NCBI GenBank assembly: GCA_963727455.1
Contig: CAVSGG010000009.1
Coordinates: forward strand, 448,001-512,000
DNA from: Candidatus Krumholzibacteriota bacterium
Lineage (GTDB): Bacteria; Krumholzibacteriota; Krumholzibacteriia; JAJRXK01
Reading direction: 5' to 3'
DNA: 64,000 nt
Both the position numbers and the translations under genes were made by a program. Under the pieces are notes generated by a model. The model did no database searches and had not been told where the DNA came from. It saw only the letters and a list, made by a program, of their open reading frames with translations. Position 1 is the first letter of the stretch. The number at the start of each line of letters is the position of its first letter. Positions 1 to 64,000 of this stretch are shown piece after piece.

Positions 1-606
1 CAGGTTCGTCTGAAGAATGCCGAGGCGAGCCGCCGTCACCGCAGCCGTCTCGTGGCGTTCTATAGCGTGAGCCAGGTCTTGGCGGACACCAACGACCCCC
101 AGATGGTCTTCGACCGTATCACGGGAATGTGCAAGCACGTCTTCGAGAGCGAGCGCGTTTCCTTGATGCTGCTGGACGCGCGCACCCAGGAACTGGTGGT
201 GCAATCCGCGATCGGGCATCCGAATCTCGATGAGGTCATCGGCTCGCGCAAGAAGCTCGGCTGCGGGATCTCCGGAATCGTGGCGCGCAAGAAGGAGGCA
301 ATCCTCCTGTCCGACGAAGTCTCAGCCGAGGAATTCCCGGGCCACGAGAGGAATCAGGACAGCATTTCCACCTCGATGATCGCGCCCCTGATCGTGCGCG
401 ACGAGGTGGCGGGAATTCTCAGCGTCGCCAATCACAGCTCGGGCATGCGGTACGATGCCGAGGACCTCGCGGCCTTGAAGATCTTCGCGGAGATCGCGGA
501 ATACTCGATTCGCCACTACGAGCAGGCGCAGTGGATGCGCCAGACGATCGAGAGTCTGCGCGGTAAATCCAAAGCGGAATCCGAACCCGAGTCTGCCGTG
601 AGCTGA
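1..606 (+). CDS. GAF-domain protein (5' partial)
   Basis: Frame is open from base 1; GAF hallmarks RVSLMLLD...GISGIVA...SMIAPLIVRDEVAGILSV...YDAEDLAAL. Confidence 0.8.
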   Translation, partial: QVRLKNAEASRRHRSRLVAFYSVSQVLADTNDPQMVFDRITGMCKHVFESERVSLMLLDARTQELVVQSAIGHPNLDEVIGSRKKLGCGISGIVARKKEAILLSDEVSAEEFPGHERNQDSISTSMIAPLIVRDEVAGILSVANHSSGMRYDAEDLAALKIFAEIAEYSIRHYEQAQWMRQTIESLRGKSKAESEPESAVS

Positions 607-624
607 AGCGTCTCCGGATCCGCC

Positions 625-1002
625 TCAGTGATTGCGCTGCTTTAAGAGCTTATCGATCGCGTCGAGGAGTTCTCGCGGCGCGAGTGGTTTGGAAAACGCG
701 AGGTCGGCGCCCAGAATCTTTGCGGGGCGCAGGTAACCCTCCGCACTGGCGCGACCCCCACCGGAGATCGCGATGATCTTCGCGTTCGGAAATTCTCTCC
801 TCAAATCCAGAATCGTCTCCAATCCATCTTGTTCTGGCATGATGATGTCGAGCACCACCAGGTCCGCAGGCTTTTCCCGGTAGGCAGCCACTGCAGCACG
901 GCCATCACCTGCTTCCACGACTAGGTGGCCATGAGACTCGAGCGTACGTTTGAATACCTCACGCACCTGTTGGTCGTCATCCACCACGAGAATGCGCGCC
1001 AT
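625..1002 (-). CDS. Single-domain response regulator (REC)
   Basis: MARILVVDDD, LDIIMPEQDG, ISGGG, SKP; start overlaps the end of the upstream kinase. Confidence 0.9.
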   Translation of the reverse strand: MARILVVDDDQQVREVFKRTLESHGHLVVEAGDGRAAVAAYREKPADLVVLDIIMPEQDGLETILDLRREFPNAKIIAISGGGRASAEGYLRPAKILGADLAFSKPLAPRELLDAIDKLLKQRNH

Positions 1003-2104
1003 GGAGTTCCTCCTCCCTGAGCGGAATCTGTATTTCGAATTCCGTCCCTTCTCCCAATGCGCTTCGGACTTGAATCGTGCCACCGTGCTGCTGAACAATG
1101 CCATAAACCGTCGCCAGGCCCAAGCCCGTACCGCCACCGATTCGCTTCGTCGTGAAAAATGGGTCGAAAATGTGCTCCTGGGTCACACGATCCATCCCGA
1201 TACCCTCATCCCTGACTCGCAGGAATGCGTGCCGTACGGGGCGAGTCGTGGTGGTCTCCTCTTCACTCTTCGCGATGATAGTCCCGGTACTGACTTCAAT
1301 GCGCCCGCCCTTGGGCATCGCGTCCTGAGCGTTCAAGGCCAAATTCAGAATGAGCTGTTGCAGCTGATTGGGGTCCGCGATCACCTCTGCCATTGCTTCA
1401 CCGGGAACGAAGTCGACACGCGTGTTCTCGCGCAGCACGCGTCGTAACAGACCCAGCGATTCTTCGACCACACGATTCAGCTGGATCTTCTCGAAGCTGT
1501 TGATCTGACTGCGGCCAAAGGCCATGAGACGACTCGTCAGTTCCGCGGCGGATTCGGTCGCCCTGCGAATCTTCTCCAGATCCGCGAATTCTTGGGAAGC
1601 GGGATCCAGCTCATCCTCGACGAAGTGAACGTGACCCAGGATGATCTGCAGGATGTTGTTGAAGTCGTGGGTGATTCCCTCGGCCATCTGCCCCAGCGCT
1701 TCCATTTTCTGGGCGTGATGGAGTTCGTTCTGCAGCTTGAGCTCCCGGCTCAAATCGAACTTTACCGCCGCGTAGTTGGTAATCCGGCCCGTTGCGTCCA
1801 TCACCGGCGAAATCGTGGCCTTCTCCTCGTAGAGCGTGCCGTCCTTCTTGCGGTTGATCATCCGTCCGCGCCAGACGTCCCCCTTGGAAATGGTGGCCCA
1901 CAGCGCCTCGTAGAAGGCGCTGGAATGCTGCCCGCTCTTGAGAATCCTGGTGCTCTGACCCAGGACTTCGGCACGCGTATAGCCGGTGATCGCCTCGAAG
2001 GCCGGGTTCACGTACTCGATGATTCCCGCCGGGTCCGTAATGACGACGGATTCGTCCAGGGCCTCGACGGCTGTCAGCATCTGATTGGAAGAAATCTCCG
2101 GCAT
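977..2104 (-). CDS. PAS-domain sensor histidine kinase
   Basis: PAS (ITDPAGIIEYVNPAF...W.GR..N), H-box THDFNN, N-box NLALNAQDAM, G boxes DEGIGM and GTGLGLA. Confidence 0.9.
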   Translation of the reverse strand: MPEISSNQMLTAVEALDESVVITDPAGIIEYVNPAFEAITGYTRAEVLGQSTRILKSGQHSSAFYEALWATISKGDVWRGRMINRKKDGTLYEEKATISPVMDATGRITNYAAVKFDLSRELKLQNELHHAQKMEALGQMAEGITHDFNNILQIILGHVHFVEDELDPASQEFADLEKIRRATESAAELTSRLMAFGRSQINSFEKIQLNRVVEESLGLLRRVLRENTRVDFVPGEAMAEVIADPNQLQQLILNLALNAQDAMPKGGRIEVSTGTIIAKSEEETTTTRPVRHAFLRVRDEGIGMDRVTQEHIFDPFFTTKRIGGGTGLGLATVYGIVQQHGGTIQVRSALGEGTEFEIQIPLREEELHGAHSRGG

Positions 2105-2220
2105 ACGACTCTTCTCAGGGGTGGGGGATTCTCAAGCGGACCGCAGCGGATTGATTCGTGCTGCCCACATCTTGTCCAACGAAGCCGCGCCAGGCAAGCG
2201 GGCGTTCGGTCCAGGGGCCC

Positions 2221-2258
2221 AACAAAAAAGCTCGGGGCAACCAAAGGATGCCCCGAGC
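2221..2258 (-). terminator. Intrinsic terminator
   Basis: Minus strand GCTCGGGGCA-tcctttggt-TGCCCCGAGC (10-bp stem) followed by TTTTTTGTT. Confidence 0.8.
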
Positions 2259-2450
2259 GGAGGAGACCTGAAGGGTGATGACAGGCCCGTAGTTTGCACC
2301 ACGCAGCGATGGCCCGCGCCCTATCCTCCCATCCCGCCGGTGGAAGAACTTCGAGGGGGAAAGCACGGTGGTCAGGTGGAACTCCAAGGCTTCCAGCACT
2401 CGAGAACACCCAGTGCTCCGTGCTCCCCCCTCAAGAATCGGCGGTTGTCC
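2221..2450 (-). ncRNA. Candidate structured sRNA or attenuator leader, family unassigned
   Basis: Bounded by a sigma54-type promoter and a terminator; several nested stems with G-U pairs on the minus strand and a GCAA tetraloop. Confidence 0.55.
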
Positions 2451-2458
2451 GTTTACAT

Positions 2459-2474
2459 TGCACAGCGGATGCCA
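2459..2474 (-). promoter_or_regulatory. Putative sigma54 (-24/-12) promoter
   Basis: TGGCATCCGCTGTGCA, GG-N10-GC spacing; adjacent to a bEBP gene. Confidence 0.6.
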
Positions 2475-2568
2475 TGGGGGACGGAGCATGAACACAATTG
2501 TAACTCGCTTGTTGGCAATATATTATGGAGACAGCCTGAGTGAGAAAAATGGCGCAGATGAAAAAAGG

Positions 2569-2602
2569 GCGATATTTCGCACGATCTCAGGTTGATATTT
2601 CG
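2569..2602. promoter_or_regulatory. Putative bEBP upstream activator sequences
   Basis: GATATTTCG at 2571 and 2594 (23 bp apart); the first lies within the near-palindrome GCGATATTTCGC; 120-150 bp upstream of the predicted sigma54 start. Confidence 0.4.
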
Positions 2603-2708
2603 TCTTTACCGCTGCGCTTGCCCGTTGTTTCCTGCGGAAGAAATCTCCACCCCACGACGGAGGCTCGGCCGGGCGGGCGGTCGATCCTGAGAACCACGGG
2701 AGGATGGC

Positions 2709-4391
2709 GTGAACACTCCAGCGGCTGAGCTGAATGCTCCCACCCCTGGGCCGGACGCGACCCTTGCGAGCCCTGAGCAAGAGCTCCAGCAACTCCTGGT
2801 GGAGACCGCACTGGAGTTCGTGGGGATGTCCGCCGAGGAAACGCCGCGTGGCATCGAATTCGCCCTGAAGAGGACTGCGCGCGCCCTGGGCTGTGACGCG
2901 GGATTCGTCTGCCTCTATCCCCCCGACAAGCAAAGGCTGGTGCTGCGCTATCTGTATCGCGGCGCGAATGTGCCGATCCGGAGATCTTTGCAGCGCGACC
3001 TCAAGTCCAGGTGGTTTCCCTGGGGGATGCAGCTCCACAGTAGTTTGAAGCCGGTCGTCGTGGATGACACACGCCGCATGCCCAAGGAGGCGACAGTCGA
3101 CCGGCGACTCATCGAGACCCTGGGTCTGGTTTCGTTCGTGGCCATTCCCATGTCCGTGGAAGGCGAGCTGATCGGCTCTTTGGGATTCGGCAGCTCCCAG
3201 GCCGACCACGACTGGCTCGAGCTGGAGATCGAGCTTCTGGGCAAGTTGGGCCGGCTGATCACCGGCGCACTTCAGCAACAGCAGGCCGTCGAAGCGCTGA
3301 AAGAGAGCGAGGGGCGGTTTCGCACCGTGGCCTCCTACGCGGCCGAGCTGGTTTTCGATGCCGATCTGGAAGCCCTGGAGGAACTCGCCGTGATGCGCAA
3401 CCGCCATCGAGTCGAGTCCCTCTACGAGCGCGAACAGGAGTCTCACGCGCGCGCCACCCAGGAGCTCGTGGGAGAGAGTCAGGTTCTCACCGCCATCCAT
3501 CATCACATTTCGCGGGTCGCCCCCACCCATTCCACCGTCCTCATCCTGGGCGAGACCGGGACCGGTAAGGAACTCGTGGCGCGCGCGGTGCATCGCGCCA
3601 GTTTACGAGCGGACCGGATCATGGTGAAAGTCGATTGCGGCGCGCTCCCGCCGACCTTGATCGAGAGTGAACTGTTTGGACACGAAAAGGGCTCCTTTAC
3701 CGGCGCGATCCAACGCAAGCTGGGACTCTTCGAACTCGCCGACGGCGGGACCATCTTCCTCGACGAGATCGGCGATCTCCCCATCGAGCTGCAGGCAAAG
3801 TTACTACGAGTGCTTCAGGAGGGTGAGTTCGTGAGGATCGGCTCCACAAATCTGCAGCGAGTCGACGTGCGAGTCATCGCGGCTACCAACCGTCCCCTGG
3901 ACGAGGCGATGAGGGCGGGGGAGTTTCGGCCCGATCTGTTCTACCGTTTGAGTGTCTTTCCCATCGAGATCCCCCCTCTGCGCAATCGCCAGGAGGACAT
4001 CCCGGTCCTGGTGCACCATTTCCTGAAGAAGACCTCGCGCAAGCTCTCGCGGGATGTGTTGAAGGTACCGCGGGAGCTCATGGAGTCCTTCATCGCCTAT
4101 GACTGGCCGGGGAACGTGCGGGAACTCGAGAACCTGATCGAGTGCGCGGCAGTGTTTTCCTCGGGAAACACACTTTCTCTGCCTTACGCTCTCATCTCCC
4201 GCTTGGGCGCCGCAAGCGGGAACGCATCCATCGAGAGTCTTCAGGACATGGAGCGCAAGCACATCGCGGGGGTGCTTCATGCATGCAATTGGCGCGTGAA
4301 GGGTAAGGGAAACGCGGCCGAGCGCCTGCAGCTCAACCCCAGTACTCTCTATTCGCGCATGCGGAAGCTGGGATTGAAGCGACCCCGCTGA
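2709..4391 (+). CDS. GAF-containing sigma54-dependent transcriptional activator (FhlA/NifA-like bEBP)
   Basis: GETGTGKE Walker [31 protein letters not shown]-terminal Fis-type HTH. Confidence 0.92.
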
Positions 4392-4436
4392 GGCGAGGCC
4401 ACCGCTTCAGAATTGAGGAAAGCTCCTGCTTCAGTA

Positions 4437-5225
4437 CTAAAGCAAGACGCCGAGTCGGGATTTCAGTTTCCGCAGCGCCTGTGCGTGCAATTGCGAGACG
4501 CGGCTTTCGCTCAAATGTAGCATCTGTCCAATTTCTCTCAGCTTCTGACCCTCGAAGTAATGAAGCCGCAGCACGGTCTCTTCCTTGGGTGAAAGCGAAG
4601 GAAGTGCCTGTTCGAGAGCCTCCCACAGGCTCTTACGCTCCATCTCAGCTTGACCGTCGATGGGACTGAGTTTGGCCAAGTCCTTCAGGCTCTGCTCCTT
4701 TTGACTCTCAACCTCACCGCTCTGCATGAGATCGATGAGTGTGGCGATCTCGGTGACGCGCCAGTACTCTCCGAGTCCCATCTTCAGCTCCTCGGCGACC
4801 TCTTCCTCTCGAACTGGCCTGCCCCGTTCTTGCTCGAGTCGACGAGTGGCACGTGTGATTTCCGAGAGAGTCCTGCGGACCGAGCGCGGCACCCAGTCCA
4901 TCTTGCGCAGTTCGTCCCGAATCGCGCCCTGAATCCGGATGCGCGCATAGGACTCGAAGTGGAGGCTTTTTGTGGGATCGTATTTCGCGGCCGCGCTCAG
5001 CAAGCCCAACCAGGCCGCGCTCATCAGGTCGGAGGTTTCGATGTTGGCCGGCAGACACCAGGCGACTTTTCGAACTACGCGGCTGACGAGAGAGGAGTAC
5101 TCGCCAACTAGGGCCTCGCGCCAATCGCCGCCAGAGCTATGGCGCGGATCCTCCTGTTCGAACGAGCCGGTCGGTGTCCGCGGAAGATTTGGTTTCGTCA
5201 AGACTGCCAAGGTTCTTGCACACAT
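4437..5225 (-). CDS. fliA: FliA/WhiG-family (sigma28-type) RNA polymerase sigma factor; start uncertain
   Basis: DLMSAAWLGL, FESYARIRIQGAIRDELRKMDWVPRSVR, region 4 LREIGQMLHLSESRVSQLH. Confidence 0.85.
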   Translation of the reverse strand: MCARTLAVLTKPNLPRTPTGSFEQEDPRHSSGGDWREALVGEYSSLVSRVVRKVAWCLPANIETSDLMSAAWLGLLSAAAKYDPTKSLHFESYARIRIQGAIRDELRKMDWVPRSVRRTLSEITRATRRLEQERGRPVREEEVAEELKMGLGEYWRVTEIATLIDLMQSGEVESQKEQSLKDLAKLSPIDGQAEMERKSLWEALEQALPSLSPKEETVLRLHYFEGQKLREIGQMLHLSESRVSQLHAQALRKLKSRLGVLL

Positions 5226-5258
5226 CCCTCTGGCCAGGGAAAACTTCGAGCAAGAACA

Positions 5259-5274
5259 TGCAATCTCGGTGCCA
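5259..5274 (-). promoter_or_regulatory. sigma54 promoter of the FliA-like gene
   Basis: TGGCACCGAGATTGCA matches the TGGCAC-N5-TTGCA consensus exactly. Confidence 0.8.
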
Positions 5275-5364
5275 CGCACGGGCGGGGCACAATCCGTAGA
5301 TTTGGGCGGATTCGTGGCGATTTGACGGCATTTGTCCAGGACCGATGCTAAAGGGAAGAGGAGA

Positions 5365-6405
5365 TCACAGCAGCGTGGAGCCTTCGAATCCCTCCCAGTG
5401 ATGCGAACGCAGAGCGCGCACGACTTGTTCGGCGACGTTCACCGCCGCGCGTCCCGCCTCCGCGTCCACCTGGGGTTTCTCGTGTTTCCGCACGCAGTTC
5501 AGGAAGTGAGACAGCTCCGCTTTCAGGGGTTCCTCTTCTTCCATCGCCAAGGGCTGCATTTTCACCAGGGACATGTAGTCCAGACTGGAGAGATCCTCTC
5601 CGCGTCGCAGCTTCTCACGCACCGATTGGAGCGCCTCCCGATTCTCCACCATGGACATCAAGAGACCGGTGCGCTTCGCGAAATCCATGGTGAGATAGAC
5701 GGATTCACTGAACACTCGCAGTTTGCGTTCGGTCTTGAGTGCCAGCCGCGAGACTGTCAGATTGGCGACACAGCCATCCTCGAAGATGAGCCGTGCGTTC
5801 GCCACGTCTTCCCGCTCAGTGATGACCCCTACCCCAACCGCGTGGACTTCTTTGAGGGGCGAAGCGCACATCATCAGCACGATGTCCAGATCGTGGATCA
5901 TCAGGTCGAAGACCACACCTACGTCCACCGAACGGAAGCTCATGGGCGCCACTCGATCGATCTCGATAAAGCGCGGACGGAGCTTCAACTCGGATACAGC
6001 ACGGACGGCGGGATTGAAGCGCTCGGTATGTCCGACCTGACAGATCACCGCATTATCCGCCGCCAAGCGCGCAATGGCAGCCGCTTCGCTCGAGGACGAA
6101 GCCAGGGGCTTCTCGATGAGACAGGCGATCTTTCGCGGCAGGAGTTTGGCCGCGACCTCGCCGTGGTGAATGGTGGGAGTCACCACGCTTACCGCCTCGA
6201 TCGACTCCGACGAGTTGAGCAGCTCCTCCAAACTCCCGTAGGCGGCGCACTCGAAATCACTCGCCACTGCGCGCGCTCGCGCCGCATCACTGTCCACGAC
6301 TGCCACCAGCCGCGCATCGCTCAGCTCGTGGTAGATCCTGGCATGGTGACGGCCCATCCGTCCCGTACCGACCACCGCGACCGCAAGGGCTTCGCTCTTG
6401 GACAT
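5365..6405 (-). CDS. Gfo/Idh/MocA oxidoreductase (GnnA-like sugar 3-dehydrogenase possible)
   Basis: GTGRMG, IEKP, GHTERFNPA, DLMIHDLD. Confidence 0.85.
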   Translation of the reverse strand: MSKSEALAVAVVGTGRMGRHHARIYHELSDARLVAVVDSDAARARAVASDFECAAYGSLEELLNSSESIEAVSVVTPTIHHGEVAAKLLPRKIACLIEKPLASSSSEAAAIARLAADNAVICQVGHTERFNPAVRAVSELKLRPRFIEIDRVAPMSFRSVDVGVVFDLMIHDLDIVLMMCASPLKEVHAVGVGVITEREDVANARLIFEDGCVANLTVSRLALKTERKLRVFSESVYLTMDFAKRTGLLMSMVENREALQSVREKLRRGEDLSSLDYMSLVKMQPLAMEEEEPLKAELSHFLNCVRKHEKPQVDAEAGRAAVNVAEQVVRALRSHHWEGFEGSTLL

Positions 6406-6485
6406 CGAAACACACTCCACGGGAATACTGCAGCGAGACTGGCACGGCGCCCGTTGCAGCGCAATGCTTTCCCCTACCCTGGCTC

Positions 6486-7412
6486 TCAGCCTCGCGGCGA
6501 GCCCTGGCGCAACTCCTCCAGCGCAGCCTGAAAATCGGCGGGAAGTCCGCTTTCGACCAGGATTTCGTCCAGATGAAGAAGACTCGCGTGGAGAAGGTGC
6601 CGTGAAAAACTTCCACGGGGGCCTCCATAGGTATCGTCTCCCAACAGGGGATGCCCGAGGTGTGCCAGGGAAACGCGAATTTGGTGCAAGAAGCCGCTGA
6701 CCGGCCGCGCTTCCACCAGCGTGGCCGAGGCAAAGATCTCCAAGGGCTTCAGGTAGCTCAGGCAGCGCCGGCTGACGCTCAGCTTGGTTCCTTCCGGCAC
6801 CACCTCCACGCGGGCAGGACGGTGTCGCGCCACTCTCAGATTCAGTCGCGCTTTGGCCGGCCGTTCGAAGCGTCCTTCGACCAGGGCCTGGTAGACTTTC
6901 TCCGTGCGGTGTGCGCTGAACGCGGCGCGCAGGTGCTTCCAGTTGCGTTCCTCGGTGGCAAAGAGGAGCACGCCCGAGGTGTCCACGTCCAAGCGGTGCA
7001 CGACTCCGCTGCGCAGCCCTCCCTCACCCACCCCGTAGATCTTGGGAAAACGGGAAGCCACGAAATTCAGGGCGGTCGCACTCTCGTCCTCCTTGAGCGG
7101 GTGCACCGGCATTCCCGCCGGCTTGTCCACTGCGATCCAGCCGCTTCCCTCGGCCAGGATTTCCAGTTCCTCGCCCGTGTAGGGCAAGATTTCCTCCGAG
7201 CCGGGGGGCTGGAAGGCCGCCACTTCCACACTCCATCCATCCTTGAGCGCCAGACCCTTGGAGGCGCGCTTACCTTCCACGCGCACGTTCTGCTCCTCGA
7301 GCAAACGCTGCGCGGCGCGGCGCGAGATTCCCAGATGGCGGGTGAGAAACAGATCGAGACGAAGTCCATCGTCGGCCTTCAATACGCGGAAAATCTGTGA
7401 ACTCTGAGACAT
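6486..7412 (-). CDS. RluA/RluD-family pseudouridine synthase with S4 domain
   Basis: RLDLFL S4 start, VDKPAGMPVHP, VHRLDVDTSG, HQIRV, LLGDDTY. Confidence 0.92.
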   Translation of the reverse strand: MSQSSQIFRVLKADDGLRLDLFLTRHLGISRRAAQRLLEEQNVRVEGKRASKGLALKDGWSVEVAAFQPPGSEEILPYTGEELEILAEGSGWIAVDKPAGMPVHPLKEDESATALNFVASRFPKIYGVGEGGLRSGVVHRLDVDTSGVLLFATEERNWKHLRAAFSAHRTEKVYQALVEGRFERPAKARLNLRVARHRPARVEVVPEGTKLSVSRRCLSYLKPLEIFASATLVEARPVSGFLHQIRVSLAHLGHPLLGDDTYGGPRGSFSRHLLHASLLHLDEILVESGLPADFQAALEELRQGSPRG

Positions 7413-7535
7413 CGCGGCACCGTCCTCGCGTCGCGGCATGACAAACCCGTCAACTGGTCCAAGGAGCCCGGAAGCGCTCCACACTCCTTCGGCTTACGAA
7501 GGAAGTGTAGCGCATGCTCCGTCCTACGGCACCGT

Positions 7536-8201
7536 CTAGAGAGAAAGCGAGCGCGGGGAGGCAGTCGTCAGAAAGGAGACCAGCGCGAGAACCAGCGATT
7601 CCAGAAGTTCCTCGTCGCTCATGGACTTCAGCTCGGCGCGCCGCGTTTCGGGAAAGACCACCAGCTCGCTCAGCGCAGCCAGGGTGAACGAGAGTCCGAT
7701 CTGCACGGCGCGCAGGCGGTCGGGGCGCTCGGCGAGCTCGGGGCTCTCGCTCAGCCAGTTGTCCAGAAGTTGCATCGGCTTCTCGAAGTCGTCTCCCTCG
7801 GCCCCTTTGTACCAGCCGCCGTGCCCGCTGAAGGTGCGCAGAGCCCGCGCGCGGGCGAAGCCCAGTTCCTTGCGGTGCATTTTCAGCACGGCCGAGAAGA
7901 AGATCCGGGCCCGCTCCGACAGGGAGACGCCGCCCCAATCGCGCTCTTGGATGCGCCTGACCACCATCGAGATTCGCTGCTCTGCCTCTCTTTCGATGAG
8001 AGCGTCGAAGAGCTCGTCCTTGTCCTTGAAGTAGTAGTGGAAAGAGCCGGTGGAGGTACCCGCCCTGCGCGTCAAATCGACGATCCTGATGTCATCGAAG
8101 TTGTGCCGCTCCATCAGGGCAAGTGCGGCGTCCAGCAGTTTTCGGCGCGTCCTCTGGCCGTGCGGGCTGCGCTGGCGTTGGGGAAGGGATTGCCCTGACA
8201 T
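7536..8201 (-). CDS. TetR/AcrR-family transcriptional regulator
   Basis: TRRKLLDAA...AGTSTGSFHYYFKDKDELF HTH. Confidence 0.9.
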   Translation of the reverse strand: MSGQSLPQRQRSPHGQRTRRKLLDAALALMERHNFDDIRIVDLTRRAGTSTGSFHYYFKDKDELFDALIEREAEQRISMVVRRIQERDWGGVSLSERARIFFSAVLKMHRKELGFARARALRTFSGHGGWYKGAEGDDFEKPMQLLDNWLSESPELAERPDRLRAVQIGLSFTLAALSELVVFPETRRAELKSMSDEELLESLVLALVSFLTTASPRSLSL

Positions 8202-8370
8202 AAACCGATGGGGATTGAGGGTGAATCACGCTGCTCCCACGTTGGTCGCACTCGCCCTGAGGTCAAGGCGAAACCGCGCCAGGCTTGTGGAGAATGGCGG
8301 GGAGGACTAGCATGGAGTGCCACTTTGCTTGGCACCTCCCTCAGCAATCGAGTTTCTCAAGGAGGATCTC

Positions 8371-10242
8371 GTGAGACGCAGCAGTTTGATCATTCTCTGT
8401 CTGATCCTGGCCTTGACGAGCTTCTCGGCCCAATCCGCAGTGGCCGAGAAGATCCCCGTGAAGAGCCTGACCGATCTCCCCGTCCGCTCCTATCCAGTGG
8501 AAGGGTCCGTAAGCGAGATGCTCGCCTCCGATGGGGCGATGACCGCCCTCGGGGATGCCGTCCGCAAGGACATCGAGTCCATTTTGCAGAACTACGATCT
8601 GCAGGATCCGGCGATGCTGAAGGGTTACTACGGAATCCTGATGACCCTGGATCTATTGGCCCAGCACGACGAGCAGGCGCTCTCGTGGATCGACAAGATC
8701 AAGAACCTGGAAGACAAGGCTTCGGCGAAGCTTCTCACCGGAATGACGGCGCGGGCCCTGGTGGCCGCTCGTAAGGCGGGGGAAAAGGGATCGCCTGCTT
8801 ACAGGAAGGCCTTTCAGGACCAGCTCAGCAAGCAGCTGCAGGCCCTCCCCTGGGACGTGGTGCAGGACGACATTCAGCAGCAGAGGGGAATGGCGGAGAT
8901 TCTCTCCGAAAACGTGATCATGGGCATGGTGCAGTCCCAGATCGATCCTGTGGTCGCCAACTCCCACGAGCTGAGCGGCGAGATGGCGGATCGGGTGATC
9001 GGGCTGTACTTCGCTCTGAAGGACATTCTGCCGCTGAAGGATGAACGGATCGCCGCCCTCACCACGATCGTTGATGCCCACAAGGAGGCCAAGAAAGACA
9101 TCTGGCCCCAACGGGAGCTGACCCTCGCGCCGGGAAAAAACTATACACCGGTCGTGGTGGGCATTTGGGACTCGGGTGTCGACACGAGTGTCTATGAGAA
9201 CTCCCTCTGGACGAACCCAAACGAGAAACTCGACGGCAAAGATGACGATGGCAACGGTTTCGTAGATGATCTCCACGGGATCGCCTACGACCTCCAGGGC
9301 AATCCGAACCCCAACCTCCTACACCCTCTGGGGGACCAGGAGGGTAAAGTCGCGGACGCGATGCACTACATGAAGGGGATCATGGACCTCCAAGCCGCGA
9401 TCCAGAGCGACGCGGCCAGCGAGGTTCGCCAGCACCTGTCCACGATTCCGGCCGATCAGATGAAGAATTTCATGACCTCGCTGGGATTCGTCGGACTGTA
9501 CGCGCACGGCACTCACGTCGCGGGGATCGCCACCAGGGGCAATCCCTACGCGAAGATCCTCATCTCGCGAATCACCTTCGATTACCATACCCTTCCGGCT
9601 GCGATCACCAAGGAAATCGCCCAGCGGGATGCGGCCTCCTACGCGGCTTCGGCCAAGTACTTCCGGGCCGCCAAGGTGAGAGTGGTCAACATGAGCTGGG
9701 GCTGGACCTTCCGTGAGATCGAGTCGAGTCTCGAGGCGAACGGCATCGGAAAGACCGCCGAAGAGCGCAAGGCGATCGCCGAGGAGAATTTCAATATCCT
9801 CGACGAGGGGCTCAGGAAGGCGATCGCGAGTTGTCCGAACATTCTCTTCGTGGTCGCTGCCGGCAACGACGATTCCGACGTCAGCTTTCATCGCACCATT
9901 CCCTCTTCCTACGAGATGCCGAACGTTCTGGTGGTGGGTGCGGTCGATCAGGAAGGCAAGCGCACGAGCTTCACCAGTATGGGTGATAAGGTGGTGGTGT
10001 ATTCCAACGGCTTCGAGGTGGAGAGTTACGTGCCGGGAGGAGAGAAGATGGCCCTGTCCGGAACCTCGATGGCCTCTCCGAACGTGATGAATCTCGCGGC
10101 AAAACTGGTGGCCATGAAGCCGGATCTGACCCCGCCGGAGATCATTGCGTTGATCGAGAGGGGCGCCGACAATTTGCCGGACCAGCCCAAGCTGAAACTC
10201 ATCAACCCCAAGGCGACGGCGGCTCTGCTCGCAGAGCAATAG
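8371..10242 (+). CDS. Secreted S8 (subtilisin-like) serine peptidase
   Basis: Signal peptide after GGAGGA RBS; WDSGVD, HGTHVAG, AAGN, GTSMASP. Confidence 0.92.
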   Translation: MRRSSLIILCLILALTSFSAQSAVAEKIPVKSLTDLPVRSYPVEGSVSEMLASDGAMTALGDAVRKDIESILQNYDLQDPAMLKGYYGILMTLDLLAQHDEQALSWIDKIKNLEDKASAKLLTGMTARALVAARKAGEKGSPAYRKAFQDQLSKQLQALPWDVVQDDIQQQRGMAEILSENVIMGMVQSQIDPVVANSHELSGEMADRVIGLYFALKDILPLKDERIAALTTIVDAHKEAKKDIWPQRELTLAPGKNYTPVVVGIWDSGVDTSVYENSLWTNPNEKLDGKDDDGNGFVDDLHGIAYDLQGNPNPNLLHPLGDQEGKVADAMHYMKGIMDLQAAIQSDAASEVRQHLSTIPADQMKNFMTSLGFVGLYAHGTHVAGIATRGNPYAKILISRITFDYHTLPAAITKEIAQRDAASYAASAKYFRAAKVRVVNMSWGWTFREIESSLEANGIGKTAEERKAIAEENFNILDEGLRKAIASCPNILFVVAAGNDDSDVSFHRTIPSSYEMPNVLVVGAVDQEGKRTSFTSMGDKVVVYSNGFEVESYVPGGEKMALSGTSMASPNVMNLAAKLVAMKPDLTPPEIIALIERGADNLPDQPKLKLINPKATAALLAEQ

Positions 10243-10422
10243 ACCCAACGAGCGCAAGAGGAGGGATGGGCCCGGCGGCCCACCCTCTTGCCTCGCCCTA
10301 GGGATTGACCGGGCCGGGGCAGGAATGGTCTACTTCTGGGCGTTGTTCGGGAGACTCTCCTGGATGCTCCCGCCACTCTCTTCGGTCCTGCTGAGCAGGG
10401 CGTTTGATGGAGCAAAGGACGG

Positions 10423-11103
10423 ATGATGCGACGCGTACTTGCAGCTGTGACCCTGGGAATTCTCCTGATGACCGCGAACCTAGTGCTCGGAGCCGAGCTG
10501 CGCCAAGGCGCGACGATCGTCACCATGGACGGCAGCTTCGTGAGCATGGTGACGGATCCAGCCGCGCAGACCAGCTACGGCAGTGGGGGCGTCTTCAGCT
10601 ACGAGAAACTCAGCTCCAATGCGAATTGGACCGCCGGCTTCCGCTTCCACTACTTCAAAGTCAAAGAGGACTACAAGGGGCCGGAGGAGCAGGACGTACA
10701 CGGGGAGTACAACGACATTTTGCTGCAGCTCAAGGCTCGCTACTTTCTCGAGCTGCACCCCCGACTCAAGGGCTATGCGGGCGTAGGCATGGGCTTCAAA
10801 TTTACGACCTTCACCATCACGACCGATGGCTCGCCCTTCGAAGACAACGAGAGCAACTTCAGCCTGTCTCTACCGGTTGGCGTCGACGCCTACCTCACGG
10901 ATAAGATCTTCATCAACCTGGACTACACCTTCAATTTCCTGGCAACCACCAGCTATCTGCGGCACGACATCGTCAACAGTTTTCAGGCCGGGATAGGTTT
11001 TCAATTCGGTGGAGGCGGGTCGCCCGAGGAGAAAGCTCCCAAGGACGAGGGGGCGAGCGATAGAAACGAAGAAGCGCCCACCGACGAGGGCGGCGGGCGC
11101 TGA
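10423..11103 (+). CDS. Outer-membrane beta-barrel protein (OmpW/porin-like)
   Basis: Signal peptide, alternating beta strands, YAGVGMG, terminal strand QAGIGFQF then an acidic tail. Confidence 0.75.
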   Translation: MMRRVLAAVTLGILLMTANLVLGAELRQGATIVTMDGSFVSMVTDPAAQTSYGSGGVFSYEKLSSNANWTAGFRFHYFKVKEDYKGPEEQDVHGEYNDILLQLKARYFLELHPRLKGYAGVGMGFKFTTFTITTDGSPFEDNESNFSLSLPVGVDAYLTDKIFINLDYTFNFLATTSYLRHDIVNSFQAGIGFQFGGGGSPEEKAPKDEGASDRNEEAPTDEGGGR

Positions 11104-11128
11104 TCGAGACCGATGCGATTTCCTTCGC

Positions 11129-12307
11129 TCAGCCGGCGTTCTTCTCGGCTAGCTCTCGGAAGCGCTTGAGCTGCTTGGTGTAGTAGTCGTTCTGAGGATC
11201 GTTCTCCTTGGCCCGCTCTGCGAGACTCACTGCGTCGTCGCAGTTGCCCCGCGCATTGCACAGTTCGGCGGCCGTGTCCAGGATCGCGGCGCGCTGTGGG
11301 CCCGCTTCCGCTAGCTCGGCCCCCTTCCGTGCGAGTTGCTCCGCGCGTTCGAGGTCGACCTCGTTCTCGAAGCACCACCAGGCGTACTGGTTGAGCCGAT
11401 CGGGGTTCTCGAGCCACCCTTCGGGCATCGTGTCGTATTTCAGATCCGCGGCCTTCTTTCGATCTTTCTCCACGTAGAGCGCGTAATCGACAGCGATGTA
11501 ATCGCGCATGCTCTTCGCCTCAGGCGAGTCGTTGTCCTTCACGAGCTTCCATGCATCCTCGACATAACGATGGCGGAGCGCAGGATCCCCCGTCGCATCG
11601 GCCAAACCCGGCTGGGTCTGATAGACCATCATCTTGTCTTCGAATTTATCACCCGCCATGACCGCATCGGCGGCAGCAACCACTTGGTCCTTGGTGAAGA
11701 GCCCGGCCCTGAGTCCGTAATACTTGGCCATGTAGATCGCGCCCTCGTAGCCTCCTCCCTGCAGCTTGGCGGCCTTCTCGTACCAGCTGGCCGCCTTGCT
11801 CATATCGCTCGCGGCGAGGGCAGCGTCGGCGATTGCCGCTGCGTCTTCTACCTTGGGCGTTTTCTCGAATCTCATCTCCTTGTCCACCAAAGTGGTCGGA
11901 TCGGACAGGCCCTTGTTCATGTTCTTCAAGAAGCCGTCCGCGTCGCCGTATCCTACCCATCGGTACACTGGATTCCCTTCGGCGTTCGCCAGGAGGAAAT
12001 TGGGATAGGAGCGCACGCCGTAGCGCCGGGCAAGCTCGATACCGTCGCCCTTCTCGGCATCGATGCTGAAGAATACGACCGACTTCAGGCCCTTTTTCAA
12101 TTCGGGAACGGCAGTGGCATCCGCCTTGAAGTGTTTACAGGGTCCACACCAATCGGCGTAGAAATCGACGAGTACCAGTTTCCCCTGCGTCTTGGCCATA
12201 CCGAGCGCTTCGTCGAAAGTGGCGGCTTCCTCGGCCTTCGCGGTGACGCTGGCGACCAGGCTCAGCGCACACACCACCAGTGCAATGCGTAGTTTCCGGA
12301 AAAACAT
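11129..12307 (-). CDS. Exported thioredoxin-domain protein with TPR-like C-terminus
   Basis: Signal peptide, DFYADWCGPCK, cis-Pro SYP, C-terminal LNQYAW...ILDTAAE helical repeats. Confidence 0.85.
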   Translation of the reverse strand: MFFRKLRIALVVCALSLVASVTAKAEEAATFDEALGMAKTQGKLVLVDFYADWCGPCKHFKADATAVPELKKGLKSVVFFSIDAEKGDGIELARRYGVRSYPNFLLANAEGNPVYRWVGYGDADGFLKNMNKGLSDPTTLVDKEMRFEKTPKVEDAAAIADAALAASDMSKAASWYEKAAKLQGGGYEGAIYMAKYYGLRAGLFTKDQVVAAADAVMAGDKFEDKMMVYQTQPGLADATGDPALRHRYVEDAWKLVKDNDSPEAKSMRDYIAVDYALYVEKDRKKAADLKYDTMPEGWLENPDRLNQYAWWCFENEVDLERAEQLARKGAELAEAGPQRAAILDTAAELCNARGNCDDAVSLAERAKENDPQNDYYTKQLKRFRELAEKNAG

Positions 12308-12416
12308 CCTGAGGTTCCTTTCTGAGAGCTTTCTCGCGGGGTCAAACAAACGATAGTTCGTGGATCGGGAGAAAACCAGCCGACTCCCGCCCTTCCCGCC
12401 GATTCTACGTTTCCAC

Positions 12417-13622
12417 TCAGTCGATCGTGACCATTTCGGCCAGATAGGCCCGGATGATGCGCGCCATTCTCTCCACTCCGATCCGGATTCTCTCCGGGGA
12501 GGAAACCGAGTAATTGACCCGCATCGTATTCTCATGCCCTCCGTTGGGATAGAAGGAAGAGCCGGGTACGAACGCCACCTTTTCCTTCAGACAGCGCTCG
12601 AGCACCTCCCGTGTCTCGGCCCCCTCGGGCAATTCGACCCACAGGAACATCCCTCCCTGGGGCCGCGTGTAACTCACTCCTTCGGGCATGAATTCGTCCA
12701 TGGCAGCAAGCATCACGTCATGGCGCTCCCGATAAAGCTCGCGAATTCCGCGGATATTCTCGTCCAGGTCGTGGTCCCTCATGTACTGGAGAATGTCCAG
12801 CTGCGCGATGGTCGAGGTGTGTAGATCCACTCCCTGCTTGACCAACTCGTATTTCCTTCTGAGTTCGGGAGCGGCAGCCAACCAGGCGACGCGGAGGCCC
12901 GGGCAGAAAATTTTCGAAAAGGTGCCCAGGTGGATGACCATACCCTCTTTGTCCATGGACTTGATCGAGGGAATATCCTCGCCCTCGAAACGCAGCTCGG
13001 CGTAAGGACTGTCCTCGAGCACCGGCACCTGGAATCGATTCGCGAGCTCGATCAGTTTTTGGCGCCGCTGCAGCGACCAGGTGCGTCCCGAGGGGTTCTG
13101 GAAGTCGGGAATGACGTAGATCATTCTCGCGCGTTCTTCGGTGCTCAGGACCCTCTCGAGCTCAACCATGTCCATACCCTGATCGTCGGTGCTGATTTCG
13201 ACAAAACGCGGGGCGTAGGGCACGAAGGCCTGGATGGCGCCCAAATAGGTTGGAGACTCGCAGAGGACCACGTCGCCCTCGTCCAGCAGGATCTTCGCCG
13301 ACATGTCGAGCCCCTGTTGCGACCCGCTGGTGATGAGAATCTCCTCCGGCGTGACATTCGTGCCACGCCCGGAGTTCATGCGATTGGCGATCATCTCGCG
13401 CAGATCCTTGTCCCCGTCGGTGGGGGAATACTGCAGAGCGCGTCGACCCTGTTCGCTGAGAACGGTATCCGCGGCCTTCCGGAGATCTTCTACGGGGAAG
13501 GTCTCTGGAGCGGGAAGCCCGCCGGCAAATGAGATCATCTCGGGGTGCTGGGTGAGTTTCAGCAGCTCGCGGATTTCGGAAGCCTTGATCTTCTCCATCC
13601 GCTTGGCGAGTTTGATGTTCAT
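12417..13622 (-). CDS. PLP-dependent class I/II aminotransferase (LysN / 2-aminoadipate transaminase-like)
   Basis: SEIRELLK, ISFAGGLP, FQNPSG, EDSPY, TFSKIFCPGLR. Confidence 0.9.
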   Translation of the reverse strand: MNIKLAKRMEKIKASEIRELLKLTQHPEMISFAGGLPAPETFPVEDLRKAADTVLSEQGRRALQYSPTDGDKDLREMIANRMNSGRGTNVTPEEILITSGSQQGLDMSAKILLDEGDVVLCESPTYLGAIQAFVPYAPRFVEISTDDQGMDMVELERVLSTEERARMIYVIPDFQNPSGRTWSLQRRQKLIELANRFQVPVLEDSPYAELRFEGEDIPSIKSMDKEGMVIHLGTFSKIFCPGLRVAWLAAAPELRRKYELVKQGVDLHTSTIAQLDILQYMRDHDLDENIRGIRELYRERHDVMLAAMDEFMPEGVSYTRPQGGMFLWVELPEGAETREVLERCLKEKVAFVPGSSFYPNGGHENTMRVNYSVSSPERIRIGVERMARIIRAYLAEMVTID

Positions 13623-13661
13623 GCTAGACCACCTGAGCTAAGGGAGATGCCCGAGAACCCG

Positions 13662-15176
13662 TTAAACGATGGGATGGGTTCCCACGCCTTCGGCGACGTT
13701 CAATCGCGCTCCGGCAGAACTGCGAGCTACCGCATCCATGAGCCGGGTCACCCCCGGCACGATTTGGTCCTCACGGGAAAAAGAAAAATTGAGTCTGATG
13801 AAGGGCGTGCCTGGATCTTCCACATAGCACGACCAACCGGGCAGAAACGAAACTCCGGCTTCGGCGGCCGTACTCACCAGACGCGAGCGTTCGACCTCCA
13901 CGGGAAGGCGGCACCACAGATAGAATCCACCCTCCGGACGGGCCCATCGCACACCGGCCGGAGCACAATTCTGCAAAGTCTCGTGCATGAGATCCCTGCG
14001 GCGTGCGTAATGACCCCGCACCATCCGGACGTGCTCGTCCAGTCCACCCTCGCGAATCAGCGCGTCGACCACCCACTGTCCCGGAGTATCACTGTGCAGG
14101 TCGATAGCCTGCTTCAGGAGCGCGAATTGTCGCACCACGGTCCGGTCGGCCACCAGCCAGCCCAGGCGCAGCCCGGGAAAGAGAATCTTGGAGAAGGTGG
14201 AGAGGTAGATCACACCACCGTGGCGATCCAAGGCCTTCAAGCTGGGCAAGTTCTCCCCGTCGTAGCGCAGCTCGGAGTAGGGATCGTCCTCCAACACTGG
14301 AATGGAATAACGCCACGCCAACTCCAGGAGGTGCTGGCGCCGCGGCAGACTCATCACGGTTCCCGCCGGATTCTTGAAAGTGGGCAGGGTATAGATCAGC
14401 TTCGGCCGTTGCCGTTCCAGGACGGTGGCCAAGACATCGGTGACCATCCCCTGTTCGTCACTGGGTACGGGAATGATCCGGGCCCGCGCTCCGCGGAAAG
14501 CTTGGAGCGCTCCGAAGTAGGTGGGCTCATCCACCACCACCAGATCTCCCGGATCCAAAAAGACGCGCGCCGCCAGATCCAGGCCCTGCTGCGAACCCGA
14601 GAGAACGAGAACCTCCTCGGCGCCACACTCCACGCCACGGGAGCGCATTCTTTCGGCCAGCGATTCGCGAAACGGCCGTACTCCTTCGGTCGGACATTGC
14701 AGCAGAGAAGCCGAGCCCAGCTTGCCCGAGAGATCCCGCATGACACGCTCGACCATCTCCGCGGGCAGAAGCTCCGGGGCGGGCAGTCCCACCGAGAGAG
14801 GAATGACATCCTCGCGGCCGGCCATTTCCAAGAGATCGCGCACGAGCGGATCGCTGTCCTGTCGGACGGATTCCGCGAAGAGCTGACGCCAGGGAAGCGA
14901 AGCGGTCGTATCCGCCGCACTATCCTCGCGCCCAAAGGCGAGGACCGAGGTACCGCGGCCCACGTGGGCACGGGCGAGTCCACTGCGCTTGAGCTCGCGG
15001 TAAGCGCTCACCACCGTGCTGCGATTCACTCCCAGCTGCTGCGCCAGGGAGCGTTCGGGCGGCAAGAGGGTTCCCTCGCTCACCTCGCCACTGGCGATTC
15101 TCTCGCGCAGCTGCTGCACGATTTGCAGATAGATGGGAACTGCGCTGTCATGCTCGACTTCGATGCGCAGGCTCAT
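13662..15176 (-). CDS. MocR/GabR-family regulator (GntR HTH + aminotransferase domain)
   Basis: PIYLQI...LPPERSLA..LGVNRSTV..AY...GRGT; TFSKILFPGLRLG. Confidence 0.92.
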   Translation of the reverse strand: MSLRIEVEHDSAVPIYLQIVQQLRERIASGEVSEGTLLPPERSLAQQLGVNRSTVVSAYRELKRSGLARAHVGRGTSVLAFGREDSAADTTASLPWRQLFAESVRQDSDPLVRDLLEMAGREDVIPLSVGLPAPELLPAEMVERVMRDLSGKLGSASLLQCPTEGVRPFRESLAERMRSRGVECGAEEVLVLSGSQQGLDLAARVFLDPGDLVVVDEPTYFGALQAFRGARARIIPVPSDEQGMVTDVLATVLERQRPKLIYTLPTFKNPAGTVMSLPRRQHLLELAWRYSIPVLEDDPYSELRYDGENLPSLKALDRHGGVIYLSTFSKILFPGLRLGWLVADRTVVRQFALLKQAIDLHSDTPGQWVVDALIREGGLDEHVRMVRGHYARRRDLMHETLQNCAPAGVRWARPEGGFYLWCRLPVEVERSRLVSTAAEAGVSFLPGWSCYVEDPGTPFIRLNFSFSREDQIVPGVTRLMDAVARSSAGARLNVAEGVGTHPIV

Positions 15177-15284
15177 GAGACCTTCCCGGAAGAAGCGGCG
15201 GGGGCAGAGACGCACTGCGTCCGATTCCCAATTGGAGGGGTCCTTTGGAGAAGATAGGGCTTCTCAGACGCGAGTCAAGCCCAT

Positions 15285-15330
15285 TTGGATGGGAAATTTC
15301 ACCATCCAATCAGGATGTTGCTCATCCAAT
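15285..15330. promoter_or_regulatory. Putative MocR operator (inverted plus direct repeats)
   Basis: TTGGATGG-N9-CCATCCAA palindrome and CATCCAAT direct repeats at 15303 and 15323. Confidence 0.6.
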
Positions 15331-15374
15331 TACAGCGTTTCACGAAGAGAGGGCGACCGGGCGAGGGTGTGGGC

Positions 15375-16241
15375 TCAAGGTTGGGCGCGGTAGGCGAAGA
15401 GCCAGTCCAAGAGAGCGGCGCTCGTGAGAGTGGACACCGCGCTCCAGGCCAAATCGCCACTGCGCCAGGCGAGTCCCTGGTATCCCCAACTCTGACCCTG
15501 GTAGAGGGGTCCCTGCGGGGTTGGATGTTCTTTGGCTTTTGTGAAGTCGATCTGTGCCGCTGGCACCGCAAACAGCAGGACGACCGCCCCCTGACCGTCA
15601 CGGTATTCGACCAGAGCTGACAGCCGGCTCACGGTATGCCAGATGCGGGCTCCCTGAAGCTGCCAACCCGGCGGTCCGTTGCCCACGGCGGGACTGAAGG
15701 GCAATCCCCGGTCGAGCCAGGTGGACGCTTCGTGGGGATCATGGCTGAGCAGTTCCAGTGGTCGCTGCAGTTGCGTGATCAGATATCCATCGTGGGTGAC
15801 GTCCTGGAGATAGTCTTGCACGGTGGCCGGAACCTGACCCCCGGAGGAGGGATGACTCGGCAACCAATTCGCCAGCGCGAAGCCCAGGAGGATCCCGGCG
15901 GCCAGCGTGGTGCTGGGGACGAGCCACCTCCAGCGCCAAGGGGCTCTCGCCACCCTCCCCTGCTCGGCGCTACGCTGTGCCGGCCCTAGAGGCTCGTGCC
16001 CCGCCCTGTCCACTGCCTCCGCGAGCGCTTCGCGCAGACCTACTCGCAGGGAAGGGGGCGCGCTCGCCCGCGAACTCTCGAGCCTTGGCAGGCGTTCTCG
16101 CAGGAGCTGAAAGGACTCCGCCGCGGCGCGGCAGCGGGCACAGTGTGCAAGGTGCGCGCGCGTCCCCTCATCCCACGAGGCAGGCTCGGGATTCAGTTGG
16201 ATCTTCTCGAAGATCCGCGCGTGCTCGGAATTGGAGCTCAA
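15375..16241 (-). CDS. Zinc-binding (ZAS) transmembrane anti-sigma factor
   Basis: HLAHCARC (HxxxCxxC), single TM helix, downstream of an ECF sigma gene. Confidence 0.8.
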   Translation of the reverse strand: MSSNSEHARIFEKIQLNPEPASWDEGTRAHLAHCARCRAAAESFQLLRERLPRLESSRASAPPSLRVGLREALAEAVDRAGHEPLGPAQRSAEQGRVARAPWRWRWLVPSTTLAAGILLGFALANWLPSHPSSGGQVPATVQDYLQDVTHDGYLITQLQRPLELLSHDPHEASTWLDRGLPFSPAVGNGPPGWQLQGARIWHTVSRLSALVEYRDGQGAVVLLFAVPAAQIDFTKAKEHPTPQGPLYQGQSWGYQGLAWRSGDLAWSAVSTLTSAALLDWLFAYRAQP

Positions 16242-16256
16242 GTCTCTTGCGGCCTC

Positions 16257-16823
16257 CTAGCCATTCCCGTCGCCGGTCTTCGGACGGTCCTGGGCTTGAA
16301 GAAGCGAAACCAAGCGTCGCCGCGCTCGGTACAATCGCGATCGAATGGTGCCCACCGGCACCTCGAAGCTGGCCGCGGCCTCCTCGTAGGAGAAGCCCTC
16401 GGCATCCACCAACAGCAGCATCGCCTTCCATTGCGGAGGAAGCGCATTCAAAGCCTCTTCCCAATCGTCATCGAAAGTCTGGCGGAGAATTTCGGGCTCG
16501 AAAGAGGCAGGATCGTCGATCGCACCATCGGGCAGCGTTTCGTCGAAGCTCTCCTCCCAGAATCCAGCGGGACGGCGCGCCTCCTTGCGCAGTTGATCCA
16601 GCCAAGTGGTGTGAACCACGCGTGCCAACCACGAACGAAGTTGCGAGCCATCCTTCAGCCCACCGATTCCTCGCATGGCCCGCAGCAGAGCATCCTGCAC
16701 CAGATCTTCCGCTGTATTGGGGTCCCGGGTCAGGGAAAGTCCCATCCTCCACAGAAGGTCGAGCTGAGGCAAAACCTGGCTCTCGAAGCGGCGGGCGAGG
16801 TCCTCGGAAAGTGGTAGATTCAT
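16257..16823 (-). CDS. ECF-family sigma-70 factor
   Basis: AEDLVQDALLRA, RSWL, EGFSYEEAA...VPVGTIRSRLYRARRRL. Confidence 0.92.
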   Translation of the reverse strand: MNLPLSEDLARRFESQVLPQLDLLWRMGLSLTRDPNTAEDLVQDALLRAMRGIGGLKDGSQLRSWLARVVHTTWLDQLRKEARRPAGFWEESFDETLPDGAIDDPASFEPEILRQTFDDDWEEALNALPPQWKAMLLLVDAEGFSYEEAAASFEVPVGTIRSRLYRARRRLVSLLQAQDRPKTGDGNG

Positions 16824-16867
16824 GGAGAAGGTCACCGCCGGTGGATGCGGGTACGAGCCACTCCATT

Positions 16868-17137
16868 CTAGCGCCGGATCTCCTTCCTGTCTCGCAGCGA
16901 GCCTTTGGACTCACTGGGGACTGACGCCCCCAGTGAGCCGCTGCCACCCGACACGAAAATCGCCGACGGGCGAGGGCACATTGGGCTCCACCCAAGCTTC
17001 GCCGGAGATCCGTGCTGGGCAGGAACTCCTGGGGTCTCTCCACTGGCCGGAATACGAGGGTCCCGGTCGATGCTCGTTCATGAGTTCAAAGGGAGAACGT
17101 CTCGGGGGACGCTGAAAGTTCCCTTCCCGAGTCTTTT
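16868..17137 (+). ncRNA. Candidate structured leader RNA or riboswitch upstream of the EamA transporter
   Basis: Two multi-stem domains with plus-strand G-U pairs, ending in CTCGGG...CCCGAG-TCTTTT. Confidence 0.45.
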
Positions 17138-17191
17138 GGGCGAATTTTTCCCGGCGGGGCCGACGGTCGGCGTGTGCTAGGCTGCGCCACT

Positions 17192-18109
17192 GTGAAGTAC
17201 GAACCTCAGGCCCGACTCTACGCCCTCGCCGCGGTCCTCTTGTGGTCCACGGTGGCGACTGCCTTCAAGCTCGCACTGCGGCAGCTGGACCCCGCGCAAC
17301 TTCTGTTCTGGGCGAACGGAGCCTCGCTGGTGGTGCTCGGACTCGTGCTGGCGGCGCGGCGGCAGCTCGGTCTAATCTTCCGCGCCAGCCGCGCCCAGTA
17401 CCTGCACGCCGCGATCCTGGGTTTCCTCAATCCCTTCCTCTACTACACCGTCCTCTTCACCGCCTACGACCGTCTGCCCGCGCAAGTGGCCCAACCCCTC
17501 AACTACACCTGGGCCCTGACGCTCTCATGGCTTTCGATCCCCCTGCTCCACCATCGTCTGCGCTGGCGCGATCTCGTGGCGGGACTCGTGTGTTACGGGG
17601 GTGTCGTCGTCATCTCCACCGGAGGCAATCTGCACGGCCTGAGTTATGACGGCCTGGGCATCGGACTGGCCCTCGCGAGTACGCTCATCTGGGCCCTCTA
17701 TTGGATTTTCCATACCCGCGGAGATTTGCCGCCGGTGGTCGGTTTGTTCCTGGGTTTCCTCTTCGCCGTCCCGTGGGTCACCCTCGCAGCCTCCCTGGAC
17801 GGCGGCCTCCTGCCCCACGAGGGCGGCCGGGCTTGGAGCTGGATTTTGGGCGCCATCTACGTCGGCACCTTCGAAATGGGCATCACCTTCGTTCTGTGGC
17901 TCGCCGCGATGAAACGCACCAGCAACGCGTCGAAAGTGGCGAACCTCATCTTCCTCTCCCCCTTCTTGAGCCTCGTGTTCATCGGGATCGTGCTCGGGGA
18001 GACCATCCATCGCTCGACCGTCGTGGGACTCTTCCTGATCGTCGCGGGACTTCTCACCCAGCGGGAGCAGAAACAGTTGGAGATTTCCCCGGATGCAGCA
18101 CCCAGTTGA
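17192..18109 (+). CDS. EamA/DMT-family transporter
   Basis: About 10 TM helices, LLWST, NPFLYY, LNYTW, two-repeat EamA layout. Confidence 0.9.
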   Translation: MKYEPQARLYALAAVLLWSTVATAFKLALRQLDPAQLLFWANGASLVVLGLVLAARRQLGLIFRASRAQYLHAAILGFLNPFLYYTVLFTAYDRLPAQVAQPLNYTWALTLSWLSIPLLHHRLRWRDLVAGLVCYGGVVVISTGGNLHGLSYDGLGIGLALASTLIWALYWIFHTRGDLPPVVGLFLGFLFAVPWVTLAASLDGGLLPHEGGRAWSWILGAIYVGTFEMGITFVLWLAAMKRTSNASKVANLIFLSPFLSLVFIGIVLGETIHRSTVVGLFLIVAGLLTQREQKQLEISPDAAPS

Positions 18110-18191
18110 TGCACTGCTCGACGCGGCCCGATTCCGGGCCTAAACTATGGGTTACGCCTCTTTTCGAGATTTTCCATTCAGGAGCAATCCC

Positions 18192-19805
18192 TTGGAAGTC
18201 CATTTGAACTATGGGGGAACGAGTCATTCGCTCGATTTGAACGACGGGTCCTTCACTTTGGGACGAGCGGAAAACTCGCAGATCCGCATTCCGGTCATGA
18301 GCGTGAGCCGGCAGCATGCAATTTTGCGGGTGGAGGGCGAAAAGCTCTACGTCCGTAATCTGAGCACCACGAGCGGGACGCTCCTGGATGGCCGTCAAAT
18401 CGAGACCGAGGAAGAACTCGAGATTCCCAAGCAGAGCCGTCTCACCTTTGGCGAAGCCGAACTCTGGCGCGACGACGCGGTTACCTCCTTCGGCGCTCCC
18501 CTATCCGAACACGGTGAGTTGCGCTCCCGCTTCTCCTTCTCGCCAAACCGCGAGACCACCGGCATGGCCCGCGATCGCATTTTGCAGATGCTCTCCAGCC
18601 TCTTCGATTTGATCGCCGCCGCGCCGGATGACGAGAGCTTCGAAAAGAACGCCTGCCAATTCGTGGGGAAAGTCGTACACGCCGATCGGGTCCTCATTCT
18701 GGAGGACGATGGCTTGGGGACTCCTTTCCTGCGGCGCGGCGCGTGGTTCTCCTCTCCCGATCACGCCGAGAAATATCGTCTCAGCGCGCATTTCATCGAG
18801 GAGGTTTGCCGCACGAAGTCCTCTCTTTTGATCGAGGACGCCATGAACACCGGACCGGCGGCCGCCTATCAGAGCGTGCAGGACCTCCGTGTCCGGTCGG
18901 CCATCATCGCCCCCCTGCTCGACGGTGATCGCGTGCGCGGAATCCTCTACGCAGACAACCTCATCAGCCGTCGCCGCTACGAGGAAGACGATCTCCAGGT
19001 TCTCACCGCGATCGCGCGCGCGGTCGGAGTGAAGCGTCAACGCGACGACGAACAGCGCGAGCGGCGTCGCGCGGCTCGCGTTCAGGAGAGCCTGCTGCCG
19101 CGCGAACTTCCCCAGGTCGGGGGACTCGACATCCACGGCCATCTCGAGATGTGTCAAGGCGTCGGAGGCGATCTCTATCTCTGTGTCCGCCGTCCCTCGG
19201 GTCGCATCCTCCTCGCGGTCGGCGACGTATCGGGAAAGGGAATGGCGGCCGCCCTATCCATGGGGGCAGCCACGATGCTCCTGAGGATCCTGGCCAGATT
19301 GGGCGGAGAGCCCATGCACGTACTCGAAGAAATGCACGAACATCTGCGCGAGACTCTGCCCGTCGAGCGCTTCGTCACCCTCTTCGTGGCCGAATACGAA
19401 CCCAAGACGGGAAAACTCCTGTATGCGAGCGCGGGACACGAAGACGCTCTGGTAATCCGGGGGAACGGCAGCGTGGATCGACTTCGCTCCACCGGTCTCC
19501 CCTCTGGTTTCGATTTCGACTGCGAATACGGCCAGGGCGACGCCACGCTCGAGGAAGGTGACTTGCTCGTCATCTACACCGACGGGGTCACCGAAGCGAC
19601 CACCGACGGAGACCGCTTTTACGGTAGTGAAGGCGCAGAGAGAGTTCTCGTGGCCGCGCGGCACGAAACTCTGGATCGCATCCAGACCCTTCTCCTCGAG
19701 GACATCCACGAGTTCTTGGCGCACCAGCACGCCTCGGACGACATCACGCTGCTCTTGATGAGACGCGCGCCCTCCGAGGCACCCGCGCGCGCCGCACGCG
19801 AATGA
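18192..19805 (+). CDS. FHA-GAF-SpoIIE (PP2C) Ser/Thr phosphatase
   Basis: LGR...SRQHA (FHA); GAF; VGGDLY, GDVSGKG, SAGH, YTDGVTEA, DDITL. Confidence 0.9.
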   Translation: MEVHLNYGGTSHSLDLNDGSFTLGRAENSQIRIPVMSVSRQHAILRVEGEKLYVRNLSTTSGTLLDGRQIETEEELEIPKQSRLTFGEAELWRDDAVTSFGAPLSEHGELRSRFSFSPNRETTGMARDRILQMLSSLFDLIAAAPDDESFEKNACQFVGKVVHADRVLILEDDGLGTPFLRRGAWFSSPDHAEKYRLSAHFIEEVCRTKSSLLIEDAMNTGPAAAYQSVQDLRVRSAIIAPLLDGDRVRGILYADNLISRRRYEEDDLQVLTAIARAVGVKRQRDDEQRERRRAARVQESLLPRELPQVGGLDIHGHLEMCQGVGGDLYLCVRRPSGRILLAVGDVSGKGMAAALSMGAATMLLRILARLGGEPMHVLEEMHEHLRETLPVERFVTLFVAEYEPKTGKLLYASAGHEDALVIRGNGSVDRLRSTGLPSGFDFDCEYGQGDATLEEGDLLVIYTDGVTEATTDGDRFYGSEGAERVLVAARHETLDRIQTLLLEDIHEFLAHQHASDDITLLLMRRAPSEAPARAARE

Positions 19806-20320
19806 CGATGCGAGTTCTCAAGAGTTCCAGTTTCTACTTCACTCTCATGATCGTGATACTCGCGGTAGTTTATTGGTTTCACTACGCCCCAAGCATGCCC
19901 GACAAGATTCCCACCCATTTCAACGGACACGGCAGCGCCGATGCGTGGTCCTCTCCCGAGGACTTCGCTCGCATCTACTGGGAAGTGATCCTGGGGCTCT
20001 TCCTCTTGTTCACCGGGCTCGCGGTGGCCCTGCAGCGCATTCCCAGCCGCCTCATCAACCTCCCCCGGCGCGACTATTGGCTCGGCGAAAGGCGGGGGAT
20101 TGCGACCCGGCTCAAGTTGGGAGAGACTCTCCTGAGCTTCTGTTCGGTCACCATTATCTTCTTCCTCTTGGTCTTCCACCTGCAGGTACGGGCGGCGATC
20201 GAGGAAAGTGAGCGCCTGACAGGCGAGTTCAACTGGATTTTGGGGGGATACCTCGCCTTCGTGGGCATCTGGACTGGGAGCATCCTCTGGCGCTACTCGC
20301 GCGCACCGGGCGAGGAGTAA
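19802..20320 (+). CDS. DUF1648-type membrane protein
   Basis: MPDKIPTHFNGHGSADAW motif, INLP..DYW, 4 TM helices; ATGA overlap with the upstream gene. Confidence 0.8.
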   Translation: MTMRVLKSSSFYFTLMIVILAVVYWFHYAPSMPDKIPTHFNGHGSADAWSSPEDFARIYWEVILGLFLLFTGLAVALQRIPSRLINLPRRDYWLGERRGIATRLKLGETLLSFCSVTIIFFLLVFHLQVRAAIEESERLTGEFNWILGGYLAFVGIWTGSILWRYSRAPGEE

Positions 20321-20404
20321 ATTCCATCCTGGGCTGGCGCGGGCCCATTTCCTATCTTCTTGCGGAAACAAGCCAAAATTGACGTGAATTCGAAGGAGCT
20401 GGAA

Positions 20405-21748
<1,344 letters not shown>

Positions 21749-21778
21749 AGACCGGGTCAGCGCGGCCGGAGGAAATCG

Positions 21779-22786
21779 ATGGTTTCGGACTTCTCGAGAT
21801 CTCCTTCCGAGATGCCCCTGGTATCGGTCGTCACCCCTTTTTACAACACCGTGGATCACCTGCGCGAGTGCATCGAGAGTGTGCTCGCGCAGGATTATCC
21901 CAATCTCGAGTACATCCTACACGACAACCAGAGCACGGACGGCTCCGAGCGGATCGCCCGCGAATATGCCGAGCGTTATGCGAGAATTCGCTATGTGCGT
22001 AGTGAGCGGTTTCGAACTCAGGTCGCCAATTACAACAAGGCGCTGGAATACCTGAATCCATCGAGCGTCTACTGCAAAATCGTGCAGGCGGACGACTGGA
22101 TCTATCCCGGGTGTCTGAGCGAGATGGTTTCGCTCGGAGAAAAAAACCCGCGGGTGGGATTGTTCTCCTCCTACTATCTGCAGGGCATGACGCTATGTGG
22201 CATGGGGCTTCCCTACAGTCAGGCCGTCATCTCTGGCAAAGACATCGCGGCGCGTCATCTGCTCAGCCAGATGTTTCTCTTCGGATCGCCCTCGACGGTC
22301 ATGATGCGCAGCGAGATCGTGCGCGCCACGACACCTTTTTACCACGAAGGGCGCATGCACGAAGACACCGAAGCTTGTTACGAAATCCTCTCGCAGTGGG
22401 ATTTCGGCTTCGTCCATCAAATCTTGAGCTACTTGCGCGTGGACCCGAATTCGATCTACGGGAAGATCCTCAACTACGACAACAGTCAGCTGGACAGTCT
22501 CATCGTGCTGCACCGCTATGGGGAGCGGTTTCTCTCGCCGGAGGAGTTTCTCGAGGAATGGAGATTTCGCCGGACCCGCCACTACCGGCGACTCGCTCGC
22601 TCCTTTTTCATGGGCCGAGGCAGGGACTACTGGCATTACCAGAAAAACGGGCTCGCGAGCGAAGGCCTCAAGATCGAGAATTTCGAACTCTTCAAGGCCC
22701 TCTGTGTGGAGTTTTTCGATCTCGTTCTGAATCCCAAGCAGACTATCGAGGATTCCTGGCGCTACTTCCGCTCTCGCCAGCGCTGA
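21779..22786 (+). CDS. GT2 family glycosyltransferase
   Basis: VSVVTPFYN, DNQSTDGS, ADD, HED. Confidence 0.9.
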   Translation: MVSDFSRSPSEMPLVSVVTPFYNTVDHLRECIESVLAQDYPNLEYILHDNQSTDGSERIAREYAERYARIRYVRSERFRTQVANYNKALEYLNPSSVYCKIVQADDWIYPGCLSEMVSLGEKNPRVGLFSSYYLQGMTLCGMGLPYSQAVISGKDIAARHLLSQMFLFGSPSTVMMRSEIVRATTPFYHEGRMHEDTEACYEILSQWDFGFVHQILSYLRVDPNSIYGKILNYDNSQLDSLIVLHRYGERFLSPEEFLEEWRFRRTRHYRRLARSFFMGRGRDYWHYQKNGLASEGLKIENFELFKALCVEFFDLVLNPKQTIEDSWRYFRSRQR

Positions 22787-22789
22787 ACC

Positions 22790-25495
22790 TCATTCTTCCA
22801 AGCGCTTCTGAAGCGCTTTCAACTCGGGCTCCCAGAACTCGCCGGAGGCCTCTTGCAGGGCAAGACCAAGGTAACGCCGCGCCTCTTCTTTCCGGCCCAG
22901 GCGTGAGAGGGTTGCCGCGATGTGGAAGTGGTTCTCCGCCCGCATCGAGCGGTCCGCCTGCGGCAGCTCGCCTTCCGCCCTTTGGAGATAGCTCAAGGCC
23001 TCGCTTGGATCGTCCTCGCGGTAGCAAATCCATCCCAGAGTGTCCAGGAGATAGGGATGAAGATCCTTCGAATCGGGGAGGACCGAAAGGACGCTCCGCT
23101 TCGCCTCCTGCAGATGCACCCCCATCACCGCCTCGGTGTAGGCAAGAGCGTTGATCCCGTTCACCGAGTTGGGATCGAGCTTGAGCATCCGCTTGAATAC
23201 ACGCGCCGCCTCCTCGAAGCTCTGATTTTCCAGCAGCGTGTAGCCCATCCCGTAGAGAACGCGGCTGTCGTCGGGGGCAGCGCGCAGAGCGCGCTCGAAG
23301 AGATCGCGCGCACGCTGGTATTCGCCCTTTTCCAACTGCAGCCGAGCCGCCTGTAGGGTCCAGTCCACGCGCAAGTTCTCCACCCGATCCCGGATGGCGG
23401 CGACACCCTTCGACTTGCCCAGGCTCTCTCCCTCGCGAGCCAGATCGAGCAGGGTCTTGGCGGCGTCGAGAGAGGAGTCGAGCGAGAGCGCGCGCTGGGC
23501 GGCCCGAATCGCCGAGGGGAACTCCCCTTGCAGAGCCAAGAGGGTCCCGTATTGCATGTAGACCTCGGGCGCCGGGACCTTCAGCTTATCCAACTCTCTC
23601 AGGGTTCTAAGAGCGTCGGATTCCTTCCCGTTCGCCAACTGCAAGTTGGCGATCGCATAAAGTGCTGCCGAATCGGTGGGATTGAGGGCCAGTGCGCGAT
23701 GCAGGCACTCCCACGCACTCGTCTCGTCTCCCAGCCGAGCGAATGCCTCGCCGACCACCACCTGAATGTCTGCGGATTTGATTCCGTAGGAACGCGCGCT
23801 CTCAAAGTAAGGTCGCGCCTGTTCGCGATCCCTGTAGGCTTGTGCCCAGAGGCCGGTCCGATATTGGATGGATGCGGCCAAAACGCTTTCCAGGCAGTCA
23901 TCGGAATCGACCGGGGGGAAGGAATCGATCGTCGCGGAAATCTGCGCAGGTTTCTCCGACGGCCTGAGCAGCTGAAAGATCATGTGATTGGGCACCATGG
24001 TGCATCCCGCGAATCCCTCGGTCGACGCGCGCTCCGTGTAGAAGATGGTCCTTTCGGGTTCGTCGAGAGCGAACTGGATTTCCCGCTCGACTCGCTTTGC
24101 CTTGCGCTGGGATCGGTCCATCGCGACGAAGTCCTCGCCGTAGTTCCTCACCAGCAGGTTGAGGTACGAATCGTGGAGGATCACGTCGGGCCGCACCCCC
24201 TTCACCTCGTGCTCGTAAATGAGGGAAAACACCTCTGCGTCGCCGGCGTTGGCGTAGAGTCGAGCCCCCTTGGGCAGGGACCTCAGTACCGTGTCCGCGT
24301 AGTCGCGGGCCAAAGTCGACCGGCTGCGGTCACACACGGGATAGTTGGTCCATCCTTCCAGGAGCACGGCGCCTGCGGTCAAGACCGCGGCCACTCCCCA
24401 GAGAACCCTCCAGTGGGCGGCAAAGCTCGCACGCAGGAACTCGAGAATCTCAGCCAAACCGATTCCCGCCAGGAGGTAGGCAGCGAGGTCGGCGCCGAGG
24501 AAATACACCTTCACGACCGTGCGGTCACGGAAGCTGTCCTGGAAATCGAGGCTCCCTGCCAGCACGGGACCGCTGACCAGCCAGAGCCCCAGGATGCCGA
24601 GCACCAAGGTCCTGCGATCGGCGCGCCGCAGAGCGAGTAGACCGGCCACCGCCAACGCACAGGCAAGGGGTGGTACGTCTTGCAGAAAGAGCTGGGCGAA
24701 CACCAACAGGCGCTTCTCGAGGGAAGCCACTCCCTCGTGCGCAAACGGCTCTCCGTACTGCTGGCGAAAGAGGTGATTGAGTACGTCCTGCAAGCCGTGC
24801 ATTCCTCCCCATTCGATGAGAGGATTTTGGGCCTGACGCAAAGGAATGTAGAGATAGACGCTTGCTCCCAACACGAAGAGAAGCAGCGGTGCGAGAAAAG
24901 GCGCCCGCTTGGAATCCGCGCGGCGCGTGTGTACCCACCACAAGAGCAGCGGCAATCCCGTCAGCAGGACCAGAGGATGGTTGCCCAGGCCCAGGCCCAG
25001 AAGAAGTGCCGCCACGGGATAGCCCCAAGCTCTCCCTTCGTGCCCGGCCACCGCGGCCCATAGGATCGAGGCGCTCAGCGCCATGTTCAGAGCGTAGACC
25101 TCGGTGATGACCGACTGACTCCAGGGACCGACCGCGAATGCGTAAGCCAGGCCGGCCGAAATCGACGCCAGCGCCGTCACGCGTAGTCGAAACAGGAAGC
25201 CGGTGAGCATGGCGGCGGCAGTCGCGCCGCAGAGGGCCGAAAGCACGTTCAGACCCAGCGCGGGTTCGTGCGGGCTGAGAAGTGCCGGCCAGTGCCCCAA
25301 GAGCACCCACAGGGGATAACCCGGAGGATGGGCGATTCCCAGTGTTGCCGCCGCTGCCGCCAGCTCCCCCGAATCGCCCACGAAGATCGTCGGACAGAGA
25401 GTTTTCAGGTAGACGGCGAGAGAGAGAGCCGCGACAAAGAGCGCGGGCCACAGGGCAAAGGTGTTCTCTGCTCTGTTGGAGGCGGGTGTGACCAA
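22790..25495 (-). CDS. DUF2723 (TMEM260-like GT-C) membrane protein with C-terminal TPRs
   Basis: GDSGEL...LGIAHPPGYP, W.QSVITEVY, YLYIPLR; TPR repeats. Confidence 0.85.
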   Translation of the reverse strand: MVTPASNRAENTFALWPALFVAALSLAVYLKTLCPTIFVGDSGELAAAAATLGIAHPPGYPLWVLLGHWPALLSPHEPALGLNVLSALCGATAAAMLTGFLFRLRVTALASISAGLAYAFAVGPWSQSVITEVYALNMALSASILWAAVAGHEGRAWGYPVAALLLGLGLGNHPLVLLTGLPLLLWWVHTRRADSKRAPFLAPLLLFVLGASVYLYIPLRQAQNPLIEWGGMHGLQDVLNHLFRQQYGEPFAHEGVASLEKRLLVFAQLFLQDVPPLACALAVAGLLALRRADRRTLVLGILGLWLVSGPVLAGSLDFQDSFRDRTVVKVYFLGADLAAYLLAGIGLAEILEFLRASFAAHWRVLWGVAAVLTAGAVLLEGWTNYPVCDRSRSTLARDYADTVLRSLPKGARLYANAGDAEVFSLIYEHEVKGVRPDVILHDSYLNLLVRNYGEDFVAMDRSQRKAKRVEREIQFALDEPERTIFYTERASTEGFAGCTMVPNHMIFQLLRPSEKPAQISATIDSFPPVDSDDCLESVLAASIQYRTGLWAQAYRDREQARPYFESARSYGIKSADIQVVVGEAFARLGDETSAWECLHRALALNPTDSAALYAIANLQLANGKESDALRTLRELDKLKVPAPEVYMQYGTLLALQGEFPSAIRAAQRALSLDSSLDAAKTLLDLAREGESLGKSKGVAAIRDRVENLRVDWTLQAARLQLEKGEYQRARDLFERALRAAPDDSRVLYGMGYTLLENQSFEEAARVFKRMLKLDPNSVNGINALAYTEAVMGVHLQEAKRSVLSVLPDSKDLHPYLLDTLGWICYREDDPSEALSYLQRAEGELPQADRSMRAENHFHIAATLSRLGRKEEARRYLGLALQEASGEFWEPELKALQKRLEE

Positions 25496-25618
25496 GGAAC
25501 TTCTCTCCGGAACGGTGGATTGCTTCTTCGGCCCAGTGAGTATAGACCATGGCCGCCCTTGCAGAAATCAGTACAATCCCCTACGACTCTTGAGAGCTAA
25601 AGCGTCTTGAAGCGTATC

Positions 25619-26395
25619 ATGACGACCCAACCCAAAGACGAGCGCGCGCCGGGAAAGGCGAATCAGAGGCAAGATCCTGCCACGAACTCGTCGCATTCCA
25701 GCTTCTACAAGTCACCCGGCTTTTTCGGCCTCTTGCTCGCGCTGATTGTCCTGGGAGGGCTCGGTTTTCTTCTCGGCCACAATTTCCCGCGATTGCGGCT
25801 CTTCATCGAGGGCCTGGGCCCGTGGGCCCCGCTCGCGTTCGTTGCCCTCTACCTGGCGCTGGCCCCGTGCTTCTTTCCCCTCTCCATTCTCGATCTCAGC
25901 TGTGGCGCGATGTTCGGGGTGACCAGGGGATTCGAAATTTTGGCCCTGGCCAACGCGCTCGCCGCCTTGGAGATGTATGTCGGCTCGCGTTGGCTGTTCG
26001 CCCAGCGCGTGGGGCGATTCATCCAGGCCCGGCCACGGTGGCGCCGCTTCTACGCACTGGCTGGACTGAAGGACTGGAAGATCCTCGCCCTGCTTCGACT
26101 CTCCCCCACCAACTTCGCGGTGGTCAACTACATGCTGGGCGCGGCTCACGTGAGCTTCACGCGCTACATGGTTACCTGGCTGATTCTGGTGCCCAAGGCG
26201 CTCCTCCACGCCGCAATTGGGCATGCGCTCTATCGCCTTGGACAATCAGCGCCAAGCTCGAACGCTCTCGCGAAATCCGAGACGGCGCTCCTCGTTCTGG
26301 GCCTGGTCAGCATTCTCTTGCTCGCCGCCATTCTGAGCCGGCGAATACGGCGCGCCCTGGAGGAGATCGCGCAACGCAGGAAAATCTCCTCCTGA
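25619..26395 (+). CDS. DedA/VTT (TVP38/TMEM64) membrane protein
   Basis: GAMFG, LLRLSP.NF.VVNY.LG. Confidence 0.8.
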   Translation: MTTQPKDERAPGKANQRQDPATNSSHSSFYKSPGFFGLLLALIVLGGLGFLLGHNFPRLRLFIEGLGPWAPLAFVALYLALAPCFFPLSILDLSCGAMFGVTRGFEILALANALAALEMYVGSRWLFAQRVGRFIQARPRWRRFYALAGLKDWKILALLRLSPTNFAVVNYMLGAAHVSFTRYMVTWLILVPKALLHAAIGHALYRLGQSAPSSNALAKSETALLVLGLVSILLLAAILSRRIRRALEEIAQRRKISS

Positions 26396-26436
26396 GACTC
26401 TCGTGCATCGGCGGCGCCAAAGCGTGGTAACAGCAA

Positions 26437-27465
26437 CTATCGCCGTCTCCACTGTGCGCGGTGCTGGAGCCCCAGATTCAGGATCCGGGTCAGGAGTGTG
26501 TCGTACTTGATTCCCGCCTGGAGAGCAGACTCGGCCAGGAGGTCGTCGTAGGCGAGGTCGGGGTTGGGATTGACCTCGATGAGGTGAACTCCGCCCTGAT
26601 CGTCCAAACGCAGGTCGAGCCGGGCGTAGCCGGAGAGCCCGAGGATGCGATAGACCCGCTTGCCCAAACGAGACATCTTCTCGGCGAGTTCGGGTGGAAT
26701 ATTGCGAGCGGCCTTGATGGCAATTCCCATCTTCTTCTGGTAGGGAACGTCCCATTTCGCTTTGGAGGTCGCAATCCGGTAGATACCCTCCGGCACTTTC
26801 TTGAACACCATCTCCCACAGAGGAAAAGTCTGGAGACGCTGATTGCCGAGCACTCCCAAGTAGAGTTCACGTCCATCCACGTATTCCTCGACGATCGCAT
26901 CCGTGCCCACGCTCTCATGAATGAAGTGCACGCGTTCCTTTAGCCTCGCCTCATCCTCGACCACCGAGGCCTGGGCGATGCCGAGCGATGCGTCTTCCAC
27001 CTGGGATTTCACGAAGAGGGGATAGCGCAACTTGCGCGGTGGACGAACCTTCCGGTTCATGGGAAAGACCTCGAAACGCGGACCCGGCACGCGATGGTAG
27101 GCGAGGATCTTCCGGCACAGTCCCTTGTCGTGGGCCAACATGAGACCGCGCGGATTACAGCCGGTGTAAGGCATCCTTCGAAGTTCCAGGTAGCTCACGA
27201 CGTGTTGATCGTATACGGCCTCGCCGTGGAACTCCTCGGTCAGATTGAACGCGATGTGCGGTCGATGTTCGTCGATGGACTGCCGGATTACGCCCAAGTC
27301 GTCGCGCACTCCGACCACGAAAACCTCGTGGCCCATCTTACGCAGGTTGGAGACGACGTCGTACTCGGTGCGCCACGGTTCCATGGCATCGCTGTCGTCC
27401 TCGGGCAGAGTATCCGGAGGGACGAGATCCTCGTGGCAGAGGACGATGATCCTGAGGCGTTTCAT
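26437..27465 (-). CDS. D-Ala-D-Ala-ligase-like ATP-grasp protein
   Basis: YTGC..HDK, YPLFVK...SLGI, VEEYVDGRE, GYARLDLR, IEVNPNP. Confidence 0.85.
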   Translation of the reverse strand: MKRLRIIVLCHEDLVPPDTLPEDDSDAMEPWRTEYDVVSNLRKMGHEVFVVGVRDDLGVIRQSIDEHRPHIAFNLTEEFHGEAVYDQHVVSYLELRRMPYTGCNPRGLMLAHDKGLCRKILAYHRVPGPRFEVFPMNRKVRPPRKLRYPLFVKSQVEDASLGIAQASVVEDEARLKERVHFIHESVGTDAIVEEYVDGRELYLGVLGNQRLQTFPLWEMVFKKVPEGIYRIATSKAKWDVPYQKKMGIAIKAARNIPPELAEKMSRLGKRVYRILGLSGYARLDLRLDDQGGVHLIEVNPNPDLAYDDLLAESALQAGIKYDTLLTRILNLGLQHRAQWRRR

Positions 27466-28571
27466 ACCAGTATTCTATGCGGAACCCGGTGTAAAAAGTT
27501 CATGGTCTGTACGGTGACGAGAGTCGTGGCGTCGCTCAGAGTCTTCTTCTCGGATTCTCGAAGCCGCAACCTCTCGCTCTTGCAGCGATCGATCATGTCC
27601 CGCAGGACGAGATCGACGGTGTACTGATACTCTCCGGTCCAGCGCGAAACCTGCTCACGAATCCGGCGCCTATGGCGTCGCAAGAACACCGCGGCGGACA
27701 TACGGCGCGCATGCCGCGGTTCTTCGGAAAACAACCTTCTCAGATCGCGCGTGTAGACGTCGGGGCTCTGACTGCCGTAGGTCTCCCTCTTGGCCTCGTA
27801 GTACTCCCGCAGCGTATACCGCAACGACTTCAATGGCTCGACATGCCGTTTGGAGCGCACGAGAGCTGGCCTTCCCTGGATCTTCGCCATGGTATCGTGC
27901 ACATAGCGGAGTTTGAGGAGAGCGGGCCAGCCGCGGTAAGCTTTGCGCCAGCGCGAGTTCGGTTTCAACCAAACCGCAAAAGTCTCCGCGAAATCCTCGG
28001 CGGGATGAGCCTGGGCGTACCACCAGTCCAGATGCAAAACGTATCGCTTCGAATGGGCCCGAGGGAGATAGCTCTTGGGATAGGGCGTACCCATGGGACC
28101 GAATGTCTTGCGCCAGCGCCGCGAGTAATGAAGCCGATACGCAGTGCAGACACAATGACCCGTTTCGTGACGCATGAGTTTCATGCATTCACTGGCCGTG
28201 CCACCTTCAACCTCCAGCATCATCTTCAGTTCGAGACGCTTGAGGCGATCGTGGGCGAGATAGAAAGGTACGCCGAAACCCGGAATGCCGTCGGGACTGA
28301 ACCACTCGTGCGAAAACCATACGTGTGGCCTGAGCCGAATTTCTTTCTCGGCGAGCTCTTCGTAGAGTCTCTCGAGCCGCTCCTGGATGGGAGTGTCCTG
28401 GATTTTCAGGTCGAGATCGCAGAGACGGAGGTCCAAGAGTTCGCGATCGCTGCACTCGACCCACCACGGTTCGTGCCGGCGCCGCTTGCGACCACCGGCG
28501 CGCCTGCGCGCAGCTGCGTTAAGACCATCGAATCGGGCGGATGAATCTGCCATTTCGCCAGTCTGGGTCAT
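27462..28571 (-). CDS. Putative zinc-binding metallopeptidase
   Basis: RHETGH (HExxH) and YAQAHPAEDFAETFA. Confidence 0.8.
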   Translation of the reverse strand: MTQTGEMADSSARFDGLNAAARRRAGGRKRRRHEPWWVECSDRELLDLRLCDLDLKIQDTPIQERLERLYEELAEKEIRLRPHVWFSHEWFSPDGIPGFGVPFYLAHDRLKRLELKMMLEVEGGTASECMKLMRHETGHCVCTAYRLHYSRRWRKTFGPMGTPYPKSYLPRAHSKRYVLHLDWWYAQAHPAEDFAETFAVWLKPNSRWRKAYRGWPALLKLRYVHDTMAKIQGRPALVRSKRHVEPLKSLRYTLREYYEAKRETYGSQSPDVYTRDLRRLFSEEPRHARRMSAAVFLRRHRRRIREQVSRWTGEYQYTVDLVLRDMIDRCKSERLRLRESEKKTLSDATTLVTVQTMNFLHRVPHRILV

Positions 28572-28695
28572 GACTTGCCGTCACGTCAAGCAGCATGGAT
28601 CTTTCCTACAGCGCAAAGAGATCTTGAGTTAAGATGAAGCAGTCGCGGTGGGCGGCGCAGTTCCCCGAAGATCCATGCAAGTTCAGGAGGTCGAG

Positions 28696-30651
28696 GTGTC
28701 CGAAGTCTACCCCGTAAAAGAGCATATTCGGGATTCAGCACACATTCAGAGCATGGATGAGTACGAGCGTCTCTATCGGCTATCACTCGATAATCCCCAG
28801 TGGTTCTGGTCCGAACAGGCCAAATTGCTGGATTGGTTCCATCCCTGGAATACCGTGTTCGACGCCGACTACGACGAAGTGGACTTCGCCTGGTTTTCGG
28901 GTGGACGGCTGAACGCCTGCTACAACTGCGTCGATCGTCATCTGGAAAAGAAGGGCGATCAGACCGCGATGATCTGGGCCAGCGATGAGGCCGGAACCTA
29001 TCGCCACATCACCTACCGCGAGCTCAAACACGAGGTGTGCCGCATCGCGAACGTGTTGAAGGCGCATGGAGTGAAAAAGGGCGATCGAGTCTGCATGTAC
29101 ATGCCGATGATTCCCGAGCTGGCCTTTTCGATGTTGGCCTGTGCGCGCATCGGTGCGGTCCATTCGGTGGTGTTCGGCGGATTCAGCGCCGAGGCCCTGC
29201 GCGACCGCATCGTCGACGCGCGAGCTCAGATCGTCATCACCGCCAACGAGGGCCTGAGGGGTGGCAAACACATCCCCTTGAAAAAGATCTGCGACCGAGC
29301 CATCGAGGGAATGGATTTCGTCAAGACGGTGCTGGTGGCGCGGCGCACCGAGGCGCAGACCCCCATGACGGTAGGACGCGATCTCTGGCTCGACGAGGAA
29401 GCCCACAAGCAGCGGGCTACCTGCACGGTGGAGTGGATGGGCGCCGAGGATCCGCTGTTCATCCTCTACACTTCCGGCAGCACGGGCCAGCCCAAGGGGG
29501 TCCTGCACACCACGGGCGGATATATGGTCTATGCCGCCATGACCCACAAGTACGTGTTCGACTATCACCCAGGAAACGTCTATTGCTGTGCCGCCGACAT
29601 CGGCTGGATCACGGGACACACCTACATCCTCTACGGACCTTTGGCCAACGCGGCCACCACCGTGCTCTTCGAATCGACTCCCACCTATCCCGATCCGGGA
29701 CGCTACTGGCGGCTGGTCCAGGATCTCAAGATCAACATCTTCTACACCGCGCCCACCGCGTTACGAGCCATCGCGCGGGCAGGCGACGAGTGGGTCAAGA
29801 AATATGATCTCCGCAGCCTGCGTGTACTCGGTTCAGTTGGAGAACCCATCAATCCCGAGATCTGGAAGTGGTATCACGACGTGGTGGGACAGAAGCGCTG
29901 CGCGGTCGTGGACACCTGGTGGCAGACCGAGACCGGAGGCATCCTCATCACTCCTCTCCCCGGAGTCACCCCCACCAAGCCGGGAGCCGCGATGCTCCCC
30001 TTCTTCGGGATCAAGCCCATCCTGCTGGCTCCGGAAAAGGCCACCATCTTGGAGGGCAACGGAGTCAAAGGAGCGCTGTGTCTGGCGACTCCCTGGCCTG
30101 GCCAGGCTCGCACCGTCTGGGGAGATCATCAGCGCTTCAAGCAGACCTATTTCACGCAGTATCCCGGTTACTATTTCACGGGCGATGGATGTACTCGCGA
30201 CGAAGACGGACACTACTGGATCACCGGACGCATCGATGACGTCCTCAACGTATCGGGCCACCGTCTGGGAACTGCGGAGATCGAGAGCGCACTGATCGCG
30301 CACGACATGGTCGCCGAGGCGGCAGTTGTGGGAATTCCGCACGAAATCAAGGGTACGGGAATCTACGCCTACGTGGTCCTGGGCGCCGGCGAAAGCGAGG
30401 TCAAGGCCGACGACATCAGCGGCGCACTGCGCGAGCAAGTCCGGCACGCGATTGGTGGTTTCGCCGCGCCTGACGTCATTCACATCGCGCGCGGTCTCCC
30501 CAAAACGCGAAGCGGCAAGATCATGCGACGTCTTCTGCGCAAGATCGCAGCGGCGGAATACGATGGGCTGGGAGACATCTCCACCCTGGCCGATCCGGAC
30601 GTGGTCAAGCATCTCATCGAGGAGCATCGCGCGCGGAAGGACATGTCCTAG
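28696..30651 (+). CDS. acs: Acetyl-CoA synthetase
   Basis: [46 protein letters not shown]. Confidence 0.95.
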
Positions 30652-30998
30652 AAGAGACACCCTGAACGAGGCGTCCGCCCCTAAAGCTGGTGTCAGGGGC
30701 CTCTCCCGGCGCGGCTGGTGGCTTCCCGGGCGCGGCGAATTGGACTCGGGCTAGCTCGCAACTTTCTACCCGGGTACACTGGTCCGGATCAATACCTGCA
30801 TCCCCGGGGAGAAAGACCGGGCCTGGGGGGTACCCCTCGGCCCCAATTCCGTGGTGCCAAAATCAGCGTGGGTGCTATCCACCCACCCTCCCCGCCGATG
30901 CAGTACTGCGATTCTCTTGCGGGGCTCGTGAAACCACTTCCAAGCTCCTGTGGGCTGAGATCTGAGCTTCGTTGTTTTTTGAGAAGAAGGGCGAGGGC

Positions 30999-31889
30999 AT
31001 GAGAAGCTTCCATCACGCGACCCTTGCCCTCGCGATCTTCGGGTTGGTGACTCTCGGAGGCGCGTTCCTGGCTTGCGCCCCTTCGCCCCACTTCGTCCCC
31101 TCCCCCAACGACCTGGTCGAGGGACACTACGCCACCGCGGCGCGCATGAAGACACGGGACAGCGCGACTCCGGACTCTCTCATCGTGGCTTCCTACAACA
31201 TCCAATACGGGGAACGGATCGGCCTCGCCGCCAAAGACCTCAGCTCCAACCGACGGCTGCGCGCAGCCGACTTGATTTTCCTGCAGGAAATGGATCCCAT
31301 CGGGACCCGCACTCTGGCGCGCGAGCTGGGATACGACTTCGTCTACTATCCCGCTTCACGGCACCCCAAGCACCACCGTCTCTTCGGCAACGCCATCCTC
31401 TCGCGCTGGCGCATCTACGAGCCACGATTGGTGTTGTTGCGTCACGAGGGAATCTTTGCGGGAACGCAACGAGTGGCGGTCCTGGCCATCATCGGATTGG
31501 GCCAGAAGAGTTTACGAGTCGCCAACGTCCACACGACCACCATCCTCACCCCGCGCGAGCAACGCCTGGAGCAATTCGAAGAGATCCTACGAGAGTTCTC
31601 GCCCGGCGGTCCGCCAGCGTTGGTAGCAGGGGATTTCAATACCGTCGCCAGCAGCGACGTGGCGAAGCTCAAAGACATGTTCCGCCACAGCGGTTTTCGC
31701 ATGGCGCGCCTACCCGCAGGGTCTAGCCTTCGCACGCGACGCGCGGCCCTTCTGAACGCAGAGCCGGTTCTCGATCACATTTTCTACCGGGGACTTCGCT
31801 TCATATCGGCTGGTATCCAAAGCGCCGCAAAGGCGAGCGACCACTATCCAATTTGGGCGGTTTTCGCTCTCCCTACCACGGGGCACTAG
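30999..31889 (+). CDS. Endonuclease/exonuclease/phosphatase family lipoprotein
   Basis: Lipobox FLAC, SYNI, LQE, GNAILSR, AGDFN, LDHIF, SDHYP. Confidence 0.88.
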   Translation: MRSFHHATLALAIFGLVTLGGAFLACAPSPHFVPSPNDLVEGHYATAARMKTRDSATPDSLIVASYNIQYGERIGLAAKDLSSNRRLRAADLIFLQEMDPIGTRTLARELGYDFVYYPASRHPKHHRLFGNAILSRWRIYEPRLVLLRHEGIFAGTQRVAVLAIIGLGQKSLRVANVHTTTILTPREQRLEQFEEILREFSPGGPPALVAGDFNTVASSDVAKLKDMFRHSGFRMARLPAGSSLRTRRAALLNAEPVLDHIFYRGLRFISAGIQSAAKASDHYPIWAVFALPTTGH

Positions 31890-31933
31890 GCGTGGTTGCG
31901 CTGGAAGATCGGCTCGGAGGAATTTTCCCGCGA

Positions 31934-32587
31934 TTACTCGAGCGCGAGGCCAGCCTTGCGCAGAGTGAAACCCTCCGCGTAGCCGTGTTCCGCGCGACAC
32001 TCCATACCGCGAATCCTGGCCAAACCGCGGAAGAGTTCCTCGTCGAACCAGTCCTTCTTGCTCTGCGACGGAAAGCACCGCAACAGATTCTCGACTTTGG
32101 CGTCCATGGTGGCGCGTTCTAGCGGCGCGTAGAGATTGGGCCTTCCCAAATCTCCGTCGTACTTGGGGATCTCGAACTCGAGAATGAGCTGATCGCGGAA
32201 GGTATTCCAGCAGAGCTCGTTCACCAGGCGGTGATCCTGGTGCAGGTCCTCGCGAGTGTGCGTGAAAATGAGATCGGGTTCGGCTTCGCCTTTCAGCTCT
32301 TCGAAACATCGTTTGACCGCTGCGCCCTCATAGGGCAGAAAGCCGTCCCTAAAATCGTGAAAGATGGTCTTCAGAGCGCTCGCGCCATTTCCGAAAGCCT
32401 CCGCTCCCGCGATCGCCTCGGCCCGTCGCGCGCCACCGGCGGCGAACACGACCCACAACAGTCGCACCTCGCTGCGTTGCGCGAGTAACTGAAGAAGCGT
32501 TCCACCGCTGCCGATTTCGATGTCGTCAGGGTGAGCGCCGAGACAGAGCACGTTCAAGGGTCCCTTGGGCAAATCCAGATGTTTCAT
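31934..32587 (-). CDS. PIG-L/LmbE-family de-N-acetylase
   Basis: AHPDDIEIG, HQDH. Confidence 0.9.
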   Translation of the reverse strand: MKHLDLPKGPLNVLCLGAHPDDIEIGSGGTLLQLLAQRSEVRLLWVVFAAGGARRAEAIAGAEAFGNGASALKTIFHDFRDGFLPYEGAAVKRCFEELKGEAEPDLIFTHTREDLHQDHRLVNELCWNTFRDQLILEFEIPKYDGDLGRPNLYAPLERATMDAKVENLLRCFPSQSKKDWFDEELFRGLARIRGMECRAEHGYAEGFTLRKAGLALE

Positions 32588-32600
32588 GGCTCGCCTCGAT

Positions 32601-33398
32601 TCAGCGGGACTGGTTGGAGGCGCGCTTCTGAGCCCACACCTGCCAGGGCTTGTTTCCCGAACGCACCATGGCATCGAGCATTTGGCGGTCTTTGAAGGTG
32701 TCCATGCACTCCCAGAATCCGTCGTAGTGGTAAGTGGCCAGCTGCCGTTTCTCGATGAGACGCTGGAAGGGAGCCGTCACCAGGTCGTCTCCCTCGCGCA
32801 TTTCGTCGAAGATCTGCTGCTTCAACACGAAATACCCGCAGTTGATCCGTGTCGCCTCGTCCACCGGCGCGATCCGGCAGACGCTCCCGTCAGGATCAGA
32901 CTCCACCACGTGGAAAGTCGCGGTGGGACGCACCGAGAGGAAGGTCGCGATCCTGTCCTGCTCCTTCGCGAAATCGAGATATTGGTTGAGGTCGAGATCG
33001 GTCAGGCCGTCGGTGTAGTTGGCGAGAAAGAGCTCCTCCCCCTCCAAGTGCGGCTGGACCGCTTTCAGACGCTCTCCGATTTTGGCTTCGATCCCCGTAT
33101 CCACGAAAGTGATGGTCCAATCCTCGACGTCCTGATTGAAGAGCTCGATCCGCCGGCCACCATCGGAAAGAATGAAATCGTTGGACATGCACTCCTCGTA
33201 GTGCAAAAAGTAGTCCTTGATGACCTCTCCCTTGTACCCCAGGCACAGAATGAATTCCTTGTGCCCGAAGTGGGCATAGTAGCGCATGACCTGCCACAGA
33301 ATTGGGTGCTTTCCCACACGCACCATGGGTTTGGGAAGATCCTCGGAATAGTCGCGAAGGCGTAGTCCCAAACCTCCGCAAAACAGCACGACTTTCAT
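32601..33398 (-). CDS. rfbF: Glucose-1-phosphate cytidylyltransferase
   Basis: CGGLGLRL, PKPMV, CLGYKG, GFWECMDTFKD. Confidence 0.88.
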   Translation of the reverse strand: MKVVLFCGGLGLRLRDYSEDLPKPMVRVGKHPILWQVMRYYAHFGHKEFILCLGYKGEVIKDYFLHYEECMSNDFILSDGGRRIELFNQDVEDWTITFVDTGIEAKIGERLKAVQPHLEGEELFLANYTDGLTDLDLNQYLDFAKEQDRIATFLSVRPTATFHVVESDPDGSVCRIAPVDEATRINCGYFVLKQQIFDEMREGDDLVTAPFQRLIEKRQLATYHYDGFWECMDTFKDRQMLDAMVRSGNKPWQVWAQKRASNQSR

Positions 33399-33452
33399 GA
33401 TCTCATTCCTCTGCTTCGCTGCACACTCGTTCCCTTTTCCATCCCGATCGCC

Positions 33453-34769
33453 TCAACCGCGTCGCCGGTCCACCGGTTTCACTGGACGTCCCTCAAGATA
33501 TCGATCCACTCCATCGCTCAGAGCTTTGGCGTAGACTCTCAGCGCACCGGAAACCGCCTCGACCGTCCGGTCGACGTCCTCATCGCGGTGGGAGTAGGAA
33601 ATGACGAACGAGGGACCCAAAACTCCCCGCTTGATGATTTCCTGCATAAAGAGAGTGCGAAACTCCTGCGAGCGATCTCCGTTTTCATCCTTCGTGATGT
33701 ACACGAGGTTGCAATCGCGGCCGCCGACGCCGAAGTGATCGCCAAGCCCCATTTCCTTCACCACATCCTCGACCCCCACACGCAGTCTCTTCCCCTGGCG
33801 GTGCAGAGTACCGACGACGTCCTCGCGCCGGTAGACATTCATCACCGCCAGGCCGGCGGCAAGCGCATGCGTTTCCGCCCCGTGCGTGGTCGAGAGCAGG
33901 AACACCCGGTCGCGATCGTGTTCGTAGCCGCCCAGCTCCATGATCTCACGCTTCCCCACCAAGGCCGAGAGCGCATATCCGTTCGACATCGCCTTGCCGA
34001 AGCACGAGAGATCCGGATCGAGCCCATAGCTTTTCTGTGCTCCAGGCACATCCCAGCGGAATCCCGTGATCATCTCGTCCAGAACGAAGAGGGTCCCGTT
34101 CCTTCGGCAGAGCTCCTGCGCGCGGCTAAGGAAGTTGTCCACCGGAGGTGATTCCCTCTCGGCCTCCATGATCAGTGCGGCGATCTGTCCCGGGTTCTCG
34201 TCGAAAAGCCTCTCTACGCTCTGAATGTCGTTGTACGAGAAGGGCAGACTGAGCCGGGAGATGGCCCCGGGGATGCCCGAGTTCAGCTCGGTGGTGCCCA
34301 TGAACCAATCTTCGTAGGAAAAGAAGGGATGGTCCCCGCAGTACGCAATCTTCTCGCGGCCGGTGTGAGCCCGGGCCAGGCGAATCGCCGCCGCCGTCGT
34401 GGTGGAGCCGTCCTTGCAGAACTTCACCATCTCCGCCTTGGGCAAGAAGCCGAGAAGCGATTCCGCGCATTCGACCTCCAGCTGCGAGGGTCTAGTAAAA
34501 TTCGAGCCCGCGCCCAATTGCTTGCGCACCGCTTCCACCACCTCCGGATAGGCGTGGCCCAGGGTCACCGCTCGAAGCCCCATTCCGTACTCGATGTACT
34601 CGTTCCCATCGACGTCCCAAACGTGACAACCACTTCCGCGTTCGATCATCGCCGGCGCTTGCTCCGGATACTGATCGTCACCCTTGGAGTAGGTATGGCA
34701 ACCCCCCGGGATGAGTTGGTGCGCCCTTCGGCTGAGTTCTTTCGAACGGCGGAATCGATCACCGCTCAT
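33453..34769 (-). CDS. Class III aminotransferase (glutamate-1-semialdehyde aminomutase-like, polysaccharide-cluster type)
   Basis: PGGCHTYSKGDDQYP, DEMITGFR, FGKAMSNG, STTHG. Confidence 0.88.
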   Translation of the reverse strand: MSGDRFRRSKELSRRAHQLIPGGCHTYSKGDDQYPEQAPAMIERGSGCHVWDVDGNEYIEYGMGLRAVTLGHAYPEVVEAVRKQLGAGSNFTRPSQLEVECAESLLGFLPKAEMVKFCKDGSTTTAAAIRLARAHTGREKIAYCGDHPFFSYEDWFMGTTELNSGIPGAISRLSLPFSYNDIQSVERLFDENPGQIAALIMEAERESPPVDNFLSRAQELCRRNGTLFVLDEMITGFRWDVPGAQKSYGLDPDLSCFGKAMSNGYALSALVGKREIMELGGYEHDRDRVFLLSTTHGAETHALAAGLAVMNVYRREDVVGTLHRQGKRLRVGVEDVVKEMGLGDHFGVGGRDCNLVYITKDENGDRSQEFRTLFMQEIIKRGVLGPSFVISYSHRDEDVDRTVEAVSGALRVYAKALSDGVDRYLEGRPVKPVDRRRG

Positions 34770-34770
34770 G

Positions 34771-36090
34771 TCATTCCTCCTTGCGCAGCAAGGCGTGTTC
34801 TTCGAGCACACCGGCCATTTCCGAGAGTAGACCGTGCTCGAGCCCCGAGAGCTCTGCGATATCCCGCAGCGAATGTAGCCCGTCGGAGTAGTTCAAGAGC
34901 CAGAGCATGGCTGACTCGCGTTCGCTCTTGCCGCGGTGGCCGCCAAGGAGCGTGTACAGGCCTCTCCGGCCCAACTGAGGCTCAGCTTCGGGAAGAAGGT
35001 TCTTGTAATAGTTGTTCTCCTCCAACTCCCCGCATATCCGTAGCAGAATTTCGAGGGCTTCGGCGAGGCTCTTCTCGCTGATGAATGCGAGATCATCACC
35101 CGAGGTGTGATATTCGGGGTAGCTTCCCCAGGGTGTACGCGAAAAGCGCCCCACGGGCAAACAAAAGCCCGGAGAGTTGTATTGACGCTCGTCGTATCCG
35201 TCCGGACTGAAATTAAATATCCGGTAGTCTTGGCCCGATTCCCGCAGAAGACGGCCCACGATTCGATCCATCTCCGCCACGCTGGCGCGGCTGCGCTTGT
35301 AAGTGAAAGCGCCGCGATCACCGACCCCTGCCACGATCAAACCGCCACGAATGAGACTCAGCTGTTCCCGGTTGCGGGCGAGAAACGCGATGGCTCCCAC
35401 CGTCCCCGGCGCGAACAAGAAACGATAGGTGAAGCGCCGCGGCCGTTCCACCAGGTGCCACGCCAAGCTTCGGGCGACCACCAGTCCGGAGAGATTGTCG
35501 TTCGCCAAGGAGGGATGACAGGCGTGCGAGGAGATGAGGATTTCCTCTTCTCGCCTTCCCGGCAGAATGATCTCCCCGTAGCTCAGGCTTCCGTCCTTCA
35601 AACTGGAATCGATGAAGACCTCGTAGTCCCCCTCCGACAAGCGCTCGCGTTGCCGATGGGACAAGCAAAATCCCCAGTTCTCCTGGTAGTACGAGGTCTT
35701 CCAGGGAATCCAATCCACTTGCTCGGGCAGTGAATGCAAGTGCTTCTGAAGTTTCGACAGGGGCATGCGCTCGTGCATCGGAACCGAGTAGCCCATCAGA
35801 TGTAGGTTACAGCGCGCGAAATCGACGACCTTTTCCCCATCGGGTCCTTTGATCCACGCTTCTTTACAGTTCCATTCCTTCGGCACGGTCCAATCGAGGA
35901 TCGGTGTTCCAGTCTTTACCTCGTGCAAATGGAAGGGAAGCCCCTCTCCCAGGCGACTCAGAGTCGCCCGCAGTCCGTCCCCGGTGATGGACCGGGCCAG
36001 GGGATACAGTTCCGTCGCGAGCGCGTGCATCGCACGACCCTCGTCTGCCCCACGAACGAGCGACCACTGCCTTGCCCGTGCCTGGTTCAT
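34771..36090 (-). CDS. DUF4910/DUF2172 peptidase-fold protein
   Basis: RSITGDGLR, DWTVPKEW, HACHPSLANDNLSG, DERQYNSPG, EYHTS, C-terminal HTH. Confidence 0.85.
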   Translation of the reverse strand: MNQARARQWSLVRGADEGRAMHALATELYPLARSITGDGLRATLSRLGEGLPFHLHEVKTGTPILDWTVPKEWNCKEAWIKGPDGEKVVDFARCNLHLMGYSVPMHERMPLSKLQKHLHSLPEQVDWIPWKTSYYQENWGFCLSHRQRERLSEGDYEVFIDSSLKDGSLSYGEIILPGRREEEILISSHACHPSLANDNLSGLVVARSLAWHLVERPRRFTYRFLFAPGTVGAIAFLARNREQLSLIRGGLIVAGVGDRGAFTYKRSRASVAEMDRIVGRLLRESGQDYRIFNFSPDGYDERQYNSPGFCLPVGRFSRTPWGSYPEYHTSGDDLAFISEKSLAEALEILLRICGELEENNYYKNLLPEAEPQLGRRGLYTLLGGHRGKSERESAMLWLLNYSDGLHSLRDIAELSGLEHGLLSEMAGVLEEHALLRKEE

Positions 36091-36635
36091 CCTCTGCCCT
36101 TTTTCACCGGATGGTAATCGGGATAGTTCGCATCTCTCTCGTTGATCAGTTCGACCTCGATGGGTAGCTCGATTCCGAAGACTGGATCATTCCATCGGAC
36201 ACCGTGCGCATGATCCGGCGCGTAGCTATGTGAAAGTTGATAGAACACTACCGTGTCGTCGAGGAGTGTGATGAAACCGTGGTAGCAACCTTTGGGAATG
36301 TAGAGCAGGCGGCGGTTCTCCTCGCTGAGTTCGATCCCGAAGTGCTTCAAGTAGCTGGGTGATTCCGGCCTCAGGTCGAGAACGAGGTCGTAGAGCGCCC
36401 CCTTCTCGCAACGTACGAGTTTGGTCTCCTGATGTGGCGCCAGCTGGGCGTGAAGTCCACGAAATGTGCCGCGTTTCAGATTTCCCGAGATGTTGCACTG
36501 TTCGACCTGAGGATCCAGACCGTGCTCTTCGAACTCCTCCCGGCAGAAGGAGCGCGCGAAAAAGCCCCGCTCGTCCGCGTGCTTCTGCAACTCAATCCAG
36601 TACGCGCCTTCGACTGGAGTGGGATGGATGGTCAT
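36087..36635 (-). CDS. rfbC: RmlC-like NDP-sugar 3,5-epimerase
   Basis: DERGFFARSF, RGLH, KLVRC, HGFITL, RWNDP. Confidence 0.88.
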   Translation of the reverse strand: MTIHPTPVEGAYWIELQKHADERGFFARSFCREEFEEHGLDPQVEQCNISGNLKRGTFRGLHAQLAPHQETKLVRCEKGALYDLVLDLRPESPSYLKHFGIELSEENRRLLYIPKGCYHGFITLLDDTVVFYQLSHSYAPDHAHGVRWNDPVFGIELPIEVELINERDANYPDYHPVKKGRG

Positions 36636-37876
36636 GGAAGAACCTCGACTTTGGGGATGGGAACGACGAACGCCCCACCCCACTCTCGAATGAATGCATT
36701 CTGCTCGATGATCTCGTTCTTGAGATTCCAGGGCAGAATGAGGAGGTAATCGGGCTTTCTATCGGCGATGGCTTCGGGAGCTAGGATTGGAATGTGTGTG
36801 CCCGGCAGATACTTCCCGTGTTTGTGCGGGTTGCGATCCACGGTGAATTCGACGAGGTCGGTGCGAATTCCGCAGTAGTTGAGCAGGGTGTTGCCCTTGC
36901 CCGGGGCGCCGTAGCCGGCAACTCTCTTCCCCTTGCGGCGCGCATCGATGAGAAACTCCAGTAGATCCCGTTTCTGGGCATACACTCTCTCCTGAAACTC
37001 CCGGTAAGCCTCCAATCCGTCCAGTCCGGCTGCGGACTCCTGCAGTCGGAGCGCCTCCACGCTGTCTTCCTCGGGACGCGAGTCGTACTCGTGGCAAGCG
37101 TGAACCCGCAGCGAGCCTCCATGCGTGCCCAGCTCTTCGATATGAAGGGAGCGTAGTCCGTGGGCCTTGAAGATTCTCTCCAGGGCCAAAAGCGAGAAGT
37201 ATGAATAGTGCTCGTGGTAGATAGTGTCGTACTGATTCTGCTGCATCAAGCGCAAGAGGTGGGGAAACTCCAGGGTGATCGTACCGGTATCGGCGAGCAG
37301 GATCCGCATGCCTTCCACGAAGTCGTTGAGCTCGTGCACTTGGGCGAGCACGTTGTTGCCCACGATCAAATCGGCCTTGCCGCGACTTGCCGCCAGCTGT
37401 GCAGCGAATTTGCTGCCGAAGAACTCCGTGAGGGTCTCCACCCCTTTCTCCCGTGCCTCTACTGCCACGTTCTCTGCGGGATCGACTCCGAGGCAGGGGA
37501 TTCCCTGCTTGACGAAATGCTGGAGCAGATAGCCGTCGTTGCTGGCCACCTCCACCACGAGACTGTCCTGGTTCAGACCCAGACGTTGCGTCATCGTCTC
37601 CGTATAACGGCGCGCGTGCTCCACCCAGGAAGTGGAATAGGCCGAAAAATAGGCGTAGTCGCGAAAGATCTCGTCCGGCGCCACGACTTCCTCGAGTTGA
37701 ACCAGATAGCATCGCCTGCAGACGTAGACCACCAGGGGATAAAAGGGCTCCATCGAGTGGATTTGCTCCACCGAGAGAAAGCTCTCGCAGGGAGGGGACA
37801 TCCCCAAGTCGACGAAGATTTCGCCGAGGGGTTCTCCGCAAGAACGACAGACAGATGCCGACTTTTTCTCGTTCAA
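36632..37876 (-). CDS. NDP-hexose C-methyltransferase (Zn-binding, class I SAM)
   Basis: CRSC...CRRC, EVASNDGYLL, DTIYHEH, YGAPGKGNT, ILPWN. Confidence 0.9.
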   Translation of the reverse strand: MNEKKSASVCRSCGEPLGEIFVDLGMSPPCESFLSVEQIHSMEPFYPLVVYVCRRCYLVQLEEVVAPDEIFRDYAYFSAYSTSWVEHARRYTETMTQRLGLNQDSLVVEVASNDGYLLQHFVKQGIPCLGVDPAENVAVEAREKGVETLTEFFGSKFAAQLAASRGKADLIVGNNVLAQVHELNDFVEGMRILLADTGTITLEFPHLLRLMQQNQYDTIYHEHYSYFSLLALERIFKAHGLRSLHIEELGTHGGSLRVHACHEYDSRPEEDSVEALRLQESAAGLDGLEAYREFQERVYAQKRDLLEFLIDARRKGKRVAGYGAPGKGNTLLNYCGIRTDLVEFTVDRNPHKHGKYLPGTHIPILAPEAIADRKPDYLLILPWNLKNEIIEQNAFIREWGGAFVVPIPKVEVLP

Positions 37877-37886
37877 GGTCAACTCC

Positions 37887-38936
37887 TCAATCGGCCGGGA
37901 TTGCCTTCTTCGTCCAACGCAGTTCGTTGTCCAAGTAACCTTCACTCAACAACATGCGCACATGATCGATGCGGTTGTAGGTGGGACCCTCGAATTCCTC
38001 GAGTTTCAGGCCGTGGCTTGCATAGGCCTCCAGCAGTTCGCGTGCGCCCTTCCTGGCATCCCACCTGGGTTGGAACGCGGGAAGCCGCTCCTGGATCTTG
38101 CTCACGTCCACCTGGTAGTTGCGAGCGTCCGCGGAGGCGCCTTCGGCCAATTCCAGCTCGCAACCCGGCTGCGCCTCTTTGACGATCTCCGCCAGCTGTC
38201 GAATCCGATAGTTCTCCCCCGGAGGAGCCACGTTGAAGGCTTCGGCTCGAACCGTCTCGCTGGGCGCGGCCAGAACCGCCGCGAAGGCGCGGGCCATGTC
38301 CTCCACGTGAATCAAAGGGCGCCAGGGCGATCCGTCGCTCTTCAGGTGCACTTTCCCCGTGGTGTAGGCCCAGGCCGAGAGGTTGTTCAACACGATGTCG
38401 AAACGGAGCCGCGGCGACACCCCATAGGCAGTGGCGAAGCGGAGGAAGGTCGGCGTAAAGGTATCGGTGGCCAGCCCGGCGATCTCCTGCTCGGCTTTGA
38501 CTTTCGATTGCGAGTAAGGAGTCAGCGGACGCAGCGGCGCATCCTCCTTGGCGGGCCGGTCGTCTCCCGCGCCATAGTTGCTACAGGTGGACGCGAAAAC
38601 GAAGCGCCTGACGCCAGCCTCGCGCGCCGCCCTCGCCACTCGCACCGCGCCCTCGTGGTTGATGGCCCAGGTCAGCTGTGGGTTGAGGTTGCCCAAAGGA
38701 TCGTTGGAAAGCGCGGCCAGGTGAATGACCGCCTCCACCCGTGTGAAATCCGCAGCGACGGCATCCCGCACGTCTTTTTCCACCGCGGGAATTTCGAGCG
38801 GGTTCTTTCCGTAGCTGCACCTGCGGTAGAGGTCGATGTCCATGCCGTACATTTCGTGCCCCAGGCTCTGCAGGTGCGGAACCAGCACGGAGCCGACGTA
38901 ACCGCGATGACCGGTGATCAGGATGCGCATTCTCAT
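37887..38936 (-). CDS. NAD-dependent sugar epimerase/dehydratase (extended SDR)
   Basis: TGHRGYVG, LAALSNDP, YSQSK, LRFATAYG. Confidence 0.9.
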   Translation of the reverse strand: MRMRILITGHRGYVGSVLVPHLQSLGHEMYGMDIDLYRRCSYGKNPLEIPAVEKDVRDAVAADFTRVEAVIHLAALSNDPLGNLNPQLTWAINHEGAVRVARAAREAGVRRFVFASTCSNYGAGDDRPAKEDAPLRPLTPYSQSKVKAEQEIAGLATDTFTPTFLRFATAYGVSPRLRFDIVLNNLSAWAYTTGKVHLKSDGSPWRPLIHVEDMARAFAAVLAAPSETVRAEAFNVAPPGENYRIRQLAEIVKEAQPGCELELAEGASADARNYQVDVSKIQERLPAFQPRWDARKGARELLEAYASHGLKLEEFEGPTYNRIDHVRMLLSEGYLDNELRWTKKAIPAD

Positions 38937-40135
38937 CTGCTCCCTATTTCTCGCTTCTGGTCCACAAGGCGGGGATGGCAGTTCACCGCTCCTCGCACCT
39001 CGATGCCCGAGCTCACGTAGAAAGTGAGCGCGGGAACCAAGCTGTCGTAGTTGTGCTCCACGTCGTAACGATAGGCGTGGGCGCCGAAATAGTAGGTTCC
39101 TTGCGCCAGGTGCAGGTCCAAACGGAAAGTGCAGCGGTAGACCTCGCCCGGCTCGAGATCGACCGGGGGGTTGCCCATTCTCTCGGTAGATGTGTTGAAG
39201 AGGTTGTATTGACTCTCGTCCAGCAGATCGAGCACCACTGCGACCTTGGCGCAGAACTCGCGCGCGTAGAGCTCGACCTCCACGTCCACCGTCTCTCCGG
39301 ATTTGAAATGAACTCCGTCGCCACTGGGCGTGGATAGCCGCACCGCGCGAACTTCCACCGGCCCCTCACTCGTTCGACGATCTCCGCTGGCCTGGGCGAG
39401 ATACTCGGAAATGACCTCATCGGAAGGTCCCAGTGCCGCGACTTTCCCTCCCACCAGCAACATGCTCCGTGAACAGAGCTCCGCTACCGCGCGCAAGCTA
39501 TGGGACACGAAGAGCACGGTCACACCGCCGCTCAAAACCTCGCTCATTCTCTGCAGGCACTTTCGTTGGAACACCAGGTCGCCCACGCTCAACACCTCAT
39601 CCACCACCAGCACGTCGGGGTCGACATGTGCAGCCACGGAGAATCCCAGGCGAGCGTACATCCCCGAGGAATACCTTTTCACCGGCGTATCGAGAAACTC
39701 CGCCAGACCGGAGAACTCAACGATCTCATCGAATTTGGCTTCGATCTCTCTCTTCTTCATTCCCAGGATGGAGCCGTTCAGATAGATGTTCTCGCGTCCG
39801 GTGAGATCGGGGTGGAATCCCGCTCCGACCTCGATCAGAGCGGAAAGGGTTCCGTTGACGGTCAGCGAGCCCTTGGTGGGAACCAGGATTCCGCTCAAGA
39901 GTTTGAGAATCGTCGATTTCCCCGCTCCATTGGGTCCGATGATCCCGAAGGCCTCGCCCTTCTTCACTTCCATGCACACGTCGTCGAGCGCCCAGAACTC
40001 TTCGCTCTTGAGCCCGGTTCCCCGCTTCAGAAAGCTGCCGGTCAAAGCAGGAATGAGGTCCCTCAGGGAATCGTGGATCTCCCCGCGGCGGAATTTCTTG
40101 CTGACGTGATCCAACTTGAGGGCAATCTCGCTCAT
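38933..40135 (-). CDS. wzt: Polysaccharide ABC exporter ATPase with C-terminal carbohydrate-binding domain
   Basis: GPNGAGKST, FHPDLTGREN, YSSGM..RLGFS, DEVL; ~150-aa beta-rich tail. Confidence 0.92.
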   Translation of the reverse strand: MSEIALKLDHVSKKFRRGEIHDSLRDLIPALTGSFLKRGTGLKSEEFWALDDVCMEVKKGEAFGIIGPNGAGKSTILKLLSGILVPTKGSLTVNGTLSALIEVGAGFHPDLTGRENIYLNGSILGMKKREIEAKFDEIVEFSGLAEFLDTPVKRYSSGMYARLGFSVAAHVDPDVLVVDEVLSVGDLVFQRKCLQRMSEVLSGGVTVLFVSHSLRAVAELCSRSMLLVGGKVAALGPSDEVISEYLAQASGDRRTSEGPVEVRAVRLSTPSGDGVHFKSGETVDVEVELYAREFCAKVAVVLDLLDESQYNLFNTSTERMGNPPVDLEPGEVYRCTFRLDLHLAQGTYYFGAHAYRYDVEHNYDSLVPALTFYVSSGIEVRGAVNCHPRLVDQKREIGSR

Positions 40136-40144
40136 GGCATTCTC

Positions 40145-40930
40145 CTAGATATTCTCGGCGAATGCCGGCTCGGATCGCTTGAAGAAGGCATAGCCTGCCG
40201 TGAGAACGACCAGCGCCAATACCGCACTGTAGAGAATCCACGGCAATTGCGGCTCCTGGTGCTTCACGATCACCGCGTCGATTCCCTCCAGAAGCGGCGC
40301 CACGGGATTCAAGAGGAGCACTTTGGACCACTTGCCGAAAAGACTCACGTCATAGAACACGGGCGTGAAGAAGATGGCAAAGGTCAGGATGACCTCCACG
40401 AGATACTTCACGTCTCTGAAGAACAGGGCTGAGGCCGAAAGGAAAATTCCCAGACCTGCGACAAGAATGACCATCAGCAACATGAGCACGGGAACCCAAA
40501 GTAGGTGTACCGACACTCCCACCCTCACTACGGTCAGCAGCACCAGGAGCACTCCGGACGCTACCGCGAAGTCGAGAAGTTGGGAGAGCACCGCAGCTAG
40601 AGGGAAGATCTCCTTGGGAAAGTAAATCCGCGTCACGAGGTTCGTGTTGGAGATGAGACTCCCTGTAGCGAAGCGCAGAGACGATACGAAGAAGGCCCAG
40701 GGCACGGCGCGAATCGAGATGGAGGCGATGGCAGCTGCATCGAAGCGAGAGCCCGAGAGCTTTGCTGCGGCGTATTTCACGAGTATCCCGGCCGACACCA
40801 CGATCATGGGCATGAACACGGCCCACAGCACGCCCATGATCGACTGCTTGTACTTGACCCGGATCTCGCGCCAGGTGAGGCTTCGCAGAAGCTCGCGATA
40901 CCGGTAGAGTTCTCGCAGATGCTCAACCAT
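40145..40930 (-). CDS. wzm: Polysaccharide ABC exporter permease
   Basis: REIRVKYKQS..G..W, RIYFP, FRDV, TPVFY, NPV. Confidence 0.92.
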   Translation of the reverse strand: MVEHLRELYRYRELLRSLTWREIRVKYKQSIMGVLWAVFMPMIVVSAGILVKYAAAKLSGSRFDAAAIASISIRAVPWAFFVSSLRFATGSLISNTNLVTRIYFPKEIFPLAAVLSQLLDFAVASGVLLVLLTVVRVGVSVHLLWVPVLMLLMVILVAGLGIFLSASALFFRDVKYLVEVILTFAIFFTPVFYDVSLFGKWSKVLLLNPVAPLLEGIDAVIVKHQEPQLPWILYSAVLALVVLTAGYAFFKRSEPAFAENI

Positions 40931-41025
40931 CGAATCACCCTTCTGGGCTGGAAGCCGGGACCGATGCCTAATCGTGGACACCCCTGGTCAAACTTGCCTT
41001 GCCGGCCCCATCGCCAGCGAGGAAC

Positions 41026-42390
41026 TCAACGCAACGAGCGCGCGAACAACCGTTCCAAACGAATGCGGTAGGCGGTCACGGTGGCGCGCAAATTTTCGCG
41101 GCACTGCTCGTGCTCGCGCTGAAGCCGGTGAAAATTCTCCAAGAGACTTCCGGGTTCGAACTCGGCGATGTCTTCCCGGTAGGCCCAAAGGCCCAGTTCA
41201 CGGGCAAGCGAGTCCACCTTGGGATCGTAGGACAGAGGGAGCACGGGCTTTCCAAGTCCCGCCGCCAATAGGAAGCCATGGAGGCGGCTCGCCACCATGC
41301 TCTCGGCACGATTCACCACTTGCAAGAACTCTTCAACCGTTTCCGTGCGGGGAGTTTCCAGACGGGAGCTCAACTCCGGATGATCGGCTCCGATCTTCTT
41401 TGCGATCCACTCCACCGTCTTGATGTCAGGGTTGTCGCTCGACACGAGTAACACACGATTTCCTTCTCCCAAAAGGGCGCTCACGAACTCGCTCAGGCCC
41501 TCCAGGTAACGCCGATGGGCCTCTTCGTCGCGACGCGGCCAGACGCTGGGATCGCACCACGCCATGGGTCCCACGGCCACCACCTTCTTCTCGCCCCGGG
41601 TCCAGTTCGCGGGATCGAGGCCGTCGTAAGCAAATGCCAGATCGGGCTCCACCCTCGCGTGCTCTACCAGGTGGAGCTCGAGCGCGCGCTGCAGGGAGTT
41701 CTCGTCACGAAAACAAACGAAGTGGGCCTGACAAAGCGCGATGCGCGCGAAGAGACGGCTCACGGAGTCTTCCAGGGCACAAACGCCCACGCTGAGTACC
41801 AGAAACCGCACGCCGACCGAGCGACAGAGAAGAGACCACTTGGCCAGGGTCCACGGGTGACCCCACGCTCCACCCCATTCGGCGTCCACCTGACCGCCGC
41901 CGGAGACCAGCACCAAGTCGAATTCCCGCAACTTGCGCCGCATGCGTCGCAGGTAGGCCTGGTCATAGTAGACGCGGCGCAGGAGCTCCTCGGCCTGCGG
42001 CCCCAGCTTGGCCAAGGCGGCCCTGGCCAACGAGGGCCCGGCGGTCGGCGAGCTCGGTTTCGGCGCGGATGGGGGCTCAGAGCCGAACTCGTTCTCCGAC
42101 TCCTCGTTCCAGCCCACTGCCACCGAATAGCCGGGAACCACGGAGAAGCCGGAGAGAAGATCGGCCTGGATGTCGTGCCGGATTCGGGTGTCGGCTGGAT
42201 TGAGGGAAAAAACGCAAATTTCGGCGCCTGGCCGATAGCGGCGGATGGCCTGGATGACCGCATCTTGAATGGCGGCATCCCCCAAGTTGCCCCAACCCGA
42301 AGGCGTGAGAAGACCCACTCGCGCGGAACGCGGTTTACCACGCTCCACTCGAACTTCTTCGATCGCCATCGGTGCCTCCACCGCGATCAT
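41026..42390 (-). CDS. Polysaccharide pyruvyl transferase family protein
   Basis: GNLGDAAI, SGGGQ, RDENS, PDLAF, SRLHG, SYDPK. Confidence 0.88.
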   Translation of the reverse strand: MIAVEAPMAIEEVRVERGKPRSARVGLLTPSGWGNLGDAAIQDAVIQAIRRYRPGAEICVFSLNPADTRIRHDIQADLLSGFSVVPGYSVAVGWNEESENEFGSEPPSAPKPSSPTAGPSLARAALAKLGPQAEELLRRVYYDQAYLRRMRRKLREFDLVLVSGGGQVDAEWGGAWGHPWTLAKWSLLCRSVGVRFLVLSVGVCALEDSVSRLFARIALCQAHFVCFRDENSLQRALELHLVEHARVEPDLAFAYDGLDPANWTRGEKKVVAVGPMAWCDPSVWPRRDEEAHRRYLEGLSEFVSALLGEGNRVLLVSSDNPDIKTVEWIAKKIGADHPELSSRLETPRTETVEEFLQVVNRAESMVASRLHGFLLAAGLGKPVLPLSYDPKVDSLARELGLWAYREDIAEFEPGSLLENFHRLQREHEQCRENLRATVTAYRIRLERLFARSLR

Positions 42391-42657
42391 TTCTACTCCC
42401 TCGTGGCGCGAAAACACTAGCAGTGTTGCACGATTTGGACCAGAGATCGATTGCACGCGATTCCCTGAATTCCGCCGTATGGTGCGATGATTCCCCGCAA
42501 TATCTCGCACGCGGATGCCAAGGAAGTTCTGAACGATCTCGGATGGACCCGACGCTTGCCGATGAGTCTCTGAGGGCAGTCATTGGTGCTTTTCTTCACC
42601 TGCGGGGAGGCAGCACTGCTTGACCCCTCGTCATCCCCGCTCTAGCCTGGAACGGAG

Positions 42658-44250
<1,593 letters not shown>

Positions 44251-44280
44251 GAATTCCATCCGGGGCGCGGGAAACTCTAT

Positions 44281-45198
44281 TTATTTCCAGGGATCTTCGC
44301 CGTTGATCGCGGTGCGCGCGAAGTTGGGAAGGGAAAAGGCCGCCCGGTGGATCTCTGGATTGTAGTAGCGGCAGGAGCGCGCGACCTCGCGCGCGCGGAG
44401 TTCGTCGAAGTAGGCGTCGTACGGACCATCGTTGCTGGCGTAGGCCCAACTCCAGCAACCGCTCGGATAGGTGGGAATGAACCCGAGAAAGAAGTCGACG
44501 AAGCGGAAGGCCGTGCTCAATTCCGCTCGGATTCGGCCCACGACTTCCGGAGCGTAGAACGGGGTTTCGGTTTGCGCCACCATCACTCCGCCGGGTCTGA
44601 GGCACTTCGCCACACGCGTGTAGAACTCGTGGCGAAAGAGATTCACCGCCGGCCCGATGGGATCGGTGCTGTCCACGATCACGAGATCGTATTCTGCTGG
44701 ATGTTCTTCCACATGTGCGACCCCGTCCGCGAACGCCAACTCCACGCGCGGGTCGGCCGTCACTTTCTCCACCCAGGGAAAATGCTCTTTGCACACCTCG
44801 GTGACCCGCTCGTCGATTTCGCACAGGATGGCGCGCTCGACGCTGGGATGCTTGAGGATTTCGCGGAGACAGCCACAATCGCCGCCGCCGATGACAAGCA
44901 CCCTCTTGGGAGCCTTGATCCCACACAGGGGGACGTGCGTGATCATCTCGTGGTACACGAACTCGTCGCGCTCGGTGAGCATGATAAGATCGTCCAGAAA
45001 GAGAATGCGGCCGAAGAACTCACTCTCACAAACCGCGATCTTCTGGTATTCGGACTGTTCTTCGTGGAGCAGAGCGGAGACGCGTAGACCGAGTCGAACC
45101 GCCCCGAATCCTTCCTCGATGTGCCAGCCCTCGGAACGGCCGCCGCGCATCTCGCCGCTCATTTCGATAGGCTCATGGTGGCGAGAATCAGCGGTCAA
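44281..45198 (-). CDS. speE: Spermidine synthase (polyamine aminopropyltransferase)
   Basis: DEFVYHEM, IGGGDCG, EID, IVDSTDP, PTYPSG.W. Confidence 0.93.
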   Translation of the reverse strand: MTADSRHHEPIEMSGEMRGGRSEGWHIEEGFGAVRLGLRVSALLHEEQSEYQKIAVCESEFFGRILFLDDLIMLTERDEFVYHEMITHVPLCGIKAPKRVLVIGGGDCGCLREILKHPSVERAILCEIDERVTEVCKEHFPWVEKVTADPRVELAFADGVAHVEEHPAEYDLVIVDSTDPIGPAVNLFRHEFYTRVAKCLRPGGVMVAQTETPFYAPEVVGRIRAELSTAFRFVDFFLGFIPTYPSGCWSWAYASNDGPYDAYFDELRAREVARSCRYYNPEIHRAAFSLPNFARTAINGEDPWK

Positions 45199-45204
45199 CT
45201 GGAC

Positions 45205-45654
45205 TCAGACTCCTTGCGCGACACTGACGGCGGCGATGGGCTGCATCTCCGGCAGCTTCGTGATCACGCTGACGTCTTCCGGCAAAAGCATTCCGTGGCG
45301 ATCGAGATCCTCCGGAAGTCCCCGTAGGATCTCTTGCACACGATAGCTCTTGGCCTGAAGGACCTGTGCGAGGAACTCGAAACCCGGCCTGGGGTCGAGC
45401 CCACCGCAGGTGTAGATGTCCACCGCGACGTAGCCTCGTTCCGGCCAGGTATGGATGGAGAGGTGAGATTCGGCAATGACGACCGTACCGCTCGCGCCCT
45501 GAGGAGAGAAAGAATGGAAGGTCTCTCCCAATACCGTGGCACCCACCGTCTTCGCGGCGCGGATCATGTAGCCACGCAGCTGATCGACATCATCGAGTGC
45601 GCTACCCGTACAGCCGTAATACTCGGCAATCAGGTGACGTCCAATGGTCTTCAC
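45205..45654 (-). CDS. speD: S-adenosylmethionine decarboxylase proenzyme
   Basis: GRHL, IAESHLSIHTWPE, DIYTCG. Confidence 0.93.
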   Translation of the reverse strand: MKTIGRHLIAEYYGCTGSALDDVDQLRGYMIRAAKTVGATVLGETFHSFSPQGASGTVVIAESHLSIHTWPERGYVAVDIYTCGGLDPRPGFEFLAQVLQAKSYRVQEILRGLPEDLDRHGMLLPEDVSVITKLPEMQPIAAVSVAQGV

Positions 45655-45928
45655 GAATTTTCACTCCGGAGCAAAATGTGAAGGGCAAATGTTCCTTCGG
45701 GCCGCTCTTCAGCGGGCCCGGACGTGAAACCACCAATCGGATCGTGAGGAAGGGGACCTCCGGTCGAAATTGGCTCACAAGGCTAGAAAATGCCTAGGGC
45801 AGTGTCAAGGAGCTGCGAGGCGAATTGTCAGCAAAAAATGCCCTGGCGGAGGAAGCTTGGGACCGGGGCCGCGCTGAGCCTATACTGTGCTCCGGCGATC
45901 GTGCCACCAATCTCTCGGGAGGATCCTC

Positions 45929-46318
45929 TTGGAACTGCGCATTCCCGTCTCTGCCGGCGAGCTGCTGGACAAGATCTCGATTCTGAGAATCAAGGAGGCG
46001 AGGATCTCGGACGAGTCCAAGCTGGCCAACGTACGCAAGGAGCTGCTGCTCCTGCAGAGTGTGGCGGAAGGCCTCCCGATCGAAGAATCACAACTCTCCC
46101 TCTGGCTTTCCGCCCTGCGGGAGGTCAACGAGTCCTTGTGGGAGATCGAGGACGAGATCCGCGGCTGCGAGGCCCGTGGCGACTTTCAAGACACCTTCAT
46201 CTCCCTTGCCCGCGCTGTGTACCGCAAGAACGACGAGCGCTCGCGGATCAAGAGGGAGATCAATGAGGCGACGGGCTCTGCGATCATGGAAGAAAAATCC
46301 TACGTCGACCCCAAATAG
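45929..46318 (+). CDS. DUF6165-like protein
   Basis: PVSAGELLDKISILRIK, VNESLWEIED..R, LARAVY..NDER..IK..IN, EEKSY. Confidence 0.8.
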   Translation: MELRIPVSAGELLDKISILRIKEARISDESKLANVRKELLLLQSVAEGLPIEESQLSLWLSALREVNESLWEIEDEIRGCEARGDFQDTFISLARAVYRKNDERSRIKREINEATGSAIMEEKSYVDPK

Positions 46319-46345
46319 CCAGGACTCTCGCGTGAGCACTCACGC

Positions 46346-47101
46346 ATGAAATTGCTCCTCTACAGCGGCCTCTGGATCTCCGCCATCGCGGTCGCTCTCA
46401 CCGCCGCGGTCGCCACTGCCCTTCATGTAGGCCTACCCGCCGTCCTCTATGCTCTCATCGCCACGGGCAGCTTCACCGTCTACAACTTCGACCATTTGAA
46501 AGGCCTGCGTGCCGATGCCGCGACAAAGCCGCGGCGCGGTCGCTTCGTCCGCAGTCACCGCCAACTCTTGCTCCTGGCCGGCCTGATCGGCTTTTTGGGG
46601 ACCGCAATCCTGGGTCTGCTCGCCGGTTGGAAGATTGCCTTCCTCTTGCTCTTCGTCTTCCTACTCTCCTTGGTGCACCACTGGGCGAAGCGGCTACCCA
46701 TGGTCAAGCCTCTCTACATCGCACTGGCATGGTTGGGTGTCGTGGGGGGAATCCCGACCCTCCGGGGCGGATTGGCCCTCTTGGCCGTGACGCGCGATTT
46801 CGCTCCTGTGGGTTTGGCCTTGTTCGCGAACGTCCTGGCTTGCGATGCCGCTGACCGCGAGGCCGAGGCCCAGTGGCTCGGAGAAAGAACGGCCTGGAAC
46901 GCCGCTCTCGTTCTCTCGGCGGCCGGCGCCGCCTCCGCAGTCTTGCTGAAAGGAGATCCCCGATTTTTGGGCGTGATCCCTCTACTGCTGTTCTTCTCTC
47001 TTCTCCCGCGGCGTGACCATGAGACCTACGTCGCAACCTTCGTCGACGGATCACTGCTCGTCGGAGCGCTGGTGGCCCTGGTCCTCATGAAAGTGAGCTG
47101 A
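46346..47101 (+). CDS. Multi-pass membrane protein, UbiA-prenyltransferase-like
   Basis: About 8 TM helices, YNFD, KRLP.VKP, D..D...D-like motif. Confidence 0.6.
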   Translation: MKLLLYSGLWISAIAVALTAAVATALHVGLPAVLYALIATGSFTVYNFDHLKGLRADAATKPRRGRFVRSHRQLLLLAGLIGFLGTAILGLLAGWKIAFLLLFVFLLSLVHHWAKRLPMVKPLYIALAWLGVVGGIPTLRGGLALLAVTRDFAPVGLALFANVLACDAADREAEAQWLGERTAWNAALVLSAAGAASAVLLKGDPRFLGVIPLLLFFSLLPRRDHETYVATFVDGSLLVGALVALVLMKVS

Positions 47102-49265
47102 TGGGCAGGGTGCGCACACGCTTGCCACAGGCCGCGAATACGGCGTTGCCCACCGCCGGCGCCAGGGGCGGAAGCGGCGGTTCCCCGATTCCGCCGGGAG
47201 AACGTTCACTCCGCACGAAGTCCACGCTCACTCTTGGGGTTTCCGCGATCGTGAGCAAGGGATAGTCGCGAAAGTCCACCTCGCGCGTGCGTCCATTGGA
47301 AAAACTCAGCCGATGCTTCAGGACCGAACTCAGAGCGTAGACGACACCCCCCTCGCACTGCGCCTTGACCAGATCGGGGTGAACCACGATTCCACAGTCC
47401 AGGGCACACCACAGCTCGTGCACGCGGAGCTTGCCCGAGGAGAGCAGCTCGACGTGCGCAACCTCCGCGCAATAGGTCTGACAGGAGCCGTAGGCATTGG
47501 CTGCGATGCCCAGACCGTGTCCTTTGGGCATGCTCCTTCCCCAATTCGCCATCTTTGCCGCCAGCTTCAGGACCGCGATCAGGCGCTGGGGTTCGAGGTT
47601 CTCGCCGTCGCCCTCGAAGGGCGGACGCTCTTTCAGCAGCTCGAGCCGGTACTCTAGAGGATCGCGCCCCGCCGCGTGCGCCAACTCGTCGAGAAAGCAC
47701 TCGGTGACAAACGCGTTGTTCACCCTCGCAACTCCGCGCATCGCGCCCAAGCGCAGAGGAGCTGGCACCTTGGTATACGCCACGCGTACATTCTCGATAG
47801 CGTAGGGAAGATCCACCGCGCCCTGAATCTCGTAGGCCTCGGGGTGAGAGGTGCGTGGCGACCAACTGGCCGAAATCGACGGCCCGGCAATGTGGTGGCT
47901 CCACGCTCGCGGCATTCCTCGATCGTCAAGGCAGGCACGAAGTCGATGCCGGTTTGCCGGCCGATACACGCCGTGCCGGAAGTTGTCCTCGCGGGTGTTC
48001 ACCAGTTGCAGAGGCACCTTGGCCTTCCGCGCGACCACTGCCGTCTCCACGACTACGTCCGGGTAGATCCGGCGTCCGAAGCCACTGCCGATGAGAGTCA
48101 CGTGAACGGTCACTCTGTCCTCCGACAGCCCGAGGCGGTGAGCGACTTCCCTGCGCGCCCAGTTCGGAAACTGCGTAGGCGCCCAGATCTCCGCCTCCGA
48201 TTCGCTCACTTTGGCCGTACAGTTGAGCGGGATCATTGGAGCCTGATCCAGGAAGGGGAGCTCGTATTTTGCCTCCAGGACATTCGCCGCCTTCTTGAGC
48301 TCCGCTGCAGCGTCGTGGTCCTCCCGAACGGCCTCGCCGCGCTCGCGAAGCGCTTCGTCCATGCGCCGCTCCAGTTCCTTGCTCGAGAACCGCTTCGCCT
48401 TTCCTTCGCGCCACTTCACGTGCAGAGCTTCGCGGCCCTGGAAGGCTGCCCAGGTATTCTCCGCAATGACCGCCACGCCCTCGTCCACGGCGAAGACCTC
48501 GAGCACCCCCGGGACTTTCTTCGCGGCCTTCTCGTCGTACTCTCGCAGCTGTGCTCCCTGAGTGGGGGGACGCTCCAGCGAGCCGTAGCGCATGCCCGGA
48601 AGCCGGGTGTCCTGCCCGAGACGGGCGCGGCCCTGTACGATGTCCTCCCCGTCGTAACGGGGGGGATCGGTCCCGATGATGGAGAAGTCCTGAGGGCTCT
48701 TCAGCGTGGGATTGGGCGGCAACTCGAGTCCTCTGGCCTCCTCGGCCAGCTCGCCATAGCTGAGCTTTTGCCCATTTGGCCCCACGACGAAACCGGCTTC
48801 GGTGCGGCAACGGCTCTGCCCCACTCCCAGGCGGCGCGCTCCGGCCTGAAGCAGCATGAGGCGCGCAGAAGCTCCCGCTTGCCGCAAGAGCTGATAGGAA
48901 CGAAAGACGCTCTGGCTACCCGCCGTCCCCATGAAATAGCGAGCATCGGCGTCTCCCTGTTCCACCGTGATCGTCGAAGGATCGGCGTCCAGTTCGTCCG
49001 CCAGAATCATCGGCAGCGCGGTACGAACTCCCTGCCCCATTTCCGAGCGGACGACCCTGATGATCACCCGGTTCTCAGGCGAGACACGCACGAAGAGATC
49101 GGGGTCCTCCTTCTGTGCTTCTACAAGCGGGCTCAAGAGCCCGCCCACGTGACGCGGCAGGGTGAGCGCCAACACCAACCCGGTGCCCCCGATGGCGCTG
49201 AGCGCCAGAAATCCTCGCCGAGAGAGCACTCGCTTGCCGTTCTGGTCGTTCCCTCGCTCGCTCAT
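47085..49265 (-). CDS. Xanthine-oxidase-family molybdopterin-binding subunit (IorB-like), Tat-exported
   Basis: SRRGFL Tat motif, SEMGQG, GSGFGRR, GGIGEPP. Confidence 0.9.
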   Translation of the reverse strand: MSERGNDQNGKRVLSRRGFLALSAIGGTGLVLALTLPRHVGGLLSPLVEAQKEDPDLFVRVSPENRVIIRVVRSEMGQGVRTALPMILADELDADPSTITVEQGDADARYFMGTAGSQSVFRSYQLLRQAGASARLMLLQAGARRLGVGQSRCRTEAGFVVGPNGQKLSYGELAEEARGLELPPNPTLKSPQDFSIIGTDPPRYDGEDIVQGRARLGQDTRLPGMRYGSLERPPTQGAQLREYDEKAAKKVPGVLEVFAVDEGVAVIAENTWAAFQGREALHVKWREGKAKRFSSKELERRMDEALRERGEAVREDHDAAAELKKAANVLEAKYELPFLDQAPMIPLNCTAKVSESEAEIWAPTQFPNWARREVAHRLGLSEDRVTVHVTLIGSGFGRRIYPDVVVETAVVARKAKVPLQLVNTREDNFRHGVYRPANRHRLRACLDDRGMPRAWSHHIAGPSISASWSPRTSHPEAYEIQGAVDLPYAIENVRVAYTKVPAPLRLGAMRGVARVNNAFVTECFLDELAHAAGRDPLEYRLELLKERPPFEGDGENLEPQRLIAVLKLAAKMANWGRSMPKGHGLGIAANAYGSCQTYCAEVAHVELLSSGKLRVHELWCALDCGIVVHPDLVKAQCEGGVVYALSSVLKHRLSFSNGRTREVDFRDYPLLTIAETPRVSVDFVRSERSPGGIGEPPLPPLAPAVGNAVFAACGKRVRTLPISSLS

Positions 49266-49723
49266 CACTTCGCCTCGCGCGCCACGCGGTGAATTGCTCG
49301 CCGCACCCGTTGATAGGTTCCGCAGCGGCAGAGATTGGCGCCGAGCTTGCGGTCGATCTCCGCATCGGTGGGATCTGGGTTGTCTTGGAGCAGAGCGGCG
49401 ACGGTAAGGATCATGCCCGATTGACAGGCCCCACATTGTGACACCTGCTCCTCCAACCACGCCTGCTGAACGGGATGAAGTGACTCTTCAGCCAAGCCCT
49501 CGATCGTAAGAATCTCTTTGCCTTTGACTTCGCTAAGTGTGGTGATGCAGGAGCGTCGTGGGCGACCGTCGATCAGGACCGTGCAGGCTCCGCAGTCCCC
49601 CTGGCCGCAACCGAATCTGGTACCGGTGAACTGAAGCGCGTCTCGTAGGACCCAGAGCAGGGGCATGTCCGATGGGAGGTCCACCGCATGTTCCTGGCCG
49701 TTCACTTTCAGAAGATGTTTCAT
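49265..49723 (-). CDS. (2Fe-2S)-binding subunit (IorA-like)
   Basis: CGQGDCGACTV, TIEGL, QCGACQSG, NLCRCGTY. Confidence 0.92.
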   Translation of the reverse strand: MKHLLKVNGQEHAVDLPSDMPLLWVLRDALQFTGTRFGCGQGDCGACTVLIDGRPRRSCITTLSEVKGKEILTIEGLAEESLHPVQQAWLEEQVSQCGACQSGMILTVAALLQDNPDPTDAEIDRKLGANLCRCGTYQRVRRAIHRVAREAK

Positions 49724-49743
49724 GGGCTCCCCATCCTCCCCCC

Positions 49744-51237
49744 TCAGCTCGTGAGCGAGACTTCTTGGGGAAAGACCTGCGCGGGATGCGCATTCGCCAG
49801 CTGCCGTGTAAAATCGGTATCGAGCTGCCGGCGGGGACTCGTCACTTCTAAGTCGCGGTAGAATTCACAGCGGTCCACGATCTCTCCGAGCGCGAGCAAG
49901 AGCAGAATCGGAAAGCTAAACTCTTTTCCCCCCCACCACCAAAGTGCCGCCGGGAATAGAATCCCGCCAGAGATGCGCAAGAGTCCGAGCCAGTGCGACC
50001 CCTTTCGCTTGCCGCTCTGGTGCCTACTCTTGCGGGCAAGATACGATACGAGTTTCACCAGGAGAATGCTCGCTACGATCGGAGCCGAGCCTCCCGCCAG
50101 CGCGAACACCAAGAGACCGGTGACAAATACCTGCGCGCTGTGCCATTGCAAGCCCTTCGCACCGGTAACCTGGTAGACCCTGTCCATGGAGAAGAGAGCG
50201 GCGAAACCGCTGAAGGCCGCTCCCCAGCAGGTGATGGCAGCCAGGGGAAAGCCCAGCCAGGCGGCGAGGGCGAGAGCCACGAACGCGGAATAGAAGAAAA
50301 TCTCGCGGCTCAACCAACTGTGGCGCAGGTTGAGGATGCTACGGTAGGCACGGGCCTTCCGGCCCAGATGCAGGGTGCTCAGTCCCATCCCCGCCAGGGC
50401 GAGGGCCATGAAGGCAAAAGGAGTCAGCGCGAACCGCGAGGGGGCTTGCATTCCGAGCCAATCCAGTCGCGGACCCGCGACGAAAGCGCCCATCCATCCC
50501 GCCAGGAACGCCGCGAGCAGGGTGAAGGCGGCCAGGGGCCACTCGGAACGAAGCGTGATGCGGGAGAACGATGGTTTCGCGTGCGCAATGGCGCCCCTGT
50601 CGATCGCCTCCGGCGCCATGGCGGGAGAGAGTCTGCCTTCTTGCAGGGGCGTGAAGCGGATGGCGGGCCGGGCCGCTGTTTGCGGAAAGCCGGGGGCTTC
50701 TTCCTGCGGTGTCTTCCCCTCACCGTTGGAACGGCTAGCGGAGTCGACGACGAGCCCCTTCGAGCCCGCTTTCAGCCGCCGCCACTCACCACTCTCGTCG
50801 AGCTCCCCCAACTGCAGAGCGGTGGTCGGACATTGCGCCACGCATCCCGGTAGGTGGCCTTCCTTCTGACGCTCGTTGCAGAAGGTACACTTCTCCACCA
50901 CCCCCATGGAGGGGTTGAAGGCGGGAGCGTCGTAGGGACAGGCCCAAGTGCAGTACTTGCAACCCATGCAATGGTCCGGATCCAGAAGGACCGCGCCGGT
51001 GAACTCGTCCTTGGAATAGGCGAGCGCCGGACAGTGCTTCTGACAGGGCGCATCCTCGCAGTGATTGCACGCTAGCGACAAATGGAAGAGAGGGATGCCC
51101 GGATGACGATTCTGGTTGTAGGTTTCCACGCGCCGCCAGCTCGATCCCCACGCCAACTCGTTCTCGATCGCGCAGGCGACCACGCAGGCTTCGCAGCCCG
51201 TACACTTGTTGAGATCCAGGTGAAAGGAGCGTTGCAT
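49744..51237 (-). CDS. DmsB-like 4Fe-4S subunit fused to a DmsC-like membrane anchor
   Basis: CTGCEAC, CNHCEDAPC, CMGCKYC, CTFC; then EWPL..FT, STLHLG, SWLSRE. Confidence 0.88.
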   Translation of the reverse strand: MQRSFHLDLNKCTGCEACVVACAIENELAWGSSWRRVETYNQNRHPGIPLFHLSLACNHCEDAPCQKHCPALAYSKDEFTGAVLLDPDHCMGCKYCTWACPYDAPAFNPSMGVVEKCTFCNERQKEGHLPGCVAQCPTTALQLGELDESGEWRRLKAGSKGLVVDSASRSNGEGKTPQEEAPGFPQTAARPAIRFTPLQEGRLSPAMAPEAIDRGAIAHAKPSFSRITLRSEWPLAAFTLLAAFLAGWMGAFVAGPRLDWLGMQAPSRFALTPFAFMALALAGMGLSTLHLGRKARAYRSILNLRHSWLSREIFFYSAFVALALAAWLGFPLAAITCWGAAFSGFAALFSMDRVYQVTGAKGLQWHSAQVFVTGLLVFALAGGSAPIVASILLVKLVSYLARKSRHQSGKRKGSHWLGLLRISGGILFPAALWWWGGKEFSFPILLLLALGEIVDRCEFYRDLEVTSPRRQLDTDFTRQLANAHPAQVFPQEVSLTS

Positions 51238-51240
51238 GCT

Positions 51241-53331
51241 CTACCCGCGCTGCGTCGAGGCTTCGACCTCGACCCGGTTCTCGTGGAAGGCCGCGCCATG
51301 CCCCATATCGGTTTCGCGGCCGCGTGACAGAAAGTTGACCGTCCCCCCTTCGCTGATCCACCAACCGTTCGTCATGCACACGCAGCCCCCTTTCAGCCCG
51401 GAGTCGAACTGCACGGAAAGCTCCAGGCTTCCGCGCCGGTTGAACACCCGCACTTTGCTGCCCTGCGCAATCCCACGCTCCAGTGCGTCCAGGGGATGCA
51501 TCTGCAGAACGGGACCGGGACTGAACTGGCGTATGGCCTCCAGATTGTTGAACTGCGAGTGAATCCGGTTCTTGGTGTTGGGCGTCATGAAATACAGGGG
51601 GTACTCTCTTACCTCGTTCCCGTCCCTGCAGCTTCGATTCGACGGGTTCTTGGTAAGTCGGTAGAGCATCCACCTCCCACCGGAGGTGCGGCCTCGGTCG
51701 ACAGCAACTCGATCTTCCCGATGGCGTCTTGAACACTCCATCCGCGAATGCGATTTCCTGATGGCCGGGGGCCAGAACGGGACCCTCGGACAATTTTTCC
51801 AGAGACAACTCGGGGAATGGGTCGCAGGCGGGCTCGAAGGTACTCGGCGACGGACGCGTCATCGGGGGCAGGAATCACCCCTTCGAATCGTGAAGCGGGA
51901 ATGGAGAGCCGCTGGGCCAGATGCCAGTAGATCTCCGATTCGGGTTTTACTTCGCCCGGGGGTTCGAGCACTTTTTGCTTGAATTGAATGTAGGGGTGCC
52001 AGTAGGCGTTGATCACGTCGCTCTGCTCGAACATCGACTTGGCGGGCAGGATGAGATCGGCCTCGCGCGCGGTGTCCGTCATGAACTGCTCCACCACTAC
52101 CCTGAAATCCAGTGCCCGAAAAGCCTCGCGCACTTTGTTCGTGTCCGGGTTCTGTGTAACCGGATTGCCGCGCTCCACCCACGCGACTCGCAATGGTGGA
52201 TCACTACACCGCAGCATTTCCTCGCCCAGTCTCGCGGTGGAAATTCCCACTCGTACCACGCCATCTGGGTTCTCCGGGCGGATAGAACGCAATCGGGTCC
52301 TTCACTGCGTCGAAAATGTGACTTTGCAGGTCGGCGAAGATCCAACCCGCCCCCTTCTTGCCGATGTTTCCGGTGAGGGCAAGAAGCGCGATGATGGCGC
52401 GCATGGTCTGTCCGCTGTTCGAATAGCGCTGCATGCCAAAGCCGGCGTTGATCGTCGCAGGCGTGATGGTGCCGAGGAGCCGGGCCAACTCGCGGATCTG
52501 CTCCTCTGGAATGCAGCAGATGCGAGCAGCCCATTCCGGCGGACACTCCCTATCCGCTCGGCGAACTCGGCGAATCCCATGACCTGCCGCGCGATGAACT
52601 CGCAATCGAGCCAGTTCTCTCGCACCAGAATGATGCGCCACTGCGAGCGCGAGCGCGCCATCCGTGCCTGGCCGGGGTTGCAGGAGCAGATCGGCACGTT
52701 CCGCGGTCTCCGTTCGCCGCGGATCGATGACGACCAATTTGGCCCCATTTTGCAGCGCCCGGTTCACGAAGACGGTCTGATGCACGTTGGTCTCGGCCGC
52801 GTTTTTTCCCCACATGAGGATGAGTCGGGCGTTCTCGATGTCCCAAGGAGCATTGTGTTTGTTCTCACCCAATGTCAACCGGGTGGCCTCCAGTCCTGCC
52901 GGCCAGCACAGGTCTCCAAAAGTGGTGGTACAGCCACCGAAGAGCCGCCAGAACGCCATGCCGACTCCGTTCATGAGACCCTTGGTGCCGCTCGCCGAGT
53001 AATAGAGGACGCTCTGCGGGCCAAACTCCTTCCGAGTCGTTCTAAGTTTGTCGGTGATCAGGTCGAACGCCGTCTCCCAGCCGACCCTTTCGAACGCTTC
53101 GCTTCCTCTCCTTCTGAGTAGCGGGTGCAGGATCCTCTCCGGAGAGGAAACGCGTTCGAGGTAACTGAGTCCCTTGAGGCAGGGCCCTTCGGGGGTAGCT
53201 CGATTGAGGGGATGGGCCTCGATACGGCGCAGACGTCCCCCCCGGACTTCCACCCTCAAGCTACAGGTGCTGTAACAGTTGCGTGGACATGCGGTGGTGA
53301 AGATACCGTCGGATTCCCGAGGGGAGTTCAT
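51241..53331 (-). CDS. DMSO-reductase-family molybdopterin oxidoreductase catalytic subunit (about 7 frameshifts)
   Basis: CPRNCYSTC..CLKG, WGKN, PRPGTDGALA, QFMTDTAREADLILPA, RIHSQF, MHPLDA spread over several frames. Confidence 0.85.
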
Positions 53332-54161
53332 CGTACTGGTGCTTGCCCCTTCACGATCTCGTCGAGGAATTCCTCCACCACTTTCCAATTTGGCTCGACG
53401 TCTCCATTCACTCTACTGGATACCAGCATGGAGGAGCCGTGAACTCCGTGCGCAGCGACGTAGGTTTGAAAGCCCAGGGTCTTGAAATCGTCGAGTTGCT
53501 GGACTGCCGCCGCGCGCTGCATTTCGGAGAACGGCCGCAAGACGAGGACCTTGGTCTTGATCAGCTTGGCATAAGTGTTGGGTGAACAGTCTCCCATGGC
53601 CTCACCCGCAGCGGGGGAAAACGCCAGCACACCGCTCAGATCCTCGGGATGTTCGGCGGCCAGACGAAGTACCAATGCCGCGCTGTAGCTGCTTCCCCAA
53701 GCGATTCGCGGCCCTGCGTTTCCCTGCTCGATCGCCCAGGCCAGCGCAGCCTCGAGATCGGGATACGCCTGGCAGTAACTGTACTCCCGCTGGTCCTTCA
53801 AGTTCTGCACGGTACGGTTGACTCCGCCGAAGCGATCGCCTCCACTCCTCTGGTCCACGGCCAGGATGTTGAATCCCTTGCCGAGCAAACGCGAGATGAT
53901 GGGACCGTACTCCCCTCGCGCATTTGCACCGGCCTGATGAAAGAGCAGAATGAGCGGACCGTGGTGATCTTCCTTCAGCCAGTGGGCATCGGCGTAGACT
54001 GTCACGCCATCCTCTGCGTTGAAGGTGACCTCCTGTCCGGTGCGATCGATGCGCGAGGGGCCAGCGTTCCTGGGCGCATCGGTCTTCTGCCTACACGCGG
54101 TGGACGCACAAAGAAGAAGTACGGGCAGCAGGGCGAGCTTCACTGAGAAACGAGCTTTCAT
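53328..54161 (-). CDS. Exported alpha/beta hydrolase (possible lipoprotein)
   Basis: Signal peptide with Cys, HQAG, DQRSGG, WGSSYS nucleophile elbow, HGS. Confidence 0.82.
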   Translation of the reverse strand: MKARFSVKLALLPVLLLCASTACRQKTDAPRNAGPSRIDRTGQEVTFNAEDGVTVYADAHWLKEDHHGPLILLFHQAGANARGEYGPIISRLLGKGFNILAVDQRSGGDRFGGVNRTVQNLKDQREYSYCQAYPDLEAALAWAIEQGNAGPRIAWGSSYSAALVLRLAAEHPEDLSGVLAFSPAAGEAMGDCSPNTYAKLIKTKVLVLRPFSEMQRAAAVQQLDDFKTLGFQTYVAAHGVHGSSMLVSSRVNGDVEPNWKVVEEFLDEIVKGQAPVR

Positions 54162-54299
54162 GACGCATCCCTCCCCATGGATTGTGGGAGCGAGCATAGG
54201 TTCCACCTTCGACTCCATCAAGCCGGGGATTGTCCCTTGCTCCCTCCTGCAAAAATTCGGAGAATGTCTCCCGCTGGATTTCGCGTGGGAGGTGCCCGT

Positions 54300-54764
54300 T
54301 TGGGGATTCTACGCAGCTATCTGGAGTCGTGGTCGCGCGCGCCACTAATTTCCTGCTGCGCAAACGCCAGGGCGAACATTTCAGCCGCGCCCTGCCGCGC
54401 CAACTGATCCTTCTGGCTATCGTACTGCTCGTAACGCTCGTCGCGGTGCTCGTCATGCTCATCGGCGACCCTTCCCGCAAGGGAATCTTCAGCCTATTGA
54501 GTATCGGACTGACCGCCATGGTGGCGATCTCCTCGACCACTCTGGTCTCGAACGCGATGGCCGGGATCATGCTCCGCGCGGTAAAGAGTTTTCACGATGG
54601 AGATTTCATCCGCGCGAAGGGCGCCCCCGCCGCAGCGTACACAGCTCGAGCGCGAACTTGCAGCGCGGCAGAAGGAGTACGAGACTCTCCAGCGAGAGCT
54701 GGAGGAAGCATTGAAGGAAGCAAAGCAAGGGGAAGAAGATGAGTCCCCTGAGCCAGATTCCTAA
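54300..54764 (+). pseudogene. MscS-family mechanosensitive channel remnant with internal deletion
   Basis: SSTTLVSNAMAGIMLR...F..GDFIR joined out of frame to a coiled-coil tail (QLERELAARQKEYETLQRELEE) ending in TAA at 54764. Confidence 0.65.
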
Positions 54765-54904
54765 CTGACACAATTTCGCAGACAGGACCCTCCTTATCTG
54801 GGAGAATGGCCGTCAAGTCCCAGAATCCACTGGACTGTGCGAATCGAAAACTCACTTCCCCGCGAGGTGCGGGAAATCACTCACCATCGTTAAGTGAGGA
54901 CGGA

Positions 54905-56066
54905 ATGATCAACGAACTCTATACCCCCAAGCAACTCGAACTCAGAGAGCAGGCACGCGGCCTCGCCGAGGAAGTGATGCGCCCGGTAGCGGCCAAGTAT
55001 GACGTGGAGCAGAGTTATCCCTGGGAGGTGCAAAAGGCCATTCGCGCCGCGGGGCTCTCGGGAGTCTGGATCCCCAAGGAGTACGGCGGTCTCGGTGGCG
55101 GAGTTTTGGATTTGTGCCTGGTCGTCGAGGAATTCTCCCGCGCCTGCGGTGGGATGGGCGTGGGCTACGCGGTCAATGCTCTGGGGTCTTTCCCGATTTT
55201 ACTCAGCGGAACTGAGGACCAGAAGAAGCGCTGGCTGCCCGACATCGCCGCCGGGGAAAAGTTGATTTCCTTCGGACTCTCGGAAAAGGCATCGGGCAGT
55301 GACGCGGCGAGCATGACCACCCGTGCCGAGAAGAAGGGCGAGAACTACCTCCTCAACGGAGAGAAGAAGTGGAATACCGGCGGATCGGTGGCATCCCTCA
55401 ATACCGTCTTCGCGGTCACCAATCCCGATCGCGGCGCACGAGGGATCTCTGGACTCGTGGTCGAGAAGGGGATGCCCGGTTACGAAGTAGGAAAAATCGA
55501 GGACAAAATGGGGATCCGCTGCGTGCCAGTCGTGGAGATCCACTTCAAAGACGTCGAGGTGCCCGCCGCGAATCTCTTGGGGGGAGTTGAGGGACAGGGT
55601 TTCAAACAAGCGATGATCACTCTGGATCGCGCCCGCCCCGGGGTTGCCTCGCAGGCAGTGGGGCTGGCACAAGGAGCCTCTGGACCTCGCTGTCGAGTAC
55701 ACTTCCGAGCGCAAGCAATTCGGGCAATCGGTCAGTTCCTTCCAGGGAATTCAGTGGATGCTGGCCGACATGGCCACCCAAATCGAAGCTGCACGTACTC
55801 TGGTTCATACCGCCGCGCGCGCGATCGATGCGGGGAGCCGCAAAATCACCAAACTGTCCGCGATGTGTAAGCTCATGGCCACTGACGTGGCGATGAAAGT
55901 GACGACGGACTGCGTCCAGCTCTTCGGTGGATACGGCTACTGCAAGGATTACCCCATCGAGAAGTACATGCGTGACGCAAAGATCACGCAGATCTACGAG
56001 GGGACGAACCAGATTCAGCGTTTGGTGATCGCGCGGAGTATCATGCGCGAGGCGGCCAGTTCCTAG
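54905..56066 (+). CDS. Acyl-CoA dehydrogenase (frameshift near 55680)
   Basis: FGLSEKASGSDA, NGEKKW, KMGIR, then FGQ...FQGIQWMLADM, QLFGGYGY, QIYEGTNQIQR. Confidence 0.92.
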
Positions 56067-56067
56067 A

Positions 56068-56791
56068 TCAGTTCGGCGCCGAGCGTTTCGCGTAGTTTGC
56101 GTACTCGATTCGAATTCGCAGGTCCTTGTCCACGAACTCGAGCTTCGTCGTGCGCGGCACCTCACTGCCGTCGGCAAGGACTTGGAAGAGAGTCTCGGCC
56201 CTCACCGCTTCGCCATCGATCCAGGACTGGTAACTCATCTTGAGCACCCGACCGGTCTCCGGTTGGATCCACTGCGTGAGCAGATCGTCATCTCGCATGG
56301 CACTGCGAGTGGTGAGTTCCCAATCGCCCTGCATCCCCGGAACCTCGCTGATGATGACTGCACTGCGAGCTACCTGGTCACGCATCTGCTTGCCCGAGCA
56401 AAACGCATAGCTCGCGACGAAGGTACTGGCCTGTTTCAGCGCATCGCGGGAAAGGAGGGCGATGTTGTCTCGGATGCGCCGCTTCATGCCCGTCCGGTGT
56501 TTCCCGTGGACTTTACTCTCCTGCACGCTGCGGGAGACCTCGCCGGCCTGAGGAAGGTAGATTCCTCGAGGTTTCGGTCAGCCGGTCCAGCCCTCCGTAG
56601 TTCACGGTCGCGACCTCGGTCCATTGAAGCTGTTTGGTGGTGCCGAGGCTCCCGCTCCAGACCTCCTCGATTTTCGGCGCAAGCTTGTAGGGGTTGGGAA
56701 TGGCCCCGCGCGTCTGTGCGGCGGCAGCTACCACGGCCCACATGCTCAGAGCACCGAAGAAGACGAAGGCTCTCCGAGGAGCAGAGTTCAT
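56068..56791 (-). CDS. Hypothetical exported protein (frameshift near 56520)
   Basis: Signal-peptide-like N-terminus in one ORF continues into ORF 56068-56526. Confidence 0.5.
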
Positions 56792-56949
56792 GAGCAATCT
56801 CACGATCCGTCCGAAGCACGAACAGGCGTAGCGAATTCCCTGCCGCGGCCAGGAACACTGCAATTGAACCTGCGAAATCCGTACCAAGAGCTGAGGAAGA
56901 ACGGGAAGCCACGCTCCCTCACGCGCCACTGCGAAGCTCCGAGCTGCCG

Positions 56950-56983
56950 AAAAAAAAGCCCCGCTCCCAAAAGGGAGCGGGGC
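56950..56983 (-). terminator. Intrinsic terminator after the RRM gene
   Basis: GCCCCGCTCCC-TTTT-GGGAGCGGGGC (11-bp stem) followed by T8 on the minus strand. Confidence 0.9.
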
Positions 56984-57014
56984 ATCATCGACTCACATCG
57001 TGAGTGGAGTGCTC

Positions 57015-57324
57015 TTACCAGCGATCACGACGACCGCCGCCACCGCCAACCACCACCGAAACCTCCACCGCCGCCACGGCGGGGACGCTCCTGGGCCTCA
57101 TTGACGCGCAGGGCGCGTCCACCCATCTCGTAGCCGTTCAGGGCGCTAATGGCAGCCTGCGCAGCATCGTCATCCATCTCCACGAATCCGAATCCGCGGG
57201 GACGGCCAGTCTCACGGTCATTGATCAGAGCCACCGAGTGCACTGCACCGTGTTGACTAAATAGTTCATTGACCTCAGCATCCGTAGCACTAAAGGGCAG
57301 GTTGCCTACATAAAGCTTCTTCAC
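57015..57324 (-). CDS. RRM (RNP-1) RNA-binding protein with Gly-rich tail; likely 1-nt insertion near 57049
   Basis: LYVGNL (RNP2), RGFGFVEM (RNP1), VNEA; removing one base restores GGGGGRRDRW*. Confidence 0.92.
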
Positions 57325-57983
57325 GTTCTTTCGTCTCCATCAACCGGCTCCGCCGGTCCATCTGAGGCGCTCGGGGTCGCCGGACTATCCGGAAGAACCC
57401 ATACGCCTCATGCTCATCCAGCGAATTGCCGGACACATTCTCCCGCCAATCGGGAGAATTTCGGGCTCGGAAGCTCTCCGAGCAAAACTCGGGATTCGGC
57501 TACGAAGAGATCCACGCGAGGGTGGAAAGTGGCGGGAACTCGAGGCATTGACTCGATCGACCCTACTCCATAACCAATCTCCGCAGGCGTCAAAGAGGCC
57601 CGCTCTTACACCCATGAGCATAGCGAGCTTGGCCATTTTCGCAAATTCTTTGTGGCCCCTCTGGCCCGTGGGACCGGGCATTTGGAGCCATCCTGCTCCG
57701 GCCCCACCCCTGCCGCGGAGGGCCGGGGCCCACAGGAGCGCCGTCCTTTCCTCAATCTGCGCTTCTTCTCTCGCCCGTCCCCGCATGGCCGCCCCCTGGT
57801 CCAGCCCGTGACCCTAATCAAAATACGGACTGCTTCCTGGCCGCGGTCGGCCGCCTCGCCGAAAGGCCTTCGCCCGGCCGGCCGGCTTTGGAGCGCGACT
57901 CCACTGCGCGCGCACATTCCCAGAGAGTCCCTCGATACACTTTCAGCTTTGCTCTTTAACTTTGCCCAACCCGATGATAACAG

Positions 57984-60470
57984 TTGAAGCGCGCCACGAG
58001 AGTGAGATCGACGACCGCCGCACATCTTCGAGGGTTGTTCGTGCTCTTCTCCCATCATCCCGCACAGTCCTCACGCCGCACCCCGGCGGTGCGCAGGGTC
58101 GGGCCTGCGCTGAGGCACTTGCCGCTTCTGATTTTCATCGTCGGAGCCGCCGCCACGATCGCACTGTGGTCGGTGATCGATGGCAGCGAAGACAGGAGAA
58201 TTCAGCAAGAGACCCGCGTCACTGCCCAGCAAATCCGGCGACGTCTGGAATCCTGGATCGATACCAGGACCGCTGCGGTCGATTACCTCTGCAGCCGCCA
58301 ATTCACCGATAGCACCGATGTGCGGCTCAACTTCCGCTCCACCGCCTTGCATTTCGTGCAGCTTTATCAGGGTGTCCAAGCTCTGAACTTCATCGACAAT
58401 CGGGGGATCATTCGCATCGTCTATCCCGAGAGCACCAATGCGGAGGCATCTGGGCCAGGATCTCCGAAGCGACCCGCGTCCGGAGGTCACCGAGGCACTC
58501 AAGCGGGCCGAAGCGAGCGGTTCCCTCAGCCGAACTCCCGTCATCGACCTCTTTCAAGGAGGAAAGGGCTTCGCAACCTACGAGCCGCTTCGCAACGGGA
58601 CCGGAGAGCAGTTGGGCTTTGCCAACTGCGTCTTCCGGATCAACGATCTGATGGACAGCTGTTTGTCCGAACCGGAGTTGCGCGATCGTTTCCGCTTCGA
58701 AGTTCTCGATTCCTTCGGCCATCGGGCCTATCTCCACCCTCTCGATGACAAGGAGGAACAGTGGCCCCTGGCCGTAGCTCTGCAAGTTCGCGTAGTGGAC
58801 CGACCGTGGACGATGCGTTTTGCTCCGATGCCCGACGTACATCTCGAACCAACACTCCATCGCCGACGAGCTCCTGATGTTGGTGGGCTTGATCTTGATC
58901 ACCACGGTTTCCCTCATGGTGAGTGCTCTTCTTAGCCGACACGAGGCCCTGGCCGTGAGTCAAGCCAACTATAAGCTGCTCGTGGAGAATCAGAGCGATA
59001 TGGTGGTGAAGATGGACCCGCAGGGTCGCTTTCTCTACTTGAGCCCGAGTTGCTTTCAGGTATTCGGTAAGTCCGAAGAGGAGATTTGTTGGATACGGAA
59101 TTTACTTCTCTGATCCACGCGGAGGAACATGACGGTTTGTCTCGCGCATTCGAGAGCCTGAAACAGCCGCCGCATGCCAGCTACATCGAGCAACGAACCA
59201 TGACTAAAGAGGGATGGCGATGGTTGTCGTGGTCCATGATCTCGGTACTCGATGATGAAGGCGCGGTGCAGGAGATCATCGGAGTCGGCAACGATATCAC
59301 GCAAACGACGCGAACTCGAGGAACAGCTCATTCAGTCGCAGAAGCTGCAGGCGGTCGGACAACTCGCCGGCGGAGTCGCTCATGACTTCAACAACATCCT
59401 CCAGGCCATGATTGGTTACCTGGAGTTTGCGAACGCCGAGGTTCCCGAAGAATCACCCGCCAAGAAAGATCTGAATCAGGTTCAAAAGTGGGATCGAGAG
59501 AGCGATTCAATTGACGCGTCAATTGCTCGCTTTCAGCCGCAGACAAGCTCTCGACACCGAGATACTCAGAGTTGAACGAGGTCTGCCGGGAGATCATCGG
59601 GATGCTCCGCCGCATGGTGGGGGAATCGGTGGAAATCCGTTTCGAGGCCGACCCCCATTGTCCCAAGGTCTATGCGGACCGAAGTCAACTGGGGCAGGTC
59701 CTGATGAATCTCTGCGTCAATGCGAGAGATGCAATGAACGGGAAGGGAGTCATCACGATCCAAACCGGGCGGGTGCTCGCCGATCAGAGTTTTTTGAAGG
59801 AACATCCTGGTGTCCCGTCTGGGACTTCACGCCTACATGAAGGTCAGCGACGATGGCTGCGGAATTCCGCGCTCGGTCCAAAAGCACGTCTTCGAACCCT
59901 TCTTCACCACCAAGGATGTTGGAGCAGGTACCGGTATCGGATTATCGACGGTGTATGGGATCGTCCAGCAACACGATGGCACGATCGATCTTCAGAGTGA
60001 ACCTGGAGTGGGAACCGAGATTACCATCTATCTACCCGCGTCCGACGGCGTAGTAGATCCCCCGTTCCGCGGACACCGGTGAACTCTCTCCAGGGAGTGG
60101 CGAGACCATTTTGGTGACGGAGGACGACCGCCTCGTCAGAGAAGTCGCACTGCGTGTCCTCGAACGCAGCGGCTATCGCGTTCTGGAAGCTTCCAACGGA
60201 AAGGAAGCCCTCGAGCTGTTCGAGCAACACCGCGAGGAAATCGCGCTCACCATCTTGGACGCGGTCATGCCGGAAATGGGCGGAAGGGAGACGAGCGAGC
60301 GGATCCGCGAGATGAAACCCGATGCGCGAATTCTCTTCGTATCGGGCTACAATCCGCGCGAGGTGGACGGTGAACTGGTCCTCGGGGACAACGACGAGAT
60401 GTTGATGAAGCCGTACCTTGCCGAGACTTTTCTCGCGCGCGTGCATGAGATCTTGAGCCACGAGTCCTAG
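57984..60470 (+). CDS. Hybrid sensor kinase: extracellular CHASE/Cache-like sensor, PAS, HisKA, HATPase, REC (multiple frameshifts; start uncertain)
   Basis: TM-sensor-TM, LVENQSD PAS, GGVAHDFNN, NLCVNARDAM, FFTTK..GTGIGL, EDD..LDAVMP..KP in successive frames. Confidence 0.85.
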
Positions 60471-61209
60471 GCGCGTCTCCCTAACACATAGAGTCCCAGG
60501 TCATCGCTCTCTCCGTCGCTCCGGTAGCGTTCTTTGACTCTTAGACCGGCTTGCTCGCACAAATTCAGCAGTTCCCCCTCTTCGAAGGAATGCACGTATC
60601 GCAGAGCTCTGCCACCGCGCCGCCAATCTTGCAGGATATCTCCCTTTTCGACTTCGCTCTGATTCAGACCAAGCTGCGACCATGGAACCACGCGCCGCGC
60701 AAAGCGCTCGAGATGCAGACATTGCCAGACTGAAATCGCCCAGCATCCCTCGACCGCCAAGAGCGTGGAACATTCCCTTAGAAAGCGAAGACGCTGCAAC
60801 TGGCCCGGGTATGTGATGCAGAACGGAAAAGAGGACCATGGCCTGAAAGCCACCCTTGGGCCGGACCAAGTTCTCGGCCCAACCCTGCCCCGTCAGGTCG
60901 GCCTGCACGAGTTGGAAGTTCTCGCCAGCACATGGTGCCAGAGCGAGAAGCTCGGCGCAGGCGTCCAGGCCCAAGTAGAATCCCGTAAAGCCCCCGGGCT
61001 GCGGGTCCCACGCTCCCCTCGAGCAGCCTTCGACCCACTCGCGCATCTCCGCATCCGAGGTCGATGAGGCTCTCGAAGCTGCCCAAGGAAGAGAGAGCGC
61101 GCACGATGCCGGGCTGAAGACGTGTCCGCGAATCGGAGAATTCTGCCGCGTACCGGCGGTAGAGCCCTAAATTCAGCGCGATCAACTTTCGACGGATGGA
61201 CCCTTGCAC
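60467..61209 (-). CDS. Class I SAM methyltransferase, Trm9/ALKBH8-like (frameshifted)
   Basis: Y...A.EFS.SR, DLGCG, SVLHHIP, SVW, GDILQDW, RYVHSFEEGEL. Confidence 0.75.
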
Positions 61210-61294
61210 TAGTATCCCTTTATACTGCCCTGAGATGCGCACACCGACGAACGTGCCCTCTCCCCGATTCCCTCTTCGCCAGGCACCCAAGACC

Positions 61295-62990
61295 ATGGCC
61301 AAGCCGGCTCCACTCACCCGACTCGAACTCCATCGCTATCGCGAGCCCCTTCGCGCCATATCTGAAGCGAGGTCGCCGCGCTCGAGGAGATGAGTGAGAA
61401 GCGCCTGGCTACCATCCTGCGCCGCCATCCGCGGGATGGCAACGGCGTCTTCAGTAAGAACCACCTCGTGGCCGGCTATCGCCTGTTGGCCGAGGCCGGC
61501 GAAATCGCTCCCGATGAAGAGCTACTGCGGCGTATCCAGATGCGGCCGGTGCGAACTTCGAGCGGCGTCACTCCGGTTACCGTGCTCACCAAGCCCTATC
61601 CATGTCCGGGCCGCTGCATCTTTTGCCCTACCGATCTGCGAATGCCCAAGAGCTATCTCCGCGACGAACCCGGCGCCATGCGCGCGGAACAGCACCATTT
61701 CGATCCCTACGAGCAGACCGCAGGTAGAATCGCCGCGTTCTACAGCAACGGACATCCCGCGGACAAGATTGAACTCTTGGTGTTGGGCGGAACTTGGTCC
61801 AGCTATCCGCGCGAGTATCAGGAGTACTTCATCCGGCGCTGTCTGGACGCCATGAACGAGGTCGGCCAGCCAGCGGATTCAAGTTCACCCGGAGGAGCAG
61901 CCGGGAACAGCGACGCAGCCTCGAACAGGCACAGCGGCGCAACGAGAGGGCGGCTTGCCGCAACGTGGGGCTGGTGCTGGAGACACGGCCCGATCACGTG
62001 AGCCTGGAGGAGGTACGTCACCTGCGTCGACTGGGGGCGACCAAGATACAATTGGGCGCCCAATCACTGGACGATCGAATCCTGCAGCTCAATCAACGCG
62101 GCCATACGGTGGAGGACACGCGCGTGGCCATGACGAGATTGCGCGCGGCCGGATTCAAGCTGGTTCTTCACTGGATGCCAAATCTGTACGGAGCCACCGC
62201 GGCGAGCGACCTGGAGGATTTTCGGAAGTTGTTCAGCGATCCGGCCCTGCGGCCCGACGAACTCAAAATCTATCCCACCACGCTCCTGCAGAATGCCGCT
62301 CTTTACGAAGTCTGGTTGAAGGGCAACTACCTTCCCTACGACGATGAGACCCTCATCGAGCTGGTCATCGCCTGCAAGGAACTCGTGCCTCGCTACTGCC
62401 GAATCAACCGTATCTACCGCGACATACCCTCGACCAACGTCGTCGCCGGCTGCAAAATCACGAACTTGCGACAGAAGGTGGCCGACGATCATGAGGCAGT
62501 CGAGGCGCCGCTGCCGGTGTCTCCGCTGCCGGGAGGTGAGAGAATCGGGTCGTAGCAGGCCGAGAATCTCGCCCTCAACGAGCTGCGCTATCGCTGCCGT
62601 GAGAGCGAGGAGCATTTTCTCTCCTTCGACGATTCCGGGGACCATTGCGCCGGATACCTGCGACTTTCCCTGCCCGACCATCCCGGGCATGCGGGAGGGC
62701 AAAGGCTCGGCCTGGCCGAGTTGGAAGGTTGCGCACTCGTCCGTGAGATTCACGTCTACGGCCCCGCCTTACCATCGGGACGGGAGGCCGGCGATTCCTG
62801 GATCGCGGCCAGCCAACATCGCGGACTGGGACGAAAGCTTCTTGGCACGGGCGGAAGAAACTCGCCTGCGAGCAGGGCTACTCCCGGATGGCCATCATCG
62901 CTTCGGTGGGAACTCAGCGCGTACTACCGAAGCCACGGATACCGGCTCGAGGGAAGCTACATGGTCAAGAGTCTGCGGTCTAAAGCAGCC
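61295..62990 (+). CDS. elp3: Elp3-family radical SAM/KAT tRNA U34 carboxymethyltransferase (frameshifted; end approximate)
   Basis: RT.SGV, CPGRCIFC, PKSY, GGTW, ETRPD, HWMPNL, KIYPT, RDIP, NLRQ, CRCLRCREV, REIHVYG, QHRGLG. Confidence 0.9.
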
Positions 62991-62999
62991 CAAACTGAC

Positions 63000-64000
63000 T
63001 CAGAAGTACCCGATCGAATGCAGGCTCTGCTCGGTCTTCGGATCGAGGTGGTCCACCGGTTCCACACTCTCCGTGCCGGTGGCGATCCACAGCCCGATTT
63101 GTTTGCGCAAAGGCGCGATCTCCGGCGGCACTTCGTTCGCGGCCACGAGATCGTGCTTTTCCTGGGGATCCGCCATCAGATCATAGAGCTGGTAACTGCT
63201 CTCGTAGACGCGGTAGATCCACTTGTACTTGCCGGCACGGAGTCCAAATTCCGGCACGATACTGTGGGTGTTGCGCAGGAAGACCTTTCTCTTCTCGAAG
63301 TTCTCGTGCGTCCCGCGATCAGGGGCAAAAGGCTGTCCCCTTCAGTCCATCGGGAGGGGATGATCTGGAAAAGATCGAGATAGGTGGGAAGAGGATCCAC
63401 CAGGGAGACCGGCTGCTTCACGTGTTGCCCGAGAACTCCGGCGCTCCGGGAATGTGCATGATGAAGGGAATTCGCATGAACTCTTCGTAGATGTGCCGGC
63501 CGTGCGCGTAAACCCCATGCTCCCAAAACGCCTCCCCGTGGTCCGCGATCACGAGGAAGACGGTGTTGTCCCAACGTCCGCTCTTCTTCAGAGCATCGAT
63601 GACTTCTCCCACTTTGGAATCGACATAGGCCAGATTCCCATCATAGAGCGCGCGGATCATCTCTTGACGGTGCCGACTGGGCGGGTCGAGGCGGTATCGC
63701 AAGAAGGTTGCGCGCATTCGCGTCGACGCTGTCCGCCGCCACCGGATCGAACTTGCGCGCAAATTCGTCGGGCGGCGTATAGGGAGTGTGCGGCTCGAGA
63801 AAATGGAGATAGGCAAAGACCTGCTGATCCCCCCACGACTTCATGTCGTTCTCGAAGGCTTCGACGGTACGTTGGGCGAGGTGCTCGGTCGAATCGGGGA
63901 CCGCTTCATTGTCGTAGATCTCGTAGAATTTCGTGAAGCCCCGATCGAATCCGAAATCGGGCCCGAACCAGGGATTTCCGGAAATTCGCGATCCGGCGGC
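63000..64000 (-). CDS. Sulfatase-family protein (5' part outside the window; frameshifted)
   Basis: NPW...FGFDRGF, YLHFLEPHTPY, YDGNLAYVD, ADHGEAFWEHG. Confidence 0.85.

What the first reader, a model, noticed from the sequence alone, without database searches (positions are those of the whole stretch)
2221..2474. Candidate sigma54-dependent ~225-nt structured RNA with its own terminator
Seen on the minus strand: a GG-N10-GC promoter (2474-2459, start near 2448) followed by domain 1 (CCGCCG 2444-2439 / CGGCGG 2339-2334 closing a ~15-bp stem 2432-2418 / 2368-2353 with two inner hairpins), domain 2 (GCGGGCC/GGCCUGU and CGUGGU-GCAA-ACUACG, a GNRA loop), then a 10-bp terminator with U6 about 120 nt before the PAS kinase. 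The G-U pairs work only on the minus strand, there is no credible ORF, and GGA motifs are frequent. Inference: either a trans-acting sRNA driven by the neighbouring bEBP (as with sigma54-dependent Qrr or CrcZ) or an attenuating leader controlling the kinase/regulator operon. I could not match it to a known family.
Basis: partly seen in the sequence, partly recalled or inferred. Interest (0 to 1): 0.78.

Follow-up and report, generated by a model that had tools for sequence, protein, structure and literature searches.

The report
Sigma54-driven structured small RNA candidate
A conserved, folded, non-coding RNA gene of about 225 bases sits between a sigma-54 activator gene and a sensor kinase operon in an uncultured bacterium, and it looks like a new example of a known type of regulatory unit rather than a new kind of system.

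Summary
On the minus strand there is a sigma54-type promoter (2474-2459), about 225 nt with no conserved ORF, and a strong intrinsic terminator (stem 2258-2230, U6 2229-2224). The fold beats shuffles (z -3.5) and no Rfam family matches.

The element occurs in 3 of 10 genomes of its family and 3 of 151 sampled from its phylum. These are the same three genomes that carry the neighbouring GAF-type sigma54 activator (bEBP), the PAS kinase and a FliA-like sigma factor.

Between two species, the block 2166-2453 differs at 1 of 288 bases, while the flanking genes differ at 9-17%. Against the third species (about 79% identity), conservation stops at the terminator. Five base pairs change on both sides and stay paired, and a 2-nt indel breaks every reading frame.

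Best reading (0.55): a discrete small RNA activated by the divergently encoded bEBP through a doubled upstream repeat that is unique in the genome. The closest architecture is glmY-qseE/QseF. Neither CsrA nor Hfq was found, GGA is not enriched, and no target emerged. A cis-acting leader of the kinase/receiver operon remains possible (0.22).

Main limits: expression is untested, and the comparison rests on only two independent sequence types.

The parts
2571..2602 (-). Candidate upstream activating sequence. Two direct copies of CGAAATATC (2602-2594 and 2579-2571), 23 nt apart, lie about 105-130 nt upstream of the -24 element.
   Evidence: This is an island of conservation in otherwise unalignable intergenic DNA: 27/31 and 23/30 identical to G001 in bins 2609-2580 and 2579-2550 (alignment). 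It is the only place in the 3.46-Mb genome where two copies lie within 30 nt, out of 13 single copies genome-wide. That the bEBP binds here is inferred, not shown.
2459..2474 (-). Sigma54-type promoter TGGCATccgctGTGCA. GG is at -24 and GC at -12, so the predicted start is near 2448.
   Evidence: Pattern match: 2 sites in the window against 0.10 expected. The -24 and -12 elements are identical in G003 and G001 while the spacer and flanks vary. rpoN is present in the genome. Genome-wide, 13 of 14 strict matches lie outside long same-strand frames.
2334..2444 (-). RNA domain 1, a long irregular hairpin. It comprises P1 (2444-2439/2339-2334), a 15-bp P2 (2432-2418/2368-2353), inner helices and an apical GCU-GGA-AGC hairpin.
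   Evidence: The MFE and centroid folds agree. G001 folds on its own into the same architecture. Three pairs changed on both sides and stayed paired.
2341..2352 (-). Invariant unpaired stretch GAAGUUCUUCCA in the internal loop between P2 and P1.
   Evidence: Identical in all three species. Unpaired probability is high in both G000 and G001. Its role as a seed or contact surface is inferred.
2272..2322 (-). RNA domain 2. P4 (2317-2311/2287-2281), an invariant 7-nt bulge AUCGCUG (2310-2304), P5 (2303-2298/2293-2288) and a GCAA loop (2297-2294).
   Evidence: Independent MFE folds of G000 and G001 give the same architecture. Two P4 pairs changed on both sides: C-G to A-U and G.U to C-G. The full-length MFE of G000 prefers an alternative pairing of the P4 3' strand, so this domain is less certain than domain 1.
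2259..2275 (-). Invariant C/U-rich linker CCCUUCAGGUCUCCUCC directly 5' of the terminator. It contains an anti-Shine-Dalgarno-like UCCUCC.
   Evidence: It lies within a run of about 30 invariant columns across the three species. G000 and G001 would read it in different frames because of a 2-nt indel just upstream, so the conservation is not due to coding. Its role is inferred.
2224..2258 (-). Intrinsic terminator: stem GCUCGGGGCA/UGCCCCGAGC followed by U6.
   Evidence: -24.2 kcal/mol in G000. G001 has a 12-bp version with a different loop, -23.8 kcal/mol, also followed by U6. Conservation with G001 drops to background right after it.
2166..2220 (-). Post-terminator block that is invariant between G000 and G003 only. 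It contains a weak candidate sigma70-like promoter for the kinase operon: TTGCCT 2197-2192, 17-nt spacer, CAAGAT 2174-2169.
   Evidence: There are 0 differences here against 15 in the next 61 nt. It is not conserved in G001. The promoter scan did not flag the promoter reading; it is my inference from the sequence.
2709..4391 (+). Divergent sigma54 activator (bEBP) with GAF, AAA+ and Fis-type HTH domains.
   Evidence: Pfam Sigma54_activat 6.8e-69, plus GAF and HTH_8. It has Walker A GETGTGK, a GSFTGA loop, DEI and RPDLFYRL. Full-length orthologues occur only in the three genomes that carry the RNA.
977..2104 (-). PAS-HisKA-HATPase histidine kinase downstream of the RNA.
   Evidence: Pfam. The PAS domain resembles NifL PAS1 but scores below the family cut-off. 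Orthologues of 74% identity or more occur only in G003 and G001.
625..1002 (-). Single-domain response-regulator receiver. Its start overlaps the kinase stop, so the two form an operon with the kinase.
   Evidence: Pfam Response_reg 1.1e-22 on ORF 625-1137. The likely start, MARILVVDD, is at about 1002.
5259..5274 (-). Second sigma54-type promoter of the module, TGGCACcgagaTTGCA, in front of a FliA/WhiG-family sigma factor (ORF 4437-5279).
   Evidence: Pattern match and NCBIfam FliA_WhiG at 206 bits against a 189.6 cut-off. This sigma factor occurs next to the bEBP only in G001 and G003 among the four congeners searched.

Best explanation
The region 2448-2224 (minus strand) is a gene for a discrete, structured, non-coding RNA of about 225 nt. 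RNA polymerase with sigma54 binds the -24/-12 promoter at 2474-2459. The divergently encoded GAF-domain bEBP (2709-4391) binds the doubled CGAAATATC repeat about 105-130 nt upstream. When its GAF domain receives an unknown signal, the bEBP opens the promoter. Most transcripts stop at the strong terminator, releasing a two-domain RNA. This RNA then acts in trans as an output of the bEBP, together with a FliA-like sigma factor that has its own sigma54 promoter in the same module.

I favour action through the invariant unpaired stretches: GAAGUUCUUCCA, the AUCGCUG bulge and the C/U-rich anti-SD-like linker. These could contact mRNA ribosome-binding regions or a protein partner. The action would not depend on Hfq or CsrA.

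Some read-through into the kinase/receiver operon is possible, as in glmY-qseE.

Shown here: the sequence features, conservation, compensatory changes, absence of a conserved ORF, and co-occurrence with the module. Inferred: transcription, bEBP binding at the repeats, release as a separate RNA, and the mode of action.
For: Promoter
- It matches TGGCAY-N5-KTGCW, with 2 sites in the window against 0.10 expected.
- The -24/-12 elements are invariant in all three species while the spacer and flanks vary.
- rpoN is present, and the bEBP is complete, with a GSFTGA loop and Walker motifs.

Upstream repeat
- The doubled repeat is a conserved island and is unique in the genome.

Conservation
- G000 against G003: 1 difference in 288 nt (2166-2453), compared with 98/1128 in the kinase, 104/607 in the bEBP 5' part, and 15/61 and 55/255 in the flanking intergenic DNA.
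- A metagenome contig (L134) and a laid contig from run X3 show the same pattern.
- G000 against G001: conservation covers the promoter and the RNA and falls to background straight after the U-tract.

Structure
- z -3.5 in G000 and -4.8 in G001.
- The two species fold independently into the same architecture.
- 3 double compensatory pairs in domain 1 and 2 in P4.
- No helix apart from the terminator, which MAFFT misaligns, has a pair that changed on both sides and lost pairing.

Not coding
- The only shared frame is broken by a 2-nt indel, and the invariant 3' part is read in different frames in the two species.

Terminator
- -24 kcal/mol plus U6 in both species, although the loop is rebuilt in G001.

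Co-occurrence
- RNA found in 3 of 10 family genomes and 3 of 151 phylum genomes.
- Full-length bEBP, kinase and FliA-like orthologues occur only in those same genomes.

Supporting context
- A second ORF-less sigma54 unit in the same genome is conserved in 5 of 5 congeners, so such RNAs are plausible in this genus.
Against: - There are no expression data. No RNA run holds the locus, so the start, the end and even transcription are unproven.
- Only two independent sequence types exist. G000, G003, L131 and L134 are nearly identical in the RNA. The covariation therefore rests on one lineage comparison, and in the shuffle control 11 of 500 shuffles reached the observed score.
- The near-identity between G000 and G003 could be a recombination tract rather than constraint. 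The RNA is about 20% diverged from G001, about as much as the coding flanks.
- No trans target was found. The best genome-wide complementarities all lie inside long ORFs. Pairing with the 5' regions of the four neighbouring genes is no better than shuffles, with a best z of -2.6 among 20 tests.
- The RNA is far more structured than typical base-pairing sRNAs.
- The invariant block in G000/G003 runs 55 nt past the terminator.
- The genome-wide count of strict promoter matches (14) is no higher than in mononucleotide shuffles (13-18). Only their location supports them as promoters.
Confidence: 0.55

Rival explanations
1. The RNA is a cis-acting leader. It is the 5' untranslated region of the kinase/receiver operon, and its terminator is a regulated attenuator controlled by a riboswitch-like aptamer or a protein. 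The sigma54 promoter's real job would then be to express the two-component genes.
For: - Same strand and fixed order of RNA then kinase in all three species, with a similar 116-120 nt gap.
- A highly structured two-domain fold with an invariant bulge, a GNRA-type loop and an alternative pairing for the P4 3' strand. This is more like an aptamer than a typical sRNA.
- The block invariant between G000 and G003 continues past the terminator.
- No strong separate kinase promoter was flagged.
- Precedent: glmY and qseE-qseG-qseF are described as one operon in Proteus (PMC8745638; I saw only the start of the abstract).
Against: - I found no antiterminator. In the folds of both species nothing competes with the terminator stem; the alternative helices stack on it.
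- The 116-nt spacer to the start codon is at background conservation against G001.
- No known riboswitch or leader family matches.
- The receiver encoded downstream has no RNA-binding domain.
- A weak promoter-like pair of hexamers lies inside the post-terminator block (my reading of the sequence).
Confidence: 0.22
2. The conservation reflects DNA-level events or function rather than a functional RNA. It could be a recent recombination tract shared by two lineages, or regulatory DNA for the two flanking operons. The predicted fold would then be a by-product of GC-rich sequence.
For: - Both strands fold better than shuffles.
- There is rate heterogeneity: 0.35% divergence to G003 but about 20% to G001.
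- The invariant block does not end at the terminator.
Against: - The block begins at the predicted start site, and the -24/-12 elements are conserved separately from the block.
- Against the distant species, conservation ends exactly at the terminator.
- Five pairs changed on both sides and kept pairing.
- The terminator was rebuilt in G001 and kept its strength and its U-tract.
Confidence: 0.1
3. The region encodes a small protein. Candidates are the frame starting at the GTG within GAGUGCUGGAAGCC, or the frame after the GGGAGGA motif.
For: G000 and G001 share a stretch in one frame, VLEALEFH..SPSKFFHR..PSLRGAN.
Against: - A 2-nt indel shifts the frame, so the invariant 3' half is read differently in the two species.
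- There is no Shine-Dalgarno sequence before the shared GTG.
- Amino-acid changes are frequent exactly where the RNA stems covary.
- The frame would run through the terminator.
- The two longest overlapping ORFs, one on each strand, have no Pfam hit.
Confidence: 0.03

Closest known systems
glmY with qseE/glrK and qseF/glrR (Enterobacteriaceae)
   Same: - An sRNA gene with a sigma54 promoter and upstream activator sites lies directly upstream of, and on the same strand as, a histidine kinase gene.
- The cognate bEBP is encoded in the same locus.
- That bEBP also drives an alternative sigma factor gene from a second sigma54 promoter: QseF activates glmY and rpoE (PMC6075780, start of abstract).
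- glmY-qseE-qseG-qseF is reported as one operon in Proteus (PMC8745638, start of abstract).
- Here the equivalents are RNA then kinase then receiver, a bEBP alongside, and a FliA-like sigma factor with a sigma54-type promoter.
   Different: - No sequence or structure match to any Rfam family, which would include any GlmY/GlmZ models the library holds.
- The bEBP here senses through a GAF domain, not a receiver domain, and is divergent rather than downstream. The kinase is therefore not its obvious partner.
- The RNA is longer and has two structured domains.
- The mode of action of GlmY as a decoy for RapZ (abstract starts) was not tested here.
CrcZ/CrcY with CbrB (Pseudomonas)
   Same: A bEBP directly activates sigma54 promoters of regulatory RNAs through several non-palindromic subsites (PMC6296734, passages read). 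Here the upstream site is a direct, non-palindromic repeat.
   Different: - CrcZ works by sequestering Crc, with Hfq involved (PMC6296734).
- No Hfq was found in 3 of 3 carrier genomes.
- There is no Rfam match.
Qrr sRNAs with LuxO (Vibrio)
   Same: Sigma54- and bEBP-dependent sRNAs. I recall qrr1 lying next to and divergent from luxO; no call checked this.
   Different: - I recall Qrr as about 100 nt and Hfq-dependent, with a conserved unstructured seed.
- This RNA is about 225 nt and highly structured.
- No Hfq gene was found and there is no Rfam match.
CsrB/RsmY/RsmZ-type CsrA sponges
   Same: A structured sRNA with a GGA in the loop of its apical hairpin. This GGA is conserved in G001.
   Different: - GGA is not enriched.
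- Only 2 GGA positions are shared between G000 (7) and G001 (4).
- No CsrA was found in 3 of 3 carrier genomes.

Membership tests
Sigma54-dependent promoter | GG at -24 and GC at -12 with the TGGCAC-N5-TTGCW consensus (consensus recalled from memory) | tested here: met
   TGGCATccgctGTGCA at 2474-2459. There are 2 window matches to TGGCAY-N5-KTGCW against 0.10 expected. The elements are invariant in G003 and G001.
Sigma54-dependent promoter | The organism has rpoN and a competent bEBP | tested here: met
   Sigma54_DBD scores 217.8 bits in G000. The neighbouring bEBP has a full AAA+ domain with GETGTGK, GSFTGA and DEI.
Sigma54-dependent promoter | Transcription starts about 12 nt after the GC and depends on rpoN and the bEBP | not testable with these tools
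   No RNA run holds the locus and the organism is uncultured.
Independent sRNA gene | Own intrinsic terminator and no conserved ORF | tested here: met
   Terminator of -24.2 and -23.8 kcal/mol plus U6 in two species. The reading frames are broken by a 2-nt indel.
Independent sRNA gene | A discrete transcript of the predicted size | not testable with these tools
   No RNA holder is listed.
Any Rfam family (including any 6S, Qrr, CrcZ, GlmY/GlmZ, CsrB/Rsm, Pxr and riboswitch models it holds) | A covariance-model match at the gathering score | tested here: not met
   No match at gathering score in the whole window. At E up to 10 in 2050-2760, only two snoRNA chance hits appear. The genome's 6S RNA lies elsewhere, on contig C5.
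CsrA-sequestering sRNA | Many GGA motifs in loops, and a CsrA gene in the genome | tested here: not met
   GGA: 7 observed against 5.2 in shuffles, with 209 of 1000 shuffles reaching 7; only 2 positions are conserved. CsrA (PF02599) was not found in G000, G001 or G003. These genomes are 89-96% complete.
Hfq-dependent base-pairing sRNA (Qrr type) | Hfq present and an accessible conserved seed with mRNA targets | tested here: not met
   Hfq (PF17209) was not found in the 3 carrier genomes. Conserved unpaired stretches exist, but no complementarity at a translation start was found.
Terminator-type riboswitch or attenuator | A mutually exclusive antiterminator and close coupling to the downstream ORF | tested here: inconclusive
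   No pairing competes with the terminator in the MFE or centroid folds of either species. The ORF starts 119 nt downstream, across a spacer not conserved in G001. Alternative pairings do exist within domain 2.

The most novel reading that the evidence does not exclude
This is a new class of structured RNA made only on command of a GAF-sensor sigma54 activator. It would work not by simple base pairing but as a ligand- or protein-binding RNA, using its invariant bulge, GNRA loop and internal loop. It would be the main output of a self-contained signalling module (bEBP, RNA, PAS kinase, receiver and sigma28-like factor) in an uncultured candidate phylum that lacks Hfq and CsrA. Together with the second sigma54-driven hairpin RNA in the same genus, it would point to a sigma54-centred riboregulation layer in this lineage.
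Probability: 0.15. Interest if true: 0.7.

Novelty: new member of a known kind. Interest (0 to 1): 0.5.

Why it matters
Sigma54-dependent small RNAs encoded beside their activators are key signalling outputs in Proteobacteria; Qrr, CrcZ and GlmY are the examples I have in mind.

None of the 15 papers listed of the 68 that mention Krumholzibacteriota concerns an RNA regulator, judging by titles and abstract starts. The only named record that carries this RNA (L058) belongs to that candidate phylum. A search for sigma54-dependent small RNAs listed only work on Proteobacteria and Borrelia among its 20 rows.

If the RNA is expressed, it gives a compact and experimentally tractable module. The promoter, the activator and the doubled repeat can all be moved into a reporter host. 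That would allow study of how a one-component GAF sensor converts a signal into an RNA output in an organism without Hfq or CsrA.

Its narrow distribution (three species) and the lack of expression data limit its present weight.

Tried and rejected
**Homologue searches beyond the genus**
- BLAST of the intergenic region in 41 relatives found it in 3 genomes.
- The covariance model R1 found it in 3 of 10 family genomes and 3 of 151 phylum genomes. There was also one weak hit in G000 contig C18 (E 0.017, 24 bits), which I did not follow up.
- The genome contigs pattern scan was swamped by chance matches. R1 confirmed 1 of the 119, L058.
- The metagenome scan with a 19-mer gave 8 loci. Two are real (L131, L134) and both are near-identical to known types; the other 6 are chance matches.

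**Expression**
- No RNA holder is listed.
- Laid DNA contigs from 4 runs added no new sequence type.

**Partner proteins and GGA**
- CsrA and Hfq were not found in G000, G001 or G003.
- GGA enrichment was rejected.

**Target prediction**
- The 45 best of 2898 seeded duplexes were listed. None was convincing, and the three I examined all lie inside long ORFs.
- Pairing with the 5' regions of the bEBP, kinase, receiver and FliA-like genes is no better than shuffles.

**Other checks**
- The upstream repeat was not found near the second sigma54 promoter, allowing up to 1 mismatch.
- The 6S RNA reading was rejected.
- The small-protein reading was rejected.
- The simple promoter/terminator scan listed neither the terminator nor a kinase promoter.
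- Literature: for I saw only listings and abstract starts. For PMC6296734 I read passages. Supplements were not consulted.
Full report
**What is there**

Window 2105-2708 is a 604-nt intergenic region.
- On the plus strand to its right is a sigma54 activator (bEBP; 2709-4391, 560 aa) with GAF, AAA+ and Fis-type HTH domains. It has Walker A GETGTGK, a GSFTGA loop, Walker B DEI and RPDLFYRL.
- On the minus strand to its left is a PAS-HisKA-HATPase histidine kinase (2104-977, 375 aa).
- A single-domain receiver follows the kinase (ORF 1137-625, Response_reg 1.1e-22). Its likely start at about 1002 overlaps the kinase stop.

The bEBP, however, has no receiver domain, so this kinase is not its obvious partner.

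**Check of the observation**

- The promoter TGGCATccgctGTGCA (2474-2459) matches TGGCAY-N5-KTGCW. The window holds 2 such sites against 0.10 expected, and 0 of 100 shuffles reached 2.
- The genome has rpoN and 17 matches at E <= 1e-60 to this bEBP, itself included.
- Genome-wide there are 14 strict matches, no more than in mononucleotide shuffles (13-18). However, 13 of the 14 lie outside long same-strand frames and most sit just upstream of an ORF.
- The 228-nt RNA folds at -107.4 kcal/mol, z -3.51, with 1 of 200 shuffles as good.
- The complementary strand folds nearly as well (z -4.11). G-U pairs are 8 against 6. The strand is therefore set by the promoter and by the terminator, which has its U6 only on the minus strand.
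- The terminator (G2258-A2249 / U2239-C2230, then U6 at 2229-2224) is worth -24.2 kcal/mol.
- GGA is not enriched: 7 against 5.2 +/- 1.6, with 209 of 1000 shuffles reaching 7.
- No Rfam family matches, either at gathering score in the whole window or at E up to 10 in 2050-2760, where only two snoRNA chance hits appear.

**Relatives**

The lineage is probably the candidate phylum Krumholzibacteriota. That is the title of L058, the only named record that carries the RNA.
- BLAST and a covariance model (R1) find the element in G000, G003 and G001. That is 3 of 10 genomes of the family, 3 of 41 relatives and 3 of 151 sampled from the phylum.
- Two of the 5 species of the genus (G002, G004) lack it.
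- Two metagenome contigs carry it. L131 is 99.9% identical to G000, and L134 is G003-like.
- Laid DNA contigs from four runs added no new type.

In effect there are only two independent sequence types.

**The module travels together**
- Full-length orthologues of the bEBP (88% and 81% amino-acid identity) and of the kinase (93% and 74%) occur only in G003 and G001 among 10 family genomes. Every other hit covers only shared domains.
- The GAF part of the bEBP has no orthologue in the other 205 of 208 phylum genomes; the next best hit is 28% identical.
- The adjacent FliA/WhiG-family sigma factor (4437-5279) is likewise found only in G001 and G003 among the four congeners searched, again next to the bEBP.
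- This sigma factor has the window's other sigma54-type promoter directly upstream (5274-5259).

The unit is therefore: receiver, kinase and RNA transcribed leftwards from one sigma54 promoter region; the bEBP rightwards; and the sigma28-like factor leftwards from a second sigma54 promoter.

**Conservation**

G000 and G003 differ at 443 of 3604 aligned bases.

| Segment | Differences |
|---|---|
| Block 2166-2453 | 1 of 288 (position 2370) |
| Kinase | 98 of 1128 |
| 5' part of the bEBP | 104 of 607 |
| Intergenic flank 2105-2165 | 15 of 61 |
| Intergenic flank 2454-2708 | 55 of 255 |

(Segment counts.)

- Differences resume at 2454 and 2475 onwards. The -24 and -12 elements are untouched.
- Against G001 (about 79% identity over the RNA) the intergenic region is unalignable except for two islands. 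One is the doubled repeat at 2609-2550. The other is promoter plus RNA at 2489-2220. Identity falls to background immediately after the U-tract.
- Two points remain unexplained. The G000/G003 invariant block runs 55 nt past the terminator. And the RNA is almost invariant to G003 yet about as diverged from G001 as the coding flanks are. A recombination tract, or a burst of compensated change in the G001 line, would each explain the second point.

**Structure**

G001 folds on its own (z -4.76) into the same domain 1: P1, the long P2, inner helices and the apical GCU-GGA-AGC hairpin.
- On the three-sequence alignment, 3 pairs of domain 1 changed on both sides and stayed paired. 95.8% of cells pair, against 41-54% when the partners are slid. 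11 of 500 shuffles reached the observed covariation.
- For domain 2, RNAalifold chose another pairing.
- In P4, C-G became A-U and G.U became C-G.
- The terminator of G001 has a different loop and register but the same strength and U-tract.
- Five of five doubly changed pairs outside the terminator kept pairing. By my own rough estimate, about 4/9 chance each, this is about 2% by chance. That is suggestive, not conclusive.

**Not coding**

G000 and G001 share one frame for about 40 codons, but a 2-nt indel then shifts it. The invariant CCCUUCAGGUCUCCUCC and the terminator are read in different frames in the two species. There is no SD before the shared GTG.

**How it most likely works**

- The doubled CGAAATATC repeat (2602-2594 and 2579-2571) lies 105-130 nt upstream of -24, is conserved, and is the only such pair in the genome. 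I take it as the bEBP's binding site. This is an inference.
- The bEBP would then have a dedicated RNA target, and possibly also the sigma28-like gene. The repeat is not found there.
- The strong terminator, the loss of conservation after it in G001, and a weak promoter-like pair of hexamers in the spacer (my reading; not flagged) favour a discrete RNA of about 225 nt.
- What it does is open. CsrA and Hfq were not found in any of the three carriers.
- The best genome-wide complementarities of the invariant unpaired stretches all lie inside long ORFs. Pairing with the four neighbouring genes' 5' regions is no better than shuffles.
- The invariant bulge, internal loop and GNRA-type loop would suit a protein or ligand partner as well as base pairing.

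**Comparison with known systems**

The closest architecture is glmY-qseE(glrK)/qseF(glrR).
- That system has a sigma54-dependent sRNA gene directly upstream of a kinase gene.
- Its bEBP also activates an alternative sigma factor (rpoE) from a sigma54 promoter.
- In Proteus, the sRNA and kinase genes are co-transcribed (PMC6075780 and PMC8745638; I saw abstract starts only).

This precedent also shows that 'sRNA' and 'leader of the kinase operon' need not exclude each other.

CbrB-CrcZ shares non-palindromic activator subsites (PMC6296734, passages). The Qrr/LuxO comparison rests on my recall. The RNA itself belongs to none of these families and is not 6S, which lies on contig C5.

**Side finding**

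The same genome has a second ORF-less sigma54 unit at G000:C8:39046-39210.
- It consists of TGGCATccgggTTGCT, one long hairpin of about 125 nt (z -5.27) and U7.
- It is conserved with its -24/-12 elements in 5 of 5 congeners, with compensatory stem changes in G002 and G004.
- It has no Rfam match.

It makes sigma54-driven small RNAs more plausible in this genus.

**Verdict**

This is a real, conserved, structured non-coding element with a credible sigma54 promoter and its own terminator. It is part of a module restricted to three species.
- Discrete bEBP-controlled sRNA: 0.55.
- Cis-acting leader: 0.22.
- DNA-level or recombination artefact: 0.10.
- Small protein: 0.03.

It is a new RNA family but a new member of a known kind of circuit.

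Noticed in passing
window 4437-5279 (-) and 5259-5274 (-): A FliA/WhiG-family sigma factor has a sigma54-type promoter (TGGCACcgagaTTGCA) directly upstream. The listed GTG start at 5279 lies upstream of the promoter, so the true start must be further in. The gene occurs next to the bEBP only in G001 and G003 among four congeners searched, so a sigma54 to sigma28-like cascade belongs to the same module.
   Followed up: partly
G000:C8:39046-39210 (+), which is L174:5047-5211 (outside the window): A second ORF-less sigma54 unit: TGGCATccgggTTGCT, one long hairpin of about 125 nt (z -5.27) and U7. It is conserved, with its -24/-12 elements, in 5 of 5 species of the genus, with compensatory stem changes in G002 and G004. 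A core of about 25-27 nt also matches in two other genera. It has no Rfam match. Its neighbours are an SDR, a formyltransferase and Lnt, with no bEBP adjacent.
   Followed up: partly
window 2166-2453 compared with G003 and G001: Rate heterogeneity. There is 1 difference in 288 nt to G003, but about 20% divergence to G001, as much as in the coding flanks. The invariant block also extends 55 nt past the terminator. This may be a recombination tract or lineage-specific co-evolution.
   Followed up: partly
window 977-2104 (-) and 2709-4391 (+): The kinase's PAS domain is most like PAS1 of NifL (152.6 bits, below the cut-off of 242.45). The bEBP's best NCBIfam hit is NifA (366 bits, below the cut-off of 528.85). 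This is an adjacent NifL-like/NifA-like pair, but with a complete kinase and a separate receiver.
   Followed up: no
window 2498-2526 (+): A sigma70-like promoter match, TTGTAA-17-TATTAT, points towards the bEBP gene. It lies between the RNA's promoter and the doubled repeat. The bEBP transcript would therefore cross its own putative binding sites, which makes autoregulation possible.
   Followed up: no
G000:C5:583654-583833 (+) (outside the window): The genome's 6S RNA (RF00013, 60.2 bits, above the gathering score).
   Followed up: no
G000:C18:2245-2312 (+) (outside the window): A weak match to model R1 (24.3 bits, E 0.017). It is probably just a hairpin.
   Followed up: no
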